A DNA stretch of 64,000 bases, taken from the IMG/VR virus record IMGVR_UViG_3300042882_000327, positions 25,960-89,959 of that record, one strand, 5' to 3'. Every line of letters begins with the position of its first letter. Position 1 is the stretch's first letter. The DNA comes from a virus. Of this stretch, positions 1 to 64,000 are shown one piece after another. Made by a program: the position numbers and the translations under genes. The notes under the pieces are model-generated. The model worked only from the letters and a program-made list of their open reading frames with translations. It was not told where the DNA came from and searched no databases.

Positions 1-633
1 TTCACTCAATAGCAATTTAGTAGTATAAACAAGATTCAAATCTTTATAAAAACATTCTTTATCTATATAGTTCTCAACCACAGTAAGAACATCATCCAAT
101 GAAATATAATCAAAATATTTGTTATCTATTTTTATAGGTTCTTTAGTCAGAATTTTTTTGAATAGTTTACTATTATTTTCAGTATCATGGAAGCATCCAA
201 ACAACCGTAAATTATAAAAATTATCTATAGGAAACATCATACGGGATATAATATTTTTACTCATCCCATAATGATCAAAAGGAGAACACGCAAATATGCT
301 CTCCTCTTTTAAATTATTGATATGAAATCTCCTATCAAACTCCGCTCCAGATCCGAAATTAATTAATTTCCCAAATTCTTCTCTTAGTAGATATAAATTA
401 TTAAACATTACCAAATTCTGATGATATGCTTTTGCATTAAACATCATTTTGGTATCTGTATTAGAAGCGCAATTTATAATAACATCTGGTTTATGAATTT
501 TTAATAAACTTCTAACTTCGTTAAAATCTTCCAAGTCTACATCTTTTCTGGATACTGGAATAGCTTCTAAGTTTTTAGACAGAAACTTTCCAATAAATCC
601 AGAAGCCCCTAAAACAAGTATTTTATTTTCCAT
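1..633 (-). CDS. NAD-dependent epimerase/dehydratase/reductase (extended SDR), 3' end truncated by window edge
   Basis: Not in ORF track; hand translation from ATG at 633 gives MENKILVLGASGFIGK (GxxGxxG), later FGSGAEFD and YGMSK (YxxxK); frame still open at base 1. Confidence 0.85.
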   Translation of the reverse strand, partial: MENKILVLGASGFIGKFLSKNLEAIPVSRKDVDLEDFNEVRSLLKIHKPDVIINCASNTDTKMMFNAKAYHQNLVMFNNLYLLREEFGKLINFGSGAEFDRRFHINNLKEESIFACSPFDHYGMSKNIISRMMFPIDNFYNLRLFGCFHDTENNSKLFKKILTKEPIKIDNKYFDYISLDDVLTVVENYIDKECFYKDLNLVYTTKLLLSE

Positions 634-1165
634 AATCGGAAAATTCTACTAGTATAGTATTCTTTCGATCAGTTCTAGTATATGCAAGTTTATATGATGG
701 TAGTATTTTATCGGGGGAATCTAGTTCCAAAACATCCGTATTTTGCAACATTTTTCTAAAAGATTCTGAAAAATTACCTTTGTGTTGATCTTGAGGATTA
801 ATAGGGGTTTCAGAACCGACTGCAACTCTAATAATTACCTTTGGTACATATCCCATATCAGACATAGAAACCATTTTATCCAAATGATTTACTAACTGAT
901 CTGCAGCACATAATAGAAAATTCCATCTTGGGAAGATAGATACCGGAATAAAACCATTTAAAGCCATTCCAATAGAAAACCCAACTTGGAAATTTTCTGC
1001 AATTGGGAATTCCATTTTTCTTTCGGGAGGAACAAGATTCATAGTGTCGTACAATCCAGTACCTTCATATTCTATCGCCTGTCCAATAAAAATTGTATCC
1101 GGTTGCTTGGAAAGCCATTCCATAGCAGAAGATAATTCATTTTTGTATATTAATTGATCGTTCAT
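623..1165 (-). CDS. TPP-dependent enzyme, E1-beta/transketolase pyrimidine-binding subunit
   Basis: EFPIAENFQVGFSIGMALNG and DQLVNHLDK motifs; paired with adjacent E1-alpha gene. Confidence 0.8.
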   Translation of the reverse strand: MNDQLIYKNELSSAMEWLSKQPDTIFIGQAIEYEGTGLYDTMNLVPPERKMEFPIAENFQVGFSIGMALNGFIPVSIFPRWNFLLCAADQLVNHLDKMVSMSDMGYVPKVIIRVAVGSETPINPQDQHKGNFSESFRKMLQNTDVLELDSPDKILPSYKLAYTRTDRKNTILVEFSDYGK

Positions 1166-1794
1166 TAGAATTGTACCCTCACACCAGCCCCGGCATGGGG
1201 ATATACTTTATTACTATATTCATAATAAATCAAATTGGAAGATTCGTACCATTTTCTAGAGTAATTTTTCGGAAGATACCAAGGTACAGTTCTCCCCCAA
1301 ATCTTTTCCGTTGGAGTAGTTACAGAAAGTTTATTATTTTCAACCACAAATGTAATTGGTAATTCATGATTTACAGAATACTTATATGCTTCATGAAAAG
1401 CGCCCGTTTCAGCACTCATATCCCCTACCCAACACCAAACTCTAGATCCAGATTCTTTATTTCTTAAAATAGATTCCGCAATACCAACTGCAATAGACGG
1501 AATGCCTCCGACGATAGAAGAAGAAACAATCTTATACTCAGCAAGATTCATTACCATACTTTTTCCAGCAATAATTTTATCCAATAAAACATTTTCCGGA
1601 ACACCTTTCAATAGGCATTGGTAATGATTTCTCCAAGTACAACAAACCCAATCATTATGTATATCAATTTTTTCAAAAACTTTGAGAATTTGTTTTTCGT
1701 TTCCGTGATATAAATGGACGGGAGATCGTATTTCTTTATTATTAAATCGTCTAGCAACTTCCGTCTCAAATTTAATTAATTGTTTAACGTTCAT
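1165..1794 (-). CDS. TPP-dependent enzyme, E1-alpha-like subunit
   Basis: PVHLYHGNE, SSIVGG and TPP-binding GD...ETGAFHE...VVENN motif. Confidence 0.85.
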   Translation of the reverse strand: MNVKQLIKFETEVARRFNNKEIRSPVHLYHGNEKQILKVFEKIDIHNDWVCCTWRNHYQCLLKGVPENVLLDKIIAGKSMVMNLAEYKIVSSSIVGGIPSIAVGIAESILRNKESGSRVWCWVGDMSAETGAFHEAYKYSVNHELPITFVVENNKLSVTTPTEKIWGRTVPWYLPKNYSRKWYESSNLIYYEYSNKVYPHAGAGVRVQF

Positions 1795-3128
1795 AGTTTA
1801 CTCATAAATTCATCGACACAAATTCCAATATACTTAATCTGTTCTGGAGTTATAACAGGACTAGTTCCATGAAATAATGTATTTGTTGTGGAGAAAGTTG
1901 CATTCGGATATTCATTTCTAGCAGTTTCCAAATCCATTAAATGCGAATATGCAGGTTGTAACATAATATTACCAGCAAAATATGGTCTAGTCTGGATCTT
2001 TTTATCTTCCAAAAAATTCACATAATCAAACCGTTTAAAAGGGGCATCCTTTTTAATTGTAAGAGGGAATGCAAACCAACTAGGATCTGATCCATTTGTC
2101 GCCCTTGGTAGATGAAAATATTCTTCATACTTTTTATATATATCAAATAAAAGATTATAATTTCTTTTGCGAAGAGTTGTAATCTCATCAAGCTTTTCAA
2201 GTTGATGTAACCCCATCGATGCTTGAAGTTCAATGGGCTTTAAGTTGTAACCAATTTCATCATAAACATATTTGTGATCAAAAGTCTCATCAGGAAGAGC
2301 AGGAATCCAATTTTTAAAACGAGATTTACAAGTTCCGCATTTAAGCGTGTTTGCCTTTGGACCAACACAATAACATCCTCTCCCCCATTCTCTAAGACTT
2401 CTTAAAATAACTTCGATTTCAGCAGATTTGGAAGCAACAAATCCTCCTTCTCCCATAGTAATATGATGAGCGGGATAAAAACTACATGATGCCATTTCTC
2501 CAAAACTTCCTAATGGTTCACCATTATATGTAGAACCTAAAGCATCGCAACAATCTTCAAGAAGAACAAGGTTATACTTCTTAACTAAATCCATTACTTG
2601 ATCCATGTTAGGAGGATTTCCCAATACATGTGCAAATGTGATTACTTTTACATCATGTTTCTTTATTAAATCTTCTGCTTTAGTCAAATCCAAATTGAGA
2701 GTATCTAATTCAATATCCAAAAATACTGGATCAAAGCCCATTTGTAATGTTGGATTTAGTGTCGTGGGAAATCCAGCAATAGGCATTAATACTTTTGTTC
2801 CTTTTGGAAATCCATAATAACTCTTGGATGCCAAAGCATTCATCATTAATAAATTTGAACTAGAACCACTATTAGTTAGAATACCATATTTTTTACCAAA
2901 AAATTTAGGGAATTTTCTCTCAAACTTTAGAGAATCTTCACCCATTACTAACCACCCAGCCAATAACGTTTTTACTGCTGCAACATATTCATTATGATCA
3001 AAATACGGACCAGCATAATTAACATAATTTTCCCCAGCTACCCAATTTCTTGAAGCGTTTTTATTCCTAATAAACGCTTCAACTTGCGACAGAATCGAAT
3101 CCAAATGTTCCATAATAATTATCCCCAA
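1791..3128 (-). CDS. rfbH: CDP-4-keto-6-deoxyglucose 3-dehydrase-like (RfbH/DdhC, DegT family)
   Basis: TNSGSSSNLL, EDCCDALGS, SFYPAHHITMGEGG (His at the usual PLP Lys position), WGRGCYC...C cluster, DHKYVY. Confidence 0.85.
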   Translation of the reverse strand: MGIIIMEHLDSILSQVEAFIRNKNASRNWVAGENYVNYAGPYFDHNEYVAAVKTLLAGWLVMGEDSLKFERKFPKFFGKKYGILTNSGSSSNLLMMNALASKSYYGFPKGTKVLMPIAGFPTTLNPTLQMGFDPVFLDIELDTLNLDLTKAEDLIKKHDVKVITFAHVLGNPPNMDQVMDLVKKYNLVLLEDCCDALGSTYNGEPLGSFGEMASCSFYPAHHITMGEGGFVASKSAEIEVILRSLREWGRGCYCVGPKANTLKCGTCKSRFKNWIPALPDETFDHKYVYDEIGYNLKPIELQASMGLHQLEKLDEITTLRKRNYNLLFDIYKKYEEYFHLPRATNGSDPSWFAFPLTIKKDAPFKRFDYVNFLEDKKIQTRPYFAGNIMLQPAYSHLMDLETARNEYPNATFSTTNTLFHGTSPVITPEQIKYIGICVDEFMSKL

Positions 3129-4051
3129 TAAGCAAATGTAGTTTCTAGAAAAGAGAATTCTTTTCTTCGTTGTGGAGCATCAATTTCTAATGGATATATC
3201 CAATGTTCATTAAACATTTCTTGCCATTTTGCATATCCAACATTTTGAGTCCATCTATTTCCTTTAATTCCAAAATATAATTGTAATATTCCTCCCGTTT
3301 GAATTCCCACTTTTCCTTGTTGTTTCGCATGGTCTGCGTAAAAAGGAGATTGATGAGACACCGAAGTTAACAAAACATCATAATCATATTTGTCAATTTC
3401 TCGTTTAATATAATCCAACAACTTTTCAAAAGTATTACAACCTTGATATTGCCTATCATCTAACATAGGATGATAAGGAGAACGAATACAACCAACCAAA
3501 TCGAATGGAACTATTTTATCTTTTCTATCTCCCCAAATCAAGTCTATCTTTTCCCACTGACTCATTATGGATTCATAATGAGAAGAAATTACCAAAACTT
3601 TTTTTCCTTTCAGATATTGGGTCCAAGGATTTTCGACATATCCAACTTCTGCTTCGCCAACTAATAATCCAGGATCTAATACATGATACGTATGCCCAGA
3701 ATAAAAAATAGGTATATTTGAAAATTGCGATAGGAATTTCTGATTGCGCGAAATGTCGCCAGAAATATCAACAAATCCAAGGATATCCGAATTTTTCATC
3801 ACTTTAATTGTTTCCGGATATACATACGAATATACATAATCCATTGATCTGGGATTAATTCCAGCTTCAATTAGTGTATTCTCATTGAAGAATTGATGGA
3901 CAGGAAGAGTTCCTTTATCCATACAATCCAAAACATATCCTGCAGTATTATCTATACGAACAATAGAAAATGATTTATCTTCTTTTAGCCATGCGGCAAT
4001 AGTATCATTCAACTCAACAAAATTATTAGAAACGTACATATCACTTACCAA
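3119..4051 (-). CDS. putative glycosyltransferase (GT-D-like)
   Basis: FSIVRI, LKGKKVLVISSH, GIQTGGILQLYFGIKGNRW; within sugar cluster. Confidence 0.55.
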   Translation of the reverse strand: MVSDMYVSNNFVELNDTIAAWLKEDKSFSIVRIDNTAGYVLDCMDKGTLPVHQFFNENTLIEAGINPRSMDYVYSYVYPETIKVMKNSDILGFVDISGDISRNQKFLSQFSNIPIFYSGHTYHVLDPGLLVGEAEVGYVENPWTQYLKGKKVLVISSHYESIMSQWEKIDLIWGDRKDKIVPFDLVGCIRSPYHPMLDDRQYQGCNTFEKLLDYIKREIDKYDYDVLLTSVSHQSPFYADHAKQQGKVGIQTGGILQLYFGIKGNRWTQNVGYAKWQEMFNEHWIYPLEIDAPQRRKEFSFLETTFAYWG

Positions 4052-4889
4052 TAATGTATCTTAAAAAACTATATAGTCCATTCAAATCCGGTGTTCTGTG
4101 GAACAATGGTTGAGAAGCTATTGACGAAAACGCATTAAGACTTCTTTCATATCTAACTATCGTATCTAATATTGATTCTGTTGAATCATAATCGGCATAG
4201 TTAATATAACACCTATCATTAAAATCTAATGCTGTACTTTGAGGTCCGTAATATATTGGTATACATCCGGCAATTTTCGCTTCGAATAACTTTTCCGTTG
4301 TGTAGCCGTCAGTAATAGAATTTTCGAAACAAATATTCCATCGATAATTTTCTAAAAGTTTAACTTTACACCCTTCATATGGATTGCCAAATGCTCTTCC
4401 AAATGTATGAACTCCTTTAAACTCATTCAATTTACTAGCAACATCAAACCTATTCTGAACTGCGTTTCCTATAACAATAGCACAAAAGTTTTCTCTATCC
4501 CAAATCTCTTTCGGTTGCCATTTATGATTCATCTGATCTAATGATATTCTTGCGTGGGGAAAATTGGGTTCATTCCACCAATTAACATAGAGATACCAAT
4601 GAGGAAGTCTAAAATTTCTACCACTATAAGTATCAAAATCAAAGGAAAGAGTATAATCAGCAAAAGCGAATTCTGCTCTTTCATTTTCGCCAGTATAGAA
4701 AATCTTGACAGCTTTAGAATTTTTATGTTTAAATCGTTCTTTACCAAATGAAGAAGCAAATATAATATCCGCTTCTTTCGGAGAAGAATTAAAATTAAAT
4801 TCTTTATTAAAGCAATCTTTAAATACTAGATTAAACCAATTAGAATTTGGATCAAATCCGGGCCAAAAGTCTAAATAGCAAATATTCAT
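4041..4889 (-). CDS. glycosyltransferase family 10 (alpha-1,3-fucosyltransferase-like)
   Basis: IFYTGEN and WNICFENSITDGYTTEKLFEAKIAGCIPIYYG GT10 motif. Confidence 0.85.
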   Translation of the reverse strand: MNICYLDFWPGFDPNSNWFNLVFKDCFNKEFNFNSSPKEADIIFASSFGKERFKHKNSKAVKIFYTGENERAEFAFADYTLSFDFDTYSGRNFRLPHWYLYVNWWNEPNFPHARISLDQMNHKWQPKEIWDRENFCAIVIGNAVQNRFDVASKLNEFKGVHTFGRAFGNPYEGCKVKLLENYRWNICFENSITDGYTTEKLFEAKIAGCIPIYYGPQSTALDFNDRCYINYADYDSTESILDTIVRYERSLNAFSSIASQPLFHRTPDLNGLYSFLRYIIGK

Positions 4890-5654
4890 TTAAAATCTCG
4901 CATTAGTATCATATACAAAAATATTATTTTTTTCTTCATTAACATGATATAAAGCATTCAATGCTTTGTGATCCATTTTCATATCATAAATTACAGATTT
5001 TAACAGATCATTACATTTTTGGAACATTTCTGCCATTTCTTGTTCGGCTTGTTCTTTTTTATACCCCGTTCCAGCGGGATGTTTAATTTCGAAATTATAA
5101 TCTCTAATTACATATTTTCTTCTAAGATGTGAAAATGCACAGATCAGAAGATCCCAGCCCCAACCAAGATGATTTGTTTCCATCAAACTCACTTCACTCT
5201 TCATGTCAGAAATAATATCTTTATGAACCATCCAGCATGTATTATCTGTATCAGCTACTACTCGGAGATTATTTTCAAGATCAAACATATCCGTTCTTTC
5301 CGAAATATAGTAGGTGTCATTTACATTTGGAGCATAAACTCCCCATTGATATTTTTCATATGATTTTTCTGCCGACTTTAGAATATTTTCCCAATTATCA
5401 TAAGAAGCATCTGATTGAACATGCCAAAAGAAATCATATTCCGACTCATCAAATAATTCAAGAGCTTTTCTAAATTGATCCGAAAAATAGCATTCATTGC
5501 CTATATTGATCCAATGATCGTGTTTATTATCATCATCGGAATTAATAACCGTGACATCAACCATCGACGATAGATATTCTTCTAAAAATATTGTATTTTT
5601 ATATTGCCCCTTCCACGAAAATATAAAACATTTAATTCTCATTTTTTTCTCCAA
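4890..5654 (-). CDS. putative glycosyltransferase (GT-A-like)
   Basis: GWGWD motif, VIRD...HP; cluster context. Confidence 0.5.
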   Translation of the reverse strand: MEKKMRIKCFIFSWKGQYKNTIFLEEYLSSMVDVTVINSDDDNKHDHWINIGNECYFSDQFRKALELFDESEYDFFWHVQSDASYDNWENILKSAEKSYEKYQWGVYAPNVNDTYYISERTDMFDLENNLRVVADTDNTCWMVHKDIISDMKSEVSLMETNHLGWGWDLLICAFSHLRRKYVIRDYNFEIKHPAGTGYKKEQAEQEMAEMFQKCNDLLKSVIYDMKMDHKALNALYHVNEEKNNIFVYDTNARF

Positions 5655-6379
5655 GGAAATTCGCCTTTATATTTTTCAATCATAATTTCATTACCATTAA
5701 TAAAGAATTCTTTTTTAACCGACCTTTCGGTATTACCCGCACGATAATTTACAGTATATTGACCCGTACATTCTTGTGCTAGATTATTACTTCTTAAAAC
5801 ATGAGTCAAAAATCTATCTACTTCCGGCACTCCGGGTTCTCTTGCTTTACGATACCAAATGGGAGAAGTTTGTAGAGCTACCTCTTTGGGCAAAAAGAAG
5901 CAATTAACATCAACAAAATAATCTCGTTCATCCAGTATAGATGGATAATTCCCCAAAGATTCGCAATCATCATTGCAAACATAATTGCCTTCGGCATCAA
6001 CAATCTTCCTCAAAGAATATGCCCATCCCTTTCCGGAAATTGCTTCCATCAAAGATTCTACATGAGTTTCATCATACCAGTTATCTTCGTCTAGGAAACA
6101 AACAAAATCTCCTTTACAGAGATAAATAGATGCTCCATAAATTCTGTGACCATTAAATCTATCTTCGCCAGTTGGATATGGAAGAGGAATAACATCTACT
6201 AGCCTATTAGAAATATCAGTATCTTTTAAAATATCAGCAACTTTGTCAAGATACTTCTTTCCATCAACTACAATTAGATGTTGAATATGTTTGTAAGTTT
6301 GTTTTTGAATTGATTCAACTGCTTTTTTTAGATACTGAGTACCTGTGGTTGGTGTAATCACCGTCACTGTTTGATTCAT
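5639..6379 (-). CDS. glycosyltransferase family 2
   Basis: VTVITPT...AVESIQKQTY...LIVVDG and FLDEDN (DxD). Confidence 0.85.
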   Translation of the reverse strand: MNQTVTVITPTTGTQYLKKAVESIQKQTYKHIQHLIVVDGKKYLDKVADILKDTDISNRLVDVIPLPYPTGEDRFNGHRIYGASIYLCKGDFVCFLDEDNWYDETHVESLMEAISGKGWAYSLRKIVDAEGNYVCNDDCESLGNYPSILDERDYFVDVNCFFLPKEVALQTSPIWYRKAREPGVPEVDRFLTHVLRSNNLAQECTGQYTVNYRAGNTERSVKKEFFINGNEIMIEKYKGEFPWRKK

Positions 6380-6387
6380 AATAAGTC

Positions 6388-6816
6388 CTATAATCTTAAA
6401 ATTCCAAAATGTTCTTTTGATCCTTCAATCGGATCAATGGTATATATAACTGTTTTTATCCCATAATCTTTTATACATCTAATACACCCATCACAAGGCA
6501 TACAAATGCCGGAGATAAAAGAGTCTTTTTTTGTGGACTCGTATTTCACTCTAGCAACATATAGAGTGGACTTTTCAAATTTATCGAAATGTATTTTTTT
6601 ATCGGCATTAAAAATAGCAGAAGTTTCAGAATGCCAATAAATAGCTTCTTCATTTCTTGAATATCTACTTTGATATGGATGGGATTTCATTTGATTCACC
6701 CCATAGGATATTATTTTATTTCTATAAACAAGTGCTGACGCAATCCAGACTTTTGGATGAGTTCCAGAAAGCGCCAGAGTTTTTAGATCATCTATCAATT
6801 TTAAATCAATCTTCAT
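6388..6816 (-). CDS. zinc-dependent deaminase (cytidine/dCMP deaminase superfamily)
   Basis: HSE and PCDGC motifs; start moved to ATG 6816 because the track's TTG at 6852 is the -35 box of a promoter. Confidence 0.75.
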   Translation of the reverse strand: MKIDLKLIDDLKTLALSGTHPKVWIASALVYRNKIISYGVNQMKSHPYQSRYSRNEEAIYWHSETSAIFNADKKIHFDKFEKSTLYVARVKYESTKKDSFISGICMPCDGCIRCIKDYGIKTVIYTIDPIEGSKEHFGILRL

Positions 6817-6822
6817 AGGATC

Positions 6823-6852
6823 ATTATACCACGAAGATATACAAATTGTCAA
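6823..6852 (-). promoter_or_regulatory. sigma70-type promoter
   Basis: TTGACA-18 nt-TATAAT with extended -10 TG. Confidence 0.75.
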
Positions 6853-7403
6853 ATGTATTCGTTATATGTAGTTATTATGTACTTTGGTCCAGAAATTGGT
6901 TTTTTTCCTGTATGAATATTAGTCCACAAGGGAGGAAACATTAAAAGATTTCCCATTTCTGGTTTGATAATTATCTCATCTTCTCTACCGAAAGTAGTTT
7001 CTCCCCCAATTTCCACATTATTTAAATAAAATAAAAATGACAAATACCTTTTTGCAGATTCTTTATTCTGAACATCTACATGCAATTTAAACTCATGAAA
7101 ATCATTTGGTAAATACTTCTTGATTCTAATCTCTTCAAATGCATAAGTATTGGGAAATTGGTGTTCGTCTATACCAAAATGTTCTTTATAATCTTTTGTA
7201 TATTCCTTGCAAAGATATAGAAAATATTCGATCAAGTCTCCCCATTTCTGGGGATTTTTATTGATATTCAATTCTGTAAACTTGATGTAATCATTTATAT
7301 TTCGTTCTTCATGCTCTTCCGGAGAAGATTCGAACATATTAATAATAGTATCACACGTCTGTTGATTTAAAACATTTTTATAAAGTCTAGTGAAATCAAA
7401 CAT
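6849..7403 (-). CDS. 2OG-Fe(II) oxygenase
   Basis: HVD...FLFYLNNVEIGGETTF...FPPLWTNIH...KYII. Confidence 0.9.
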   Translation of the reverse strand: MFDFTRLYKNVLNQQTCDTIINMFESSPEEHEERNINDYIKFTELNINKNPQKWGDLIEYFLYLCKEYTKDYKEHFGIDEHQFPNTYAFEEIRIKKYLPNDFHEFKLHVDVQNKESAKRYLSFLFYLNNVEIGGETTFGREDEIIIKPEMGNLLMFPPLWTNIHTGKKPISGPKYIITTYNEYI

Positions 7404-8782
7404 TATATTTTAAATCCTTCAAATTTATCTTTCATACTTTTGTGTTGAGGCATTTGTGGCATTTGTCCGGAATCAGTAATTCCTACTTGAGCAGAATTTT
7501 CAACGTCATATAATCTCATCTTTGCTCTATCAATGCCTACAACAAATCGCTTATTAATATTCTTGTCCGCATATCTACTTTTAATTTGCTTAATCATAAT
7601 CTGTCCCAGAGAATCTAATTCTTCAGTAGATATGAGAGCAACAATCCAGTCTGCCGTCATACTTGTACCATGAGATTCTGAAACATCTTCCATATTAGGA
7701 TCAGAGCTTGATCCGCCCCCACGATTAAATTGAGAAGAACTTAAAATTGGAACTTTAAATTCGACTGCAAGTCCTCGTAACTCTTCGGCAATTGCTTTAA
7801 CATAAGAATACATATTAACCGAAGAACTTAGTTTTAATCGAGAAGAAGAACAGATGTTCATATAGTCTACAACGATTATATCCGGAATAAAATTCTTTTT
7901 TAAATTTAATTCATTCAACAAGTTTCTAAAATGAATAACTCCAGCAGACGAAGTTGGGTATTGTTTGATAATCAGCTTTCCAACGGTATTAGATCTGATC
8001 TTGCCTATCTTCCTATCAAACAATTCTTTTGGCATACTCATCAACTCGTCCATAGAAACATTCATTAGATTAGCATCGATTCTTTTACCAATTTCTTCTT
8101 CGGACATTTCTAATGTGATATACAAAACATTCTTGCCTATCTGTAGGTAGTGAGAGGCAAAATGACACTTAGTCAACGTCTTACCAACATTTGTTCCAGA
8201 AATTAAAAGATTAAGTGTTCCTTTGGGAAGTCCACCATTAGTAATTTTATTAAAGTATTCCAAATCAAACGGAATTCTTTCTTCTTTACGATGATAGTAT
8301 TCATATCTAGAATCAAAGTCTTCAATGAAGTCATGCCCAACGCTTTGATCAAAAGATACTGCCAAAGCATCAGACAAAATCTTAGGAATGGAACCTTTAT
8401 CTAGAGTTTTATTCTTTCCGTCCAATATAGAAATTGACTCCAAAACTCCGTTGTAGATTGCCTGATCTTGGCAGAATTTTTCGGTCTTATCGACTAACCA
8501 TTCTTGTTTACATAATTCATCTTTAGTAGATTGTATCTCATTCAGAACTTCGATACTTTGTGTATATTCTTCTTCAGATAAATTGTTTTCATTCAACTGA
8601 ATGATTAAAGACTCGTAGGTAGGATTTGTATTATATTCTCCCACAAAGTCTTTAATCTGCTCATAAATTGTCTTTTCAGTTCTATCAGAGAAATATTCGG
8701 ATTTAATAAAAGGCAAAACCTTTCTAGTATAATCCTCATCATATATTAAATGCTTTAAAATAGCATGTTCAATTCTCATCAA
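7403..8782 (-). CDS. gp41: replicative DNA helicase
   Basis: Walker A GTNVGKT, YITLEMSEE, VVDYMNI; T4 gp41 architecture and synteny. Confidence 0.95.
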   Translation of the reverse strand: MMRIEHAILKHLIYDEDYTRKVLPFIKSEYFSDRTEKTIYEQIKDFVGEYNTNPTYESLIIQLNENNLSEEEYTQSIEVLNEIQSTKDELCKQEWLVDKTEKFCQDQAIYNGVLESISILDGKNKTLDKGSIPKILSDALAVSFDQSVGHDFIEDFDSRYEYYHRKEERIPFDLEYFNKITNGGLPKGTLNLLISGTNVGKTLTKCHFASHYLQIGKNVLYITLEMSEEEIGKRIDANLMNVSMDELMSMPKELFDRKIGKIRSNTVGKLIIKQYPTSSAGVIHFRNLLNELNLKKNFIPDIIVVDYMNICSSSRLKLSSSVNMYSYVKAIAEELRGLAVEFKVPILSSSQFNRGGGSSSDPNMEDVSESHGTSMTADWIVALISTEELDSLGQIMIKQIKSRYADKNINKRFVVGIDRAKMRLYDVENSAQVGITDSGQMPQMPQHKSMKDKFEGFKI

Positions 8783-9090
8783 ACCTCCTCGGTTTCTGAT
8801 TTCAGCCTTTGTTCAATCAATGAAACTAAAATATTTCCAATATGATTTTTAAAATCATCTTCGCTCTCCAAATCATCATTACCATTATTATCTATAATAT
8901 CATAATTAAAAGATAGCACTGGATTATTTGGATCTTCATCAATCGAAACACCACCATATCGATAGACAACTCCAGCATATTCTCCAGCTAGTAATTTTAT
9001 ATCAATATTATCAGACACCTCTTCTGGAATAACAAATTTGAAATCCACTCCTTCCAAATATTCTTTATTAATCATCTTCTTCTTCTCCAT
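8779..9090 (-). CDS. hypothetical protein at the position of T4 gp40
   Basis: ORF between uvsX and gp41; start chosen to minimise overlap with uvsX. Confidence 0.55.
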   Translation of the reverse strand: MEKKKMINKEYLEGVDFKFVIPEEVSDNIDIKLLAGEYAGVVYRYGGVSIDEDPNNPVLSFNYDIIDNNGNDDLESEDDFKNHIGNILVSLIEQRLKSETEEV

Positions 9091-9673
9091 ATTCACTATC
9101 TTGATTTTTGTTAAACTCTTCTTCAATATCATTATCAGAAATGATAGCATGAGAAGAAATAGCGTAGCGTTCATAAATGTCATTCTTAAACCTTTCAGAA
9201 TTCAAAATTGGTTCCCAAAACTCTTTTGTATTGGTTTCTTTTAATCTATATTTTTTATCTTCAACTTCTCCAGTTTCTTTATTAACTCTGGAATACCATC
9301 CATTAGATGGTTTCATAACAAACCCAAGTTCCAAAGCAATATCAATCAAACCAGAATATTTACTAACCCCATTATCAAAAGAAATATTAATTGGAATTTT
9401 GGACTTTTCTCTAACATACCTGGATTTTTCTACATTAATAATGAAGTTATATCCAGACAATTCTGTACCATCCTTTTCTTGTTGGCGACCAAGGATATAA
9501 ATATTGTCTGCCGAATAATAACTCCCCGTGTTGTGTGTTACCACATTATTTTCAAGCACATAATGTTCAGCGTCTTTAACTGAAATATCATAAACTTTAT
9601 GTCTTCCAACCGACTTAATTGATTTAATAGTTTTAGTCCATTTATTAGACCATTTAACTGATTTAATTTTCAT
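9068..9673 (-). CDS. uvsX: UvsX recombinase C-terminal part, preceded by C-intein (9530-9673)
   Basis: VYDISVKDAEHYVLENNVVTHN|T intein F/G blocks, then TGSYYSADNIYILGRQQEK and NVEKSRYVREKSK; own SD (AGAGGA) and ATG. Confidence 0.92.
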   Translation of the reverse strand: MKIKSVKWSNKWTKTIKSIKSVGRHKVYDISVKDAEHYVLENNVVTHNTGSYYSADNIYILGRQQEKDGTELSGYNFIINVEKSRYVREKSKIPINISFDNGVSKYSGLIDIALELGFVMKPSNGWYSRVNKETGEVEDKKYRLKETNTKEFWEPILNSERFKNDIYERYAISSHAIISDNDIEEEFNKNQDSEYGEEEDD

Positions 9674-9887
9674 AATTTAGTTTCCTCTTACAATTTTCAT
9701 TATGCCATCTTTTCAAATTAGAAGCTGTTGTTACTACATCACAATACTCACCTTTATACTTTGGTTCTGGATTCAATTTTCTAGGATTAACCCAATCAGG
9801 ACTATTACACAATTCATCATTTTTAGAAACTCTTACAATTTCTTTTGTATATAAATTCTGAATCTTAATATATTGCCGATTCCATTC
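9663..9887 (-). pseudogene. start-less C-terminal remnant of a homing endonuclease
   Basis: 74 sense codons with no ATG, ending KYKGEYCDVVTTASNLKRWHNENCKRKLNYEN, resembling the CxxC...RWHxxNCK tail of phage free-standing endonucleases. Confidence 0.6.
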
Positions 9888-10785
9888 CTACTTTAAGATC
9901 TTTTGCTTCAATCCATTCCCCATTAATTTCCCCACCAATTAAGAATTTGTGTCTATCAGAACAAATAACTTTGTATCCATCCTCAAACTCTATCTCAAAA
10001 CATTCTGGTTCACCATCATCCAATGTATCAGGATTCCATGTTGCCGTAACTTCTTTATCGCCAATCAAAGTTTTAACAAAGTCTCCCACAGAAATTTCTT
10101 CAATATTTTTAAATGTATCGTTCGAAAGTTGGATTTTAGTTCCTGCAACCAAACAACCACCACCAACAATATCCTTTGCATACAATTCCATAGTTTTGTA
10201 TGTATGATTTACTGCTACCAAAGGAATATCCTTTAGAGTCAAATGTGGAGTAACCATACGGAACAGACTCTTTAATTGTTTTGCACGAGTCATATCAGCA
10301 GCAGACTTTCCTTCCAATGCATCATCCACCTCTTTCTTGGAGGCAAGATTACCAATAGAATCGATAAGAATAATAATCTTATCTCCGCGTTCAATGTTAT
10401 TCATTTGCTGCATAATATCAAACTTCAGTTCTTCCACATTTACAATAGGAACGTGGAAAACACGATTCAAATCAATCCCAAAAGATTTGAAATATGATTG
10501 CGGCGATCCAAATTCGGAATCATAAAACATTAATACAGCATCTGGATATTTATCCATATATGCCTTTGCCATCAAGAGGGAAAATCCAGTCTTGAACATC
10601 TTGGAAACTCCAGCCCACATGGTAAACCCGGAGTGGAATCCACCATCGATTCTAGCAGAAAATGCAATGTTTAATACAGGAATTGATGTAGTAACAAAAT
10701 CCTTATCCGCAAAGAATTTCGATTTGGCAAGGATAGAAGATTCTTTAATAGTGGAATTCTTCTTCAATTTATCTAATACACTCAT
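9865..10785 (-). CDS. uvsX: UvsX recombinase N-terminal part fused to N-intein (9865-10155)
   Basis: FYDSEFG, IDSIGNLASKKE, DMTRAK, VNHTY...GGG then CLVAGTKI (block A), CSDRH (block B), EAKDLKVG. Confidence 0.92.
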   Translation of the reverse strand: MSVLDKLKKNSTIKESSILAKSKFFADKDFVTTSIPVLNIAFSARIDGGFHSGFTMWAGVSKMFKTGFSLLMAKAYMDKYPDAVLMFYDSEFGSPQSYFKSFGIDLNRVFHVPIVNVEELKFDIMQQMNNIERGDKIIILIDSIGNLASKKEVDDALEGKSAADMTRAKQLKSLFRMVTPHLTLKDIPLVAVNHTYKTMELYAKDIVGGGCLVAGTKIQLSNDTFKNIEEISVGDFVKTLIGDKEVTATWNPDTLDDGEPECFEIEFEDGYKVICSDRHKFLIGGEINGEWIEAKDLKVGMESAIY

Positions 10786-10800
10786 AATAACCTCTTTTAA

Positions 10801-13389
10801 CTAAAAAAAATCTTCAATAGTATTTCTCTTTTCCGTATCCCACCCAACAATTTCTGTCAACGGTTTTAGTGGTTCCAGAAAGACCTTCTCAAACATCATA
10901 TTATAATCCACATAGCCCAATAAATCAAATTCTTTTGGAAGTTTTTCTGGGAAAGCTATAACATTTTCCCGAATTGGGTTTGGGACTCGTAAATAACAAT
11001 ATTTGATCTTATCCCCATCCTTTATATATTCATAAGTTGAATTCAATTTTGAATCATCAAGAAATTTATTATACATGATAGATGCTCTTACATGTATTGG
11101 AGTTCCTTTCTTATAAATCATGCTTGAGTCATGATACTTGTTTATACCATTAACTCCCTTGGAAAAAGATATTTGTTCAATTTTAAATTGATTGAACTTA
11201 TTCTTAAAATCGACTACAAATGATTGAAACTTTACTTTATCTTCGTCTAGAATCATCTTTAAACAATCCTTCAAAGCAACTCTAACCAATGCGGGGGTTG
11301 TCGATTGAACAATCTGTAATCCTGTTACTTTAATCTTGGGTTCCGAGTAAATTACACCTTCGTTAGAATATACATTAAGAGCATATCGCTTTTTTCTCGT
11401 AAAGATCGAAGTTGAGCAAATCTTCTCTAATTTATACTTGAGTTTGTTATCATAAGAGTTTACATAATCTGATAACTCATCACAAAATTTATCAATTTCT
11501 GGTTGTATTTTGTTTGTAGCAGACTTTAGCAAAAAATCGACAATCTTATTGGGAGGAGTGCCTTCTGGACATACATTATTTACCAAACCATTCAAAGATA
11601 AAAACAATGAATCAGTATCACCACCAATAATATAATCTTCATCGGTTTTAAGAATATTATTAAGATATGCATTAATCTTATTAGCAACCCATCTATTAGA
11701 AAGCTGTCCTTCCATAGTAATTGCTTCGGCTTGACGAACATCAAAGAATCTAAAAAATTTAGTTCCAAGACATCCATACAAACTATTCAAACAAAGTTTC
11801 ATAGCATTTTGAAGATTGTTAAATCTTGATATCTCAAAACTCAACCTTTCTTTTTCGAGAATTAAATTGGGATCTGTCTTATCCGTCTTCAGTTTAGCAT
11901 CAATAACTTCATATTCCTGTTGAGCAGAAATCATTTTCTTTTTATATTCTTGTCTAGCCTTGAACATCTTTTCAACCATTTCTGGAAGAAATCCTTTACG
12001 ATCAGTCCTAAAGAATTGTCCATTGGGTGTCAGAGTCACATTATTCTCTTTTAACTTATCTAACTGAATCTTTTTTTCTAGAAGATTATCAACGGATATT
12101 GGCTGAGAAAGAATATTCTTCATATCATCAGTATAATCTTTGGGATCTACTAATGTTTCTGGAGAAACATTTTTACCCATAATAATAGATGGATATAGAC
12201 TGGTTGCATCTAGAGTTACAATCCATTTATGCATTCCGGGTTTAGTCGGCTTTACAAAAGCTCCCTCATACTGTTGATCTTCGCCAATTACATTTTGTGG
12301 AATTTGGATATTCTTCTTTTTCAAATAATCATAAACAAGAGCATCCCACATTTTAGTCTGTTGAAATATATCATCGAAATTGGTTTTTGAATTATATGAA
12401 AGAGTTAATCCAAGTTCGAATAACTTACATTTATGATCTAAACTCTCAACCAACTCAACGTCTTTTAAGTTATATTCATAGAACTTTTGTTTATCTTCCT
12501 CATATAATTTATGAAGAGAACCCTCAAATTCAATCTTATTTTCACCAATTTCCACTTCGGCAATATAGTCTAATTTATAGCTCTCTTGAGAACTTCCTCC
12601 CGGTTGATACTTCTTATATAAATCTATATAATCCAAAGATGACACCCCAACAATAGTATATGTCTTATCTTCGTCATATCTACCAAACTTCTCATTAAAT
12701 TTTCTTGTCGATTTTTCTTGGATAAATCCCCAAGGAGAAAGTTTCTTCGTTTCTTGTACTCCAACAATTTTATTAAATCTATTAACTATGTAAGGAATAT
12801 CGAATCCGGCAGTATTCCATCCAGAAACTGCATTTGGATAATCCATACTCCAAACATCAATAAACTTTTTAATCAAAGTATATTCATCTTTACATTTGAT
12901 ATAATATACATTATCAGGAGATTTGAAATCATGGTATCCGAACAAATAATATTTCTCTTCTCCATAGAATTTTAGAGCAATAGAAATTATTGGTTGATGA
13001 GGATCATCTGCTGATGCGAAACCTCCCCGTTCCGGATCAGAGTTTACTTCAATATCGACAATGGCAATACGAATTTTAGAAAAATCCCATTCTATATCAT
13101 CAGGAAACAAATCAGAAATAAAACAATATTCATACTTAGTATTCCCGTAAATCGAAAAATTGTCAACTTGAGAATACTGAGCAATGAATTCTTTACACTT
13201 CTTTATAGACCCCGGCTTCCTCTTTTGAAGATATTCTCCATAAATTGTTTTATAAGGAGATTTCTCTGTAGTTGGAACATAAAGCGAGGGCGAATATGGA
13301 ACTTTGGTTCTTATCTTTTTCCCGTTTTTAATACCAATATACAAAATATTATCGCCATATTGCTTGGCATTCAAATAAAAACTGGACAT
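10801..13389 (-). CDS. gp43: family B DNA polymerase
   Basis: DIEV exo motif, DATSLYPSII, KLCLNSLYG, GDTDS, KKRYALNV. Confidence 0.97.
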   Translation of the reverse strand: MSSFYLNAKQYGDNILYIGIKNGKKIRTKVPYSPSLYVPTTEKSPYKTIYGEYLQKRKPGSIKKCKEFIAQYSQVDNFSIYGNTKYEYCFISDLFPDDIEWDFSKIRIAIVDIEVNSDPERGGFASADDPHQPIISIALKFYGEEKYYLFGYHDFKSPDNVYYIKCKDEYTLIKKFIDVWSMDYPNAVSGWNTAGFDIPYIVNRFNKIVGVQETKKLSPWGFIQEKSTRKFNEKFGRYDEDKTYTIVGVSSLDYIDLYKKYQPGGSSQESYKLDYIAEVEIGENKIEFEGSLHKLYEEDKQKFYEYNLKDVELVESLDHKCKLFELGLTLSYNSKTNFDDIFQQTKMWDALVYDYLKKKNIQIPQNVIGEDQQYEGAFVKPTKPGMHKWIVTLDATSLYPSIIMGKNVSPETLVDPKDYTDDMKNILSQPISVDNLLEKKIQLDKLKENNVTLTPNGQFFRTDRKGFLPEMVEKMFKARQEYKKKMISAQQEYEVIDAKLKTDKTDPNLILEKERLSFEISRFNNLQNAMKLCLNSLYGCLGTKFFRFFDVRQAEAITMEGQLSNRWVANKINAYLNNILKTDEDYIIGGDTDSLFLSLNGLVNNVCPEGTPPNKIVDFLLKSATNKIQPEIDKFCDELSDYVNSYDNKLKYKLEKICSTSIFTRKKRYALNVYSNEGVIYSEPKIKVTGLQIVQSTTPALVRVALKDCLKMILDEDKVKFQSFVVDFKNKFNQFKIEQISFSKGVNGINKYHDSSMIYKKGTPIHVRASIMYNKFLDDSKLNSTYEYIKDGDKIKYCYLRVPNPIRENVIAFPEKLPKEFDLLGYVDYNMMFEKVFLEPLKPLTEIVGWDTEKRNTIEDFF

Positions 13390-13398
13390 TAAGACCTC

Positions 13399-13707
13399 TT
13401 AATTAAATAGAATATTTTTTGAAGGTGTGATGATTCCGGAACCAAAAATAGAATTATATTGTTGTAGGAACTCTTCGCCAGCTTCGCATTCAAATATAAT
13501 ATGATTCTTGTTAAGAGTCAAGACGGTATTTTTACTTTGCCCCGTATGTACAGGAAACGGCAAAAATCCAAATGTTGGAATAGCATCAGTTCTTGAGGGT
13601 ATTACAGAAATTTGTACAGGATTCGTTAATGTGATCTTATCTCCCGATTCTTCGAATTCGGCCATAATATCTTCACCAGAAACCAATTTAAAACATTTTA
13701 CATTCAT
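13399..13707 (-). CDS. conserved hypothetical protein (Sm-like, upstream of gp43)
   Basis: KLVSGEDIMAE...YNSIFGSGIITP pattern typical of T4-like phages. Confidence 0.6.
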   Translation of the reverse strand: MNVKCFKLVSGEDIMAEFEESGDKITLTNPVQISVIPSRTDAIPTFGFLPFPVHTGQSKNTVLTLNKNHIIFECEAGEEFLQQYNSIFGSGIITPSKNILFN

Positions 13708-14099
13708 TATTTTTCTCCATTAGTAACTTTCAAAACCGGCGAACCATTCCTAACTTGGATGGGAATAATCCTATCACCAAGACTTTCGTTTAATTTAAAT
13801 TTAATGTAGTCTTCATAATTATTAGCTTTTTCGTCATCCATAGACGAAACATCCATGTAAACAACTACTTGATCTGTATCACCCAATCTTAAAATTTCAA
13901 AATCCAATCCAGAATAAGAAACCAATACAGGATTTCCTTTTTCTTTAATATATTTTACAAATTCGTCATCTCTTACAAAAGCTAACTTTTCAGTCGCTTC
14001 GTCCGGAGTCATCTCTGATGTATCAACTTTAATAATTAAAATATCATCTTTTTGTAGTTTAAGTTTTAAAAACTCAATTTCTTTTTCCCTATCTTCCAT
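13707..14099 (-). CDS. hypothetical protein with internal duplication
   Basis: ATG 14099 with SD GAGGTG; two similar halves. Confidence 0.55.
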   Translation of the reverse strand: MEDREKEIEFLKLKLQKDDILIIKVDTSEMTPDEATEKLAFVRDDEFVKYIKEKGNPVLVSYSGLDFEILRLGDTDQVVVYMDVSSMDDEKANNYEDYIKFKLNESLGDRIIPIQVRNGSPVLKVTNGEK

Positions 14100-14107
14100 T
14101 TTCACCT

Positions 14108-14524
14108 CTATAATTTTACTACTGGAATCCCACAATCTTGTAGGAATTTAATACCAGAAGAATCTCTATAATCTTGATCATAATAGACTTTCGTAATTTT
14201 TGCTCCGTAAATTAATCTAGAGCAAACATAACATGGATTGTGTGTTACAAACATTATTCCCCCTTCTGAGGATTCGTGCGAACACGCCAATTTCATTATT
14301 AGATTTTCTTCCGCATGAGAAACTTCTGGTTTTGTTTTTAACCCAATTACAGGATCTATATACTCACAAATATTATCCCAACCGCGAGGAGTACCATTAT
14401 AAGAAAACCCTATAATATTATCATTTTTCACAATGATAGCTCCAACTTTTAATTTAGTTGCTGTCGAGAGTTCCGCCGTTCTTTTAGCTACATCCATATA
14501 GTATCGGATTAGTTTTTCTTTCAT
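14108..14524 (-). CDS. cd: dCMP deaminase
   Basis: KVGAIIVK, YNGTPRG, HAEEN, THNPCYVC. Confidence 0.9.
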   Translation of the reverse strand: MKEKLIRYYMDVAKRTAELSTATKLKVGAIIVKNDNIIGFSYNGTPRGWDNICEYIDPVIGLKTKPEVSHAEENLIMKLACSHESSEGGIMFVTHNPCYVCSRLIYGAKITKVYYDQDYRDSSGIKFLQDCGIPVVKL

Positions 14525-14916
14525 ACATCAAAATCTTCTTTTTCAAAGACACTCTCCCAAGTAGGTTTTCCATGTAGAGCACATTCTGTAAAATATCTAA
14601 GATCATCATGAATATCTTCCAAATACTTCTTAGGAGTCGAAGGATTTACTAAAATCTCCGAAAGAATGATTGCAGCAATATGATAGAATTTAACCTCTTC
14701 GGTTTCAAAAATAGTACTATAATTCGGATCAGAAGAATTCAATCTTTCGAATGCCAAATTTCTGCCTTCTCGTTTAATAAATTTATCGTGATTGCATCTA
14801 AAAGCCCATGCTGCTTTTACATAAGTCTTTCCATCTTGATCGAATACATCCGATGCAATAGTAATATCACGTTTACGATATAAATTTCTAACATACAAAT
14901 ATTTCAAATTGGACAT
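14521..14916 (-). CDS. hypothetical protein
   Basis: 131-aa ORF with SD GAGG, in operon. Confidence 0.6.
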   Translation of the reverse strand: MSNLKYLYVRNLYRKRDITIASDVFDQDGKTYVKAAWAFRCNHDKFIKREGRNLAFERLNSSDPNYSTIFETEEVKFYHIAAIILSEILVNPSTPKKYLEDIHDDLRYFTECALHGKPTWESVFEKEDFDV

Positions 14917-14927
14917 AAAAACCTCAA

Positions 14928-15131
14928 TTATTTGTTGGGAACAATTTCCATGCTATCTTTTTTCATGTAGAAAATCTGACTATCCTTCTCAGATTTTTTA
15001 ACTCCTATGAAATCATTGCCATCGATAGTTTTGGATGGAAAATCTTTTGATGTGTAATACACAACATTATTAATTTTGCTACGTACCATTGTTAATGGTA
15101 CAGAAGTCTTCTTTCTCATGTCTAGCCTCAT
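14928..15131 (-). CDS. small hypothetical protein
   Basis: ORF directly downstream of a sigma70-type promoter. Confidence 0.55.
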   Translation of the reverse strand: MRLDMRKKTSVPLTMVRSKINNVVYYTSKDFPSKTIDGNDFIGVKKSEKDSQIFYMKKDSMEIVPNK

Positions 15132-15141
15132 GCAATAAGTT

Positions 15142-15170
15142 ATTATAATATATATTGCCTTAAAAGTAAA
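15142..15170 (-). promoter_or_regulatory. sigma70-type (early/middle) promoter
   Basis: TTTACT-17 nt-TATAAT; same architecture at 18975-19003 and 26905-26933. Confidence 0.7.
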
Positions 15171-15189
15171 GGGGGCATAAGCCCCCTTT
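15168..15189 (-). terminator. intrinsic terminator after hsp20
   Basis: AAAGGGGGC-ATAA-GCCCCCTTT hairpin. Confidence 0.8.
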
Positions 15190-15191
15190 GC

Positions 15192-15668
15192 TTATTTTTC
15201 TTTGTCTGCAGTATCTTCTGTAAGAAGAGCAGTGTTTTGCGAGATTCCGATTGGAATCTTTCTTGGTCGTTTTTCTTCTGGAATTACATTTTCAATAGAA
15301 ATTTTCAAAATTCCATCTACAACATCAGCATATCTTACAACTGATGTATCAGATAAAGTGAAAACGTGTTTAAAATCGCGTTTAGCTAAACCATGATGTA
15401 AATACTCTACTTCAGAATCCGATTTCTCAGAAACACCAGAAACATGAAGTTTGTTGTGGTTTGTTTCTACGCTAATATCGTCTTTGCTAAATCCAGCAAC
15501 AGCAATTTGAATTTCATAATTATACATATCAAATTTGACGATATTATATGGTGGATATGTTGGTGCTTTGTTTGTTCCTACCATTCTGTCTAGCTCTTCC
15601 ATCGTAGAAAATAGACGATCAAAGCCAACAGTTGCGGGTAGTAATGATTTTCCGTATGGATATGTCAT
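15192..15668 (-). CDS. hsp20: small heat shock protein (Hsp20, IbpA-like)
   Basis: VGFDRLF, YPPYNIVK, IAVAGFSK, YLHHGLAKRDF, DGILKI, IPEEKRPRKI. Confidence 0.95.
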   Translation of the reverse strand: MTYPYGKSLLPATVGFDRLFSTMEELDRMVGTNKAPTYPPYNIVKFDMYNYEIQIAVAGFSKDDISVETNHNKLHVSGVSEKSDSEVEYLHHGLAKRDFKHVFTLSDTSVVRYADVVDGILKISIENVIPEEKRPRKIPIGISQNTALLTEDTADKEK

Positions 15669-15788
15669 GATGTTTCTCCTAATTTATAGCGAGTTATTGT
15701 AAATAACTTCCCCGAAGGCGAAGTTTGACGAGAGGAATATTTTAATTGCCTATCCTCTCACTGCAATTCCCATCCCGATGGGTATAAC
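15669..15788 (-). promoter_or_regulatory. structured hsp20 5' leader with ROSE-like RNA thermometer
   Basis: Several hairpins including CUUCGG loop; last stem CUCGCU-AUAAAUU-AGGAG pairs the UCGCU motif with the SD. Confidence 0.6.
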
Positions 15789-15796
15789 TATTTATA
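15789..15796 (-). promoter_or_regulatory. T4-type late promoter
   Basis: TATAAATA upstream of hsp20 leader. Confidence 0.75.
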
Positions 15797-16225
15797 TCAA
15801 ATGTTATTATTTTTCTTAGATCCAATTGAATATTTATGATGTATTTCCCAATCAGATTTTTCTTTATGCGTCAAAATTTTAATTTGACTCAAATCTACTG
15901 TATTATTTTTGATTGCATTTTCATTAGAAATTTTTAATAGTTCCCAATCTTGTAGAAGCAATGAGATACTATTTCTTCTAGCCAAATCGTTTTCGGAAAT
16001 ATCTGTAGGTCTTCCATCTAACGCAAAAAGCTCTTTAAAATGAACAATACGATAAAATCCTCTCTTATGTAGAATGTAGCAACTAGGATATAATGTTCTT
16101 TCTTTTCTAGATGCTACTCCGATTCTACTTAGAGTTTCTCTAATTTTTAGAAATGCTTCTTCGTTGTCTAATAGAATTTCAACTCCATGTCCCTTAAATA
16201 TATCATCCGTCATAATTTTCTCCAA
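15797..16225 (-). CDS. regA: translational repressor RegA
   Basis: FLKIRETLSRIGVASRK, ILHKRG, IVHFKELFALDG. Confidence 0.95.
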   Translation of the reverse strand: MEKIMTDDIFKGHGVEILLDNEEAFLKIRETLSRIGVASRKERTLYPSCYILHKRGFYRIVHFKELFALDGRPTDISENDLARRNSISLLLQDWELLKISNENAIKNNTVDLSQIKILTHKEKSDWEIHHKYSIGSKKNNNI

Positions 16226-16242
16226 ATAACAATGTGTATAAG

Positions 16243-16638
16243 TTATTTATTATTTGGAGTTTTTCCACCTTTATCTAATTTTTCTCTAATGATTTTAACA
16301 TCTTCTGGCGATAATAATGATAAAACTTGCTTTGCTTTGTTGGAAGAATATCCAAAATATTCCTTAATATACTTAATATCGGGATTTTCCGTATATTTAA
16401 CCCATTTTGCGTATCCTCTTTTATAGCCTTTAATGGAATAAAAAAGATAGTCATACTGTAATTTCTTATCTAAATGTGGATTCATGTTCATCTGATTAAC
16501 ATAAAAAATCGCATCTATATGACTAGATAGTGCTTTATTAACAATAAATGGATTATATTCTTTTTCTTCTTCTTGGGAGAGTATATACTCCTTAGTTTGT
16601 AATATAGATGGGACTATATCTTTAAATATGTCCATCAC
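16243..16638 (-). CDS. gp62: clamp loader small subunit
   Basis: YNPFIVNKALS, QYDYL, IKEYFGYSSNKAK; synteny. Confidence 0.9.
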   Translation of the reverse strand: MMDIFKDIVPSILQTKEYILSQEEEKEYNPFIVNKALSSHIDAIFYVNQMNMNPHLDKKLQYDYLFYSIKGYKRGYAKWVKYTENPDIKYIKEYFGYSSNKAKQVLSLLSPEDVKIIREKLDKGGKTPNNK

Positions 16639-17573
16639 TTAAACTCCGCTTCAATCATTAACTCCGTGAAAAATCCCATAAATTGTATTTCTTGATCGGC
16701 AACAAACCCGCTTTGAAATTGATACTTAGCCAAAATTAGAATAACTGCAGGTATAGAGCTAGGTTTTAGAAAATCATATAATCCGTCATACACTTTTCTA
16801 TAAATGATATTATGATCATTATCCACGTTAGCAACAATCCATTCCTTAACAGCAGTAAGGTTCTTTTCTTTAAGACTTTTAATCAATTCTTTCAGTTGAA
16901 GTTCGCCAACTTGAGATAAAATACCCGAATCAATTTTTCCATGAATGGAATATCTCTGAATCTCATTAAGAATACGTCTGTTATCGGGATACCATTTGTT
17001 TACAAATGTGGCAACAACTTCCTTATCAAACTCGATCCCTTCTGCTTCAAGTATAGTACAAACTCGTTTGAAAAATTGTATAATAAGTTTCTTCTTTTCT
17101 ATTTTGTTAATAGTAAAGTTAACTACAGCACACCTAGAATGAATTGGTTCAATAATTTTATTCGCATAATTACATGTAAGAATAAAAGTACAATTACTTG
17201 AATATTTCTCCAAAAAATTTCTAAAAGCATCTTGAAAATTTCGAGTTGCGGCATCAAATTCATCCAGAATAACAACTTTTCTTCCTCCAGAAAGAGATAC
17301 CGAAGAAGCGTAGTTTGAAATTTTGGTTCTTAGAGTATCAATACCATTCTCATCAGAAGCATTGATAAAAAGATAGTCACAACCAACCTCATTACAGAGA
17401 GCTTTAGCAATAGTAGTCTTTCCAGTACCAGCACCACCAACCAATAGTAGATTAGGAATTTCCTTTCGATTTACATATTCTTGAAAAGTACTTTTTGTAT
17501 TTTCGGGAAGAATACAATCTTGTACTTTCGACGGGCGATATTTTTCAACAAATAAGAAATTATCAACATTCAT
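16635..17573 (-). CDS. gp44: clamp loader ATPase subunit
   Basis: VEKYRP, GGAGTGKTT, ILDEFD, HSRC. Confidence 0.95.
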   Translation of the reverse strand: MNVDNFLFVEKYRPSKVQDCILPENTKSTFQEYVNRKEIPNLLLVGGAGTGKTTIAKALCNEVGCDYLFINASDENGIDTLRTKISNYASSVSLSGGRKVVILDEFDAATRNFQDAFRNFLEKYSSNCTFILTCNYANKIIEPIHSRCAVVNFTINKIEKKKLIIQFFKRVCTILEAEGIEFDKEVVATFVNKWYPDNRRILNEIQRYSIHGKIDSGILSQVGELQLKELIKSLKEKNLTAVKEWIVANVDNDHNIIYRKVYDGLYDFLKPSSIPAVILILAKYQFQSGFVADQEIQFMGFFTELMIEAEFK

Positions 17574-17630
17574 AACAAAGACCTCAAATATAAATCATCA
17601 AATAAAAGCCGTCCTTGGCTCGAAAGTTAC

Positions 17631-17912
17631 TTAACTATTTTCAGTAACAATTCCTTCATAGAGTAATTCAAACTCTTCTTGTTCTGCAACCACTTCGTTA
17701 TAATTCTTCTTGTGATATGTCTTTGCCATTTTTCGAATAATTTTCTTCGGAATCTTCAATTCTTCGTGAACTGAATTGATAATTTCCTTCAGAGTATCGC
17801 GTTGAGCTTCTTGCATTGTCATAACATCGGACAACTCTTTCATGCCAGTCTTTAAAACGCGAAGTTCTTCTTCAGTAAATGTTCCAAATGTAGAAGCGAC
17901 AGTCTTAGTCAT
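17631..17912 (-). CDS. DsbA-like dsDNA-binding protein
   Basis: IPKKIIRKMAKTYHK...EEFELLYE resembles T4 DsbA C-terminus. Confidence 0.6.
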   Translation of the reverse strand: MTKTVASTFGTFTEEELRVLKTGMKELSDVMTMQEAQRDTLKEIINSVHEELKIPKKIIRKMAKTYHKKNYNEVVAEQEEFELLYEGIVTENS

Positions 17913-17923
17913 ATAATCCTCTG

Positions 17924-18613
17924 TTAGTTATAAGTTGATGAGTTTTCGGTAGCAATGTAATAAACAAGCCCCAATGCAGATTCTGTAAATTTAGCCAATC
18001 CCTTAGAACAAATTTCTACTTCATAACTTCCGGGAAGAATCTTCAGATTCTCAGTTCTAAAAACGGTTTTATACTTAGCTCCATTAGCATCTACATTCAT
18101 GGAAATAGAGTTTGTATGAACCGAGTCATCATTTACATCAAAAGTAATTAAACTTACTACCTCCCCATCACTTTCAATAGCTACATTAGGAGATCCCAAA
18201 ACATTTGCAGTTCTAAGTAACCAATTAAAATCTTCCTCCGAAAGAGTAAACTTTACATCTACAGTTGGAATTTGTGGACGTACATTAGGAGCCGCGACAA
18301 TCATAGACGGATCTGTAAATCTATACTTGATCTTAGATCGTCCACCATATCCCTTGATGATAATATGCTTAGAATCAAATTCTAGTTCCGCTCCGTCCTT
18401 AAAAAGTGACATGACAGATAAAAAGTTATTCAGATCATAAATCCCAAAATTTTGGGGAATAGTTTCCGAAATCGTAGCATCTGCCAAGATATTCTTTTGC
18501 GGAGATACTGTTGATAGGATATTACCTTCCTTAAAATAAATTCCAGGATTGATACTGGAAAAATTTTTAAGGACATTTATTGTCTCACTACTTAGTTTCA
18601 TTATATACCTCAA
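17924..18613 (-). CDS. gp45: sliding clamp
   Basis: MKLSSETINVLKNFSSIN, FGIYDLNNFL, YYIATE. Confidence 0.95.
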   Translation of the reverse strand: MRYIMKLSSETINVLKNFSSINPGIYFKEGNILSTVSPQKNILADATISETIPQNFGIYDLNNFLSVMSLFKDGAELEFDSKHIIIKGYGGRSKIKYRFTDPSMIVAAPNVRPQIPTVDVKFTLSEEDFNWLLRTANVLGSPNVAIESDGEVVSLITFDVNDDSVHTNSISMNVDANGAKYKTVFRTENLKILPGSYEVEICSKGLAKFTESALGLVYYIATENSSTYN

Positions 18614-18619
18614 TTATTA

Positions 18620-18976
18620 TCAATAACACAAATTATAATACCCTGTAGGTCCAGTTGTCCTGACATTAGAAACAGTACAATTATCTAGATAATGATAGTC
18701 CATACTTCCTACTGGTCCTATATTAGTTTTAATGTCCGAAGAAACAGTCGATACGAAAGTTTCGTCTTCCTTTCTCATTTCGATCCATCTATTAAGAGAA
18801 ACAATAGCTTCTTTAACATCCTTTTCAAGATCTTTGTGACCTCTTCCACCAGCCACCAACAGCTTTTTTACAGCATGTTGAATAGCTGGATCGGTCACGC
18901 CAAATAATTCCAAAACCCTATAAACATCAACACATTCGTAGGGAACTTTTTTATAATAGTGGGAATATTCTTTCAT
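18620..18976 (-). CDS. DUF3310-like protein
   Basis: SHYY...DVYRVL...HAVKKLL...RGHKDLEKDVKEA pattern. Confidence 0.55.
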   Translation of the reverse strand: MKEYSHYYKKVPYECVDVYRVLELFGVTDPAIQHAVKKLLVAGGRGHKDLEKDVKEAIVSLNRWIEMRKEDETFVSTVSSDIKTNIGPVGSMDYHYLDNCTVSNVRTTGPTGYYNLCY

Positions 18977-19003
18977 TATATACTATCCATCAATTAAAGT
19001 AAA
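18975..19003 (-). promoter_or_regulatory. sigma70-type promoter (-10 overlaps the ATG at 18976)
   Basis: TTTACT-17 nt-TATAAT. Confidence 0.6.
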
Positions 19004-19008
19004 GGATT

Positions 19009-19806
19009 TTATAGTTCACCAAGATGTTGTGCAACTGCTGGTAGATTACCCGTGAAGATGTAAGTTCCTACATGGGAAAGTTGTAGCCAAGGACACATCC
19101 AAACTTTAATTCCTAACTTTCTCATCTGATGGCAGTTACAATAATCTTCTGAAAGAGTTCTCTTGGATTCTGGATCGATGAATACATTAAAGAATGAACA
19201 AATTTCACGATCACCACCAAAATGAGCTTGTCCGACGTGATCTGGCTTATACATATATTCTGGATGAGCTTCTTGGAACTTCTCAAATACTTCTCTACGA
19301 TACATACAAAATCCAGTACCAACTTCAGAAACTTCTAGAGGTTCTGTAACAGAAAATCTCTGCATTCCACCAACAGGATTAAATACCATAGATCCTACCA
19401 ACTTTTGATACTCTTCAATAGGCAGAGCAGGATTCTTTTGAATTGCTTTGTGGAGTTGACCCCATTCAATACTCTTCTTGGGATACGGACCACCTATGAT
19501 TTCTTTATCAAGCGCAAGCATGGCTACAATATCTTGTGCATTGAATGCGATATCGGCATCAATAAACATCATATGAGTACAATCAGAACGATTTAAGAAT
19601 TCATCAACAATATAATTCCTAGCACGTTGAATTAAACTTTCATTAAAAAGAAAGCTAAACCTAACATCCACACCATATTGAACCATCATCGCTTGTAGAT
19701 CCAAAAGACTCTTAGCAGTCATCCCAGTCATCTGACCGCCATAACAAGGCATTCCAATAAATAGTTTTTTAGATCTTAATGTTTCTGCAGAAATTTCAAT
19801 TTTCAT
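19009..19806 (-). CDS. GT-A-fold glycosyltransferase-like protein
   Basis: GMPCYGG, NESLIQRARN, FIDADI (DxD), GTGF, LSEDY. Confidence 0.7.
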   Translation of the reverse strand: MKIEISAETLRSKKLFIGMPCYGGQMTGMTAKSLLDLQAMMVQYGVDVRFSFLFNESLIQRARNYIVDEFLNRSDCTHMMFIDADIAFNAQDIVAMLALDKEIIGGPYPKKSIEWGQLHKAIQKNPALPIEEYQKLVGSMVFNPVGGMQRFSVTEPLEVSEVGTGFCMYRREVFEKFQEAHPEYMYKPDHVGQAHFGGDREICSFFNVFIDPESKRTLSEDYCNCHQMRKLGIKVWMCPWLQLSHVGTYIFTGNLPAVAQHLGEL

Positions 19807-19826
19807 AATTTACCTATCAAGTTATA

Positions 19827-21143
19827 TTAAATTTTTTCACCAACTTCAAATCCCCTTAATCTAACAAATCTAGGGAATCGAAGACTATAAGTTCCATTTT
19901 GATTCTGTGTTATAGCATCGCACTCAATTTCTGCGATTTTGCCAATAACCTTGGAAGAATTATTCCAATATAATTCTCGTTCCTTGTCCGTAAGTCCAGA
20001 CCCAACATTGACTAAAATTTCTTTTTCGTCTTCATACCCATTACAGACAAGAGCACCCAATTTGCCCTTATATTTATCATCGCCCTCCTGTAAATTAATA
20101 ATTTCTAAATCTATTGTCATTACGGGTTTTAACTTTAACCATGCTGCAGACCGCTTACACTCATAAGGCGCACTCAAGTCTTTAATCATGATTCCTTCTT
20201 TTCCAGCATCAATACATTTCTTATTAAACTCGTTAAATTTTTTTATTCCTACTTCTGAATCCATATCAATAGAAATACATTCCAACACTTTAATATTATC
20301 TAAACCAACTGTCCGCGAAGTAATTTCAGCCAAATTTAAAAATCTTTCATGTTGTGGTATATCAGATTTACCACATTGAAAATCTCTTAGAGGAATCATA
20401 TCAAACAAATAAAGCATAGAATCGTTTGTTTGAATATCGGTCTTTCTATACAATTGCGTCATCAATGCTTGAAAAGACTCCGACATAATTTCTCCATCGA
20501 AAACAGTTGGTTCATCTAACATAGACCCCAAATCGGACAACTGTCCTCTGATTTTATCAAAGTTCAGAACCTCTTTTCCATTTCTAGAAAACTGATCAAC
20601 TCTCCCATTAGGATAAACAATAGATAAAATTCTAGTACCATCTAATTTCTCTTGTAGAATTTTATTTCCTGTTAATTTAGTTTCGTGTAACTTGGAATCA
20701 AACGCCAACTGACAAGAAAATACAGGAATATTATATTTCTCCGATTTAAGTTTTTTAGCAACGTTGTTTACAGTCTTTACATCTACACCACATTTAAGAT
20801 CTTTCATCAAAATTCTACGATACCAATTATTCCACATGTGCATAGATGAACTGATAGCCATTTCAAGAACCATTTTTCTAGCATCATTGCCAGTTACCTT
20901 TCTATCAATCAATAGGCTAACATTTTCAAAAAACTCTTCTTGAGTCAATTTATGTTCGGTATCAGAAATTTTCTCCGGTACTTGTTTAATACCGAAAGTA
21001 ACCAATTTATCTAATGCAAGAGAAATACCTTTAAAAAATTCATCATTTTCACCTTGCATTTCTCTAAAAATAACAGACTCTTTGAATAGTCTACTATTAT
21101 CAGATTCCAGTTCTAAAATAATATCAGATGGAATTTTTGTCAC
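19827..21143 (-). CDS. gp30: ATP-dependent DNA ligase
   Basis: EKLDGTR (KxDG), FDGEI, EGIMIK, WLKLKP, SLRFPRF. Confidence 0.93.
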   Translation of the reverse strand: MTKIPSDIILELESDNSRLFKESVIFREMQGENDEFFKGISLALDKLVTFGIKQVPEKISDTEHKLTQEEFFENVSLLIDRKVTGNDARKMVLEMAISSSMHMWNNWYRRILMKDLKCGVDVKTVNNVAKKLKSEKYNIPVFSCQLAFDSKLHETKLTGNKILQEKLDGTRILSIVYPNGRVDQFSRNGKEVLNFDKIRGQLSDLGSMLDEPTVFDGEIMSESFQALMTQLYRKTDIQTNDSMLYLFDMIPLRDFQCGKSDIPQHERFLNLAEITSRTVGLDNIKVLECISIDMDSEVGIKKFNEFNKKCIDAGKEGIMIKDLSAPYECKRSAAWLKLKPVMTIDLEIINLQEGDDKYKGKLGALVCNGYEDEKEILVNVGSGLTDKERELYWNNSSKVIGKIAEIECDAITQNQNGTYSLRFPRFVRLRGFEVGEKI

Positions 21144-21729
21144 TCTCTATTCTCCGTTGTTGGATCAATTCACGAGCAAAACTTTTAATTCTTTTTTCTC
21201 TCCTTTTTAAAGAAGATTTCAGAGCCAAAGGTTTTGCGACTTTATCAAACGTAATACCATTCAAATGGTCGATTTCATGTTGGGCGACTCTAGCCGAAAT
21301 GCCCGTCAAATTAATCTCTTTATTATTCCCATCTACATCCTGATACGAAACAGTAACATCTTTAGGTCTTGTAATAGCCATACTCAAAAATGGAAATGAT
21401 AAGCAACCTTCCTCCATATGCACTGTTTCTAAAGAAGATCGGACAATTTTAGGATTAAATAATGTCATATATTCTTTATCAAATCCCATGACAAAAACTT
21501 TTCTAGAAATTCCACACTGAGGAGCAGCGACACCATATGCTCTATGCGTCTTCAAAGTTTCTGTTAATCTACCAGACAACTCTACAGCATTTTCGGAAGA
21601 AAAATTAAACTCTTCAGCAATCTGCTTCAAGATAGGATCGTTCTCTTCAACAAGTTCAAAACGATCATATTTATGTTCGATAATCTTTGTAGCCGATTCG
21701 CCCGTATCAATTGTAATCATTCCACTCAT
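21124..21729 (-). CDS. def: peptide deformylase
   Basis: GVAAPQCG, EEGCLS, QHEIDHLNG. Confidence 0.93.
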   Translation of the reverse strand: MSGMITIDTGESATKIIEHKYDRFELVEENDPILKQIAEEFNFSSENAVELSGRLTETLKTHRAYGVAAPQCGISRKVFVMGFDKEYMTLFNPKIVRSSLETVHMEEGCLSFPFLSMAITRPKDVTVSYQDVDGNNKEINLTGISARVAQHEIDHLNGITFDKVAKPLALKSSLKRREKRIKSFARELIQQRRIESDKNSI

Positions 21730-21734
21730 ATATT

Positions 21735-23453
21735 TTACCTTAGTTCTATTAGTTTTGTAAAGTCTTTTTTCTTCTGAAACTTCAATGTTCTATCAAATTT
21801 ATCGCCCAGAGTGTCTCCTTTATGCGAAATCACAATGACATTAGTATTAACATCTAACGATTCAATCAAATCCATAAATTGATCAATTCCATTCAAGTCC
21901 AAAGAAGAATCCAATGTCTCGTCAAAAATCAATAAATTAGTATTCACTGAATTTTTCATTTTAGCAATTTGTCTAAATGTAAACAGAATTGCCAAATCAA
22001 TTCTTAATTTTTCCCCCTCAGAAAAATTCTCGTATTTAAATTCATCCCTATGCCTACTTTTAATAACTTCTTCGAAATTTTCGTTGATATTGAAATTAAC
22101 AAAGAAATTCATCTGCGAAAGGTAAGCATTGATTAACTTATTCATTACAGGAATATATTGCTTAACAATTCTTGTCTTTATTCCTCCATCTTTTAATAGG
22201 ACGGCAGAGAAATCATAATACTTTTTAGTATTTGTTAAATCATCTTGGTTTGATATATGCTTATCTAACTCCGTAGTTAATATAGTCAATTTCCCATCAT
22301 TTTCATCAATCGCATTATTAGATATTTCAGAAATGGCTTTTAACTCTTTTTGAATATAATTTTGAATTGCCGAGATGGAGGCATTTAATTTTACGATCTC
22401 TGAATTGTGATCTTGTATATTTTTGTTAATTAATCTTATCTCATCCAATCTTTCTTCTAGTTTTGTTGCTTCTTCAGTTAATTTGGAAAGCCCGGTTTTC
22501 AATTCTAATTTCTTTTTATTATTCACTTCAATCTGCGTCGATTTAAACTCTTCATCAATAGATTGCCTACATGTAGGGCAACTATGATTTTTTTCAAAGA
22601 AATCACATTCTCTTCTCAATTTACTCAAATTAGTCTCAAGTTTAGATTCTATAGAAATCATTTTGCTTCTTTTGGTTTCTATAGAAGTTTTATCTATAAT
22701 TTGTACTTGTAAAACATTTATATGTTTTTGAATAGAATCTATATCTTTTTGTAGAGAAGTAATTTGTTCATTGGATTTAGCTATTTCTTCCTGCTTCCTT
22801 TTAATTTCTTCTTGTGTATGTTCTTTATGTTCTTTGAGATTCTGTTTCTGCAATTCGATCTTTTCTGTTGTCAATTCTATATTATATTTTAGATCGTTAC
22901 TTTCTTCTTTCAATTTAGAAAGTTTATCTTTGACCAAAACATTCATTGTAGAGAATATTTGAATATCTAACAATTCTTCTATAATAGATCTTCTATCTGC
23001 CGCTGGCATCTGCATAAAAGGATTATATCTAGCAGACCCCAAAATTACTACATTAATGAAAGACTTGTAATTGACTTTCAGAATATACTTCTCTAGATAT
23101 TCTTGATAATCTTTAGAAGAAGCATCTTGATTAACAAGAACATCATTACAATATATTTCAAATACTGTTGGTTTCATTCCTCTCACAACCTTATACTCTC
23201 TATTACCAATAGAGAATTCAATTGTGACTAACATATTTGCTTTATTCTTAGAATTCAATAGATTTGGTTTATTTGCTTTACGAAAGGGTTTTCCATATAA
23301 AGCAAAGCAAATAGAATCCAGAATACAAGAAGATTTCCCAGATCCATTGACACCAACAGATAAAGTCTTCTTATGAGAATTGAGATTTATTTCTATAGGA
23401 GAATTTCCTACAGAAAAGAAGTTACGCATGGAAACGCGAGAAAATACTATCAT
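21735..23453 (-). CDS. gp46: recombination exonuclease ATPase subunit (Rad50/SbcC-like)
   Basis: GVNGSGKS, CPTC zinc hook, FSEGEK signature, LIFDE. Confidence 0.95.
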   Translation of the reverse strand: MIVFSRVSMRNFFSVGNSPIEINLNSHKKTLSVGVNGSGKSSCILDSICFALYGKPFRKANKPNLLNSKNKANMLVTIEFSIGNREYKVVRGMKPTVFEIYCNDVLVNQDASSKDYQEYLEKYILKVNYKSFINVVILGSARYNPFMQMPAADRRSIIEELLDIQIFSTMNVLVKDKLSKLKEESNDLKYNIELTTEKIELQKQNLKEHKEHTQEEIKRKQEEIAKSNEQITSLQKDIDSIQKHINVLQVQIIDKTSIETKRSKMISIESKLETNLSKLRRECDFFEKNHSCPTCRQSIDEEFKSTQIEVNNKKKLELKTGLSKLTEEATKLEERLDEIRLINKNIQDHNSEIVKLNASISAIQNYIQKELKAISEISNNAIDENDGKLTILTTELDKHISNQDDLTNTKKYYDFSAVLLKDGGIKTRIVKQYIPVMNKLINAYLSQMNFFVNFNINENFEEVIKSRHRDEFKYENFSEGEKLRIDLAILFTFRQIAKMKNSVNTNLLIFDETLDSSLDLNGIDQFMDLIESLDVNTNVIVISHKGDTLGDKFDRTLKFQKKKDFTKLIELR

Positions 23454-23462
23454 AATATACTA

Positions 23463-24554
23463 CTAAATTGATTCAAGGGACATCGCTTCGTCATAAAGCG
23501 AACTTAATATATTTTTTAATTTATTAGCATCTAACTCTTTTGTTTTTACATTATCTATATATCTGGATAAAATAGTAAGTGTGTCTTCTGTCTCATCAAT
23601 ATCATTGATTTCTTCGTTAAGAACATCAGCAGTATCCTCAATTATAACAAGATCTAGGGGATTAATCTTATATAAAGCATCAATGAATAAATCAAATAGA
23701 TATGGATTTTGTTTATTCTTGACAACCACTTTAATGTAGGAACTTGCATATATATCAAGTTTAGATTGTTCTATCTGTTCTTTTATACTATCCTCGTTTA
23801 ATAGATCATCATAAAAGATCTTATTAAACATTTTATAAGGATTCTGTACAAAATCTAAATCTCTTGTTTCGAAATTAAATACATGAAATCCTTTTGGATC
23901 AGCATCATCTTGCCATGTCAATTCATACGGGGTTCCCAAATAATATATATTACCTCTAGTAGAACGATGATGATAATGACCAGTAAAAACAAATTCAAAT
24001 CTTTCGAATAACTTCCAATCCATGCCTTCGTCAGAGATAAATCCTTTATACATAGCGAAGTCACGCAGTTCCAAGTGACCGAAACAAATATCGGATGAAC
24101 TCTTTCCTATCTTACGGATAGACTCTTCATAATTATCTTTACAAATCCAAGGAAGAAATAATGGTTTTATATTTGGAGCCAATTCAACATAATCTGGTTT
24201 TTCAATAGAGATAATATTTCTGTATTCTTTCAATAACAAATTTTGAGAATTTACATTGATAGTATCTCTATAAAAACTATCATGATTTCCAACCAAAGTA
24301 TATAATGTAATATCGTATTCTTCTAACTTATCAAAGAAATATTTTTTGCATTCGGAGAGTCCTTGCAAATGGGCTTGTTTTCTGTTGTCAAAGATATCTC
24401 CGAGTTGTACGACAGTTTTTATATTATTATGCAATAAATACGGGAAAAATACATTGGTATAAAATTTTTCAAAGTATTCATTGAATGACTTTGAACCAGA
24501 TCTAGCCAAAAAGTGTGAATCTCCAAGTATAGCAATTTTCATGTTATTTGTCAA
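23463..24554 (-). CDS. gp47: recombination endonuclease subunit (Mre11/SbcD-like)
   Basis: GDSH, LGDIFD, GNHD, GHYH phosphoesterase motifs. Confidence 0.95.
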   Translation of the reverse strand: MTNNMKIAILGDSHFLARSGSKSFNEYFEKFYTNVFFPYLLHNNIKTVVQLGDIFDNRKQAHLQGLSECKKYFFDKLEEYDITLYTLVGNHDSFYRDTINVNSQNLLLKEYRNIISIEKPDYVELAPNIKPLFLPWICKDNYEESIRKIGKSSSDICFGHLELRDFAMYKGFISDEGMDWKLFERFEFVFTGHYHHRSTRGNIYYLGTPYELTWQDDADPKGFHVFNFETRDLDFVQNPYKMFNKIFYDDLLNEDSIKEQIEQSKLDIYASSYIKVVVKNKQNPYLFDLFIDALYKINPLDLVIIEDTADVLNEEINDIDETEDTLTILSRYIDNVKTKELDANKLKNILSSLYDEAMSLESI

Positions 24555-26333
24555 CTATCCTTTCATGATATTTTCAATTTGAACTTCATCAATGGTTTCG
24601 CGTTCCATTAATAGTTCAGCCATTTGTTCAACTTTATTCCAATTTTTCTTTAAAATTCTTTCGGCGGCTTTATAATTCTTGTTAATCAAAACTTGAATTT
24701 CTTTTTGTACCAAAGTAGTGATTTCTTCCATTCCAGATTTTAATTGCGAGGAATTAGTTAATCCATTCATTTCTACAAATTTAATTGGCGGGACTTTTTT
24801 ACTCATTCCCCATTCAGTTACCATTTTAGTAGCAAGCGAAGTTGCACGTTCAATATCATTCGAAGCACCAGTAGTAACACCATCAAATCCAGCATAAATT
24901 TCCTCTGCAATCCTACCTCCATATAAAGAAGCAATTTGACTTTCCAATTTTATTTTACTAACTGAAACCGAATCTCTTTCTGGTAGGAACATAGTAATAC
25001 CAAGTGCTCTGCCGCGAGGAATGATAGAAACTTTATAAATCGGATCATGTTCTTTAGAAAAATATCCTACAACAGCGTGTCCAGCTTCATGTATTGCTGT
25101 AAGTTTTCGTTCATCTTCTGACATTGTAAATGTCTTTCTTTCAACGCCCATCAAAATCTTATCCTTGGCTTTTTCAAAATTATGTTTCGAAACAACATCA
25201 GAATCTTCTCTAGAAGCGAAAATAGTAGCTTCATTTACAAGATTGGCTAATTCTGCCCCAGAGAAGCCAGATGTTCCTCTAGCAATACTATGCAAATCCA
25301 CATCCTCGGACATAGGAATATTCTTTGTATGAACTTCAAGAATTTGAGTTCTGCCATTCAAATCCGGTAATCCAACCGCGATTTGACGATCAAATCTTCC
25401 GGGTCTTAATAATGCCTTATCTAAGATATCCGCACGATTTGTTGCGGCAATAACAATAATCCTAGAATTAGTACCAAATCCATCCATTTCTACCAGCAAT
25501 GCATTTAATGTTTGGTCGCGTTCGTCATTTGAAACCATACCAGAACTTCTTGATTTACCGACAGCATCAATCTCGTCAATGAATAAAATAGCAGATTCAT
25601 TTTTCTTCAATTCGACAAACATATCACGAACTCTAGAAGACCCCACACCAACAAACATTTCAACAAAGTCGGAACCGGAACAATAATAAAACGGTACACC
25701 AGCTTCATGAGCAACCGCTTTGGATAGCAATGTTTTACCAGTTCCGGGATCTCCTGTCAAGAGAACACCTTTCGGGACTTTACCGCCAAGCTTATTAAAT
25801 TTTTCGGGATTTCTAAGAAAATCAATAACTTCTCGTAGTTCATCTTTTGCTTCATCACAACCAGCAACATCGGCAAAGGTAACTTCATTGTGTTCATCTT
25901 TTTCGAGAAGTTTAGCTTTGGAATTTCCAATAGATCCTAATCTACTACCAGCCTGTCTCCTAGCAAACCAAATCCATGCACAAATTAATAATACAATAGG
26001 AATTGAGTTAATTAAAATATCCATCCAAATACTTCTCTTTGGAGGATCTAAAACTACAACATCTACATTATGTGATAATAAATCATTAATTAATTGTGGA
26101 TCATTATCTGGAGTATTAACTACAAACTCTTCGCCAGTTTTTGCAATAGCATGTAGACTACTTCCTTGAATCCTAACCTTAAAGATTCCATCGTGTTTAA
26201 CAATATTCAAAAATCTAGTATAAGATGGTTGATATTGTTGCATTATTGGCTTAGTCATTCTATTATAAAATGTTACCGCAGCAAATACTACAGCAAATAG
26301 AATAACTGCCTTGATTAAAATTTGTTTATTCAT
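24555..26333 (-). CDS. ftsH: ATP-dependent zinc metalloprotease FtsH
   Basis: Two TM segments, GDPGTGKT, FVEMFVGVG pore loop, IDEID, SRH ALLRPGRFDR, HEAGH, GASND. Confidence 0.95.
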   Translation of the reverse strand: MNKQILIKAVILFAVVFAAVTFYNRMTKPIMQQYQPSYTRFLNIVKHDGIFKVRIQGSSLHAIAKTGEEFVVNTPDNDPQLINDLLSHNVDVVVLDPPKRSIWMDILINSIPIVLLICAWIWFARRQAGSRLGSIGNSKAKLLEKDEHNEVTFADVAGCDEAKDELREVIDFLRNPEKFNKLGGKVPKGVLLTGDPGTGKTLLSKAVAHEAGVPFYYCSGSDFVEMFVGVGSSRVRDMFVELKKNESAILFIDEIDAVGKSRSSGMVSNDERDQTLNALLVEMDGFGTNSRIIVIAATNRADILDKALLRPGRFDRQIAVGLPDLNGRTQILEVHTKNIPMSEDVDLHSIARGTSGFSGAELANLVNEATIFASREDSDVVSKHNFEKAKDKILMGVERKTFTMSEDERKLTAIHEAGHAVVGYFSKEHDPIYKVSIIPRGRALGITMFLPERDSVSVSKIKLESQIASLYGGRIAEEIYAGFDGVTTGASNDIERATSLATKMVTEWGMSKKVPPIKFVEMNGLTNSSQLKSGMEEITTLVQKEIQVLINKNYKAAERILKKNWNKVEQMAELLMERETIDEVQIENIMKG

Positions 26334-26872
26334 TATTCTTCCTCTAGGAAATTTTCTAGACCCTTTTTCTTCTTGGAGTTCTCTTTCTTCTCCTTAACAT
26401 TAGATTCATACTGCTCAATAAATTCATACAGATTATCATAAATTTGAATTTGGTTTATTGTGCCATCACCGAGTTCTAATAACTCTTCTTCATCAAGAAT
26501 CCCAAAATTCTCGGTGGCTTTATATTTCACATATTGTTGTTTCTTTTCTTTTGCTATTCTTCTTACAAAAGCATACCAACAAATTTGGGTAAAATATGCA
26601 AATGGATTTGTTGACTTTGCCGGATCAAAATTCTCAAAATACATCAAACAATTTTCTATAGCATCCGAAACCATTTCGTCCTTATACGTATAACAGCAAA
26701 AATTAGGACGTTTCGCCAGATTCATAGCAATCTTTAAGAAACATTCACCAATATAATTGGGAATCCGGGGTTTCTTTTGTCCCGCGCTTTTAGAAACGTC
26801 CAAAGCGGTTTTATATTCGACAAGAGCTTTTAAAAAATCGTCATTATTAATATATTGTGTTGTAGTTTTCAA
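26333..26872 (-). CDS. gp55: late-transcription sigma factor
   Basis: YINNDDFL, YIGECFLKIA, NPFAYFTQI, RRIAKEKKQ; TTG start with SD AGGAG. Confidence 0.95.
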   Translation of the reverse strand: MKTTTQYINNDDFLKALVEYKTALDVSKSAGQKKPRIPNYIGECFLKIAMNLAKRPNFCCYTYKDEMVSDAIENCLMYFENFDPAKSTNPFAYFTQICWYAFVRRIAKEKKQQYVKYKATENFGILDEEELLELGDGTINQIQIYDNLYEFIEQYESNVKEKKENSKKKKGLENFLEEE

Positions 26873-26904
26873 TTTATTCTCCTAATAATCCTACTCATTG
26901 TATT

Positions 26905-26933
26905 ATTATACCGCACTAATCGAAATAAGTAAA
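26905..26933 (-). promoter_or_regulatory. sigma70-type promoter for gp55 operon
   Basis: TTTACT-17 nt-TATAAT. Confidence 0.75.
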
Positions 26934-26947
26934 GGAAAAAATAATTC

Positions 26948-26976
26948 TTGACTTTTCCAAAAAATAGTAAGATAAT
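26948..26976 (+). promoter_or_regulatory. divergent antisense sigma70-type promoter
   Basis: TTGACT-17 nt-GATAAT. Confidence 0.5.
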
Positions 26977-27004
26977 AAGTATGTATTCAGTTGATGTACA
27001 ATCT

Positions 27005-27379
27005 TTAATGCATCTTGTTTAAGCTCTTAGCATCCATACCTTCTAGCATAAGTTTTATATCTTTTTTATCTATTTCTGTCTTTTCTTCTTTTTCGAATTC
27101 GAAATCATTCAAGAAGTTAAGATAATATTCTTTAAAGTCTTGTTTTGGTTCTAACAGCAATAAAACCTCTGACAGAGGTAAAACTGCAAAGTTATTTTCC
27201 AACAAATTTAATGGTAGCCAGAAACTCAACATCATTTCTTGTGTATCTTCTTTAGTGTTGAAAGTTAAAAGAACATTCAACGGATACGTTAATCTGATGG
27301 TATCTGACTTTAAATCTTTTTCTACAAAAGAAATAATATCTTCTCCGCTTCTCAATCTTACAAATTTGATATGTCCCAT
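27005..27379 (-). CDS. conserved hypothetical protein
   Basis: VRLRSGEDII start; usual position between uvsW and gp55. Confidence 0.65.
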   Translation of the reverse strand: MGHIKFVRLRSGEDIISFVEKDLKSDTIRLTYPLNVLLTFNTKEDTQEMMLSFWLPLNLLENNFAVLPLSEVLLLLEPKQDFKEYYLNFLNDFEFEKEEKTEIDKKDIKLMLEGMDAKSLNKMH

Positions 27380-27389
27380 AATTGTCTCT

Positions 27390-28889
27390 TTAAGAAAAAT
27401 CTACATTAATAATTTTATAATCAAATTGTTCTTGATTATATGTTTTTATACGTTCTAAGAAATGAGAGAGTACAAAATTTTGATGTTTACCTACGCTTAG
27501 ATTATCAACAATATCATATAGAGTTGCAACATCTTTTGATTCGTGAAGACGCAAAATTCTTCCTATTGATTGAAGATTTCTGATTCTAGATTTTCCTGAA
27601 ATTGCAGAAATAATATTATGAAGATTTTTAATTGACACTCCAGTGCTCATTGTACCATAACTCGCTACGATAATAGCATTTAATTCCGATTCCATAATTT
27701 GACGAATCTTTTCTCTTTCGTCACCAGCAATGCCTCCGTGAATAAAATATACGTTTCTATTATTAAGATGTTTTGAATTTTTAATCATTTCGTATATTAC
27801 TTTTCCGTGAGTTTCTACAAAATTAAATAGAATGATTGTATTTTTATCCAAAGAAAGAGATAGGTTTTTAATAAATGTATTTCTCTTGGTATTTGATACT
27901 AGATACTTTATCTCTTCTTGATATTTGAATTTTTTAATTGCTTTGCAAGTTTCTTTATCATATTTTAATACCAGACATTTGATATTAAATGCTGCAACTT
28001 GTTTTCTATCTATTAGTTCTTTTGTAGTTATCAGTTTATTAATAGGACCAAATAATCCAATTAATGTTTTTTCATTAACTTTTAAATTATCTAAAGTTCC
28101 TGTTAATCCTATTCTATAAGAAGCGTTAGTACATCTTTCTAATATACCAGTCAAAGAAGTAGCTTTGGCTGTATGAACTTCATCTGTAATAACAAAATCA
28201 TATTGAGTAAAAAAGTTATTTTCTTTTATAGTATGAAGCGATTGCCATGTAGAAATAGTTATAATCTTGCTTGCATTTTTATCCTGTCCTTGATATATTT
28301 TATGGACATGTTTATCGCAATCCCAACAATTAAAATGAGAATAATCTTGAAAATCCGAATATAATTGATGAACTAATGATATACTAGGAACTATAATAAG
28401 TCCTTTTAATCCAGAATCAGACAAAAATTTGGCAATAAGATATATCGTAAGAGATTTGCCAGAAGAGGTCGGACTTAATATCAATTGTCTTTTATTGGAA
28501 ACAGCATCAACAAATCCTTTTATTTGATAATCTCTAGGCTCTATTTCTTGTCCTTTTGATGATGGTTTTGTATTTTTTATGAAGTTTTCTGCGTCGAGTT
28601 CTAATCGTTTGGATTTTAAATTATCGGAAATTTCATAAGTATAGTCTCTGCTTTTACAGAAAGCAATTACCTGATTAAATAATCCAAAATATAGTTCTCC
28701 CCTATTTTTAGATGTTAATCTCAATAGTCTTAACTTCCCATCCCACATCTTAGCTCTATATTTTGGATGATATTTATAACCTTCCGCATAAAATGTAAAT
28801 ACATCTTGTAATTCATATAGAGTTGATTGTTCTCCGGAAACTATTATATAACTCTCATTTTTCTTTTCTATATGTAAATCAGCCATCAT
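27390..28889 (-). CDS. uvsW: SF2 helicase UvsW
   Basis: PRDYQ, SPTSSGKS, DEVH, GLTGT, QSIGRILR. Confidence 0.95.
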   Translation of the reverse strand: MMADLHIEKKNESYIIVSGEQSTLYELQDVFTFYAEGYKYHPKYRAKMWDGKLRLLRLTSKNRGELYFGLFNQVIAFCKSRDYTYEISDNLKSKRLELDAENFIKNTKPSSKGQEIEPRDYQIKGFVDAVSNKRQLILSPTSSGKSLTIYLIAKFLSDSGLKGLIIVPSISLVHQLYSDFQDYSHFNCWDCDKHVHKIYQGQDKNASKIITISTWQSLHTIKENNFFTQYDFVITDEVHTAKATSLTGILERCTNASYRIGLTGTLDNLKVNEKTLIGLFGPINKLITTKELIDRKQVAAFNIKCLVLKYDKETCKAIKKFKYQEEIKYLVSNTKRNTFIKNLSLSLDKNTIILFNFVETHGKVIYEMIKNSKHLNNRNVYFIHGGIAGDEREKIRQIMESELNAIIVASYGTMSTGVSIKNLHNIISAISGKSRIRNLQSIGRILRLHESKDVATLYDIVDNLSVGKHQNFVLSHFLERIKTYNQEQFDYKIINVDFS

Positions 28890-29323
28890 GCACCCGATAA
28901 AAATTTCTCATAATCAACCAAGGTTTTAAGTTGCCAAGTCCTTGATTTGAGTTCGTTTAAAATAGATTCACAGGTAGAAATGACCTGATCGTGATATATC
29001 TTTTTTTGGAGGAGTTTGATTAGAATTTCATCACAATTCAAATATTTTTCTAACCCAGTTTTTGTGACATGAAGATCAAATTGTTCCCATCCATATTCTT
29101 CTAGTGATTCTTGATCTAGTTGTCCAAGGTAATATTCAGAGCGAATATTTTTCATTTTATCGTAATCGAATTTGGCTTTAAAAGAAGCCATTTTGTGTTC
29201 ATTAAGATACTTAATATATTTGGCATGTAATTTTGGAATGCCAATCAATTCAAGTTTTATCTTTCCTTCATCAATAACACAATCTTGCGCCCATTCTTCA
29301 AGCAATTGTTCCAGTTTTATCAT
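28886..29323 (-). CDS. uvsY: recombination mediator UvsY
   Basis: IPKLHAKY, RTWQLK...KFLSG; synteny. Confidence 0.88.
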   Translation of the reverse strand: MIKLEQLLEEWAQDCVIDEGKIKLELIGIPKLHAKYIKYLNEHKMASFKAKFDYDKMKNIRSEYYLGQLDQESLEEYGWEQFDLHVTKTGLEKYLNCDEILIKLLQKKIYHDQVISTCESILNELKSRTWQLKTLVDYEKFLSGA

Positions 29324-29339
29324 AATATAGTCTCATAAT

Positions 29340-29870
29340 TTAAATACGTTCAAAGTTATATAGTTGATATTTAAACGACGCTTTTGCAGTTAAAATATCA
29401 TCTGCGCTTTGTGCCGAACTCATAGTTATTCCGGATAACGAAACCGGAAAAACATCTACAAATTTAACATTGGTTTTAAAATTATTTAGTGCCGTTAATG
29501 TAGACATATATGCATCCGAATATTGAGGAGTCATAGATTTCATAGTAATTATAGACTCTCTATTCAAGGTTTTATATTCCTCAAAAGAACACGGAAAAGA
29601 ATATTTTCTAATCCAATCATGAATCACTTGCCATGACCAAAGTTCCTCGTCTACAATGAATTCGATATCCAATGTTTCATAAATTGCTTTATCTCCGGGT
29701 CTATACAAATCTACAAATGGTGTAGATTGTGTTACTGGCGTAGATGATATTCCCGGAATATTGACAGATCTGCAGAAATAAGTTACACTACTAATTCTCG
29801 GAAAAATAATCTGAAACTTTGTAGATTGTAAATAATTAGAATTCGGTGGATTTCTGGTTAATGCTGACAT
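29340..29870 (-). CDS. gp3: tail tube terminator / sheath stabiliser
   Basis: NYLQSTKF, VNIPGIS, FIVDEEL, FPVSLS; ATG 29870 lies downstream of late promoter. Confidence 0.85.
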   Translation of the reverse strand: MSALTRNPPNSNYLQSTKFQIIFPRISSVTYFCRSVNIPGISSTPVTQSTPFVDLYRPGDKAIYETLDIEFIVDEELWSWQVIHDWIRKYSFPCSFEEYKTLNRESIITMKSMTPQYSDAYMSTLTALNNFKTNVKFVDVFPVSLSGITMSSAQSADDILTAKASFKYQLYNFERI

Positions 29871-29896
29871 ATTATTTTTATAGGTAAATAAAGTAG

Positions 29897-29904
29897 TATT
29901 TATA
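29897..29904 (-). promoter_or_regulatory. T4-type late promoter
   Basis: TATAAATA. Confidence 0.75.
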
Positions 29905-29944
29905 AACAATATAAAGGATGGGTTTGTAAAAAAATTAGATTAAT

Positions 29945-29972
29945 AAAAAAAGGGAGCCGAAGCTCCCTTTTT
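29945..29972 (-). terminator. intrinsic terminator after gp23
   Basis: GGGAGC-UUCG-GCUCCC then U-run; identical core at 38576-38602. Confidence 0.9.
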
Positions 29973-29992
29973 GTTTTCCGTTTTAAACGGTA

Positions 29993-31273
29993 TTACATAA
30001 TATTGCGAACGGCAAAGATTCTGTAATAAACGTTCTTACGAGCAGTTAGTCTACCTTGACCAACATCTAGACCTTCCGCAAATGGGTTTGCAACCATTCC
30101 GTAACGAGTCTTGAAGCCAATCTTAGGTTGGAAAGTAGCTGGATCAACTGCACGAACCATTTGTAGAGGAACGTATGGGCAGTAGAATAGACCAGCATCA
30201 TAAGGGGAAGTACCCTTATAACCAACTGTAACTAGTTCAGTACCAGCAGACATACCGCCGAAGTAAGGATCGATATAGACCTTAATACGACCATGTAGCA
30301 TACCAGCATAGGTGTTACCAGTATCGTCAACTTGTAGATCAGCAGATAGTGCTGGGGTGTATTGTAGAACACCAGCCATAGCTAGAGCGGAAGCTACGTC
30401 AGAAGAAACGATAAGGATATTACCTTTCCCTCTACGAGTTTCTTTTGCAATTGCGTTGGCTTCTCTTTCGATATGATAGATTAGACCTTTGAAACGTTCA
30501 ACGGACCAACGACCATTAGAGTCGGTATCTAGATCGAACACACCAGGAGTTACAGTACCCCATTGAGCACCAGGCTTTGCAACTTGGTAAATGGTACGGA
30601 TAACTTCACGGTTGATTTCAGCAAGAATTTCTGTAGAAAGAATATTGCTTAGTTCGGTTTCTGCATCTAGACCATGAATTGCTTTTAGGTCTTGTGCTAG
30701 TTCGATTGAATATTCAGCCTTTAACGCACGAGTGTTAGCTGTTACAGTAACCTTGTCGATTGTAACTGCCATGTTTGCAGGTTCAATACCTTCACCAGTA
30801 GCAGTAGACATTCCTTTACCAGAAGTAAAGATATCGGTATTAGCGATATTAGCAACTGGGTTATTGGAAGTGTCAGAATCGTAACCACGACCGATAATAC
30901 CAGAGAAAATGGTATTAGCTTCGTTGTAGAATGCTTCGTTATTGTTTTGTGAAGTATAACGTGAACGTAGAGCAAAGATTAGTCCAGTAGGACCAGTCAT
31001 TGGCTGTACACCAGCAACATCATACGCAATTAGGTTAGGAAGCGAACGACGAACTAGACTGATTAGAATAGGATCGAAGTTTTGGATTCCACCAGCAACG
31101 TTAGTTGGTGCGGTTTCGTTAATGGCCTGACGTTCAGCATCCATAGCTTTTTGTTGGTTCTCAAGAACCATAGCTGTGACTGCCTTCTTGTAGGGGTCTT
31201 TAATTGGGTCTAGTTCTGGATGTTCCAGAATTGGACTCCACTTGTTTACAACTTCTTCTTCGTTTAAATACAT
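29993..31273 (-). CDS. gp23: major capsid protein
   Basis: GVQPMTGPTGLIFALR, ELAQDLKAIHGLDAE, YCPYVPL, GFKTRYG. Confidence 0.98.
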   Translation of the reverse strand: MYLNEEEVVNKWSPILEHPELDPIKDPYKKAVTAMVLENQQKAMDAERQAINETAPTNVAGGIQNFDPILISLVRRSLPNLIAYDVAGVQPMTGPTGLIFALRSRYTSQNNNEAFYNEANTIFSGIIGRGYDSDTSNNPVANIANTDIFTSGKGMSTATGEGIEPANMAVTIDKVTVTANTRALKAEYSIELAQDLKAIHGLDAETELSNILSTEILAEINREVIRTIYQVAKPGAQWGTVTPGVFDLDTDSNGRWSVERFKGLIYHIEREANAIAKETRRGKGNILIVSSDVASALAMAGVLQYTPALSADLQVDDTGNTYAGMLHGRIKVYIDPYFGGMSAGTELVTVGYKGTSPYDAGLFYCPYVPLQMVRAVDPATFQPKIGFKTRYGMVANPFAEGLDVGQGRLTARKNVYYRIFAVRNIM

Positions 31274-31305
31274 TGTAGGTTTCTCCTTAATAAAATATTA
31301 TTTAA

Positions 31306-31313
31306 TATTTATA
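31306..31313 (-). promoter_or_regulatory. T4-type late promoter
   Basis: TATAAATA upstream of gp23. Confidence 0.8.
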
Positions 31314-31318
31314 AAAAA

Positions 31319-32713
31319 TTAAAATTTAGCGAGTCTAGTAATCTTGTTAACATAAGATTCGATTAAGGGATCGACTACTTTAGTCGTATTGTCTTCATCG
31401 ATTTCAATCATGTCGTTTAAAGAATCTGTAGATGCTGTTCTGATTTCTGTTGGGAAATAGCTTTCCTTGATAGAAACTAATTTTTCTGAAAAATCTTCTT
31501 CAGAAACGAACTCAACATTCTTAGCTAGTGCTCTAACTTTCTCAGCTTGAGATAGTGTTAGACCTTCACATGCTAGATGAACTACTTCTTCTTTTCTGTG
31601 TTCGGATAGAGACTTCTTTAGATCAATATTCTTTAGATGTTGTTCATTGATTTGATCTTCTAGCTCTTCAACGCGATCAGCTAGTTGTTCAACGATATCA
31701 ACTTTATCTTCTGGAATATCAATATAATGTTCTACGAACACATTCTTTAATGCTCCGATGAAATCTTCTACGATCTCAGAACGAAGTCCTTTTTCGATAG
31801 CTAATTCATTTTCAGCCATCCAATTTTCAACAACGTAGTCTAGGTAAGAATCTAGCTTAGATGCAAAATCTTCCTTAACTACTTCTAGAGTTTCTTCAAA
31901 CTCAGCAATATACTTTTCTTCTAGTTCAGAAGCGATTTCTTCAACACGAGCTTCAACAGCCGCTTCGAAGATCATAGAAGCCTTTTCTTTGAATTCTTCA
32001 GAAAGGTTTTCGCCAGAAAGCATGGCATCAACGTCTTCTTTAACCTTCATTTTCATTTCGTCTTTCTTTGCTTTTTTTGCTTTCTTATTTTCTTCTTCGT
32101 CTTCGTCTTCATCGTCATAGGAATCGCAACTGTCGCCTTCCATGATTCTTACTGCTTCGTCTTTATCGCAACCATATTTTTCCATGAAAGATTCATCTTC
32201 CATATTTTCTAAGTCTTCCATAACTTCTTCAATGGTAGCTTCTTCCAATTCTTCCTCTTCTTCGTACTCTTCTTCTTCTTCTCCTTCGCAAGCTGCAACA
32301 GCTTTAGGATTGCCTTGCTTCTTGACGGAAGCTAGAGTGGCCTTAGTACGTTCGCCCTTTTCGGCGGATTTAGAAGTTTCTGGTTCGATTTCTGGGGACT
32401 TAGCTAGATCAGAACGACCAGCCTTTTCGCCTGGTTGAGTTGATAACTTCTTCATTGGTTCGGAACCAACTGGTGGGGTTTTACCCGGAGCAGTTGCTGT
32501 AGGAACTCCATTAGTAGGATCTAGAGCACTGTCATCAGTTGAATAACCATTTCTACCAATATCTTTTGTAGACTGCTGTGGAGCAGTTACGCTTGGCTTA
32601 TATCCATCTCCGAAAGATGCAGATGGAGCAGCCTTTTTGCTGGCAGCAAGATTAGCAGAAGCATCACCTTCTAGAATCTTTGCAGCAGCTTCAGATAAAT
32701 TTAATTTAGACAT
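31319..32713 (-). CDS. gp22: prohead core scaffold protein
   Basis: LSEEFKEKASMIFEAAV, YLDYVVENWM, acidic coiled coil; synteny. Confidence 0.9.
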   Translation of the reverse strand: MSKLNLSEAAAKILEGDASANLAASKKAAPSASFGDGYKPSVTAPQQSTKDIGRNGYSTDDSALDPTNGVPTATAPGKTPPVGSEPMKKLSTQPGEKAGRSDLAKSPEIEPETSKSAEKGERTKATLASVKKQGNPKAVAACEGEEEEEYEEEEELEEATIEEVMEDLENMEDESFMEKYGCDKDEAVRIMEGDSCDSYDDEDEDEEENKKAKKAKKDEMKMKVKEDVDAMLSGENLSEEFKEKASMIFEAAVEARVEEIASELEEKYIAEFEETLEVVKEDFASKLDSYLDYVVENWMAENELAIEKGLRSEIVEDFIGALKNVFVEHYIDIPEDKVDIVEQLADRVEELEDQINEQHLKNIDLKKSLSEHRKEEVVHLACEGLTLSQAEKVRALAKNVEFVSEEDFSEKLVSIKESYFPTEIRTASTDSLNDMIEIDEDNTTKVVDPLIESYVNKITRLAKF

Positions 32714-32753
32714 TTATAATCTCCTTAAATATGCTTAAATATATTATATAAGT

Positions 32754-32761
32754 TATTTATA
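32754..32761 (-). promoter_or_regulatory. T4-type late promoter
   Basis: TATAAATA upstream of gp22. Confidence 0.8.
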
Positions 32762-32774
32762 AGAATGGATTTTT

Positions 32775-33440
32775 TTACAATCTATTCATATAGTTTTCAA
32801 AAATCTTTAAAGCTACTGCTTCAATATCTTTTGATTTTACTTTCTTCAATGTTTGCTTCGCTTCTTCTCTGTACTGTTGTACCCAACCTTTGCCATCGAC
32901 AAACATCCACTCGGCATCTTCCATAATGCCATCAACCCAACAGGACAATCCTGATGGTTGTAGAACTGCATCTACACAAGAAATTGTAAAGTCTCCTTGT
33001 ACAACTTTAATACCATTCTCTCCTTCTTTAATAGAACCTAATGCTCTAGAAGAACAACCAAAAGAAACTCCTCCCTCGATTAGAGCTTGTAGTTCTTTTC
33101 CTGCGGCGGTTTCTAAAATTTTCGCTTTACCATAAACATCTCCTTTATCGGAACCTTTTCTTTCCAATCTAAGTTCTGTGATGATGTGAGAAATCTTGCC
33201 TTCGGAAATTCTTGGACTATCTTCGTGGCCCAATGTACCAACCGCTCTATTACGATCTACATAATCTTCAATATATTTCTCTACCGCTGGAAACATTACG
33301 TTTTCTTGATAGATTCTATTGTTTCTGTTAGCAACTCCCCATTCCATAAATGGACCTTGGATATAATAATTCTTTTTTCCAGAAGCAGTAGATTCTGTCA
33401 AAACTTCAAAATCTTCTATATCTTCTCTTAGTAATTTCAT
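32775..33440 (-). CDS. gp21: prohead protease
   Basis: NRNNRIY, GTLGH, SSRALGS, DAVLQPS. Confidence 0.93.
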   Translation of the reverse strand: MKLLREDIEDFEVLTESTASGKKNYYIQGPFMEWGVANRNNRIYQENVMFPAVEKYIEDYVDRNRAVGTLGHEDSPRISEGKISHIITELRLERKGSDKGDVYGKAKILETAAGKELQALIEGGVSFGCSSRALGSIKEGENGIKVVQGDFTISCVDAVLQPSGLSCWVDGIMEDAEWMFVDGKGWVQQYREEAKQTLKKVKSKDIEAVALKIFENYMNRL

Positions 33441-33468
33441 TTATATTCCTCTTTAATTTGAAATTGTT

Positions 33469-33960
33469 TTATATTGAATCAGAATCCAATTTTTTTAATT
33501 GTTTTTTATATAAATTTGGTTCGTGTTCCTTAACTTTTTCTTTTCTAATGTGAGATAAAGTAGATCTAACAAGCAATGATGGTTTGTATGGCTCGTTTTG
33601 TTCTTTGATAGAAGCATGTTTTCTCCATGCAGAATATACATCTCTTGTAGAAAATGGAGAAACATCTTTTCCATGTGGAGAAAGAACTATATCTTCATGT
33701 CCTGGTTTTTTATATACTTTATGACTTGTCTTATTTTGTCTAGCAAATCTATAACCAATACCAGTCAATATATTATGAGCTTGTGAAAATTTCATAATTG
33801 TTGGTCTATTACTCGTCAACATAGAAGAAGATATATCAATTCTTTTTTCTTGTAATTTTAAACATATTTTTTCTTTAATAATATCTTCTAATATGATATT
33901 AGCCCGATCTATATCATTTTCTACCAAACAATTTATTAAATTTTTTATTTTTTCGGACAT
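33469..33960 (-). CDS. prohead-core (gp67-like) anchor fused to HicA-like domain
   Basis: N-terminal helix ending LQEKRIDISSSM resembles 35318-36217 N-terminus; residues ~56-110 match HicA pattern. Confidence 0.55.
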   Translation of the reverse strand: MSEKIKNLINCLVENDIDRANIILEDIIKEKICLKLQEKRIDISSSMLTSNRPTIMKFSQAHNILTGIGYRFARQNKTSHKVYKKPGHEDIVLSPHGKDVSPFSTRDVYSAWRKHASIKEQNEPYKPSLLVRSTLSHIRKEKVKEHEPNLYKKQLKKLDSDSI

Positions 33961-33972
33961 TTTTAAATTACC

Positions 33973-34395
33973 TTAAATCGTTGCTAATTGAAAATGCATA
34001 CCATCTGGTTTTTTCCAATAACCACCCCATGCAAATCCCGCATCTGTAAAACATTTTACTAATTCCGGAGACATGGTTGGGGGTTTTCCAAATCTATTCC
34101 ATGCAGCATTGATATCAATAGCAATTCCCCAAGAATGGAGAGACATTGATTTCGCCCCACGTTTTGATCTAATATTAAAACAACCATCCCATGTTTTGAG
34201 TTGGTCTGTTAGTCCTCTATGTAATATATTTTCAAATGCATTTGTTAAAGGAATTATCATATCTTTATTACAATAAATCTTTTTTGGGATAACTCCTACG
34301 TGTAAATAATTTGGAACGACCCAAAGAGTCATATTAGACTCTTTAAATGGGTTTCCATATTTTTTCCAACATTGTTCAGAAGTCACCAAAGACAT
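33973..34395 (-). CDS. M15-family peptidoglycan peptidase (putative endolysin)
   Basis: SLHSWGIAIDIN and WGG.W..PDGMHFQ motifs. Confidence 0.85.
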   Translation of the reverse strand: MSLVTSEQCWKKYGNPFKESNMTLWVVPNYLHVGVIPKKIYCNKDMIIPLTNAFENILHRGLTDQLKTWDGCFNIRSKRGAKSMSLHSWGIAIDINAAWNRFGKPPTMSPELVKCFTDAGFAWGGYWKKPDGMHFQLATI

Positions 34396-34396
34396 A

Positions 34397-34921
34397 TTAT
34401 TCTCCGGTCATTATTACCAAGTTGGTATTTGCACCAATAGCAGTAACATTAGCTCTCATATAAGCCCAGCCTGGTTTTAGTGTGATATATGTAGTATTGC
34501 CAGAATCTGATCCATGAGTTACAGTATTCGAAGCAATCCAATGATTTCCATCCAAGGAAACATCAACTTTATATGAAGCACCGCCAGTACCATTTACATA
34601 AGATTGTACAATAGTATCGGTTCCGGTTGCTCTTGGTAAAGTATGTTCTGGCTTTGTTCCAGTTTGTCCGGATAAAAATCCATTAATACAATAATTATCA
34701 ATTCCTTGCATATGTTTATTGCATTGAACTGTAAATGTATTTGAGGATGTTACTGTTGCAGTTGCTGTATACGCATCATAACTTGCACCAGATGTTAATG
34801 TGACTTCTGCTCCTGTAAATAATCCGTGATTATTGGCTGTTATAGTGATGACATTATTAGTATAAGTAAATGAATTTACTGGAAAAAATTGTTTAATGTA
34901 TCTTACTCGTGAAACGCTCAT
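34397..34921 (-). CDS. hypothetical beta-rich virion protein
   Basis: 174-aa Thr/Asn-rich ORF in head cluster. Confidence 0.55.
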   Translation of the reverse strand: MSVSRVRYIKQFFPVNSFTYTNNVITITANNHGLFTGAEVTLTSGASYDAYTATATVTSSNTFTVQCNKHMQGIDNYCINGFLSGQTGTKPEHTLPRATGTDTIVQSYVNGTGGASYKVDVSLDGNHWIASNTVTHGSDSGNTTYITLKPGWAYMRANVTAIGANTNLVIMTGE

Positions 34922-35314
34922 TTATGTTTCCTTATTAAATTTATCTACAGAATATTTTAACATCTGTAAAAAGTTAGTTTCTGATTCAAGTATATATTCT
35001 TCAAATTCTACCTTACCATCGGAAATGGATTCATATAATTCTAGAATAGACTTTGAACATTCTTCGTTAATATTCAATGTAGAACCATCATGAAAATATA
35101 ATGGTTCTACTTCTTCTATGGATTTTAACTGTTCTATGATAGAAAAATCGCATTCCATTAGTTCTAGGCCATTCTTCTCGTAATTTAAAGAAAAATACTT
35201 TTTTAACTGTTCGCAAAAATACAAAGCAACTTTTTGACCTCCCGGAAAGGTCTGAATAGCAGTTCTTCTCAGAACTAGATTTACAGGAGGTTCTCTAAAA
35301 GTTTTCTTTTTCAT
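34922..35314 (-). CDS. conserved hypothetical protein (head cluster)
   Basis: PPVNLVLRRTAIQTFPGGQKVALY; tight operon spacing. Confidence 0.6.
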   Translation of the reverse strand: MKKKTFREPPVNLVLRRTAIQTFPGGQKVALYFCEQLKKYFSLNYEKNGLELMECDFSIIEQLKSIEEVEPLYFHDGSTLNINEECSKSILELYESISDGKVEFEEYILESETNFLQMLKYSVDKFNKET

Positions 35315-35317
35315 TTA

Positions 35318-36217
35318 TTATTCTTCTACTTCTTCATTAGTAGCTTTCTTCTTTGCGGCATAATATGCACCAAGAGCCATTTGTCTTCTTTCTTCTTTAG
35401 ATTTTCCTTCAAATCTGGAATCGTCAGAATGGACAAAATCTTTAATCCAAGCAGAAACGCCATCAGAAACTGATAATTTTTCTTCCAATTCTTCAGATTC
35501 TTTTCTAATCATTTTAAAATCTTGAGAATCTAATCTTCCGTTTTTATTTTTATCCAGTTTACGCTGTTTTCCTATAAGTTTTTCTTCTAAAGATTCATTA
35601 GCAGATTTTTCGGATGCAATTTTTACACCATGATATGTGTGGTCTGGAAATTTTGTATGCATTATTTTAATAGCTTTATCATTGGCATGTTTTGTAGTTT
35701 TTGCTTTAACTTCAAAATCGTGTCTATTACTTCGGTCATCATGCGGACTATTAGAAGCATATCCTGTAAATTTGAAAGTGGCTTCTTCCAAAGATTCATT
35801 AGCAGATTTTTTTAAATATCTTTGCATATACCAATCAGGAGTACCATTGTTTTTTCTCCAATATAAAACACCAGAAGCATCATTTACTTGATCTAAATAT
35901 TTTGCTTCTGCTTTGTCTCCAGAAATTGTACCATGTGTTCTCATGGCTTTTGCAGCTTCGCCAGCATCTTTCATGATAAATCTTAGTTGATCATCAGATT
36001 TACTGTGATATTCGTGGCCTTCTAATGGATGTTGTTTAGATTTTCTGGCTTCTTCCAAAGATTCATTAGTATTCATGAATGATTGAGCAACTTCAATTCT
36101 TTTTGATTCTAGAGCATCAACAATTTTAGATTGAATGGCCGCTGTAATTGATGCTTGCATATCAGCAATATTATCGGACGAAGCATATTCAATAGCGTTT
36201 TTAATGTTTTCTTCCAT
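35318..36217 (-). CDS. prohead core (gp67-like) polyprotein with NESLEE linkers
   Basis: Directly after portal; core-like N-terminus; three NESLEE repeats separating distinct modules. Confidence 0.65.
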   Translation of the reverse strand: MEENIKNAIEYASSDNIADMQASITAAIQSKIVDALESKRIEVAQSFMNTNESLEEARKSKQHPLEGHEYHSKSDDQLRFIMKDAGEAAKAMRTHGTISGDKAEAKYLDQVNDASGVLYWRKNNGTPDWYMQRYLKKSANESLEEATFKFTGYASNSPHDDRSNRHDFEVKAKTTKHANDKAIKIMHTKFPDHTYHGVKIASEKSANESLEEKLIGKQRKLDKNKNGRLDSQDFKMIRKESEELEEKLSVSDGVSAWIKDFVHSDDSRFEGKSKEERRQMALGAYYAAKKKATNEEVEE

Positions 36218-36260
36218 TTAAGATTCCTCTTAATATTAGTTATTAATTATTAGTTATTTA

Positions 36261-37922
36261 TTACTGTTGTATATTATACGGATTATTATTTCTTGATGTC
36301 GATTGTTGTGGTTGTTGCGATTGTTCTTGCTCTGCTCCAGCATCTATTTGTTGATCTGGTTGTGGCATTAACTTATTAGTAAGTTCCGCAGCTTGCGCCT
36401 GAAGAGTAATTTGCTTTTCTTGATCTTCGGATTGCTGTGTAAAGTCGGTGATTCTTTCTTCTGCAATTTCCTCGTCCATCAACTTCATTTCTTCTTCGTT
36501 CAAACGAAGAATATTTTCTCTAATCCATTTCTTAGAATAATATTTACCAACAAAAGGATCTACTGTAGCTAGAATATTTAACCTTTCGGTCATTAATTCG
36601 GATTCTTTCAATTCTACGAAATTATTATCAACCGTAAAATCGAAATAAATGTCTTGTTTAAATTGTTCCCATTCTTCTTCTGTGCAAATTCCTTTTAGAA
36701 CTAACTGCACTCTCATAGCTTGATAGAAAATATCAGAGAATTTCTTCCTTAGTTTATCAACAAATTTAGAGAATTTTAATTCATCTCTAGTAATTTCCAT
36801 TGAACGTCCAATGGATACTGCTTGACCCGGATCTAGTCTTGTAACAGGAACATTCAATGATTTATATAGTTTTTGCTGGAAATATTCCACCATTGCCATA
36901 TCATTGAAATTGTCTGTCGATTGAAGGGTGGTAATTTCCGTGCCTTTTCCCCCATCAGAACGACGAGGTAGCCAAAAATCTTCCAACATGGAAAGATGTC
37001 TTCTATCATCTCTAACTTCGCCGGTGTTCGCATCATATACCAATTTATTTTTATATTTGGTCATGATATCACGAACATATTGTTCGGCTTTTTGTTTAGG
37101 TAAATTACCAACATCAATATAGAACACTCTTCTTTGTGGTGCTCTAGAAATTTTGTAAATGACTGAAGCATCTTCAATCATTCGTAATTGGTTTAATGGT
37201 TTAATTGCTTTATGTAAATAACTCAATACCATCGATCTTCTAGGGTCCATTAATCCCGAAGTGACGTAAATTATTGAATCTGTTGCTATTTTTACTCCAA
37301 GAGTAGTTAGACTTTGTGTTACCTTGTCATTATAGACGTAGTATTCTTCCACTTTATCAATTAGATCGACACCAGTTTGCGGGTCTTTTACTTTTTTGAT
37401 TTGCCTAACTTTTTTAATTCTTCTTGGGTCGATATATCGTAATTCGAGAATTCCCTTTTGGGGATTATTAACATCAATAATAATTTGATAAAATAAACGT
37501 CCATCGACATAATATCTTCTGAATATATCAGAAGACATATTACTATAGTTTAGTAGTCTCTGGACGTTATCGAATTCGTCATAAATGGCTTTTTTGATTT
37601 TGTCTGATTGCTTTAAATCGTCTGTTACTAATTTAATGCTTTTACCATCGTCATCATTAACGATAGCTTCGTTAACAACATCTTCGATGGCAGCTTCAAT
37701 TTCGGGTTGCATACTCATCTCTCTATAACGAGTGATAAGTTCAATTTCGTTTTTAGCAACGCCTTCGACATCTATAGATGCAGAACCAAAGAATGCCGAA
37801 GAAGATATAGTAAGAGAACCATCATCGTCAGGTGGTTGGACAAAGGTTTTATTATCTACTTCCTCTTCGGATTTTCTTCGAATTTTAAATCCAAATAAAG
37901 AAAAACTATTTTTATCAGCCAT
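36261..37922 (-). CDS. gp20: portal protein
   Basis: YYVDGR, SYLHKAIKPLNQLRMIED, RAPQRRVFYIDVGNLP, EDFWLPRR, ITRDELKF. Confidence 0.97.
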   Translation of the reverse strand: MADKNSFSLFGFKIRRKSEEEVDNKTFVQPPDDDGSLTISSSAFFGSASIDVEGVAKNEIELITRYREMSMQPEIEAAIEDVVNEAIVNDDDGKSIKLVTDDLKQSDKIKKAIYDEFDNVQRLLNYSNMSSDIFRRYYVDGRLFYQIIIDVNNPQKGILELRYIDPRRIKKVRQIKKVKDPQTGVDLIDKVEEYYVYNDKVTQSLTTLGVKIATDSIIYVTSGLMDPRRSMVLSYLHKAIKPLNQLRMIEDASVIYKISRAPQRRVFYIDVGNLPKQKAEQYVRDIMTKYKNKLVYDANTGEVRDDRRHLSMLEDFWLPRRSDGGKGTEITTLQSTDNFNDMAMVEYFQQKLYKSLNVPVTRLDPGQAVSIGRSMEITRDELKFSKFVDKLRKKFSDIFYQAMRVQLVLKGICTEEEWEQFKQDIYFDFTVDNNFVELKESELMTERLNILATVDPFVGKYYSKKWIRENILRLNEEEMKLMDEEIAEERITDFTQQSEDQEKQITLQAQAAELTNKLMPQPDQQIDAGAEQEQSQQPQQSTSRNNNPYNIQQ

Positions 37923-37958
37923 GAATACCTCTAATTACATAACAAAAAAATACAAATA

Positions 37959-38501
37959 TTAGATAAAATCAGTGGTTTCTATATGCTGCCACCAGTTCAT
38001 CGCAAAAGTAACAGAAAATTCTGCAATTCTGTCATTATCGCCCCAATCTACTGGAATAGCACCGATATCAACCGGAAAACACTTAATCATTTGATATTGT
38101 GCTTTGATAGAACCGTCTTTTCCATATTGAATAACTTTTCCATCCATTTGATAAACGGCTGGAGAAACATATGTAACACTTCTTACGTTTTGTACGTGTC
38201 TATTCAATTGATCAGACCATCTTTCTAAAAAAGCTCTTGGACCATCAAAAGTTAGATCATCTTCGTCTAATAGAACACTAATAGTCCAATCTCCAAAAAC
38301 TCTATTACCGGCGAATTTGGCTTGACGACCAAAATAAAATGCTGGAGCAACCCCGATGCTAGAAGCAGGAATTGCAGAAGCCTTTGCTCTAATAGGCATT
38401 TTTAGACCAGTTCCAACTTGGTCAAAGAATATTTCAAAAAGATTTGGTCTTAGACCATCTCTTTGCATTTCTGAAATGAAATTATTAATATTAAACGCCA
38501 T
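37959..38501 (-). CDS. gp19: tail tube protein
   Basis: RPNLFE, GRQAKFAGNRVFGDW, FPVDIG...EFSVTF. Confidence 0.93.
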   Translation of the reverse strand: MAFNINNFISEMQRDGLRPNLFEIFFDQVGTGLKMPIRAKASAIPASSIGVAPAFYFGRQAKFAGNRVFGDWTISVLLDEDDLTFDGPRAFLERWSDQLNRHVQNVRSVTYVSPAVYQMDGKVIQYGKDGSIKAQYQMIKCFPVDIGAIPVDWGDNDRIAEFSVTFAMNWWQHIETTDFI

Positions 38502-38533
38502 TGTTCATCTCCTTTAAAGATAGGTATATTATT

Positions 38534-38548
38534 TATTTAGTATTTATA
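38534..38548 (-). promoter_or_regulatory. tandem T4-type late promoter boxes
   Basis: TATAAATA overlapping ACTAAATA upstream of gp19. Confidence 0.75.
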
Positions 38549-38575
38549 AAAAATGCAAATTCAAGTTTTTTATAG

Positions 38576-38602
38576 AAAAAAAGGGAGCCGAAGCTCCCTT
38601 TT
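38576..38602 (-). terminator. intrinsic terminator after gp18
   Basis: GGGAGC-UUCG-GCUCCC then U-run. Confidence 0.9.
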
Positions 38603-38619
38603 ATGATCATATAATTATA

Positions 38620-40398
38620 TTAGAACTGTCCAATTACTGTGGAGAATTCTACGCCACTTCTTACGGCTACAAAATTTAGCTGAATAAAGTTAATTGATCT
38701 TGCTGGTTTGATGTAGATATCACCAACAAAAGCATTTCTGTCAATTACATCTGGGGTATTATTTGTTTCATCACAAATAACTTTGAAGTCAATAATACCA
38801 CGACGACCTTTAACAGTTCTTAGATATGGTTCAATCATAGCAACGAACTGTGCTCTGGTAAACGCATCATTGAATTCGAATAGGCTATATCTTGCAGATC
38901 TGGAGATAGCTTTTTCTAGAGTAATGAATAGTCTACGAACATTGATTCTATCAAATGCTGAAGGCTTTGCTTGCATGGTCTTGTCACCTAGTAGAACAAC
39001 ACCTTCGCCCTTCATGAAGATAACAGGATTAACACCATTTTTGTATAGTGCATCTCTTTCTGTCAGATTTGGCGACCAAGCTAATTTAACAACATTTTTA
39101 ATCTTGCCACGATTGAAACCGCCTGGAGAGAACCAAGGATCGGCAACAGAGTCAGTATAAGCACACAGACCAGCAATGTCAGCATTCAAAGGAACCCAAC
39201 GATAAACGTTGTTGTAACGATCATATTGATATTTCCAACCGGAGTCAGAAACCATATATGAACTGGATCTTGATAGAGTGTTTAGGAAGCTGTCATTATC
39301 TGTTACGATTCTTTCGACTTCTTGATTCGGTTTATTCACAACATCCGAGAATCTTGGAGAAACGAATAACATCAAATCCTTTCTACCAACAGTTGGAGAT
39401 TCGGATTCTGGTCCTAGAACAATTTCATCTAGAACATGTTGAGCAACTCCGACACTAGAAGAACCAACGAATGCAAGAGAAATTTCGTATCTATCCTTAT
39501 CTTTGAATCTATCCCAGTTTAATTCTAATGCTCCGTCAGAAGGAGTAGAACCATTAGCACCACCAGTTAAAGTAACAGTATAGTTTGATGGAGAGTAGAA
39601 TCCAGATCCCATAGTAAGATCCGAAGACAATTTGCCCCATGTTGTAGAAGTATTCGAAAAATCTACTGGGTCCATTGCATAGATATACTGAGAATTTTGT
39701 TTTAGATATTCTTTGTAATAAGAACTTCTACCATTAATATCAACAGCATCAAATGATTTTGATAGAAATGCAAACTTCTCAATAATTGTATTTGCTTTTC
39801 CGGTAAATCCACCAGCAGAGTCGATAACAACAATATGTAATTCGTCATTGGCAACGTAGTTACCAGTCTTTTCAATGATATATTGAGAAGTTCCTGGAGC
39901 ATTGTCGAAATAACGGGAATAATTCCAATCTGTAAAATCGGAATTTTTTGCACAAATGGAAACTGTTAAAGAATTTCCTAGTGTTCCTGGATATCTAGCA
40001 GCAAATGGACCAAAAGAATTTGTATTATTAGCGTAGAAGTACGTAGATTCGAATGTATCTTGGTTTTTGCATAGCAAAGTTCTGCTAACATTTGCAGTAG
40101 CATTGTTTGCGGTATTTGCGTCAACAGTTCTTACTACATACAATGCGTTGGTATAAGATAAGAAGTTCGCGCAAGAAAAGAAAGAAACAGCAGAAAAAGA
40201 ATTTTCTATTGTTGATACTGGTTTTCCAAAAACTTCTATTAATTGATTTTCGTCAGAAATCAATGAAGGATCGTCACATGGACCCCAGTTGAATTGTCCT
40301 ACATAAGCTCCAACGGAGGTTGCTACACTAGGTACGATAGTGGTTAAGTCAATTTCGTTGACAGCAATTCCAGGGCTTAGTTGATTAATTATGCTCAT
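38620..40398 (-). CDS. gp18: tail sheath protein
   Basis: SPGIAVNEIDLT, PWFSPGG, FDRINVRRLF, KPARSINFIQLNF. Confidence 0.97.
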   Translation of the reverse strand: MSIINQLSPGIAVNEIDLTTIVPSVATSVGAYVGQFNWGPCDDPSLISDENQLIEVFGKPVSTIENSFSAVSFFSCANFLSYTNALYVVRTVDANTANNATANVSRTLLCKNQDTFESTYFYANNTNSFGPFAARYPGTLGNSLTVSICAKNSDFTDWNYSRYFDNAPGTSQYIIEKTGNYVANDELHIVVIDSAGGFTGKANTIIEKFAFLSKSFDAVDINGRSSYYKEYLKQNSQYIYAMDPVDFSNTSTTWGKLSSDLTMGSGFYSPSNYTVTLTGGANGSTPSDGALELNWDRFKDKDRYEISLAFVGSSSVGVAQHVLDEIVLGPESESPTVGRKDLMLFVSPRFSDVVNKPNQEVERIVTDNDSFLNTLSRSSSYMVSDSGWKYQYDRYNNVYRWVPLNADIAGLCAYTDSVADPWFSPGGFNRGKIKNVVKLAWSPNLTERDALYKNGVNPVIFMKGEGVVLLGDKTMQAKPSAFDRINVRRLFITLEKAISRSARYSLFEFNDAFTRAQFVAMIEPYLRTVKGRRGIIDFKVICDETNNTPDVIDRNAFVGDIYIKPARSINFIQLNFVAVRSGVEFSTVIGQF

Positions 40399-40438
40399 AT
40401 ATAATCTCCTTTAATAAAAAATATGTTTTATTATAAAT

Positions 40439-40446
40439 TATTTAGT
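40439..40446 (-). promoter_or_regulatory. late promoter variant for gp18
   Basis: ACTAAATA. Confidence 0.6.
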
Positions 40447-40489
40447 AAATCACACTTTTTCACCAAAGATTAGTTGGAATTTTAAGACG

Positions 40490-40497
40490 TATAAATA
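40490..40497 (+). promoter_or_regulatory. T4-type late promoter on the plus strand
   Basis: Perfect TATAAATA directly ahead of the structured ORF-free region. Confidence 0.65.
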
Positions 40498-40499
40498 AA

Positions 40500-40810
40500 C
40501 ACAGACAATTGCTATAGATAGCACATCATCAAGCAACATATAAAGTTGTTCTTGCGCTGATGGTCAACCCAATAGTTCAAAGCTCACGGCGGATAATGGC
40601 TCTATACGACGATAACCATTAAAGAATTGGATGTAGTTTCAAGTGCTACCAATTTCTTACAGCTAGTTAAGACGAAGGTAAAAGGAGACAGCTAACCCCC
40701 CTTGTATACCTGTAATAAGGTTCTTCTACTTGAAATGCAAACCGAAATGGCTCCATACGATGACGTTTCAAAATTGCAACTTGCCCGTGTAGGGTAAGTT
40801 GCACCCAAAA
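40500..40810 (+). ncRNA. candidate structured non-coding RNA of unknown family
   Basis: Multiple hairpins, a 9-nt loop-distal pairing, duplicated 18-nt motif, G-U pairs favouring plus strand, no ORF. Confidence 0.6.
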
Positions 40811-40840
40811 TTCACCCTCGATGACTAAAGTTAGATTAAA

Positions 40841-42547
40841 TTAACCTCTAAAGAAATTATCAAAAAGTTCTTTATAGATATCATCATTTTTAGTACCCAG
40901 ATTAGCATTAACCCACAAAGTGCCATCTTCCTGATAGAAATCTAATTGCATTCCATTTGTTGGACCAATTACAGGTAACATTTCATCGTCATCAAATTCT
41001 TCAAAATGTTCTATTTGTAATTGTCTTTTAATATCATGTGATACAATTTCTTTAAATAATTTTTGTGAAGCTAACCAAGCAAATATTACTAAAGTCATTG
41101 CTATGTCATCATTACAACCTTCTTCTGCTCTGTATGTTGGACCATCTACTACAAATGTAGTTAGTTCAGAAATAGTTTCAAAATCATTAATGATTAGTTT
41201 ATCATTTTCTATTAATGTTTTTAATGATGAACATCCTACTCTTTTAACCAAAGGACTCATCTTCAATCCAGAGAATGTTTTACCGGATCTTAATGAAATT
41301 GTTTGAGCTTTTTTATTCCCCGACGATACCCTAAAAACATTTTCATATCCCAAATCTTCTTGTAATATGTCTGCTACTTGTGGATTATTATTGATTTCCA
41401 CCAAAACGTGTGCAGTGTTGTAATAATCCGCACATGCTTTGACAATAGCTGGTAATACCATAGGAGAAATATTATTGTTTCTATATACTGCTACTTGTTT
41501 ATATGGAATTGCTGAAATATCAAACACAGAAAATGCAGAATAGTCTAAATTCTTTCCTTCCGAGACATCTACAGTAATTGCATATAAATGATCTCCAGAT
41601 ATGGGTTTTCCTGTATAATCATCAATTGTTTCTTTTACAGGTTGCTCGTATATTGTCATATTGGAATATTCGCCAATAGGTTCTTTGTACGGAAGACAAG
41701 CTAATTTTTCTCCAGAGATTAATGTATTGGTTGAACCGAGGAACGAACATTCAATTTCTTGTGCGAATTGTCTTTCTGAAGTATTTCTTATAAATTCTTC
41801 TTTCCACTTCTCATCTCTTCCCGGAACTTGAGTCCAGTGAACGTCGATACATGAATAATCATTTTTTCCAGATTTTGCATCGGTAAAGATTTTATAGAAT
41901 AGATTCATACCATTAGGAGTACTAATGATAGTGATCTTTGTTTTTTCGCCGGAAGAAATAACTGGATATACCGATGTAAAGAATTCTTCGGCTAGATTAT
42001 TATGAACGTGGGCGAATTCGTCAAGTATGACATGGGTATAACTTCCGCCTCGCACTGCTGATGAAGATGTTGCGGCGGCGGTTACTTTCGATCCGTTTTC
42101 TAATTCAATATTACCTTTATTCCACACTACTACCCCTTGTTGCAAGAACATGGGCAGATTTTCGTATGATCTTTGATACCTATCAAGAAGATCCCTAGCC
42201 AATGACCCTTTATTAGCAAGGATAACAATATTTTGTGTATCTTTAAATAGAGATGACCATAAAACATAACCTATAGTAGTTTGACTTTTACCAGATTGGC
42301 GACCAATTCTGCCTACAACGCGACGATTATCGTAAATAGTCTTGATCATCTCTCTTTGGAAATCATATAACTTGAAAGGGATCACACCCCTATCAACGTG
42401 AATGATTTTCATGTAATTTTCTATAAAATATATCGGATCTTGGGAACATTTTAAATATTCCTCTAGTTGCTCCTGAGTATATTCTAATTGAACATTACAT
42501 CTTTTTAAGAGTGGATTCGCTCGGTAGCTATCACTCAAATCCGTCAT
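40841..42547 (-). CDS. gp17: terminase large subunit
   Basis: GRQSGKS, ILDEFAH, ISTPNG, VDVSEG, NDDIAM. Confidence 0.97.
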   Translation of the reverse strand: MTDLSDSYRANPLLKRCNVQLEYTQEQLEEYLKCSQDPIYFIENYMKIIHVDRGVIPFKLYDFQREMIKTIYDNRRVVGRIGRQSGKSQTTIGYVLWSSLFKDTQNIVILANKGSLARDLLDRYQRSYENLPMFLQQGVVVWNKGNIELENGSKVTAAATSSSAVRGGSYTHVILDEFAHVHNNLAEEFFTSVYPVISSGEKTKITIISTPNGMNLFYKIFTDAKSGKNDYSCIDVHWTQVPGRDEKWKEEFIRNTSERQFAQEIECSFLGSTNTLISGEKLACLPYKEPIGEYSNMTIYEQPVKETIDDYTGKPISGDHLYAITVDVSEGKNLDYSAFSVFDISAIPYKQVAVYRNNNISPMVLPAIVKACADYYNTAHVLVEINNNPQVADILQEDLGYENVFRVSSGNKKAQTISLRSGKTFSGLKMSPLVKRVGCSSLKTLIENDKLIINDFETISELTTFVVDGPTYRAEEGCNDDIAMTLVIFAWLASQKLFKEIVSHDIKRQLQIEHFEEFDDDEMLPVIGPTNGMQLDFYQEDGTLWVNANLGTKNDDIYKELFDNFFRG

Positions 42548-42548
42548 A

Positions 42549-42995
42549 TTAATTTATCTCTTTAATATTATCTTCGTTCATTTGTTTTACTAGTTTCGAT
42601 AGCTCCGAAGTAGAACCGACAAATAGTGCATTCTTGATTGTTGTTTGACCATCAGAAGAACCTTTTTGTTTGTAGTTTGATATTTCTCTCACTTTTTTGT
42701 GGAGATCAATCATTCTTTCGTTTGCTTCGATGGTATTTTTTAATAGCCCAGCAGCAACTTCAAAATCTCGTCCTTTTTCCGATTCTCTTGCTATAGCTAG
42801 AATATCATCAATTGCATCTTTACTTTTTTCTATCAATTCATGCATATTTTCTCTAGCAATTTCATAATCTTTTTTCAGATCTAATTCTAGAGTTTCGTGC
42901 GGAATTGAATCGTATGTTTTTTTGGGAAGATTAGACGGTTCTACAGGAGTTACATCGAAGAACTCTTCCATATTTTTTTCAAATTTACTTGTCAT
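42549..42995 (-). CDS. gp16: terminase small subunit
   Basis: DYEIAREN, RDFEVA, NALFVGSTSEL. Confidence 0.9.
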   Translation of the reverse strand: MTSKFEKNMEEFFDVTPVEPSNLPKKTYDSIPHETLELDLKKDYEIARENMHELIEKSKDAIDDILAIARESEKGRDFEVAAGLLKNTIEANERMIDLHKKVREISNYKQKGSSDGQTTIKNALFVGSTSELSKLVKQMNEDNIKEIN

Positions 42996-42999
42996 AGTA

Positions 43000-44040
43000 T
43001 TATGTATTTGGGTATTCTGTTACTATCGTATTTGCTGTCCAATAAGAATTTGCGTTGGCGTTTGTGGGATCTGCGGTTGTTGTTATTCTCATTGCTATTA
43101 CAGTATTTACCGATGGAGCAATTGGGATATGTATAGATAGTGTTTCGGAACCGATTATAGGTTGATTTAATTTAAAATCACCACAAACATCCGATATAAT
43201 TATAGTATTTGCGTTTGCATCCCACAATTGAACTTTACCTGTCGCGTAGGCATAATCCAAAGATTGTCCTTGATATACTAATTCTTTATTACCATAATCT
43301 CCATATCCATTAGGAAGTACAGTATATGATTTCGAGATTTCTCCTGTACAACAAACTCCTTCTCCATCGAAATTTGAAGAAACTCCTGTAGAGGTTGAAA
43401 TATTTAAAGTTGTATTTGCGATTAGTTTAGTATCTTTTATTGCACCGAATATAAATGCTTTTACTGTAAATTTTAATGACCAAATTACTGTTCTTACTTC
43501 TGAATTGAAGTCTCCATCAGATTCTATTATTTGTTGAACATCGTTAAGAACAATCGGAACTGATTTGGATATTCCCATTTCCGGAACAAGATTTAATTTC
43601 ATTGAGTAATCCGGAGTAAAATAAGGAATTATTTGTTCGATTATTTGATTTCCGTCTTCGACATTTCTAGTATAAATTGTCAATGAAAATCCAAAATCAT
43701 ACGGTACTGGATTATACATTGAAAGAGCATTTGCTCCACCAGACGGACTAGAAGCAAAATTTTTGTTATTAGTATTTAATTTTCTAGAAGCATCATAATT
43801 AAATCCTACCATTTCATACGACATTCTAGGAAGTGCTATCTGAATTTTTTTCTGTAATTCCGGATCTCCTCTTAAACGTTTTACATATTTTTCGCCATCA
43901 CCATATTCTATGGGAACAATAAATCTTTGATTTTCTGTATTATTAGGATTTTGTCTTATTAAAACGATATTATTAAATAATGAAGCAAATGCAATATTAA
44001 TTTTTCTAATAGTTTTATAATAATTACTTAATGTTGTCAA
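43000..44040 (-). CDS. gp15: tail sheath stabiliser / tail terminator
   Basis: VPIEYG, LPRMSYE, PVPYDF, QIIEQIIPYFTP. Confidence 0.9.
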   Translation of the reverse strand: MTTLSNYYKTIRKINIAFASLFNNIVLIRQNPNNTENQRFIVPIEYGDGEKYVKRLRGDPELQKKIQIALPRMSYEMVGFNYDASRKLNTNNKNFASSPSGGANALSMYNPVPYDFGFSLTIYTRNVEDGNQIIEQIIPYFTPDYSMKLNLVPEMGISKSVPIVLNDVQQIIESDGDFNSEVRTVIWSLKFTVKAFIFGAIKDTKLIANTTLNISTSTGVSSNFDGEGVCCTGEISKSYTVLPNGYGDYGNKELVYQGQSLDYAYATGKVQLWDANANTIIISDVCGDFKLNQPIIGSETLSIHIPIAPSVNTVIAMRITTTADPTNANANSYWTANTIVTEYPNT

Positions 44041-44915
44041 AATAATCCTCCAAATGGATTAGATTCAGAGGTATCAATAAAATTATCTACCTGAGTTTCT
44101 ATTACTTTATTATCCCAAGAATTTTCTTTTTGCGAATAATTCAAAGGATCGTATGTTTGTAATATGTATCTAGCATTACTAGAGTTTCCTATAATAGTTT
44201 CTGTATTAGAAAATACTCCAGAAATATTTGTAAGCGTTAAAGTATTTGCTGGATAATTCCAACCGTGTACTGTTCCTTTTGCCGTGGATGATAAAACATT
44301 AGCTCCTTGAAAAGCAATCTCATTGATTGTATAATTACCAGTTCCGGAGGAAACTATATATTCTATAGAATATGCATCCATTTCATTTATGATATCAATA
44401 TCTTCGATACCAGTATTGATTTCATCGTTTGAATATTTGAATAGTTCTAATTCAAGTTCCCAATAATATGGAGAAGATCTACCCAGAGTAAAGAAATCCG
44501 TAGCATCGTTTACAAATTTAATTTCATAAAGTTCTCCGGTTCCCGATAAAAATGGAATATAAACTAAATCTCCTTCTCTTGGTCTTTGAAATTTATCTTG
44601 AGGAACTCTTTTAGCAAATGCTCTTCTTGGCATTTGAATTCTTATAGAGTTTTTAATTTCTAAGCCAAATTTGGAAAAAAATTCTCCGGACATTCCAGGA
44701 TCTACAGAATTTGAAAGATAGACTTCTAGAGGATATGCTGCCTCAAATTTTTTAAGAGGATCATCTGAGAATACTAAATCCCTTGCTTGGTCATTTGAAT
44801 TTGGTAAATAATAACAATCAAATCCCATGATTTTGACTGCTTCGTGAATTAAATCCTCAACAAGATTTTGTTCTGGCTTGGATTTGTAATTATTAAAAAA
44901 TGCTGAAGTAGCCAT
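44037..44915 (-). CDS. gp14: neck protein
   Basis: EQNLVEDL, SKFGLEI, RPREGDLVY, ESNPFG. Confidence 0.92.
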   Translation of the reverse strand: MATSAFFNNYKSKPEQNLVEDLIHEAVKIMGFDCYYLPNSNDQARDLVFSDDPLKKFEAAYPLEVYLSNSVDPGMSGEFFSKFGLEIKNSIRIQMPRRAFAKRVPQDKFQRPREGDLVYIPFLSGTGELYEIKFVNDATDFFTLGRSSPYYWELELELFKYSNDEINTGIEDIDIINEMDAYSIEYIVSSGTGNYTINEIAFQGANVLSSTAKGTVHGWNYPANTLTLTNISGVFSNTETIIGNSSNARYILQTYDPLNYSQKENSWDNKVIETQVDNFIDTSESNPFGGLF

Positions 44916-44919
44916 TATT

Positions 44920-45708
44920 TTATATGTCCGATATTAATTTATATCCTTCCGGCTCTGTTCCCGGAAAACAATATTTAAATTTGTTTAATTCAATATTTAT
45001 GTATTTTTTTCTTCCTATTTTGGATTCGGAAACTTTTTTTCGATTTTCTGGATCGGCCATAGAATTTCTTTCTCCCATTCCTTTCCCTGTTCTGGATTGT
45101 TTTTGTTTTTCCACAGTTTCTTTTGAAGGTTTTTTCCCTAATCTACTTTTTGAGATTTTTTCTTTTGCTTCTTCTGTGTGCGAATAAGTCATTCCTAAAG
45201 CATATTGGTTTCCTATTAATGATTCGGAAATTTTTTTGGAAGTTTCTTCTTTCTGTTCTTCGGTTAGGTTTTCGTACCATTGTTTCATTATTTCGGAATG
45301 TTTGGATTTAAATTTTTCATCTTTAAATCTTTCGAGAGCTTTTTTTCTTATTTTATTTTTGGTCGAGCGCCCACATTTTCTTCCATGTGATCCTTCACCG
45401 CCCAGAGTTAAATTGTAACCCTTGCAATCTATAAACCCACAATATGATTTATATTCGAGGATGAAATAATTTTCCATTACATTTTTTGTATGTTCTCTAT
45501 ATTTAGATTGATATAGAACTTCCCACGAAAAATTATTAATTCCATATTTTCTAATTGCTTCATAAAATGCAGAAAAATGTTTATTATTTAGTTTTTCTGT
45601 GACATTTTTTATATGGTCTTTTTTCCTTTTATCAAAGTTTTGGGTAAAACCAATGTAGACTTTTCCGTTAATTACATTTTTTGCTTTATATATGGTATAA
45701 ATATTCAT
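44920..45708 (-). mobile_element. free-standing GIY-YIG homing endonuclease (Seg-like, NUMOD3 repeats)
   Basis: TIY...KVYIG, GYNLTLGGEG, HTEEAKEKISKSRLG; inserted between gp13 and gp14. Confidence 0.88.
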
Positions 45709-45775
45709 AGCTGAATCTCCTATATTAAAGTTTTGGATTTAGAGTAGGTGGGAATGCTGGTTCCGCGACCTACAT
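45709..45775 (-). promoter_or_regulatory. candidate structured leader of the homing endonuclease
   Basis: GUAGGU/ACCUAC stem with inner GGAA/UUCC stem, then SD AGGAG; GC-rich in AT-rich context. Confidence 0.45.
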
Positions 45776-45791
45776 TTTTTTAAAAATTAAT

Positions 45792-46538
45792 TTACCCCAT
45801 CATTAGCTCGCACGGGAGTTCGTACTTATCTTGCATTTCCGCTTCGAGTTGTTTTATTTGTTGAAGAGCATCTTGATAGATATTATCACCATTTAAATTG
45901 ATACCACCCGGAAGAGTTATCCCTTGGAATTTACGAAGATTCTCTCCCCATTGACGTTTAATTAATGCAGTAGCATATTCTTTTATCCAACGATCATTAT
46001 AAACATCATTAAAAATTTCTGGATCGATTAATTTATAACATTCAAATACTAATTCTGTTCCTTCTGGACATTGGGAAGTTCCCCAACCCATATCAGCATA
46101 TACTCTATTCTGATGTCTTTGAAATCTAATAGGAATTTCTCCGACAAATAATAATTCCAAAGATCTTATATGTTGCATAGCTATTGTGTATGACAACATT
46201 GAAGTGGAAGAAAGATCCCAAAGATTATTAAGAATCAATTGATATCTAATATCCCACATATAAGATTTAGAAAGAAGATTATTGAGAGGAAGAATTCTTG
46301 TCACGCCAGTAATAGAATCGTCTACTGAAATATATCTATTTTCAATATCCGTTGATGTTACAGTATGTTTTAAGTATGTTTTAATTACAGCATCGTAATG
46401 ATAATCGGAATAAAATTGAAATGCGTCAGATATACGATCTTCAATCTGTTCATCGGAAATATTAATTTCTATGACAGGAAAACCGAGTCTTCTTAGACAA
46501 TAATCTTTTAATTCTTCTCTTGATGATACTGTTGACAT
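45792..46538 (-). CDS. gp13: neck protein
   Basis: LKDYCLRRLGFPVIEIN, YNDRWIKEYATALIKRQWG, LPGG. Confidence 0.93.
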   Translation of the reverse strand: MSTVSSREELKDYCLRRLGFPVIEINISDEQIEDRISDAFQFYSDYHYDAVIKTYLKHTVTSTDIENRYISVDDSITGVTRILPLNNLLSKSYMWDIRYQLILNNLWDLSSTSMLSYTIAMQHIRSLELLFVGEIPIRFQRHQNRVYADMGWGTSQCPEGTELVFECYKLIDPEIFNDVYNDRWIKEYATALIKRQWGENLRKFQGITLPGGINLNGDNIYQDALQQIKQLEAEMQDKYELPCELMMG

Positions 46539-46591
46539 TTGAGTTTAAATTCCTTAGTTAATTTTAAATTTTAATTTTCATTAATAAGAAT

Positions 46592-47251
46592 CTATTCTAT
46601 TAATGGTAGAGTTTTGTTTTCTAACAAATTCTTAATTTCTTCGGATTCGATTAATTGTCTGATTTGAGTTACGTTTTCTGGAAATAACCTATCTTGTACT
46701 CTACCATCTTCTATGCATTGTTTTATATTTGTTATTTCTGGTAGAATACTTGATTTGAAATCTGGATGCATTCTCATAGTATTGAATTCGTCTATGGGAA
46801 TAGTTCCGGATGTTATAAGACAATTTTCCGCCCTATTAATTAACTCCAATCTCCATTCTTCACGTTGAGAAATTTCGCTGGCTTCTGAGTCGGGTACGTG
46901 AGAATATTTTCTATGAGGTTCTATTCTACGTATACATTCTTCTATAAATTCCAGTTCTTCTGATGCAGCTTTCACGGTGTTGTTAAATGTGTCCTCCACA
47001 GCTTCTAATTCCGCCAAATCTGCTTCTGCTAATAAAATTTCTACCTCATCGGGGCTATTTAATGCTCTTGAGGCAGATAGTTTTTTCGCTTTATTTTTTA
47101 ATAATGTGGTTTTCGTCATTTTTAGTGCATTCGACCTGTCTTCTCTTAGATCTTTTAGAATAAAGTATGCTCCATCTGTCGTGTGACACGACCCCACTAA
47201 AAAGTATAAAATTTGAAAATTTGTGTTTAATCTGTTATTACTAGAATGCAT
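46592..47251 (-). CDS. hypothetical coiled-coil protein, fibre/adhesin associated
   Basis: 219-aa ORF after second adhesin-like gene. Confidence 0.55.
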   Translation of the reverse strand: MHSSNNRLNTNFQILYFLVGSCHTTDGAYFILKDLREDRSNALKMTKTTLLKNKAKKLSASRALNSPDEVEILLAEADLAELEAVEDTFNNTVKAASEELEFIEECIRRIEPHRKYSHVPDSEASEISQREEWRLELINRAENCLITSGTIPIDEFNTMRMHPDFKSSILPEITNIKQCIEDGRVQDRLFPENVTQIRQLIESEEIKNLLENKTLPLIE

Positions 47252-47268
47252 AATATTGTCCTAAAAAA

Positions 47269-48282
47269 TTAAAAACTTCCGGGAGGATTTGATGCTGCTC
47301 CGGTCCCATCGGCATTATATGGAAAAACATTACTAACCGTTATCGAAGTATCGGAAGAATAAGTATATTGTAAAATATTCGTACTAGAAGCATAACATCC
47401 TATAGTACCGTTACCGGCTCCAGAATGTCCCTGTGGAGAATTAGGAAGAGCATTTCTATTGACAAAGGCATTATTGCTATATGTGTACCTACCATGACTA
47501 TTATAGTGTGATATATACGCATCAGTCGTTGTAGAGGTTGAAGCCGCAAAATATGCACTAAAATAAAGATATCCGACAGTTTTTGTGTTGTTTGTTAGAT
47601 TCCATCTATCTAGTTTGTTAGTTCCTGTATATGAGGAAAAGAAATATCCATAAGTGCTATTATTTGTTCCGGTACAAAAATAATCTGTATCTGTTAGATT
47701 AGTACCAGAAACACATGAATTTGTGGAGTAAGTATAAATGGAGGTTGTATTAGTATACAAATTTATGGAACTTAATTGTGAATGACTAAATACAGCTTGT
47801 GTTGCATTTCCTATAGCAGATCCTGCCGAATGTACTCTATTTAAGTTAGTAGAGTTTGTATACGAGTTATTTGAGAATGTGAATCTTGTTGTGGTAGCTA
47901 TATAGTAACCCTCGACACCACCTCCCATAAATGCAAATGTGGATGTACTAGTAACGGCTCTGGCCGAAGATGTTCTAGCGGTAGGTACTGAAGTAGTTTC
48001 GACGGATAAACCAGTAGAATACCCATACTTACGACTATTAAAAGTTATAAGACCTACCCCCCAACCAGACCCTAGATATAGGCCATATTGACTTGTAATA
48101 TCATTAGCTTTTCCATAGAAATTACTAATAGATATCTGTCCAGAAGCCACTCCAGCCAAAGTTCTTAGTGGTGTTTCGTTTAGATTGGAAGATTGCGTTG
48201 CAGTCCTGCCCAATTCCAAATTTATAGACTGACCAACAGTCGTGCCACCAATTGATAATGTTCCTGTAGTATTTAAAGGCAT
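47269..48282 (-). CDS. putative tail-fibre adhesin 2 (gp38-like N-terminus, repeat-rich beta C-terminus)
   Basis: N-terminus ...RTLAGVASGQISISNFYGK paralogous to 49592-50569. Confidence 0.55.
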   Translation of the reverse strand: MPLNTTGTLSIGGTTVGQSINLELGRTATQSSNLNETPLRTLAGVASGQISISNFYGKANDITSQYGLYLGSGWGVGLITFNSRKYGYSTGLSVETTSVPTARTSSARAVTSTSTFAFMGGGVEGYYIATTTRFTFSNNSYTNSTNLNRVHSAGSAIGNATQAVFSHSQLSSINLYTNTTSIYTYSTNSCVSGTNLTDTDYFCTGTNNSTYGYFFSSYTGTNKLDRWNLTNNTKTVGYLYFSAYFAASTSTTTDAYISHYNSHGRYTYSNNAFVNRNALPNSPQGHSGAGNGTIGCYASSTNILQYTYSSDTSITVSNVFPYNADGTGAASNPPGSF

Positions 48283-48286
48283 TATT

Positions 48287-48772
48287 TTATCCGCTTATTG
48301 GATATGGTGGTTTGGATATATTCTGAATTTCCCATGTTTGCAAAGATTCGTCCCAATAATAGTCTTGTCCATCTTCTGGTTTTGGAATTGGTGACATCCA
48401 AGAATTTGTTTCTTCGCTCCATGACCAACTTGGATATGGTTGTGGTCCTTTATCGCGTTCTTTTGCCAAATGAAAATATAAAGAATATAAAGAATCGTAT
48501 AATTCTTTATAAGTCATCGACTTTCCAGAATTTTGCTTGGTTTCGGAATCTACAATATCAAAAACGGTATTTGAATTTTCTTGTGTAAGAGATTTGTATA
48601 CAGGACACAATGGATTGTATTGTTTTTTTAGCAAAGTACCATCGGTAAAATTAAATAATTCTTCTTCTATATATGTGATGGAAGGAGATTCCCCATAGTC
48701 GTTTAAAAGAACAATTTTATTTGCTCTTATCCAAGTTTCTCCATTTACATTAGTTTTATCGTAATTTGGCAT
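48287..48772 (-). CDS. fibre-associated protein, fusion of two neighbouring gene types
   Basis: N-part paralogous to 50573-50926; C-part PQPYPSW paralogous to 49220-49585. Confidence 0.6.
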   Translation of the reverse strand: MPNYDKTNVNGETWIRANKIVLLNDYGESPSITYIEEELFNFTDGTLLKKQYNPLCPVYKSLTQENSNTVFDIVDSETKQNSGKSMTYKELYDSLYSLYFHLAKERDKGPQPYPSWSWSEETNSWMSPIPKPEDGQDYYWDESLQTWEIQNISKPPYPISG

Positions 48773-48818
48773 TAATTCACCTTCTATTGATCTTTTTGTT
48801 ATCTATAAAAATAAATAT

Positions 48819-49223
48819 TTATTCGGATTGGGAATAGTTGAATTTGTAATATTCTTCCATATTATGCGCTACTAAGTCCCATCCACCTTCTTTATAATAT
48901 TTATCCCACATATTTTTGTATATTTCTTCAAACTCTTCTTCTTTTACGTTAAGCCAAGAATGTTTTAGTATTAAGTACCAAATATATTCGGCTCTATCTT
49001 TAAATTCGTAGATTTTTTTGTGATATATATCATATTCTTTTTCGTTCAAAAAATCTATATGAGCGTTTGGGCAAGGTGTATCTTTTAATATTGATAGATC
49101 TTTTGTTAAGATTTCTTCGCTTCTATCGTAATAATTTATAGTAATTTTGTATTCCGGTATGACTTCTTCTATTGGCGGATTGTTTTCTAATACAAATTTA
49201 TAGATATCTTCAATTTTTATCAT
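48819..49223 (-). CDS. hypothetical protein
   Basis: ORF between the two adhesin cassettes; ATG overlaps upstream stop. Confidence 0.5.
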   Translation of the reverse strand: MIKIEDIYKFVLENNPPIEEVIPEYKITINYYDRSEEILTKDLSILKDTPCPNAHIDFLNEKEYDIYHKKIYEFKDRAEYIWYLILKHSWLNVKEEEFEEIYKNMWDKYYKEGGWDLVAHNMEEYYKFNYSQSE

Positions 49224-49585
49224 AATTCTACTATATTCCAAGAGAGAGTTTCTTCGTTCCAGTCATATATATTTCCGTCTTGGGGATATTGAACTGGGGC
49301 TTCCCAATCACATTCTTCATTTAAAATCCAACTAGGATAAAGTTGTGGTTCTATAAAGCAATCTTTTTCCGAATCGTATTTGAACCCTATCCCAGCGCCA
49401 CGTTTTCTGAATGCCCCATTGTAACTGGTTTGCTTCCATGTGGTGTTATTACCGTATAAAAATTTACAAAATTCTATTCCTATTGGTTCAGACTCCGGAA
49501 AGGGTAGATCTCTTATAACATTATTATTAACAACTATCACAGTTTCAACAATATTATTCTCGTCTAATTTTGCAAAATGTGCCAT
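49220..49585 (-). CDS. conserved fibre-associated hypothetical protein
   Basis: MAHFAKLDENNIV, WKQTSYN, AGIG, PQLYPSW. Confidence 0.65.
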   Translation of the reverse strand: MAHFAKLDENNIVETVIVVNNNVIRDLPFPESEPIGIEFCKFLYGNNTTWKQTSYNGAFRKRGAGIGFKYDSEKDCFIEPQLYPSWILNEECDWEAPVQYPQDGNIYDWNEETLSWNIVEL

Positions 49586-49591
49586 ACTTAC

Positions 49592-50569
49592 TCACCAAGT
49601 AATAGTTCCAGATCCAGTAAAAGTATATATTTTATATCCCCCAGAATTTAAATATGTAGGAGATCCTGTTGTAGATACAGCATCTTTAAGTGTATTAGAG
49701 TATCTTATGCCAACTATTCCAGAACCACCCGTTCCACTATTAAGAGATGATCCTGCTGCAGTAGCACCGCCGCCTCCTCCAGTATTTACTGTCCCTGCTG
49801 TTGCTGATTGTGGAGAAGTTCCGTTTGTCCCCACTCCCCCGGCACCGCCGCCGCCAGATCCACCGGCTCCTATGTCAATAGTTGAACAACCGCCGCCGCC
49901 GCCACCAAAGGTTCCACCAAAAGTAGATTTTCCGGCACCCCCATTTCCAACTGGATTTCTGGTAGTAGAATTTCCTCCGGCAGCACCTGCTCCTCCTCCT
50001 CCTCCTCCGGCTCCTACCAACGCACCCCCAAGTAAACCATTCCCACCAGCGAATCCTTGTCCAGAAGTTCCTGCTGCACCAGCGGTATAACTGGTTGTTG
50101 ATCCACCAGCACCTCCGGAACCTCCTGTTGAAGCGGTAGCGGAATTTCTCGCGCCTTTTCCTCCTCCAGTAGCAGTTATCGAAGAAAAAACAGAACTAGA
50201 TCCAGCGGCATCCACGCTTGCTCCACCAGCGCCTACTGTTACTGTATACGCTACTCCAGTAGAAACTGCTACAGAACCTGTCAAAACACCTCCCCCACCA
50301 CCAGCGCCAGGATGTCCTTGGGAAGTTGTTCCCCCAGAAGAACCACCACCAGCAACAACGTAATACTCTACGGAAGAAGGGGGGAGGATATACGATTTTC
50401 CATAAAAATTACTTAGAGAAATTGCTCCAGACGCAACACCAGCAAGAGTTCTAACGACAGTTTCATTTAAATTCGTCGTTGCTCCTGCTGCTCTTGTTAT
50501 TTCTAAATTGATGGATCTATTAGCCGTAGATCCGCCAATTGACATTTCTCCAGATGCCGCTAGTGTCAT
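49592..50569 (-). CDS. putative glycine-rich tail-fibre adhesin 1 (gp38-like)
   Basis: Anchor N-terminus ISLSNFYGK; poly-Gly runs; GGSGIVGIRY. Confidence 0.65.
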   Translation of the reverse strand: MTLAASGEMSIGGSTANRSINLEITRAAGATTNLNETVVRTLAGVASGAISLSNFYGKSYILPPSSVEYYVVAGGGSSGGTTSQGHPGAGGGGGVLTGSVAVSTGVAYTVTVGAGGASVDAAGSSSVFSSITATGGGKGARNSATASTGGSGGAGGSTTSYTAGAAGTSGQGFAGGNGLLGGALVGAGGGGGGAGAAGGNSTTRNPVGNGGAGKSTFGGTFGGGGGGCSTIDIGAGGSGGGGAGGVGTNGTSPQSATAGTVNTGGGGGATAAGSSLNSGTGGSGIVGIRYSNTLKDAVSTTGSPTYLNSGGYKIYTFTGSGTITW

Positions 50570-50572
50570 ATA

Positions 50573-50926
50573 TTATGGTGTTGGGTCTGTAAATTTATCT
50601 GCCAAATCTCTCTTTTCAGCTAAATGAAAATACAAAGAATGTATTAAAACGTACAAATCTTGATATGTTGCAGTATTTCCCGTTGGTAATTCTGTCTCTG
50701 GATTAATTAATTCAAAAGTTGTATTGGCATTATCGGAAATAAAAGTTTCCGTTACAGGATTAAATGTAGTGTATAATGACTTAACTATTTTCCCGTCGGA
50801 AAAATTAAATAATTCTTCTTCCTGATAATAGATTCTAGGAGGTTGTCCGTAGTCGTTTGTACAAATAATTTTATTGGATCTGATCCAACTTTCACCAGTA
50901 ACAGACGTTTCGTTATATTTTGGCAT
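50573..50926 (-). CDS. fibre-associated hypothetical protein
   Basis: Paralog of 48287-48772. Confidence 0.6.
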   Translation of the reverse strand: MPKYNETSVTGESWIRSNKIICTNDYGQPPRIYYQEEELFNFSDGKIVKSLYTTFNPVTETFISDNANTTFELINPETELPTGNTATYQDLYVLIHSLYFHLAEKRDLADKFTDPTP

Positions 50927-50930
50927 AATT

Positions 50931-51113
50931 TTACTTTACAACTTTATCGGATAAAGGACCATCTGGTTTTTGTTCCATTTGATCGTTAACTTGTTTATGA
51001 ATATTATTAAACATTTGTAAAGAAGATTCTAAAGGAAGTTTACCAAGTCCAGCAAGAACAAGGTTGATTTCATTAATGTTTAATTGTAAAGTTAATAATT
51101 TTTCTTCATTCAT
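50931..51113 (-). CDS. small hypothetical protein
   Basis: SD GGAG and late promoter at 51138-51145. Confidence 0.6.
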   Translation of the reverse strand: MNEEKLLTLQLNINEINLVLAGLGKLPLESSLQMFNNIHKQVNDQMEQKPDGPLSDKVVK

Positions 51114-51140
51114 TTCGTTTTCTCCATGTTAAATATTTAT

Positions 51141-51497
51141 TTATACCGAAACATTTTCCGTATTTGCCCAAGGTAAAGAAGGTTCTGTTACTGGGTTTAT
51201 TTTCAAATCTATTTGCTCTTGGATTTTTTCGTTTACGTGTCTTTCGTAATCGCCAACAACAATAGATTTAATCCAATCAAGAACATTTTCTTCTGTAAGT
51301 TGGTCGAATGGAACAAACGGTCCAGAATTATCGGTTGGGTCTGGAGTAAACGGGGTTGCTCCAGAAAACTTTCCTTCGTTTCCGTTTTCGTCTGTGCCAA
51401 TCTTTTCCCAGTATGTTTGTACTACTGCGTTTTCTTTATTTTCAGAAACATTTTGTACCTTTAATCCGGTAACTTTCCAAGTATATGTAATTGTCAT
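51141..51497 (-). CDS. fibre-associated hypothetical protein
   Basis: TYTWKV...FVPFDQLTEENVLDW...LPW, type commonly following fibre genes. Confidence 0.65.
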   Translation of the reverse strand: MTITYTWKVTGLKVQNVSENKENAVVQTYWEKIGTDENGNEGKFSGATPFTPDPTDNSGPFVPFDQLTEENVLDWIKSIVVGDYERHVNEKIQEQIDLKINPVTEPSLPWANTENVSV

Positions 51498-51499
51498 TT

Positions 51500-54400
51500 T
51501 TACTCCAAATTTAATAATAATTTTAATTTATTTATTGTTTCTTGTTGTTTATCAATTTGATTTTGTTGTTCTTTTATTCCTTGTATTAATAAGGGAACGA
51601 TTCGATCATATTGAACTGTTTTATAATCTTCACCAGATTTAGATTTTCCTAGTCTTGATAATTCTTCTTCTGAATATTCTTTTTCTGGTTCCGGCGTCCA
51701 ACGATCAAATGGTGCTAAAGTAATTACTTGTGGTAAAACTTCTTCGATTTCTTGTGCAATTACGCCAATATCGTTATATTTGTTTTCTGGAGTAAATCCA
51801 ACTTCCTCTGCTAAATCGTTCCAATCAAAGGTAACACCTCTTATTTTTTTAATCTTTTCTATAGCATTTGGAATTTCTTTGATGTTTTCTTTTAATCTTT
51901 TATCCGAAGCATATGCAGTAACGTTATATATTGCTGAAATATTTCCGCCCCATGTTACATCATTATTAGTTAAATTTAGAGTCATGGGCCATGAACCGCT
52001 ACCTACCGTAGTCCAAGTTGTTGTATCATTTCCTCCTCTCAAAATATACAAAAGGTTGCTGTTATTATGAAGCATTGCACAATTGGCATCAGTATCTCTG
52101 AAATATATAGTAGGAGAAGCGCCTCTTATAAAAAGAGCATTGGGAGTAAAATAATTGTTTGTGTCGCCTCTTAAATAGAATACATTAGCTCTACAATCAT
52201 TTAAATGTGATACAGAATTTGGATCTACAAAATATGCAGTATCATTAGTATCATAAAATCCGGTAAAATATGAAAAATTTCCGTTTCCATAAAACATATT
52301 GTCGCAATTTATACGACTACATTGAGAAGTTCCGTTTGGATCTACATAATATGCAGTATTATTATAATCATAGAATAACGGAGATCTCATATCGGTAACG
52401 CATCTAATACTCCCAGTAACAGACGCTCTAAAACCCCCATTAACCAAAACTAATAATCCGTGATCATTTAAGTTTCCTGCAACTCCTCCAGCGTTTGGGT
52501 GCGACCAAGCCAACCCGTATAGGTTGCCGGTATTTGTTCCGTCATCCGGCAAGTACCAACTTTCTCCCATAGACCAAACGCCTTGGTATCTTGTTGAATC
52601 GTATACACCAAAAACACTATGCCCATAATTTCTAGTTAATTTTATTCTGCTTGCTATTATATGATTTGTGCTTGATGTGCTTGCTGCATTTATATAATAT
52701 CCGGTATCATTATAATCGTAGAATATTGGCGCTCTTACATCAACGCTGTTTGTTGCAGAAGACCCTGCTGGCATTGCATAAGAAGTGTAGTTACCATCAT
52801 CAATTTGCGTTCGCCAAGGAGAGTAAGTAGGTATAGCCGTCTGGATACCTCTTGAGTACATCCGGCCAGTGGAGTACTCGATAACAAGCTGTGCTGCTGT
52901 ATCCCCTCGTTCGTACATCTGGATGAAGTTACTATACGCACTGACAGGGGGACCGTTAGTAGGTGCATCATTTACACTGTAAATGCCAGAGGCAAGCGTT
53001 CGCTGGGCGTTAAAATCTATATTGCCAATAGCCCCACCACGGACTAAGGCGTTTGTAATACCATACCCGGATACTGTGGTTGGTTTACTGGTAATGCCAG
53101 ACCACGCGACAGAACCCGCACTTCCCGTAGTATTCTGATTCAGAGTTGGTACATCTGCTGCTTGAATTGCAGAAGAAACGAAATTAGTACCATTACCTCG
53201 GAGATATTGACCAGACGTTGCTGCATTGTTGATACGAAATCCTGTTACAACACTAAGTATACCAGTTGCAAGGAGACTCATGGTGTTAGTTGTGCCGTGA
53301 TACCACTTGAATCCACCATTTGTATTATCTACGGTACTAAACCACAAATTATTATTTTCGATACCTAATGCAAAATCTACTGATGATGCTCCTACGTTGG
53401 GATATAAAACGATTTTCGTACCTGCACTTCTAGTAGTAAATGCTGGAGCACCAACTCCGTTGGTATTAAAATCAATTCTATTGCCCGTTGCACCATTTAT
53501 ATAAATTTGACCACTGCCCGTAGCAGCATTCCATGCAAGGGTAGATGTTAGTTGTCCAGTTAATGTCCCACCCGCTAATGCAAGTGCTCCTATGCTATTA
53601 TGCGAAATAGTCACGGCAGTAGAACCGTTAAAGGTTGTTCCAGAAGCTGCACCAGATCCGCCGTTGTTAAACGTTACTGCATTTCCAACCGATCCAGAGC
53701 TTCCTCCGATAGACAAACTTGATGCTGTTCCGGTTAATCCGGTTCCTGCTCCAAAAAATGTTGTGGCATAAACATTGCCAGAAACTCCAGCGCCACCAGT
53801 TACAATTAATGTTCCTGTTGTAGTATTAGTAGAAGCGGTATTTGCAGTTAGTGCTAATGTATTTGCTTTGGCGGTTCCGTTAACGTCTAGTTTGTAAGAT
53901 GGGGAGCTAACTCCAATCCCCAAATTCCCAGCCAATGTCAGCGTCATTGCTAGTGTAGGAGAAATCACCGCACCAGCAGTACCAGATACTACGGTAAAAA
54001 ATTGGTGACTCCCAAAGTTTTGTGTATATGCAGACGCCGTTCCTGTCGTTCTATAGATAAATTGACCACTATCGTTTAAATACGCATTAGAGGCTACTCG
54101 AACAAGAGAACCGGAAATACTTGCGTCTATAGAACCATTTCCGATTTCGACCGCTTTATATGATGAATTCCAAGCACTCGGAGTGGTCCCAATTCCCACA
54201 TTACCCGATGAGTTGATCCGAAGACGTTCTACAGAATCTGTTGCGAAAATCAAATCGCCTATCGAAGCAACTCCCATTTCTCCAATACTATTAACGTCTG
54301 GTCCGATGTATCCGTAAATATTGCTGCCTGAACTAAAAGTTAGATACCCTAACCCGGCAGTTTCGCAATCAAAAGTGCCATAATTTTTAGTCGAAGATGC

Positions 54401-57151
54401 ATAAACCTGTAATGCCCCTCCAGAAAGAGGACCGCTGAGTGGGACCATTCCAATCCCAAGACTCCCAGTTCCAGCGTCAAAAGCAAGTGCGTTGTTAGCA
54501 AATCCAGCAAGATTTCCATTAGTATCAGAAATCAACTGTGGATAGTATATTCCAGAAGTAGTATTGTTTATTACTTCGTATGTTGCAACATTGGCAGTTA
54601 AATTTGACGCAGTTCCAGTTAATCCGGTTCCTGCTCCAAAGAATGTCGTGGCATATAAATTACCATCGTAATTTAATCTATTAGTATTTGTTGGTGCAGT
54701 CGAACCACCATCAAACTGACCAGCAGTTTTCGTAGTTCCATTATATTCAATAAACGATGGAGTTGTGGAACCAGCGGTAACACCTCTATCGCCCGGAATT
54801 GTACCAGAAGATAAATTTGTGGCATTTCCTCTGTAGGTATTTGCTGTGTTTGCAGCAGCCCATGCATTATTTGCTGTTATATAAGCATTATTAGCAGTAC
54901 TTGATGCAAATGTATATGAAGCATTAGCTCCAGCCCAAGCAGAGTTCGCAGTACTATATGCCGCATTAGCTTTTTGATGAGACGCATTAGCACCTGCCCA
55001 AGCATTATTAGCTGTTATATAAGCATTATTAGCAGTACTTGATGCAAATGTATATGAAGCATTAGCTCCAGCCCATGCAGAGTTTGCAGTATTGTATGCA
55101 TTATTAGCAGTACTTGATGCAAATGTATATGAAGCATTAGCTCCAGCCCAAGCAGAGTTCGCAGTACTATATGCCGCATTAGCTTTTTGATGAGACGCAT
55201 TAGCTCCTGCCCAAGCAGAGTTCGCAGTATTATAAGCATTATTAGCAGTACTTGATGCAAATGTATACGAAGCGTTAGCTTGTGAATATGCAGTATTTGC
55301 TCGATCAAAGGCGGTGTTGCTCAATCCAGAATAATAACTCCCATGATTATTATCTAGATAATCTACATTTAAATTTGAAACTAGTGTTGTCGATGATACT
55401 ACAAATGGTGCAATTCCATTAATAGCCGAAGTTATGAACGTGTTACCATAAATGGTGTTGGCTTGGAAACTTGCTATTCTGAATGTATTATTACTTGTAT
55501 CAATATATACTGATTCGTCCGGTTCTGGTGCATAATTGTCGAATACTTTCCATATACCATCGGTAGCGTCTCTGAAAAATCCAGTATGATGATATATTCC
55601 ATCATTATAACCAGCAGTAATACCAATATCCGGATTAGCTGTATTTGCTCCTCTATTAAGATAAATCATATTATCTGTAATAGATAAGTTATTCGCCTGT
55701 ATCGAAAATACATTACCAGAGACAGACAAAGTTCCATCTATTTGTACATTTCCGGTAACAGATAAACTACCTGATATTATTCCTCCGGAAGAATTTAATT
55801 TGGAATTTGCAGTTGCCCAAGCATTATTTGCTGTATTATATGCGTTATTTGCAGTACTTGATGCGAAGGTATACGAATTATTGGCTCCAGCCCATGCATT
55901 ATTAGCTGTTATATAAGCATTATTAGCAGTTGACGATGCGAATGTATACGAAGCATTAGCAGTTGCCCATGCAGAGTTTGCAGTACTATATGCTGCATTA
56001 GCTTTTTGATGAGACGCATTTGCCGCAAACCAAGCATTATTAGCTGTTATATAGGCATTGTTCGCTGTGCTTGATGCGAATGTATACGAAGCATTAGCAC
56101 CAGCCCATGCATTATTTGCTGTATTATATGCATTATTTGCTGTATTATATGCGTTATTTGCTGTAGATGATGCAAAGGTATACGAAGCATTGGCTCCAGC
56201 CCATGCAGAGTTCGCAGTACTATATGCCGCATTAGCTTTTTGATGAGACACATTAGCACCTGCCCAAGCATTATTTGCTGTTATATAAGCATTATTTGCT
56301 GTAGATGATGCAAAGGTATACGAAGCATTGGCTCCAGCCCATGCATTATTAGCAGTTGCATATGCAGCATTTGCTTTTTGGTGTGCTGGAGCAATTTGCG
56401 GTGCAACATTATTAGCAGCATCATAAGCAGCTTGTGCAATGGAAATTCCAACATTAGCATCAGCCCATGCGGAGTTTGCAGTATTATATGCATCATTAGC
56501 TATAGATGATGTATAGCTATATATTAAATTAGCATAATTTTTTGCGATAGCTAATGTTATAACATCGTTGGCCTGTAGCCAATTATTTGCAGAATCTGTA
56601 TAAAATTTTGCCGATGCTAGTGTTGAACTGTCGTTAGCATATGCCGCTATTAATGTATTATAGTCATTAGCTTTTGCCGATGCTAATGTTATAGAATCAT
56701 TAGAATTTGCATAATCTTTAGCAGCAATTAATGTTATACCATCGTTTGCTTGGAGCCATGTATTGGCGGTATTCGAAGCATTCCATGCATTGTTTGCAGT
56801 TATGTATGCATTATTAGCTGTAGAAGATGCGAAAATATATGAATCGTTAGCTTGTGAATATGCTGTATTAGCTCGGTCATATGCACTATTGGCTAATTTA
56901 CTAGTTTCGGTATAAACCGAATTTGCCTTATTGTATGCAGAATTTGCCTGATTCCATGCATTATTAGCTGTATTATATGCATTGTTAGCTGTAGAAGATG
57001 CATAAATATACGCGGTATTAGCTCTATCATAAATGACATCCGATACGTTTTTGTTTACTGCATCCGAACCATTTATTGGATTTGCTACATTAGTTATGGT
57101 CTGATTATTATTATCCAAACCATGTTTGGCGATAAATCTTTTTGTAGACAC
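51500..57151 (-). CDS. long tail fibre with C-terminal intramolecular chaperone (peptidase S74)
   Basis: Ala/Asn coiled-coil repeats, beta-rich modules, YASDKRLKENI...RGVTFDW...GVIAQE...LIQGIKE. Confidence 0.88.
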   Translation of the reverse strand: MSTKRFIAKHGLDNNNQTITNVANPINGSDAVNKNVSDVIYDRANTAYIYASSTANNAYNTANNAWNQANSAYNKANSVYTETSKLANSAYDRANTAYSQANDSYIFASSTANNAYITANNAWNASNTANTWLQANDGITLIAAKDYANSNDSITLASAKANDYNTLIAAYANDSSTLASAKFYTDSANNWLQANDVITLAIAKNYANLIYSYTSSIANDAYNTANSAWADANVGISIAQAAYDAANNVAPQIAPAHQKANAAYATANNAWAGANASYTFASSTANNAYITANNAWAGANVSHQKANAAYSTANSAWAGANASYTFASSTANNAYNTANNAYNTANNAWAGANASYTFASSTANNAYITANNAWFAANASHQKANAAYSTANSAWATANASYTFASSTANNAYITANNAWAGANNSYTFASSTANNAYNTANNAWATANSKLNSSGGIISGSLSVTGNVQIDGTLSVSGNVFSIQANNLSITDNMIYLNRGANTANPDIGITAGYNDGIYHHTGFFRDATDGIWKVFDNYAPEPDESVYIDTSNNTFRIASFQANTIYGNTFITSAINGIAPFVVSSTTLVSNLNVDYLDNNHGSYYSGLSNTAFDRANTAYSQANASYTFASSTANNAYNTANSAWAGANASHQKANAAYSTANSAWAGANASYTFASSTANNAYNTANSAWAGANASYTFASSTANNAYITANNAWAGANASHQKANAAYSTANSAWAGANASYTFASSTANNAYITANNAWAAANTANTYRGNATNLSSGTIPGDRGVTAGSTTPSFIEYNGTTKTAGQFDGGSTAPTNTNRLNYDGNLYATTFFGAGTGLTGTASNLTANVATYEVINNTTSGIYYPQLISDTNGNLAGFANNALAFDAGTGSLGIGMVPLSGPLSGGALQVYASSTKNYGTFDCETAGLGYLTFSSGSNIYGYIGPDVNSIGEMGVASIGDLIFATDSVERLRINSSGNVGIGTTPSAWNSSYKAVEIGNGSIDASISGSLVRVASNAYLNDSGQFIYRTTGTASAYTQNFGSHQFFTVVSGTAGAVISPTLAMTLTLAGNLGIGVSSPSYKLDVNGTAKANTLALTANTASTNTTTGTLIVTGGAGVSGNVYATTFFGAGTGLTGTASSLSIGGSSGSVGNAVTFNNGGSGAASGTTFNGSTAVTISHNSIGALALAGGTLTGQLTSTLAWNAATGSGQIYINGATGNRIDFNTNGVGAPAFTTRSAGTKIVLYPNVGASSVDFALGIENNNLWFSTVDNTNGGFKWYHGTTNTMSLLATGILSVVTGFRINNAATSGQYLRGNGTNFVSSAIQAADVPTLNQNTTGSAGSVAWSGITSKPTTVSGYGITNALVRGGAIGNIDFNAQRTLASGIYSVNDAPTNGPPVSAYSNFIQMYERGDTAAQLVIEYSTGRMYSRGIQTAIPTYSPWRTQIDDGNYTSYAMPAGSSATNSVDVRAPIFYDYNDTGYYINAASTSSTNHIIASRIKLTRNYGHSVFGVYDSTRYQGVWSMGESWYLPDDGTNTGNLYGLAWSHPNAGGVAGNLNDHGLLVLVNGGFRASVTGSIRCVTDMRSPLFYDYNNTAYYVDPNGTSQCSRINCDNMFYGNGNFSYFTGFYDTNDTAYFVDPNSVSHLNDCRANVFYLRGDTNNYFTPNALFIRGASPTIYFRDTDANCAMLHNNSNLLYILRGGNDTTTWTTVGSGSWPMTLNLTNNDVTWGGNISAIYNVTAYASDKRLKENIKEIPNAIEKIKKIRGVTFDWNDLAEEVGFTPENKYNDIGVIAQEIEEVLPQVITLAPFDRWTPEPEKEYSEEELSRLGKSKSGEDYKTVQYDRIVPLLIQGIKEQQNQIDKQQETINKLKLLLNLE
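54856..56480 (-). repeat. two blocks of imperfect coding tandem repeats in the fibre
   Basis: 25-aa ANASYTFASSTANNAYxTANxAWAG and 21-aa ANASHQKANAAYSTANSAWAG units at ~54856-55300 and ~55810-56480. Confidence 0.85.
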
Positions 57152-57234
57152 GATTCCCTATCCTCGTGAAATTAGTATATAACTATTTATGAAATAATTA
57201 TATTGGGGAATTTATAAATTATTTGGTTACAATA

Positions 57235-58068
57235 TTATCTAGCAATCTCGGTAATTCTCATCCAAACTGAAGTAGAAGTCCAATCGTACTCCCAATAATC
57301 ATCGGCAGATTCTCTACGAGCCGAAATTGCTATTGTCTTGGCATTGGTATCGCTGTTTGTATATCTACCAGTTAATGGAAATAATGTTCCTGTGCGAAAT
57401 CCATTTACAGTATTATGAAAATTATATACTATTTCAGTGCCGTTTCCTTCTCCATTCCCGTTTCTACTATAAGAACTAGTAGCATTTACTTTTATTTGTG
57501 AATAGAAACTGTCGTTGCCAGTACCTCCGGTACAAAGATATTTACTTAAATGGAACTGTACGACAAGATAACTTGAACTGCTTATTGGAGTGTAGCTGTA
57601 AGTAACAAAATCTCTATTATAACTATCTGTGCAAAACCTGTTAAGACCGCCTTGTTGTATCTGAGTTAAATCTCCATTTCCCAAAACAACCTCCTTAATA
57701 ACTTGTCCTGCAGAGTATGCGCCAGGAATAATTGTACCAGTAGTGATTAAATTACCATCATTTGATAACGAAGTGATAACGTTGGTATAATCACTATTGA
57801 TAATCTCTATAATGCCTGTGCTGTTTAGGCGAAATGTTTTGTTTGGATTGGTAGCACCACTGGTTGTATTAGTAACTTTTAAGAAATCTGCGTAACCTGT
57901 ACCGCCAAAAGTATCTTTGGCGATAACATTTATTGCAGATCCCGTTGGTGATGTTGGAGTATAAGATACATTAAGTTGTCCCGATACTGAAACATTCGAT
58001 GAAAAATTTGCACCACCAGAAGCAGTTAAAAGTGATGCTGAATTTGCAAGTGTTCTAGACTTAGACAT
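57235..58068 (-). CDS. putative fibre/virion structural protein
   Basis: Thr/Ser-rich, C-terminal ...MRITEIA. Confidence 0.55.
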   Translation of the reverse strand: MSKSRTLANSASLLTASGGANFSSNVSVSGQLNVSYTPTSPTGSAINVIAKDTFGGTGYADFLKVTNTTSGATNPNKTFRLNSTGIIEIINSDYTNVITSLSNDGNLITTGTIIPGAYSAGQVIKEVVLGNGDLTQIQQGGLNRFCTDSYNRDFVTYSYTPISSSSYLVVQFHLSKYLCTGGTGNDSFYSQIKVNATSSYSRNGNGEGNGTEIVYNFHNTVNGFRTGTLFPLTGRYTNSDTNAKTIAISARRESADDYWEYDWTSTSVWMRITEIAR

Positions 58069-58072
58069 TTAG

Positions 58073-59077
58073 TTATACCACTATTGAAGTTTTTAATAAT
58101 TTGACAGTGTTTATATTATTAATAGGACTCATTAATAGTCTAACAGAACCGGAATTTACGTCAGTATCATAGTTCATCAATAGGCCATTAGTTGTAATTA
58201 AGCCGTATTCAGTTAAATATGAAGTAGTGCCATTATGTATTACCAATATTTCACTAACTTGATAATCTGTTGAACTTGTAACTTGTATTTGATACTTTAC
58301 TGATCTATATAAATCTGTAGAAAATAAATCTAAAACTTGATTTGCAGAATTTGTGCTTGTTGTTATATTATTAGAATCTAAAGACCCGTAAAATAAATTA
58401 TATGTGTTGGATAATCCAACGTCATTATACCACTTTTCAACAACTACCTGATCATTTAACCATGCCGGGACAGATAATATTATTGAGGTTCCATTAGTTG
58501 CTGTATAATCCGAAGAACTTAATAATACTCCATTTACAAATACTTTAATTTTTCCAATGCTATAACCATTTGTAATAGAGAATATTGTTTGATTATTAGA
58601 AGATGTAAATTCTTGGTATGTTAAATTGGTTGTTGTCGGTCCAGATCCGGAACTATTAAATGCTAAATTTGCTAAATTATATGCAGTATATACAGCATTT
58701 GCTGTTGCGGCTAGTGTCGATGATGGGGAGTCGATATTATCATATAATTGAACAGTTCCTCGTTGCGAAGTAGATGATTCTCTAACACCAATAGTTATTT
58801 TGTTATAAAATACATCAGTTGATATTGTTATAGAGTTACTACTATCGATAGTTAATATATCATTATTTGATGCTGCAATTAATAAACTTGAATTTACATT
58901 TAGAGTTGAAAATGTATTTCCGGAAGTCCCTGTTTTGATTTGTCGTATAACATCACTAGAATCTTTATAAAAAAGAATTCCGTCTGCGGTGTTTATAGCC
59001 AATTCTCCTGGCAATAGAGAAGATGGAATATTTCCCGATATTATAGATTTCTTTAATTGAATTGATGTGTTTGCCAC
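58073..59077 (-). CDS. virion structural protein
   Basis: N-terminal IQLKKS...LLPGELAINTADG; KVFVNGVLL...DYTATNG. Confidence 0.6.
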   Translation of the reverse strand: MANTSIQLKKSIISGNIPSSLLPGELAINTADGILFYKDSSDVIRQIKTGTSGNTFSTLNVNSSLLIAASNNDILTIDSSNSITISTDVFYNKITIGVRESSTSQRGTVQLYDNIDSPSSTLAATANAVYTAYNLANLAFNSSGSGPTTTNLTYQEFTSSNNQTIFSITNGYSIGKIKVFVNGVLLSSSDYTATNGTSIILSVPAWLNDQVVVEKWYNDVGLSNTYNLFYGSLDSNNITTSTNSANQVLDLFSTDLYRSVKYQIQVTSSTDYQVSEILVIHNGTTSYLTEYGLITTNGLLMNYDTDVNSGSVRLLMSPINNINTVKLLKTSIVV

Positions 59078-59090
59078 TAGATGTCTCTAA

Positions 59091-59597
59091 TTAAAAACTA
59101 CCGCCATCGTTATTATCGGATACTATATTAGTCTGGATGACTTTTGTCTTTGTCGAATCAAATTTTCTTTTTTGTGCTGGAGTCATTTGCAAGTATTTTA
59201 TAGTTTCTTCCAAATCTTTTAGTTTATTTTCGTATCCTGTTTTAATATTATTAATTTCTATATCTCTTTTTTGTATTTCGTTTCTTGCAGCAATTAATTC
59301 ATTTCTGAAAGTTTCTATATGTGATGCTTCGTTTTTTGCAGAATCTCTTTCTGACTTCAGTCTTCCTATTTCGTCTTCTTTTTCTCTGATCGCACTATCT
59401 TTTGTTTGTACATTGTTTTCTATATTTTTATATTCTTCTATTTTATCATTCAGATGAGTAATTGTATTTTGTAGAGATTCAAAATCTTCTGCAGAAACTT
59501 TTGCTTGTGCTTGAAATACAATATTTTTACCCAATGCTTCGTGAAGAGTAGAGGTTAATATTTCAACATAGTGATTGAAAAATCTTTCATTATTCAT
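59091..59597 (-). CDS. coiled-coil hypothetical protein
   Basis: Heptad-rich; ends DGGSF like neighbours (DGGNF, DAGTF). Confidence 0.6.
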   Translation of the reverse strand: MNNERFFNHYVEILTSTLHEALGKNIVFQAQAKVSAEDFESLQNTITHLNDKIEEYKNIENNVQTKDSAIREKEDEIGRLKSERDSAKNEASHIETFRNELIAARNEIQKRDIEINNIKTGYENKLKDLEETIKYLQMTPAQKRKFDSTKTKVIQTNIVSDNNDGGSF

Positions 59598-59614
59598 TAT
59601 ATACTCCTAAATAT

Positions 59615-59647
59615 AAAAAAGCGTAGAGAATAAGATCCTCTACGCTT
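59615..59647 (-). terminator. intrinsic terminator
   Basis: AAGCGUAGAG/CUCUACGCUU stem followed by U-run. Confidence 0.75.
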
Positions 59648-59648
59648 G

Positions 59649-59656
59649 TATTTATA
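59649..59656 (-). promoter_or_regulatory. T4-type late promoter abutting terminator
   Basis: TATAAATA. Confidence 0.7.
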
Positions 59657-59670
59657 ACATTTAAATTATA

Positions 59671-61185
59671 TTAGAAATTTCCGCCGTCAAGACCACCGAA
59701 ATGGACCCCAGCAGTTGTAGCATATTGCAAAACATATCCATCGGATGGAGTATTAGTAGAAGACATTAAATTCCCGCTACCAGAATAATAGGTAACAGAA
59801 TTAGTGTTCGCTGTGGTAAATCCTAAACCACCACCTCTTAAATCTAATGTTCCAAAAGTTGGAGCAGAAGATCCTCCAGAAATTACTGCTTGTCCAGAAG
59901 TTCCTGGGGTATTGAATAGATAAGAAGTTCCATTACCATAAGCGATAGCACCAGCAGTTGGAGTTGCTATGGAATTAGTACCGCCATTTAGAATCCCTAG
60001 AACTCCATCAATATGAGTAGTTAATCCAACTTTTCCATAAGAAGGAGTTGTACCAGAAATTAAGACATTTCCTTGGGATACTGCGGCTAGTCTTGTTAGT
60101 GAGTTGGTATTGTTAGCATATAAAATATCACCAGTAGCAACTTGACGCAATCCAGTTCCACCATCGGTTACACTAATTGCGGCTGTGAGATTTGAAACTC
60201 TCCCTTGTTCTATATTGGATACTAATGTTGCAGTTGTAAATCCATTTGAAGATGGACTTATTTCGTTATTTGCCGAAAGTTCGTCGGTAACTCCGGTAAA
60301 CAGATAATATGTATTTGATTGTGGTACTCTAAATAAACCAGTATGTAACTCGTTAGTACCGTCAAAATAATTACCAGCAAAACCGATAGCAACAATATCA
60401 GAATAGTAATTATTAGCAGCCAAATAAATTAATGGATCTGTAACTGAATAATGTTCTATATCGATATAAGATGTATTACCCGTAAATGAAGTATTACCAG
60501 AAACATTAAGATTACCAATTATGGTAAAATTACCAGTTTTTGATTGATCTCCTGTTGTACGAAGTACAGTTGCATCAACCGCAAATGAAGCAGTATTGTC
60601 GGTCACTACCGATGTAATGCCATCTCCACCGACAAAAGTTAAAGTGTCGTTTAATAGAGAAACGCTATCCGAACCAGAATCTCCAGCAATACTTAATGCT
60701 GTGGATACTGCAACATTCGATGCTGCAGTAACTAGACCTTTGGAGTTTACAGTAAATACCGGAATGTTTGTAACACCACCCCATGTTCCTATATTAGAAT
60801 TTACATCCTTTAATGTTACTGTAGTATTGGCGTTAGCAGAACCGTCTATAGTAGATTGTCCAGAAACATCTCCGTCTAAACCAAATGTTCTTGAAGTTTG
60901 CCATTTGGAAGCAGTATTTGCATTTCCATATAAGTCTGCAGTTACTGCAGAGGCAGAAAAATCGCCAGAAGAATTGCGTTTTACTAATGTTCCAGATATA
61001 TTTGATGCTGTAGCAGCATCTATAATCTGATTATATGTGTTGCCGCCGATAGCAACAGCATTTCCTAGAATATCTCCTAGAAAAAGTTTACCAGATTGAA
61101 ATGAATAGGCTAATTCGCCATATTGCAAGGATGTTGGTAACGCGGTACTCTGCGAACGTTTTATTTGAATAATTGTATTTGCCAT
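59671..61185 (-). CDS. virion structural / fibre-like protein
   Basis: IIQIKRS...LQYGELAYS N-terminus; GGTG repeats. Confidence 0.65.
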   Translation of the reverse strand: MANTIIQIKRSQSTALPTSLQYGELAYSFQSGKLFLGDILGNAVAIGGNTYNQIIDAATASNISGTLVKRNSSGDFSASAVTADLYGNANTASKWQTSRTFGLDGDVSGQSTIDGSANANTTVTLKDVNSNIGTWGGVTNIPVFTVNSKGLVTAASNVAVSTALSIAGDSGSDSVSLLNDTLTFVGGDGITSVVTDNTASFAVDATVLRTTGDQSKTGNFTIIGNLNVSGNTSFTGNTSYIDIEHYSVTDPLIYLAANNYYSDIVAIGFAGNYFDGTNELHTGLFRVPQSNTYYLFTGVTDELSANNEISPSSNGFTTATLVSNIEQGRVSNLTAAISVTDGGTGLRQVATGDILYANNTNSLTRLAAVSQGNVLISGTTPSYGKVGLTTHIDGVLGILNGGTNSIATPTAGAIAYGNGTSYLFNTPGTSGQAVISGGSSAPTFGTLDLRGGGLGFTTANTNSVTYYSGSGNLMSSTNTPSDGYVLQYATTAGVHFGGLDGGNF

Positions 61186-61186
61186 A

Positions 61187-61474
61187 TTAGAATGTTCCTG
61201 CGTCTATATTATCTAAATCTATTTGGTCAGAGGATATTTTTTTGGATTCGTATTTTTCGGAAACAGCATTATAAATCAAAACATCTTCGTCTTGTGGGCT
61301 TAATGCCGAAACATCTTCAAGATTTTTTAATCTTTTGGTCCCAAAACCAATAGATTTAACTTTGTAATCTTGTTGTGTATCTACTTTTACATTGATATTA
61401 GAATCATAAGATATATTTCTAATTCTAGCAGAACTAATATCATTAATTTTTACTGATACTGCTCTTAAAGACAT
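61187..61474 (-). CDS. hypothetical virion protein
   Basis: LEDVS...VLIYNA...IDAGTF. Confidence 0.55.
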   Translation of the reverse strand: MSLRAVSVKINDISSARIRNISYDSNINVKVDTQQDYKVKSIGFGTKRLKNLEDVSALSPQDEDVLIYNAVSEKYESKKISSDQIDLDNIDAGTF

Positions 61475-61513
61475 TTTTAATCCCCGGTTAGTATATATCT
61501 TATTTATGTAATT

Positions 61514-61855
61514 TTAAATTTTAGTTGCACTAGGTTCAACAAAAAGAATTCCTTCTAAAACTTTTGACCTTGCATTTGTTACAGTATCCGTTAGAAATAT
61601 ATCATAAACATATTTACCAGATGTTAACCTTTGAGTTGTATTGGCTGACAAATATAATCCTATGGTTCCATCAGTATCATCAATAGAAGTGATAAAAGAT
61701 GCTGAAGTATTTGAAGACCAATATGATTTTTTTATGTCGCTTTTTGCTGTATAATTTGATAAATCATATGCAGATCCGTTGATTTGGTCTAGAGAAACAT
61801 TTGCTGAAAATGTTTCTCCCTGTTCTAAGAAAAGTTCCAAGTATCCTGCCGACAT
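61514..61855 (-). CDS. conserved virion protein
   Basis: LEQGETF, YDLSNY, GKYVYDI, KVLEGI. Confidence 0.6.
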   Translation of the reverse strand: MSAGYLELFLEQGETFSANVSLDQINGSAYDLSNYTAKSDIKKSYWSSNTSASFITSIDDTDGTIGLYLSANTTQRLTSGKYVYDIFLTDTVTNARSKVLEGILFVEPSATKI

Positions 61856-61856
61856 T

Positions 61857-64000
61857 TTAATTTCCTATTTTAGATTTTAATTCGTCTATTTGTTTTTGTT
61901 GATCTTTAATTGCTTCGATTAAATATCCAACCAAGTTTCCATAAGCAACGGATAATGTTCCTGTAGCATCTTCTAGTACTACTTCTGGAACGATTTTTTG
62001 GATTTCTTGTGCAATTACACCAGTTCCTGCTTCTTTGGTATCTTTCTTGACGAAATTTACACCCCTCATTTGTTTTACGGAATCTAATGCATTTGGAATA
62101 GTCTCAATATTTTCTTTTAGATTTTCATCAGAATATGCTGTTACGTTTCCTGTTGCAGTAACATTTCCAGAATTATCACATTGGAATGCCCAAGCAGAAG
62201 CACTAGTTAAAAATCCTATTATATTAGAATTTGTGTGAAGATATCTAGTAACATTATCTGTGTCTACCATATTAATGGTTGGAGATGTGCTACTAATATT
62301 CAATGCACCAAATGTTGGGGTAGCTGTTGTTGTTATATTCTGTGGAAGAGAAAGTGTAACTGCTCCAGTGGAAGCAGAGGCAGTTATTTGACTAGCAGTT
62401 CCAGTTATTGAAGTAACCCCAGTATTTGTTATTGTAGGATTTCCAGCAACACCATCACCATTAGTAACACTAATTCCTGTTGATGCGGCAATACTTCTTG
62501 CCGCAATGGTGTCAGCAGCAGTTCTAGTAACCAATCCATTTGATGCTAGATTATGGAATGCTAGTGCTTGTCCAGTTAATCCAATAGTCCATGATCTATC
62601 AGCAGCTAAGTTTTGTGCAGATCCTCCAGTAATTCCTGTACCATTTGTTATTGTTAATGATCTAGATGTATAAACACCATTAGTAACCGCACCAGCAGTT
62701 AAACTAGATGCAGTTCCTGATAAACCAGTACCAGCACCATAGAATGTTGTGGCATATAAATTACCATCGTAATTTAATCTAGTAGTATTTGTTGGTGCAG
62801 TCGAACCGCCGTCAAATTGACCTATTGTTTTTGTAGTTCCATTATATTCAACAAAAGAAGCTGATGTTGAACCCGCACTTACACCCCTATCTCCGGGAAT
62901 TGTTCCGGAAGATAAATTTGTTGCATTTAGGTTTGTTAGTCCGGAACCATCTGCAGTTAGAACTCCAGTACCAGAAAGAGTCATTACTGCCGTGGTATTA
63001 GCATACCATTTAAATGCATTTGATGATAGAGGAACAGAATTCCATAAAGTACTATTTTCAATTCCTATAGCATAATCTACTGCCGAAGCTGAAACCGATG
63101 GATATAATACTAATTTAGTTCCTGTACTTCTTGTTGTAGTAGAAGGAGGATTTACTCCATTTGTATTCCAGTCTATTCTGTTTCCTGTAGAAGAATTTAA
63201 ACTAATATTTCCGCCACCAGTAGTAGCATCCCAAACATCGGTAGAAACTATTTGACCCGAAGTGGTAACACTTGTCAATGTTCCAACAGAAGTTAAAGAT
63301 GAAGTAGTAACACTAGAACCCAGTACAGATGTGGATAATACTGATGTTCCCCCAATTCTATATGACGATCCGGAAGGAGATAAATTGAAATCCACGGAAC
63401 TTGTCCATGAATTGCTGGATGAAATCCAATTTAGTAGTTTGTCTCCGAAAACCCCGGCTTTTAGTCTAATTCCTCCACCATCTGCAGTGGTGTTTGTGGG
63501 GGAATCTACAGATCCCAATTCTATTTCTTTATCATCTACGGATAATGTTGTGGAATTTATTGTTGTTGTGGTTCCATTTATAGAGAGATCTCCTGTTATA
63601 ATAACATTTCCGGAAATCGTTCCCCCAGTCTTATCATATTTGTTTGATATCAAATAAGAATTTGCTGCGTCTGTATATGCTCTAGCCGATGCTAATGTTA
63701 TAGCATCATTGGCATAAGAAGCTACTAATGTAGAGTGGTCATTTGCTCTGGCCGATGCTAGTGTTACCGAGTCATTAGCATAAGAAGCTACTAATGTAGA
63801 GTGGTCATTTGCTCTAGCCGATGCTAATGTTACCGAGTCATTAGCATAAGAAGCTACCAATGTAGAGTAGTCGTTTGCTTTAGCCGATGCTAATGTTACC
63901 GAGTCATTAGCATAAGAAGCTACTAATGTAGAGTGGTCATTTGCTCTAGCCGATGCTAGTGTTACCGAGTCATTAGCATAAGAAGCTACCAATGTAGAGT
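61857..64000 (-). CDS. tail fibre with C-terminal S74 chaperone, 5' end truncated
   Basis: YSDENLKENI...RGVNF...GVIAQE...VAYGNL; shares modules with 51500-57151. Confidence 0.85.
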   Translation of the reverse strand, partial: STLVASYANDSVTLASARANDHSTLVASYANDSVTLASAKANDYSTLVASYANDSVTLASARANDHSTLVASYANDSVTLASARANDHSTLVASYANDAITLASARAYTDAANSYLISNKYDKTGGTISGNVIITGDLSINGTTTTINSTTLSVDDKEIELGSVDSPTNTTADGGGIRLKAGVFGDKLLNWISSSNSWTSSVDFNLSPSGSSYRIGGTSVLSTSVLGSSVTTSSLTSVGTLTSVTTSGQIVSTDVWDATTGGGNISLNSSTGNRIDWNTNGVNPPSTTTRSTGTKLVLYPSVSASAVDYAIGIENSTLWNSVPLSSNAFKWYANTTAVMTLSGTGVLTADGSGLTNLNATNLSSGTIPGDRGVSAGSTSASFVEYNGTTKTIGQFDGGSTAPTNTTRLNYDGNLYATTFYGAGTGLSGTASSLTAGAVTNGVYTSRSLTITNGTGITGGSAQNLAADRSWTIGLTGQALAFHNLASNGLVTRTAADTIAARSIAASTGISVTNGDGVAGNPTITNTGVTSITGTASQITASASTGAVTLSLPQNITTTATPTFGALNISSTSPTINMVDTDNVTRYLHTNSNIIGFLTSASAWAFQCDNSGNVTATGNVTAYSDENLKENIETIPNALDSVKQMRGVNFVKKDTKEAGTGVIAQEIQKIVPEVVLEDATGTLSVAYGNLVGYLIEAIKDQQKQIDELKSKIGN
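63681..64000 (-). repeat. 66-bp coding tandem repeat (22 aa)
   Basis: TCATT anchor recurs at 63706, 63772, 63838, 63904, 63970; unit ANDSVTLASARANDHSTLVASY. Confidence 0.9.

What the first reader, a model, noticed from the sequence alone, without database searches (positions are those of the whole stretch)
35318..36217. Capsid-cargo polyprotein: unrelated modules joined by repeated NESLEE protease linkers
Seen: after a core-like anchor, four unrelated modules are separated by NESLEE (x3) and ESEELEE, ending NEEVEE. The linkers are near-identical in DNA (TTCTTCYAAAGATTCATTAG at 35582, 35783, 36050; two extend with CAGATTTT). One module has an EF-hand-like loop (DKNKNGRLDSQD), two are His-rich. 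Established: T4 gp21 cleaves after Glu in (I/L)xE sites of core and internal proteins, and internal proteins such as IPI are injected anti-defence factors. Inference: a plug-and-play cassette that packages several small effectors as one chain, with the linker DNA serving as recombination points for module exchange. Together with the HicA fusion this suggests a general head-loading system.
Basis: partly seen in the sequence, partly recalled or inferred. Interest (0 to 1): 0.78.

Follow-up and report, generated by a model that had tools for sequence, protein, structure and literature searches.

The report
Protease-jointed head-cargo polyprotein, T4-like phage
A lake-water T4-like phage encodes, right after its portal gene, one protein that starts like T4's head-core protein gp67 and then strings four unrelated mini-proteins together with a repeated joint that looks like the cutting site of its own head protease; related phages swap these mini-proteins exactly at the joints, but cutting and packaging have not been measured.

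Summary
Observation confirmed. The 299-aa ORF (35318-36217, minus strand) lies between a T4-type portal and an S77 prohead protease. It has a 48-aa helical anchor and four unrelated modules. The joints are NESLEE three times and ESEELEE once, and the protein ends in NEEVEE. The 20-nt linker DNA repeat is real (3 copies; 0 of 100 shuffles reach 3).

Interpretation partly supported.
- The anchor is a distant gp67-type core protein by synteny and weak profile links.
- LEE[AK] occurs only 6 times in the window: 4 in this protein and 2 in the scaffold, a canonical protease substrate.
- In a relative with 99% identical capsid protein, only the anchor and the last module are shared.
- DNA homology to four relatives breaks and resumes within 0 to 8 codons of the joints.
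- Across 240 metagenomic relatives the modules recur in other sets and orders. Each is preceded in fixed register by hydrophobic-x-Glu. Module cores lack that motif.
- Some relatives carry module 1 behind a 10-residue T4-type capsid-targeting peptide.

Not shown: cleavage, packaging, ejection or any module function. Fold searches gave nothing.

The scan noted similar polyproteins before on other DNA (27 notes, at least 26 genomes). I found no paper describing them.

The parts
35318..36217 (-). Whole ORF, 299 aa: anchor plus four modules
   Evidence: No Pfam or PHROG family for the whole protein.
36050..36217 (-). M0, aa 1-56: gp67-like helical anchor (core aa 1-48) ending in joint 1, NESLEE
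   Evidence: An HMM of 53 M0 copies hits the cyanophage 55-aa 'prehead core component' at E=2.7e-8 and the HicA-fusion N-terminus at 6.2e-7. phrog_1064, the T4 gp67 family, is its only hit, at E=0.019. AF2 gives a helix at 16-57 with pLDDT 91-95.
35783..36049 (-). M1, aa 57-145: helical module (pI 8.2) ending in joint 2, NESLEE
   Evidence: pLDDT 89-96. Found in 132 of 240 relatives. Stand-alone forms sit behind a 10-aa T4-type targeting peptide.
35582..35782 (-). M2, aa 146-212: rare His-rich module ending in joint 3, NESLEE
   Evidence: Found in only 4 of 240 proteins. pLDDT mostly below 50. 97% identical copy in P0002.
35480..35581 (-). M3, aa 213-246: 34-aa module with one EF-hand-like loop (aa 221-232, 35522-35557) ending in joint 4, ESEELEE
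   Evidence: EF-hand_1 E=4e-4, below cut-off. Found in 96 of 240 proteins.
35321..35479 (-). M4, aa 247-299: helical hairpin module ending in a half-joint, NEEVEE, then stop
   Evidence: pLDDT 94-97. Found in 119 of 240 proteins. In relatives the same NEEVE motif runs on into further modules.
36050..36078 (.). Linker DNA repeat, copy 1 (72% to the reference over 29 nt; first 20 nt exact to the pattern)
35783..35811 (.). Linker DNA repeat, copy 2 (97%)
35582..35610 (.). Linker DNA repeat, copy 3 (reference copy)
35321..35349 (.). Degenerate linker repeat at the 3' end of the gene (76%)
32775..33440 (-). Prohead protease, the proposed cutter
   Evidence: PF03420 Peptidase_S77 E=6.5e-27. phrog_207 E=9.8e-55.
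31319..32713 (-). Head scaffolding protein. It holds the only other two LEE[AK] sites in the window.
   Evidence: phrog_237 E=6.2e-74. Motif count.
36261..37922 (-). T4-type portal protein, directly upstream of the ORF
   Evidence: PF07230 E=1.4e-167
33469..33960 (-). Second anchor-bearing gene: an M0-like N-terminus fused to a HicA-like domain
   Evidence: BLASTP of the two N-termini gives 31% over 51 aa, E=9e-6. M0 HMM E=6.2e-7. HicA_toxin E=4.1e-5, 24.1 bits, below the 27-bit cut-off.

Best explanation
This is a head-loading polyprotein.

Its first 48 residues are a diverged copy of the T4 gp67 prohead-core protein. They take the chain into the scaffolding core while the prohead is built (inferred).

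The phage's S77 prohead protease then cuts after the second Glu of each ...[ES]-L-E-E joint, before Ala or Lys. This frees four small proteins of 89, 67, 34 and 53 residues. Without their acidic tails these are basic (inferred).

The pieces stay with the DNA and enter the host with it, as the T4 internal proteins do (inferred, the least certain step).

The joint is also the unit of evolution. Relatives gain, lose and reorder single modules exactly there (shown by comparison). This is probably helped by the near-identical 20-29-nt linker DNA (inferred).

What the modules do is open. M3 probably binds a divalent cation. The others have no known fold or family.
For: Context:
- The gene order is terminase, sheath, tube, portal, this ORF, four small ORFs, S77 protease, scaffold, capsid protein. 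This ORF sits where gene 67 sits in T4.

Anchor:
- The paralogous anchor in relative L003 hits phrog_1064 at E=2.3e-5.

Cut sites:
- T4 gp21 cuts after L/I-x-E, often at a Glu-Ala bond, and fragments gp67, gp68 and gp22 (passages of PMC9026906).
- LEE[AK] occurs 6 times in 23,227 aa of minus-strand frames: 4 in this protein and 2 in the scaffold.
- The capsid protein is 35% identical to T4 gp23 (E=7e-79). It carries I-N-E 8 residues after the position that aligns with T4's propeptide region.

Register in relatives:
- [LIVMF]xE ends directly before the M4 core in 93 of 93 copies.
- It ends 5 aa before the M1 core in 95 of 106.
- It ends directly before the M3 core in 44 of 85.
- The background rate is 0.026 per residue.

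Module cores avoid the motif:
- [LI]xE is in 0 of 121 M1 cores, 0 of 96 M4 cores and 2 of 96 M3 cores.
- The expected rates are 0.27, 0.18 and 0.12 per core.

Exchange:
- In L004 the capsid protein is 99.3% identical, the portal 94.8% and the protease 91.9%. Only M0 (73%) and M4 (89%) are shared.
- DNA homology ends at aa 48, 56 or 57 and resumes at aa 213, 214, 245 or 249 in four relatives.
- Cutting 300 proteins at acidic [LIVMF]xE gives 1487 segments, 556 families and 274 distinct architectures. It recovers the target's five pieces.
- In the 11 listed loci of the same clade (portal 64-95% identical; L016 and L017 give the same chain, and L010-L013 are whole or truncated versions of the L011 chain), the post-portal gene always starts with the anchor and carries varying cargo, about six distinct architectures.

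Targeting precedent:
- T4 IPII and IPIII begin MKTYQEFIAE.
- 15 of 240 relatives begin M-x6-[LIVMF]-x-E. They include stand-alone M1 proteins such as MKSLKQYIAE-GRPSQ....

Other:
- AF2 models M0, M1 and M4 as confident separate helical units.
- Related chains sometimes carry HicA (4 of 78) or Zeta toxin (1 of 78) domains.
Against: - No cleavage, virion or ejection data exist for this phage or any relative.
- On this protein alone, the absence of internal [LI]xE is not significant (2065 of 10000 shuffles).
- Sequences in the family counts are related, so the register and depletion counts are not independent events.
- The motif precedes M4 just as strictly in 28 of 28 copies on contigs with no T4-type head genes in view. 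It could therefore be part of the domain itself. No S77 gene was found on 5 such contigs, though these are only 14-56% complete.
- The link to T4 gp67 is weak: BLASTP finds nothing, the M0 HMM gives E=0.51 to T4 gp67, and Pfam GP67 has no hit at E<=1.
- In T4, the fragments of gp67, gp68 and gp22 mostly leave the head (PMC9026906 passage).
- A blunt test of all BLAST alignment ends against [LI]xE gave only weak enrichment: 0.04 against 0.01 exact, and 0.22 against 0.14 within 5 aa.
- AF2 draws joints 1 and 2 as continuous helix, not as loose linker.
Confidence: 0.55

Rival explanations
1. It is a core or scaffold component only. The chain is loaded and cut as proposed, but the pieces are filler that shapes or fills the prohead core. 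They then leave through the shell or portal before or during DNA packaging, as most gp22, gp67 and gp68 fragments do in T4. They have no role in the next host.
For: T4 precedent (passages of PMC9026906). The pieces are small, 34-89 aa. No known effector family is present in the target. Fold searches gave no informative match.
Against: - Filler would not need conserved, confidently folded domains (pLDDT 89-97 for M1 and M4).
- The modules travel as units between phages and avoid internal cut sites.
- The same module M1 is also made as a separate protein behind an internal-protein-type 10-aa targeting peptide.
- Sister chains carry HicA and Zeta toxin domains.
- Turnover between near-identical phages looks like conflict-driven change rather than structural need.
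Confidence: 0.25
2. It is an uncut multi-domain protein. The acidic joints are only flexible or helical spacers between independent domains, and they are the places where in-frame recombinants survive. The match to the protease rule is a by-product of Glu-rich spacers.
For: - Glu-rich linkers will often contain hydrophobic-x-Glu.
- AF2 shows helix running through joints 1 and 2.
- The motif is equally strict on contigs where no S77 protease is in view.
Against: - The register is exact (93 of 93 before M4), while the residues around it vary: LEE, IEE, LDE, VDE, INE, IAE.
- The hydrophobic residue at -3 and the Glu at -1 are what is kept. That is the protease rule, not a spacer property.
- LEE[AK] is otherwise confined to the scaffold protein.
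- The gene sits in the prohead-core locus next to the protease.
Confidence: 0.12
3. The chain is a precursor of small secreted or cytoplasmic late proteins that have nothing to do with the head. It is cut by a host or other phage protease.
For: None specific. It cannot be excluded without protein data.
Against: - Its position is inside the portal-protease-scaffold-capsid block in 35 of 80 related loci that show both the portal and the protease.
- The N-terminus is gp67-like.
- There is no signal peptide-like or membrane segment in the translation (read).
Confidence: 0.05

Closest known systems
Phage T4 internal proteins IPI, IPII, IPIII and Alt, with the 10-residue capsid targeting sequence and gp21 processing
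   Same: - Cargo is taken into the prohead core by an N-terminal tag and released by the S77 protease after (L/I)xE.
- Cargo is highly diverse between related phages, with only the tag conserved (passages of PMC3012670 and PMC9026906).
- Relatives of module M1 carry a T4-like 10-aa tag.
   Different: - Several cargos are on one chain, separated by internal cut sites, instead of one cargo per gene.
- The tag is a 48-aa gp67-like helix, not the 10-aa peptide.
- Exchange happens in frame inside one gene.
- None of it has been shown biochemically.
Phage T4 prohead core protein gp67 (Pfam PF17634, phrog_1064)
   Same: - Same locus, directly after the portal gene.
- About 50-aa helical N-terminus.
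- Relatives follow it with an acidic tail like that of T4 gp67.
- Weak profile links.
- gp67 is cut into fragments by gp21 (PMC9026906).
   Different: - T4 gp67 is 80 aa with only an acidic tail and no cargo.
- Sequence similarity is below significance in direct tests.
- This phage has two such anchors; the second is fused to HicA.
Polyvalent proteins of phages and conjugative elements (Iyer et al. 2017, PMC5512222)
   Same: Many unrelated domains are in one polypeptide. They are thought to be delivered with the DNA and to be cut into working units (passages).
   Different: - Those are large enzyme-rich proteins that carry their own peptidase domain for self-processing.
- This chain has tiny modules and no peptidase or known conflict domain.
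- Its sites fit a protease encoded by a separate gene.
Extensively processed head and ejection proteins of giant phages phiKZ, 201phi2-1 and SPN3US
   Same: gp21-related proteases cut many head proteins after Glu at a short motif. Propeptides carry several redundant sites (passages of PMC9026906; abstracts of PMC5694885 and PMC7411985).
   Different: There, one mature protein is freed from a propeptide. A chain of different swappable mini-proteins is not described in what I read.

Membership tests
T4 gp67 prohead core protein (PF17634 / phrog_1064) | Gene directly downstream of the portal gene (20) and upstream of the prohead protease gene (21) | tested here: met
   T4 map
T4 gp67 prohead core protein (PF17634 / phrog_1064) | Significant match to the family model | tested here: inconclusive
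   - Pfam GP67: no hit at E<=1.
- phrog_1064 is the only hit of M0, at E=0.019.
- The M0 HMM gives E=0.51 to T4 gp67 but 2.7e-8 to a cyanophage 'prehead core component'.
- The paralogous anchor in L003 hits phrog_1064 at 2.3e-5.
T4 gp67 prohead core protein (PF17634 / phrog_1064) | Incorporated in the prohead core and fragmented by gp21 | not testable with these tools
   Needs protein work
T4-type internal proteins with capsid targeting sequence | 10-residue N-terminal peptide ending (L/I)-x-E | tested here: not met
   The target begins with a 48-aa anchor, and its first [LI]xE is at aa 54-56. 15 of 240 relatives do have such a peptide.
T4-type internal proteins with capsid targeting sequence | S77 prohead protease encoded by the same phage | tested here: met
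   PF03420 E=6.5e-27; found again
T4-type internal proteins with capsid targeting sequence | Cargo differs between close relatives while the tag is kept | tested here: met
T4-type internal proteins with capsid targeting sequence | Present in mature heads and ejected with the DNA | not testable with these tools
   No virion proteome for this uncultured phage
Substrates of S77 prohead proteases | (L/I)-x-E at the proposed cut points, shared with canonical substrates of the same phage | tested here: met
   All 4 joints carry it. LEE[AK] is otherwise found only in the scaffold. The capsid protein has I-N-E in its N-terminal propeptide region.
Polyvalent proteins (Iyer et al. 2017) | Known conflict or enzyme domains, with a processing peptidase domain in the same chain | tested here: not met
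   No Pfam family in the target at E<=0.01. No peptidase in any module at E<=1. Among 78 longer relatives, 4 carry HicA and 1 carries Zeta toxin; none carries a peptidase.
EF-hand (PF00036), module M3 | 12-residue Ca-binding loop scoring over the family cut-off | tested here: inconclusive
   E=4e-4, 20.2 bits against a 25.4-bit cut-off. The loop DKNKNGRLDSQD has acidic or amide residues at positions 1, 3, 5, 9 and 12 and Gly at 6 (read; the consensus is recalled).
EF-hand (PF00036), module M3 | Paired EF-hands | tested here: not met
   There is one loop in a 34-aa module

The most novel reading that the evidence does not exclude
Aquatic phages keep a shared, recombining library of hundreds of mini-protein modules. 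This includes HicA and Zeta toxins. Any module can be loaded into the capsid by placing it behind a core-protein anchor or a 10-aa tag, between copies of the head protease's own cut site. The cut-site codons also act as the recombination joint. A phage can therefore change in one step the set of proteins it injects ahead of its genome. This would be an in-frame, combinatorial counterpart of the T4 internal-protein loci and a natural multi-cargo delivery device.
Probability: 0.35. Interest if true: 0.85.

Novelty: new variant of a known kind. Interest (0 to 1): 0.7.

Why it matters
Phage T4 showed that a capsid can carry proteins into the host and that a short tag plus the head protease is enough to load them. 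That principle now underlies engineered T4 delivery particles.

If this reading is right, uncultured lake and marine phages use the same principle in a multiplexed form. One gene gives several cargos, and cargo changes between otherwise near-identical phages.

That would point to a large, unexplored set of small injected proteins, with candidates for anti-defence or host-takeover functions. It would also give a simple rule, anchor plus cut-site joints, for finding them in metagenomes and for building multi-cargo capsids.

It is directly testable with one protease and one substrate gene.

Tried and rejected
Sequence searches that found nothing:
- tblastn of the protein against 50,697 deposited phage genomes: no match at E<=1e-3.
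- blastn of the 5.9-kb neighbourhood: only the portal gene matched, at 60-80% identity, mostly in cyanophages.
- Pfam and PHROGs on the whole protein: nothing.
- Search of the phage's own 89,959-base record with the protein: only itself at E<=0.01.

Direct tests of the gp67 link that failed:
- BLASTP to T4 gp67 and to the cyanophage 55-aa core protein: nothing.

Module function:
- Foldseek against PDB: no match at E<=0.001.
- BFVD: only uncharacterised phage relatives.
- VIA-align against 48,161 chains: best Z 7.1 over 56 residues of M1. These are generic helical hairpins such as ribosomal L29, below the level that means anything for helical models.
- ESM Atlas: leads only. These were viral clusters with HicA, Dockerin/EF-hand-like, DUF5824/cytidylyltransferase, and one S77-peptidase cluster with Dockerin-like loops in 18% of members.
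- M2 and M3 were poorly modelled and were not folded alone, so nothing can be said about their folds.

Tests that were weak:
- All BLAST alignment ends among 240 proteins against [LI]xE gave only slight enrichment. HSP ends are too noisy, so I replaced this with the register test.
- My first clustering of segments merged almost everything into one family and the script crashed. I re-ran it with a stricter coverage rule.

Contigs without T4-type head genes:
- The neighbours in L022 and L047 are an HD phosphohydrolase-type and a cytidylyltransferase-type multidomain protein, a primase, and 'virion structural protein' phrog_1645.
- No S77 gene was found on 5 such contigs (the positive control on the own record is). 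These are fragments, so this proves nothing.

Lake metagenome contigs:
- No contig joined one linker repeat to another with a module removed.
- The parts of the stretch without cover are not evidence.
- Loose ends at 35349 (3 of 4 runs), 35596 and 36073 (X15) and 36031 (X16, X20) read by eye as the known variant forms diverging at or next to the joints. These were translated by hand and are not independent of the protein database.

Literature:
- Six searches found no paper on gp67-anchored or protease-jointed cargo polyproteins.
- Subscription journals are not covered and supplements were closed, so this is not proof of absence.
- Papers seen as passages only: PMC9026906, PMC3012670, PMC5512222, and PMC9004378. 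The 'gp67' in PMC9004378 is an unrelated lysin.
- The other papers were seen as search listings and abstracts.
Full report
WHAT IS THERE

The window is part of an 89,959-base IMG/VR virus record estimated at 50% complete. It has 33.6% G+C, and almost all long ORFs are on the minus strand.

Around the finding the gene order is:
- terminase (40841-42547)
- tail sheath (38620-40398)
- tail tube (37959-38501; phrog_45, 2.1e-38)
- T4-type portal (36261-37922; PF07230, 1.4e-167)
- the 299-aa ORF of the finding (35318-36217)
- two unknown ORFs of 130 and 174 aa
- an M15 peptidase (PF13539, 4.8e-16)
- a 163-aa protein with a HicA-like domain
- the S77 prohead protease (32775-33440; PF03420, 6.5e-27; phrog_207, 9.8e-55)
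- the scaffolding protein (phrog_237, 6.2e-74)
- the major capsid protein (phrog_138, 6.6e-155; 35% identical to T4 gp23, E=7e-79)

In T4 the genes between portal gene 20 and protease gene 21 are the core genes 67 and 68. The stretch, or most of it, stands in contigs of lake-water metagenomes from 20 listed runs. No deposited phage genome has a relative of the protein.

THE OBSERVATION

- The protein reads: anchor (aa 1-48), NESLEE, M1 (to aa 145, ending NESLEE), M2 (to 212, ending NESLEE), M3 (to 246, ending ESEELEE), M4 (to 299, ending NEEVEE, then stop).
- The linker DNA pattern occurs three times in 64 kb against 0.01 expected. Two copies are 97% alike over 29 nt, and the gene's 3' end is a 76% copy.
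- Each repeat starts, on the plus strand, at the last base of the codon for the Glu after which a cut is proposed (36050, 35783, 35582).
- The EF-hand-like loop is at aa 221-232. Its Pfam score is below the cut-off.
- The five pieces are unrelated to one another. They fall in five different families in an all-against-all clustering.

THE ANCHOR

Direct BLASTP to T4 gp67 or to a cyanophage 55-aa 'prehead core component' finds nothing, and Pfam GP67 does not hit. Four weaker lines agree.

1. An HMM of 53 anchors, searched against 417 ORFs of the window, T4, a cyanophage and four relatives, finds three things. The cyanophage core protein that directly follows its portal gene scores 2.7e-8. The N-termini of the HicA-type proteins of the window and two relatives score 6.2e-7, 1.4e-6 and 4.2e-5. 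T4 gp67 is the next best ORF, at a non-significant 0.51.

2. The only PHROG that the anchor touches is phrog_1064, the T4 gp67 family (0.019). The cyanophage protein (0.012) and the HicA-fusion N-terminus (0.087) touch it co-linearly too.

3. The HicA-position protein of relative L003 hits phrog_1064 at 2.3e-5 and a HicA-type toxin family at 5.8e-5.

4. In most relatives the anchor is followed by an acidic run like the tail of T4 gp67.

So 'gp67-like' is a reasonable reading, not a proven homology. The phage has two such anchors, one on the polyprotein and one on the HicA fusion (BLASTP 31% over 51 aa, E=9e-6).

THE JOINTS AS PROTEASE SITES

The rule for T4 gp21 is cleavage after Glu in L/I-x-E, classically at a Glu-Ala bond, and gp67, gp68 and gp22 are cut into several fragments. 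I take this from passages of PMC9026906.

- In this protein the four [LI]xE motifs are the four joints, each followed by Ala or Lys.
- On its own that is not significant (2065 of 10000 shuffles).
- In all minus-strand frames of 60 aa or more (103 frames, 23,227 aa), LEE[AK] occurs six times. Four are in this protein and two are in the scaffolding protein, which is the classic protease substrate.
- The capsid protein has I-N-E at aa 51-53, in the N-terminal stretch that aligns, with gaps, to the region of T4 gp23 holding its maturation cut. The position of the T4 cut is recalled, not tested.

THE RELATIVES

A word-indexed search found 290 proteins at E<=0.01 (120 listed). An exhaustive search of cluster representatives found 2557 at E<=0.001 (150 listed). 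Together they gave 240 distinct proteins. Almost all match only part of the query at high identity.

Module counts among the 240:
- M0 in 53
- M1 in 132
- M2 in 4
- M3 in 96
- M4 in 119

The order varies: M4 can come before M3, M3 before M1, and M1 occurs twice in P0006.

Register test. A [LIVMF]xE ends directly before the M4 core in 93 of 93 copies, five residues before the M1 core in 95 of 106, and directly before the M3 core in 44 of 85. The background rate is 0.026 per residue.

Core depletion. The cores are nearly free of [LI]xE: 0 of 121 M1, 0 of 96 M4 and 2 of 96 M3. Their own composition would give 0.27, 0.18 and 0.12 sites per core.

These sequences are related, so the counts are not independent events. 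But the pattern of sites at every boundary and none inside is what a protease-exposed cargo should show.

Cutting all 300 available chains (240 plus ORFs from loci) at acidic [LIVMF]xE gives 1487 segments in 556 families (381 singletons) and 274 distinct architectures, with a median of 5 modules (range 1-13). The procedure returns the target's five pieces unaided. All 300 were chosen because they share a module with the target, so this is not an unbiased census.

EXCHANGE AT THE JOINTS

The closest relative with DNA in hand is L004 (the same contig as L020).
- Protein identities: capsid protein 99.3%, portal 94.8%, tube 92.8%, protease 91.9%, terminase 90.8%.
- Its post-portal protein (284 aa, P0020) shares only M0 (73%) and M4 (89%).
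- M1-M3 are replaced by an acidic tail and a DUF5710-type module, and an extra module follows M4.

At DNA level:
- Homology with L004 runs from the portal gene to aa 48, stops, resumes at aa 245-298, stops, and resumes at the next gene.
- With L003 it stops at aa 56 and resumes at aa 214.
- With L011 it resumes at aa 213.
- With L016 it stops at aa 57 and resumes at aa 249.
- The proposed cuts are after aa 56, 145, 212 and 246.

Two protein pairs differ by one module bounded by the joint.
- P0002 reads ...NESLEE-ATFKF..., where the target has ...NESLEE-[M1]-NESLEE-ATFKF....
- P0007 has one extra module between two [LV]EE-NK junctions compared with P0005.

In the 11 listed loci of the same clade (portal 64-95% identical), the post-portal gene always begins with the anchor and carries a varying set of cargo. 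Several rows repeat one chain: L016 and L017 are the same, and L010-L013 are whole or truncated versions of the L011 chain. That leaves about six distinct architectures.

Of 80 IMG/VR loci kept from at least 478 relatives, 49 show T4-type portal, protease or capsid genes. In 35 of them both portal and protease are present and flank the module ORF. Several loci are the same contig fetched twice.

Lake contigs laid on the gene end their likeness at or next to the joints, but none shows a module deleted between two repeats. So module gain, loss and swap at the joints is shown. That the repeat DNA is the recombination substrate remains an inference.

A LINK TO THE T4 TARGETING PEPTIDE

T4 IPII and IPIII start with MKTYQEFIAE. 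The 10-residue capsid targeting sequence is described in passages of PMC9026906 and PMC3012670.

Fifteen of the 240 relatives start with M-x6-[LIVMF]-x-E. Six of them (P0154, P0173, P0177, P0178, P0193, P0239) are chains in which module M1 follows such a peptide directly, for example MKSLKQYIAE or MKNFKSFITE and then GRPSQ.... Chance alone would give a handful of such starts, but not this shared MK..K..I.E form.

The same cargo is therefore found behind either an internal-protein-type tag or the gp67-like anchor. For me this is the strongest hint that the modules are head cargo.

WHAT THE MODULES ARE

This is unknown.
- AF2 with a 40-row alignment gives mean pLDDT 75.9. It models a long anchor helix (91-95), a confident helical M1 (89-96), a confident helix-hairpin M4 (94-97), a middling M3 and an unmodelled M2.
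- No fold search gave a meaningful match.
- Without their six-residue acidic tails the modules are basic, pI 9.4-10.4. With the tails they are near neutral.
- M3 has one EF-hand-like loop.
- Among 78 longer chains that share modules with the target, 4 carry HicA, 1 Zeta toxin, 3 DUF6321 and 1 each DUF5824, DUF5661, DUF3008 and Dockerin-like. The rest have no Pfam family.

MECHANISM AND RIVALS

Most likely (0.55):
- loading through the anchor (inferred)
- cutting after LEE by the S77 protease (inferred from motif, context and comparative register)
- retention and delivery of four small proteins (inferred by analogy, the weakest step)

Rivals:
- Cut but expelled core filler (0.25).
- An uncut multidomain protein with acidic spacers (0.12).
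- A precursor unrelated to the head (0.05).

The main facts against my reading are these:
- There is no protein evidence at all.
- The motif before M4 is equally strict on contigs without visible T4-type head genes (28 of 28).
- The link to T4 gp67 is weak.
- In T4, fragments of core proteins mostly leave the head.

NOVELTY

The parts are known: core proteins, targeting tags, S77 cleavage after L/I-x-E, diverse internal proteins, and polyvalent proteins with their own peptidase (PMC5512222 passages). The combination is not in any paper my six searches reached: several unrelated mini-cargos on one gp67-anchored chain, joined by the head protease's site and swapped at that site between near-identical phages.

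Earlier notes of this scan describe the same kind of chain on other DNA (27 notes in at least 26 genomes). They were read after my own reading was formed, and they agree with it.

I class it as a new variant of a known kind.

Noticed in passing
window 33469-33960 (-); L004 9236-9934; L003 4167-4715: The gene just before the protease has an anchor paralogous to M0, fused to a HicA-like domain. In L004 an extra module of about 55 aa sits between anchor and HicA, after an I-L-E site. In L003 the protein hits both phrog_1064 (gp67 family, 2.3e-5) and a HicA-type toxin PHROG (5.8e-5). The window's copy has no [LIVMF]xE between anchor and HicA.
   Followed up: partly
window 33973-34395 (-): An M15 D-Ala-D-Ala carboxypeptidase-type gene sits inside the portal-protease interval. 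It is kept at 79-83% identity in relatives whose portal is only 66-68% identical. It has no [LI]xE at all. A cell-wall enzyme in the prohead-core locus is unusual.
   Followed up: no
window 34397-35314 (-): Two conserved ORFs of 174 and 130 aa with no known family lie between the polyprotein and the M15 gene. The 174-aa one has no [LI]xE, and the 130-aa one has seven.
   Followed up: no
window 35504-35567: The core of the EF-hand-like module has far higher summed contig depth in lake metagenomes (111.9, 54.5 and 44.3) than its surroundings (mostly below 10). It has loose ends on both sides, as if this 60-nt core stands in many different chains in those samples.
   Followed up: partly
L022 1762-6504; L047 1787-6351: On contigs without visible T4-type head genes, M3/M4-bearing chains of 550-735 aa lie next to other multidomain proteins. 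One is an HD phosphohydrolase with DUF5824, another a cytidylyltransferase with DUF6321. A 'virion structural protein' (phrog_1645) is also nearby.
   Followed up: partly
ESM Atlas clusters: A viral cluster of 410-aa proteins that all carry Peptidase_S77 has Dockerin/EF-hand-like loops in 18% of members. This hints that the prohead protease itself can carry such a module. It is a lead only.
   Followed up: no
window 31319-32713 (-): The scaffolding protein has an N-terminal extension of about 110 aa outside the PHROG match (match 114-463) and long Glu/Asp runs. It has 17 [LI]xE motifs.
   Followed up: no

What the first reader, a model, noticed from the sequence alone, without database searches (positions are those of the whole stretch)
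40490..40830. Large pseudoknotted ncRNA candidate with its own late promoter, antisense between terminase and sheath genes
Seen: the largest ORF-free gap in the window, more GC-rich than other spacers, starting right after a perfect plus-strand TATAAATA. Helices found by eye: UGCUA/UAGCA (~40510-40523); CAUCA..CAAG..CAAC/GUUG..CUUG..UGAUG (40524-40562); AAGAAUUG..GUAG/CUAC-CAAUUUCUU (40622-40658) whose loop UUUCAAGUG (40637-40645) is complementary to UACUUGAAA (40727-40735), a pseudoknot; UUACA/UGUAA and GGUA..AAGG/CCUU..UACC (40657-40715); a 12-bp terminal hairpin (40775-40803). G-U pairs work only on the plus strand. It does not look like tRNA, tmRNA, RNase P or an intron to me. Inference: a late-expressed structural or regulatory RNA, possibly tied to packaging (pRNA analogue), a protein sponge or an antitoxin mimic.
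Basis: partly seen in the sequence, partly recalled or inferred. Interest (0 to 1): 0.85.

Follow-up and report, generated by a model that had tools for sequence, protein, structure and literature searches.

The report
Conserved noncoding island beside phage terminase
A freshwater T4-like phage carries a roughly 335-base insert with no gene between its terminase and tail-sheath genes that is kept almost letter-perfect in a diverged relative and probably makes a folded RNA of unknown job from its own late promoter.

Summary
Positions 40399-40840 are the largest internal ORF-free gap. No Rfam, tRNA or tmRNA match was found.

The insert is lineage-specific. It is absent from all 71 relatives with a short spacer, from L132 (72% TerL identity) and from 5 long related records. 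Only one record, L082, has it.

Against L082, 4-fold sites in the flanking genes differ by 46%. Yet 40585-40756 has 0 substitutions in 172 nt. The spacers on either side (40450-40489 and 40825-40840) differ by about 40%. The constrained block therefore runs from the TATAAATA to 40824.

Hairpin 40524-40562 took 10 substitutions: 3 compensatory pairs, 4 unpaired and 0 disruptive (simulated p about 1e-3). Two indels not divisible by three, and no conserved ORF, rule out coding. The 3' domain folds far better on the plus strand (z -4.8 against -1.5).

Best reading (0.45): a moron-like, late-promoter-driven structured RNA of about 320 nt with two look-alike hairpin loops. Its function is unknown. 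The pseudoknot and the 40657-40715 helices are not above chance. Expression and strand are untested. Only 2.5 sequences exist.

The parts
40439..40446 (-). Context: probable late promoter of the sheath gene (ACTAAATA on the minus strand), 40 nt upstream of the ATG at 40398. It marks the sheath-side limit of the insert.
   Evidence: Sequence. The same ACTAAATA stands at the same place in L132, and NNTAAATA variants stand there in L002, L004, L138 and L141. The stretch 40399-40449 is nearly identical in L082.
40450..40489 (.). Unconstrained spacer between the two divergent promoters.
   Evidence: 17 substitutions plus a 2-nt indel in 40 nt against L082, about 42%. That is close to the 46% seen at 4-fold sites.
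40490..40497 (+). Perfect T4-type late-promoter motif TATAAATA. The predicted start is near 40503.
   Evidence: TATAAATAAA (40490-40499) is unchanged in L082, although the 40 nt before it are about 42% diverged and a 6-nt indel follows it. The motif spans -13 to -6 in T4 (PMC1524935, passage read). A gp55-like sigma is encoded at 26333-26872.
40490..40824 (+). The whole constrained block: promoter plus an RNA candidate of about 320 nt.
   Evidence: Identity to L082 is 95-97% over 40564-40811 in 100-nt windows, against 81% over the whole 9.2-kb alignment. It holds the longest identical run of that alignment, 89 nt at 40585-40673. There are 0 substitutions in 40585-40756.
40510..40523 (+). Hairpin P1 (5 bp, loop UAGA).
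   Evidence: The pairs hold in both sequences but never vary. With P2 it folds at z -1.84 on plus and -1.08 on minus.
40524..40562 (+). Hairpin P2 (13 bp in three segments, with bulges). This is the only helix with covariation.
   Evidence: It has 10 substitutions against L082. Three are compensatory pairs (40526/60 U-A to A-U, 40535/47 A-U to G-C, 40537/45 C-G to U-A), 4 lie in the loop or a bulge, and 0 are disruptive. In simulation, 10 random substitutions keep all 13 pairs in 8.7e-4 of trials, and do so with 3 or more double changes in 7.5e-5.
40594..40621 (+). Hairpin HA: a 6-bp stem and a 16-nt loop that carries copy 1 of the motif AAUGGCUCYAUACGAYGA.
   Evidence: Direct repeat D1. The pairs are invariant. 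The motif occurs nowhere else in the window with up to 3 mismatches beyond chance.
40622..40658 (+). Hairpin H3 (12 bp with bulges). Its 9-nt loop is UUUCAAGUG at 40637-40645.
   Evidence: Pairable and invariant. HA plus H3 fold at z -1.24 on plus and -1.09 on minus.
40677..40710 (+). Weak helix GGUA..AAGG / CCUU..UACC.
   Evidence: It is pairable but not more stable than shuffles, z +0.33. L082's 1-nt deletion removes one of its pairs. The minus strand forms a different, longer helix here.
40727..40735 (+). Stretch complementary to the H3 loop, the proposed pseudoknot partner.
   Evidence: It gives 9 pairs including 1 G-U, all invariant. The same or better is found in 5.4% of shuffles, so it is unproven.
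40744..40769 (+). Hairpin HB: a 6-bp stem and a 14-nt loop that carries copy 2 of the motif.
   Evidence: Two one-sided changes in L082 keep the pairing only on the plus strand: U-G to U-A at 40748/65 and G-C to G-U at 40744/69. A contig of run X20 carries the same two changes.
40775..40803 (+). 12-bp terminal hairpin with one G-U pair, which would be an A-C mismatch on the minus strand.
   Evidence: Inverted repeat I2. With HB it folds at -24.8 kcal/mol, z -4.83 on plus, against -18.3 kcal/mol, z -1.45 on minus. No U-run follows it on the plus strand, and the minus-strand U-run is lost in L082.
40804..40824 (+). Conserved 3' tail. It ends in a third CGAUGA.
   Evidence: It has 1 substitution (40814) against L082. 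Conservation stops at 40824.
40825..40840 (.). Unconstrained spacer before the terminase stop codon at 40841-40843.
   Evidence: 6 substitutions plus a 3-nt indel in 16 nt against L082.

Best explanation
The block 40490-40824 is an accessory, moron-like transcription unit without an ORF. It was inserted between the terminase stop codon and the sheath gene's own late promoter in one narrow lineage of freshwater T4-like phages. It points the opposite way to all 74 ORFs of 100 aa or more that I take as genes in the window.

Inferred mechanism:
1. Late in infection the phage's gp55-type sigma starts transcription at the plus-strand TATAAATA, near 40503.
2. The RNA of about 320 nt folds into two 5' hairpins (P1, P2) and a core. 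The core holds two look-alike hairpins (HA, HB) that present the same loop motif GCUCYAUACGAYGA, and it ends in a stable 12-bp hairpin.
3. The RNA acts in trans through sequence-specific contacts, most likely by binding two copies of a protein or a dimer at the twin loops, as a scaffold or decoy.
4. Because close relatives build the same virion without it, its role is more likely in host interaction or regulation than in assembly.

Shown: the constraint, the lack of coding, the lineage-specific insertion and one covarying hairpin.
Inferred: the strand, the promoter use, the core fold and the mode of action.
For: 1. Constraint. Against L082, 4-fold sites of sheath, terL and tube differ at 213 of 463 (46%). 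In contrast, 40585-40756 has 0 substitutions in 172 nt, with a binomial p of 1.5e-15 even at the 18% average rate. 40585-40824 has 6 substitutions in 240 nt. It is the best-conserved 250 nt of a 9.2-kb alignment.

2. Edges. The spacers on both sides differ by about 40%. The constrained block therefore starts exactly at the plus-strand TATAAATAAA.

3. Structure. P2 has 3 compensatory pairs and 0 disruptive changes among 10 substitutions. HB has 2 wobble-compatible changes.

4. Strand. The segment 40740-40806 folds at z -4.83 on plus and -1.45 on minus. The HB changes and the 12-bp hairpin would be A-C mismatches on minus.

5. Late promoters are used in this phage. Five of the 8 minus-strand TATAAATA sites are followed within about 25-52 nt by GGAG and an ATG. 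A late sigma is encoded (phrog_234, E 1.1e-59).

6. Noncoding. L082 has indels of +2 and -1 nt inside the core. The 45-aa minus-strand ORF becomes 67 aa in L082. The 5 changes in the small plus-strand ORF at 40736-40798 are all non-synonymous by my hand translation of both sequences, which no call made. None of the 10 stop-free stretches of 25 aa or more hits Pfam or PHROGs below E 0.04.

7. Accessory. The element is absent from 71 of 72 relatives that have both genes, and the 72nd has a homing-endonuclease gene there. It is also absent from L132 and from 5 long related records, 3 of them at least 94% complete, by BLAST and by covariance model. The model's positive control gave 1 hit in the phage's own genome.
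Against: - There are no expression data. No RNA holder is on record.
- A plus-strand unit would be the only one in 64 kb, where all 74 ORFs of 100 aa or more that look like genes lie on the minus strand.
- TATAAATA is not enriched in the window (11 found against 13.7 expected), and 2 other plus-strand copies lie inside genes.
- No terminator follows on the plus strand.
- The whole-region fold is not significantly stable on either strand. The two-sequence consensus folds have equal energy on both strands, -71.45 against -71.05.
- The core has no substitutions, so its fold has no covariation support at all. With 2 sequences the shuffle control has no power (62 of 500).
- Near-identity of the core could come from a recent exchange between the two lineages instead of selection.
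- The twin-loop protein-binding idea rests only on the repeat.
Confidence: 0.45

Rival explanations
1. It is a cis-acting element of the minus-strand late mRNA. The block is a structured 3' UTR of terL, or an upstream leader of read-through transcripts into the sheath gene. It would set processing, stability or partial termination between a low-copy enzyme gene and a very highly expressed structural gene.
For: - The minus strand is certainly transcribed if terL transcripts read through, and no terminator follows terL.
- P1 and P2 are all Watson-Crick pairs and form equally on minus.
- At 40655-40718 the minus strand makes the longer helix, -13.5 against -8.2 kcal/mol.
- The last 14 codons of terL (40845-40886) are identical to L082 without a single synonymous change. 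This hints at a constraint on that transcript.
- Other translation-start regions in this alignment are also ultra-conserved: 38425-38524 at 97% and 40322-40421 at 96%.
Against: - The 3' domain folds much worse on minus (z -1.45 against -4.83).
- The HB substitutions and the 12-bp hairpin give A-C mismatches on minus.
- The U-run after the 12-bp hairpin on minus is lost in L082.
- The sheath gene has its own promoter downstream of the element, so the element is not in its primary leader.
- On this reading the conserved TATAAATAAA at the edge has no role.
- Relatives manage the same gene pair with a spacer of about 70 nt.
Confidence: 0.2
2. It is a DNA-level or selfish element. The block would be a noncoding insert, for example the footprint of a mobile cassette or a protein-binding DNA site with two 18-bp direct repeats 151 bp apart. 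It was recently exchanged between the two lineages, so its near-identity reflects recent transfer and not function as an RNA.
For: - The terL-sheath spacer is an insertion site. One of 72 relatives (L040) carries a 210-aa ORF there that matches homing-endonuclease PHROGs (phrog_314, E 2.8e-07; phrog_655, E 1.3e-05).
- The element is confined to one narrow lineage.
- Zero substitutions in 172 nt is extreme even for structured RNAs.
- The direct repeats could be protein sites on DNA.
Against: - The 5' part of the same insert (40500-40584) has diverged by 19%, with compensatory pairs. The insert is therefore old in both lineages and is read as a folded single strand.
- The identical block carries two indels and X20 shows a third variant, which does not fit a very recent copy.
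- There are no terminal inverted repeats that hold in L082. The 19-nt inverted repeat I1 breaks in L082 on my reading of the alignment.
- No other copy exists in the genome, in IMG/VR, among phage records or in bacterial genomes.
- Relatives without it presumably package and replicate normally, so it is not a required pac or ori site.
Confidence: 0.2
3. It is a decayed gene, such as a former homing endonuclease or another small gene with its own late promoter, or it encodes very small proteins.
For: - Its GC content is like that of coding DNA (0.41).
- A homing-endonuclease gene occupies this site in L040.
- Small ORFs exist, including a 20-codon plus-strand ORF (40736-40798) that stays open in L082.
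Against: - A pseudogene should drift at about the neutral 46%, not stay 97% identical.
- No six-frame similarity to any of the 80 related loci held at that point, including L040 (best E 1.1).
- None of the 10 open stretches hits a family.
- The indels break the frames.
- All 5 changes in the 20-codon ORF alter the amino acid, by my hand translation.
- L082's 67-aa ORF has no relative among 5.8 billion proteins.
Confidence: 0.05

Closest known systems
Phage 'morons': independent transcription units inserted between genes of a late operon (concept recalled from the lambdoid-phage literature; not read here)
   Same: It is an extra unit wedged between two conserved late genes. It is absent from relatives that keep the flanking genes adjacent, and it appears to carry its own promoter.
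   Different: Classical morons encode a protein and usually have a terminator. This unit has no ORF and no recognisable terminator, and it points against the operon.
cabRNA of staphylococcal phages (PMC10686824; abstract and passages read)
   Same: It is a structured phage RNA of a few hundred nucleotides made at the terminase locus. Its hairpins, not a coded protein, are what matter.
   Different: cabRNA maps to about 400 nt starting within terS and running into terL, so it overlaps coding sequence on the sense strand. It is known as a trigger of host CBASS cyclases. The element here is intergenic and antisense, lies downstream of terL, and no partner is known. The paper says that cabRNAs of different phages share no sequence homology, so homology cannot be tested.
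phi29 packaging RNA (pRNA) (properties recalled; not read here)
   Same: It is a structured phage RNA next to the packaging genes. It has a hairpin loop complementary to another stretch of the same RNA, which could in principle pair between molecules.
   Different: There is no match to any Rfam model. The phage has a T4-type terminase and portal, which work without RNA. Relatives with the same packaging genes lack the element. The loop complementarity is within chance.
Small stable RNAs of T4 of unknown function, in the tRNA cluster (recalled; not read here)
   Same: These are noncoding RNAs of T4-type phages that have no assigned role.
   Different: They differ in location and size.

Membership tests
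Any Rfam 15 family (including pRNA, 6S, tmRNA, RNase P, SRP, large phage-associated RNAs and ribozymes, as far as they are in the library) | A covariance-model match at or near the family's gathering score | tested here: not met
   0 matches in the whole window at gathering score; in 40300-40950 at E up to 10 there were 4 hits, all with E of 0.62 or more and 12-21 bits, against gathering scores of 35-186.
tRNA / tmRNA | A cloverleaf or tmRNA fold detected by ARAGORN | tested here: not met
   0 in the window; 0 at -ps80, and only 2 low-score calls at -ps70.
T4-type late transcription unit | TATAAATA at -13 to -6 of the start | tested here: met
   A perfect motif stands at 40490-40497 on plus and is conserved in L082. 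The definition comes from PMC1524935.
T4-type late transcription unit | The phage encodes a gp55-type late sigma and uses such promoters | tested here: met
   26333-26872 matches phrog_234, late sigma factor, E 1.1e-59. Five of the 8 minus-strand TATAAATA sites precede GGAG plus an ATG.
T4-type late transcription unit | A transcript that starts about 6 nt after the motif | not testable with these tools
   No RNA holder was listed. Contigs cannot show starts or strand.
phi29-type pRNA | It belongs to a phage with a phi29-type packaging motor and is needed for packaging | tested here: not met
   The terminase is T4-type (Terminase_6N/6C) and the portal is Portal_T4. Relatives with these genes lack the element.
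phi29-type pRNA | Complementary loops for intermolecular pairing | tested here: inconclusive
   There is a 9-nt complementarity between 40637-45 and 40727-35. It is seen in 5.4% of shuffles and has no covariation.
Type III antitoxin RNA (ToxI-like) or a phage mimic of one | Tandem direct repeats of a short unit | tested here: not met
   no tandem repeat in 40300-40950. The only repeats are 2 copies of 18 nt, 151 nt apart.
Moron | An extra unit between two late genes that are adjacent in relatives | tested here: met
   relatives have a spacer of about 55-90 nt. The window has 442 nt.
Moron | Its own promoter, a protein-coding gene and a terminator | tested here: not met
   The promoter motif is present. 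There is no conserved ORF and no terminator.
Free-standing homing endonuclease gene or its remnant | An ORF, or translated similarity to endonuclease families | tested here: not met
   no similarity. L040's ORF at the same site does match such families.

The most novel reading that the evidence does not exclude
T4-like phages can carry a noncoding 'RNA moron'. This would be a late-promoter-driven, antisense-oriented structured RNA of about 320 nt, under rRNA-like sequence constraint. It would act as a decoy or scaffold for a host or phage protein, for example against a host defence, or as an assembly or packaging cofactor acquired by one lineage. That would be a new class of phage RNA with no described family.
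Probability: 0.18. Interest if true: 0.85.

Novelty: new variant of a known kind. Interest (0 to 1): 0.6.

Why it matters
T4-type phages are the textbook case of a virus whose late region is a one-way array of protein genes. A separately promoted structured RNA inside that array would be unexpected, especially one kept nearly letter-perfect while silent sites around it are half replaced. Few phage noncoding RNAs have a known role, and those that do (packaging RNA, defence triggers, antitoxin and CRISPR-repeat mimics) turned out to be mechanistically important.

The element is short and sharply bounded, and it is absent from close relatives. That makes it a clean object for a gain or loss test once a host or a surrogate system is available. 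If the near-identity instead reflects recent exchange, it marks a small noncoding segment that moves between lake phage lineages, which is also of interest for phage population genetics.

Tried and rejected
Known RNA families: Rfam at gathering score on the whole window, Rfam at E up to 10 on the gap and ARAGORN gave nothing usable.

Search for homologues (only L082 was found):
- blastn against 50,697 phage records gave no match.
- Four IMG/VR pattern scans from four parts of the element, and one from the terL end, each returned only L082.
- The 18-nt motif scan returned 34 loci. Thirty-three of them match only the motif itself, as the covariance model showed.
- The one metagenome scan returned 9 loci.
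- Two scans of bacterial and archaeal genomes returned 0, so no host origin was found at exact-word level.
- BLAST and model R1 on 5 long related records gave only chance hits or none. The best BLAST hit lies inside a 515-aa ORF.
- A protein search with L082's 67-aa ORF, meant to catch spurious gene calls over the element in other assemblies, found no candidate.

Sequencing runs: no RNA holder was listed.
- The three lake runs laid (X15, X17, X19) hold fragments identical to the window, so they add no variation.
- X20 is labelled RNA-Seq, but the tool rates it as probably DNA. It holds a 166-nt contig over 40681-40824 with 6 differences and no gap. Five of the differences are those of L082. 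I use it only as a partial third sequence variant, not as evidence of expression.
- X17 and X19 also hold an abundant relative with 512 nt where the window has 915 nt. That relative lacks the element.

Targets in trans: the element against the whole 89,959-nt record gave only word-level matches with E of 0.36 or more. A 21-of-24 match between the P1 region and the terS gene decays to 17 of 24 in L082 by my count of the printed rows, so I take it as chance.

Rejected features:
- Long-range inverted repeat I1 (40472-90 with 40763-81): rejected because most of its pairs break in L082, on my reading of the alignment.
- Intrinsic terminator roles for the 12-bp hairpin: rejected on both strands. There is no U-run on plus, and the minus-strand U-run is not kept in L082.

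Literature: two full-text searches for structured RNAs in T4-like phages listed nothing on such an element. I saw the listings only. A claim that nothing is in print rests on those two searches alone.
Full report
WHAT IS THERE

The window is part of an IMG/VR record of a T4-like phage; it is G000 positions 25960-89959. Runs that hold the stretch are lake-water metagenomes. All 74 ORFs of 100 aa or more that look like genes lie on the minus strand. Around the finding the genes are:
- a T4-type small terminase at 42549-42995,
- a large terminase at 40841-42547,
- a tail sheath at 38620-40398,
- a 180-aa ORF at 37959-38501 with no Pfam match, which I take by its place to be the tail tube,
- a T4-type portal at 36261-37922.

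The 442 nt between terminase and sheath are the largest internal ORF-free gap. The block 40500-40826 has GC 0.41. Nine of the ten other listed internal spacers have 0.15-0.35 and one has 0.38. TATAAATA stands on the plus strand at 40490-40497.

TRANSCRIPTION SIGNALS NEARBY

The phage encodes a gp55-type late sigma factor. In T4 this factor reads TATAAATA at -13 to -6 (PMC1524935, passage read). Of the 8 minus-strand TATAAATA sites, 5 are followed within about 25-52 nt by GGAG and an ATG of a late gene.

The sheath gene has a variant, ACTAAATA, at 40446-40439. It stands at the same distance from its ribosome-binding site as in relatives, and L132 has the identical octamer. A strong intrinsic terminator follows the sheath gene at 38602-38579.

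The element therefore lies between the terminase stop codon and the sheath's own promoter. Its TATAAATA points the other way. TATAAATA as a word is not enriched in the window (11 found, 13.7 expected), so the motif alone proves nothing.

COMPARISON WITH RELATIVES

Of 80 IMG/VR loci with a related terminase, 72 held both genes. The 8 without one of them were dropped from the count (L001, L018, L038, L056, L060, L061, L066, L078).
- In 71 of the 72, the distance from the end of the terminase match to the start of the sheath match is 86-142 nt. That corresponds to a spacer of roughly 55-90 nt.
- One, L040, has 716 nt. It holds a 210-aa ORF that matches homing-endonuclease PHROGs.
- L132, the next-closest relative at 72% TerL identity, has a spacer of about 67 nt.
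- BLAST and a covariance model of 40590-40806 find nothing in 5 long related records, 3 of them at least 94% complete. The model finds exactly one copy in the phage's own record and one in L082.

The block is thus an insertion of about 365 nt in one narrow lineage. The only other record with it is L082 (IMG/VR 3300044655_001033), found by every pattern scan. A 166-nt contig of run X20 gives a partial third variant.

CONSTRAINT

Window and L082 are 82-86% identical in sheath, terminase and tube DNA (89-93% in protein). They differ at 213 of 463 4-fold degenerate sites, which is 46%.

The pattern along the gap is as follows:

| Stretch | Differences against L082 |
|---|---|
| 40450-40489 | 17 substitutions and an indel in 40 nt, about neutral |
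| 40490-40499 (TATAAATAAA) | unchanged |
| 40500-40584 | 16 substitutions in 85 nt (19%) and a 6-nt indel |
| 40585-40756 | 0 substitutions in 172 nt, with indels of +2 and -1 nt |
| 40757-40824 | 6 substitutions |
| 40825-40840 | 6 substitutions and an indel in 16 nt, about neutral |

The probability of 0 changes in 172 nt is 1.5e-15 even at the 18% average rate. In 100-nt windows the core scores 95-97%. It holds the longest identical run (89 nt) of the 9.2-kb alignment. Only two other windows reach 96-97%, and both are translation-start regions of late genes.

The constrained block is sharply bounded. It begins at the plus-strand promoter motif.

STRUCTURE

Hairpin P2 (40524-40562) carries 10 of the substitutions. 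Three pairs changed on both sides and stayed paired, 4 changes lie in the loop or a bulge, and none breaks a pair. Ten random substitutions leave all 13 pairs intact in 8.7e-4 of simulations, and do so with 3 or more double changes in 7.5e-5.

Hairpin HB (40744-40769) has two one-sided changes that keep pairing through G-U. X20 carries the same two.

HA and HB are look-alikes. Each has a 6-bp stem whose 5' strand and loop carry AAUGGCUCYAUACGAYGA. The motif occurs nowhere else in the window beyond chance.

All other helices are invariant and therefore untested. By stability, 40740-40806 stands out (z -4.83). P1 plus P2 and HA plus H3 are marginal. 40655-40718 is no better than shuffles. The proposed pseudoknot is matched or bettered in 5.4% of shuffles. 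With two sequences the formal shuffle control has no power (62 of 500).

STRAND

For plus:
- The promoter motif sits at the edge of the constrained block.
- The 3' domain folds at z -4.83 on plus and -1.45 on minus.
- The HB changes and the G-U in the 12-bp hairpin become A-C mismatches on minus.

For minus:
- That strand is surely transcribed by read-through.
- It forms the longer helix at 40655-40718.
- Nothing else in 64 kb is read from plus.

Whole-region and consensus folds do not discriminate. I put plus at roughly two to one.

NOT CODING, NOT A REMNANT, NOT REPEATED

- The indels break every frame across 40673-40707.
- The 45-aa minus-strand ORF becomes 67 aa in L082.
- By my hand translation, the 5 changes in the 20-codon plus-strand ORF all alter the amino acid.
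- Six-frame translations match nothing in the 80 related loci held at that point.
- The 10 open stretches of 25 aa or more match no Pfam or PHROG family below E 0.04.
- L082's ORF has no relative among 5.8 billion proteins.
- There is no tandem repeat and no second copy in the record.
- Bacterial genomes gave no exact-word match.

MECHANISM

My best reading (0.45) is an ORF-less, moron-like unit. The late sigma starts an RNA of about 320 nt near 40503. The RNA folds and acts in trans, most likely by presenting the twin loops to two copies of a protein. Because relatives assemble the same virion without it, the role is accessory.

Rivals:
- a cis element of the minus-strand late mRNA (0.2),
- a DNA-level or selfish insert recently exchanged between lineages (0.2),
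- a decayed or tiny gene (0.05).

The old, covarying 5' domain, the two indels and the X20 variant argue against very recent transfer, but they cannot exclude gene conversion of the core.

COMPARISON WITH KNOWN THINGS

- It works most like a moron in layout, but it lacks the ORF and terminator that define one.
- It resembles cabRNA (PMC10686824) in being a structured RNA at the terminase locus, but cabRNA is sense and overlaps coding sequence.
- It fails every testable pRNA feature.
- It is not a member of any Rfam family.

LIMITS

- Only two full sequences and one partial sequence exist.
- No RNA data exist.
- Function is inferred from anatomy only.

Noticed in passing
window 15669-15796: This 128-nt spacer has an unusually high GC of 0.38. 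It starts right after a minus-strand TATAAATA (15796-15789) and contains at least two GC-rich hairpins on the minus strand. It may be a structured leader or a second small RNA.
   Followed up: no
window 59598-59656: A late promoter TATAAATA on the minus strand is followed at once by a GC-rich hairpin plus a U-run, and only then by the ribosome-binding site and ATG of the next gene. A terminator-like hairpin thus sits inside a leader.
   Followed up: no
L040 5703-6335: A 210-aa ORF is inserted in the same terminase-sheath spacer in 1 of 72 relatives. It matches homing-endonuclease PHROGs (phrog_314, E 2.8e-07; phrog_655, E 1.3e-05) but no Pfam family.
   Followed up: partly
window 40845-40886: The last 14 codons of the terminase gene are identical to L082, with no synonymous change, although third positions differ by 35% across the gene. 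The stretch may be part of the neighbouring element's transcript or of an mRNA 3' structure.
   Followed up: no
window 38454-38555: The start of the 180-aa tube-position gene, its leader and its late promoter form a second ultra-conserved island against L082. It has identical runs of 69 and 32 nt separated by one difference.
   Followed up: no
window 38579-38602: A strong intrinsic terminator on the minus strand (10-bp stem, UUCG loop, U-run) follows the sheath gene directly and precedes the next late promoter.
   Followed up: no
window 33469-33960: This 163-aa ORF gives a weak HicA_toxin Pfam match (E 4.1e-05, 24.1 bits, below the cut-off of 27) at residues 63-102. An earlier first-reader note had pointed this out.
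   Followed up: partly
window 40202-41118, in runs X17 and X19: An abundant related phage (contig depths 17 and 53) has 512 nt where the window has 915 nt. It therefore lacks the element while living in the same kind of lake samples.
   Followed up: no
window 40509-40532 and 42788-42811: There is a 21-of-24 match between the P1 region and a stretch of the small-terminase gene. By my count of the printed rows it falls to 17 of 24 in L082, so I take it as chance.
   Followed up: yes
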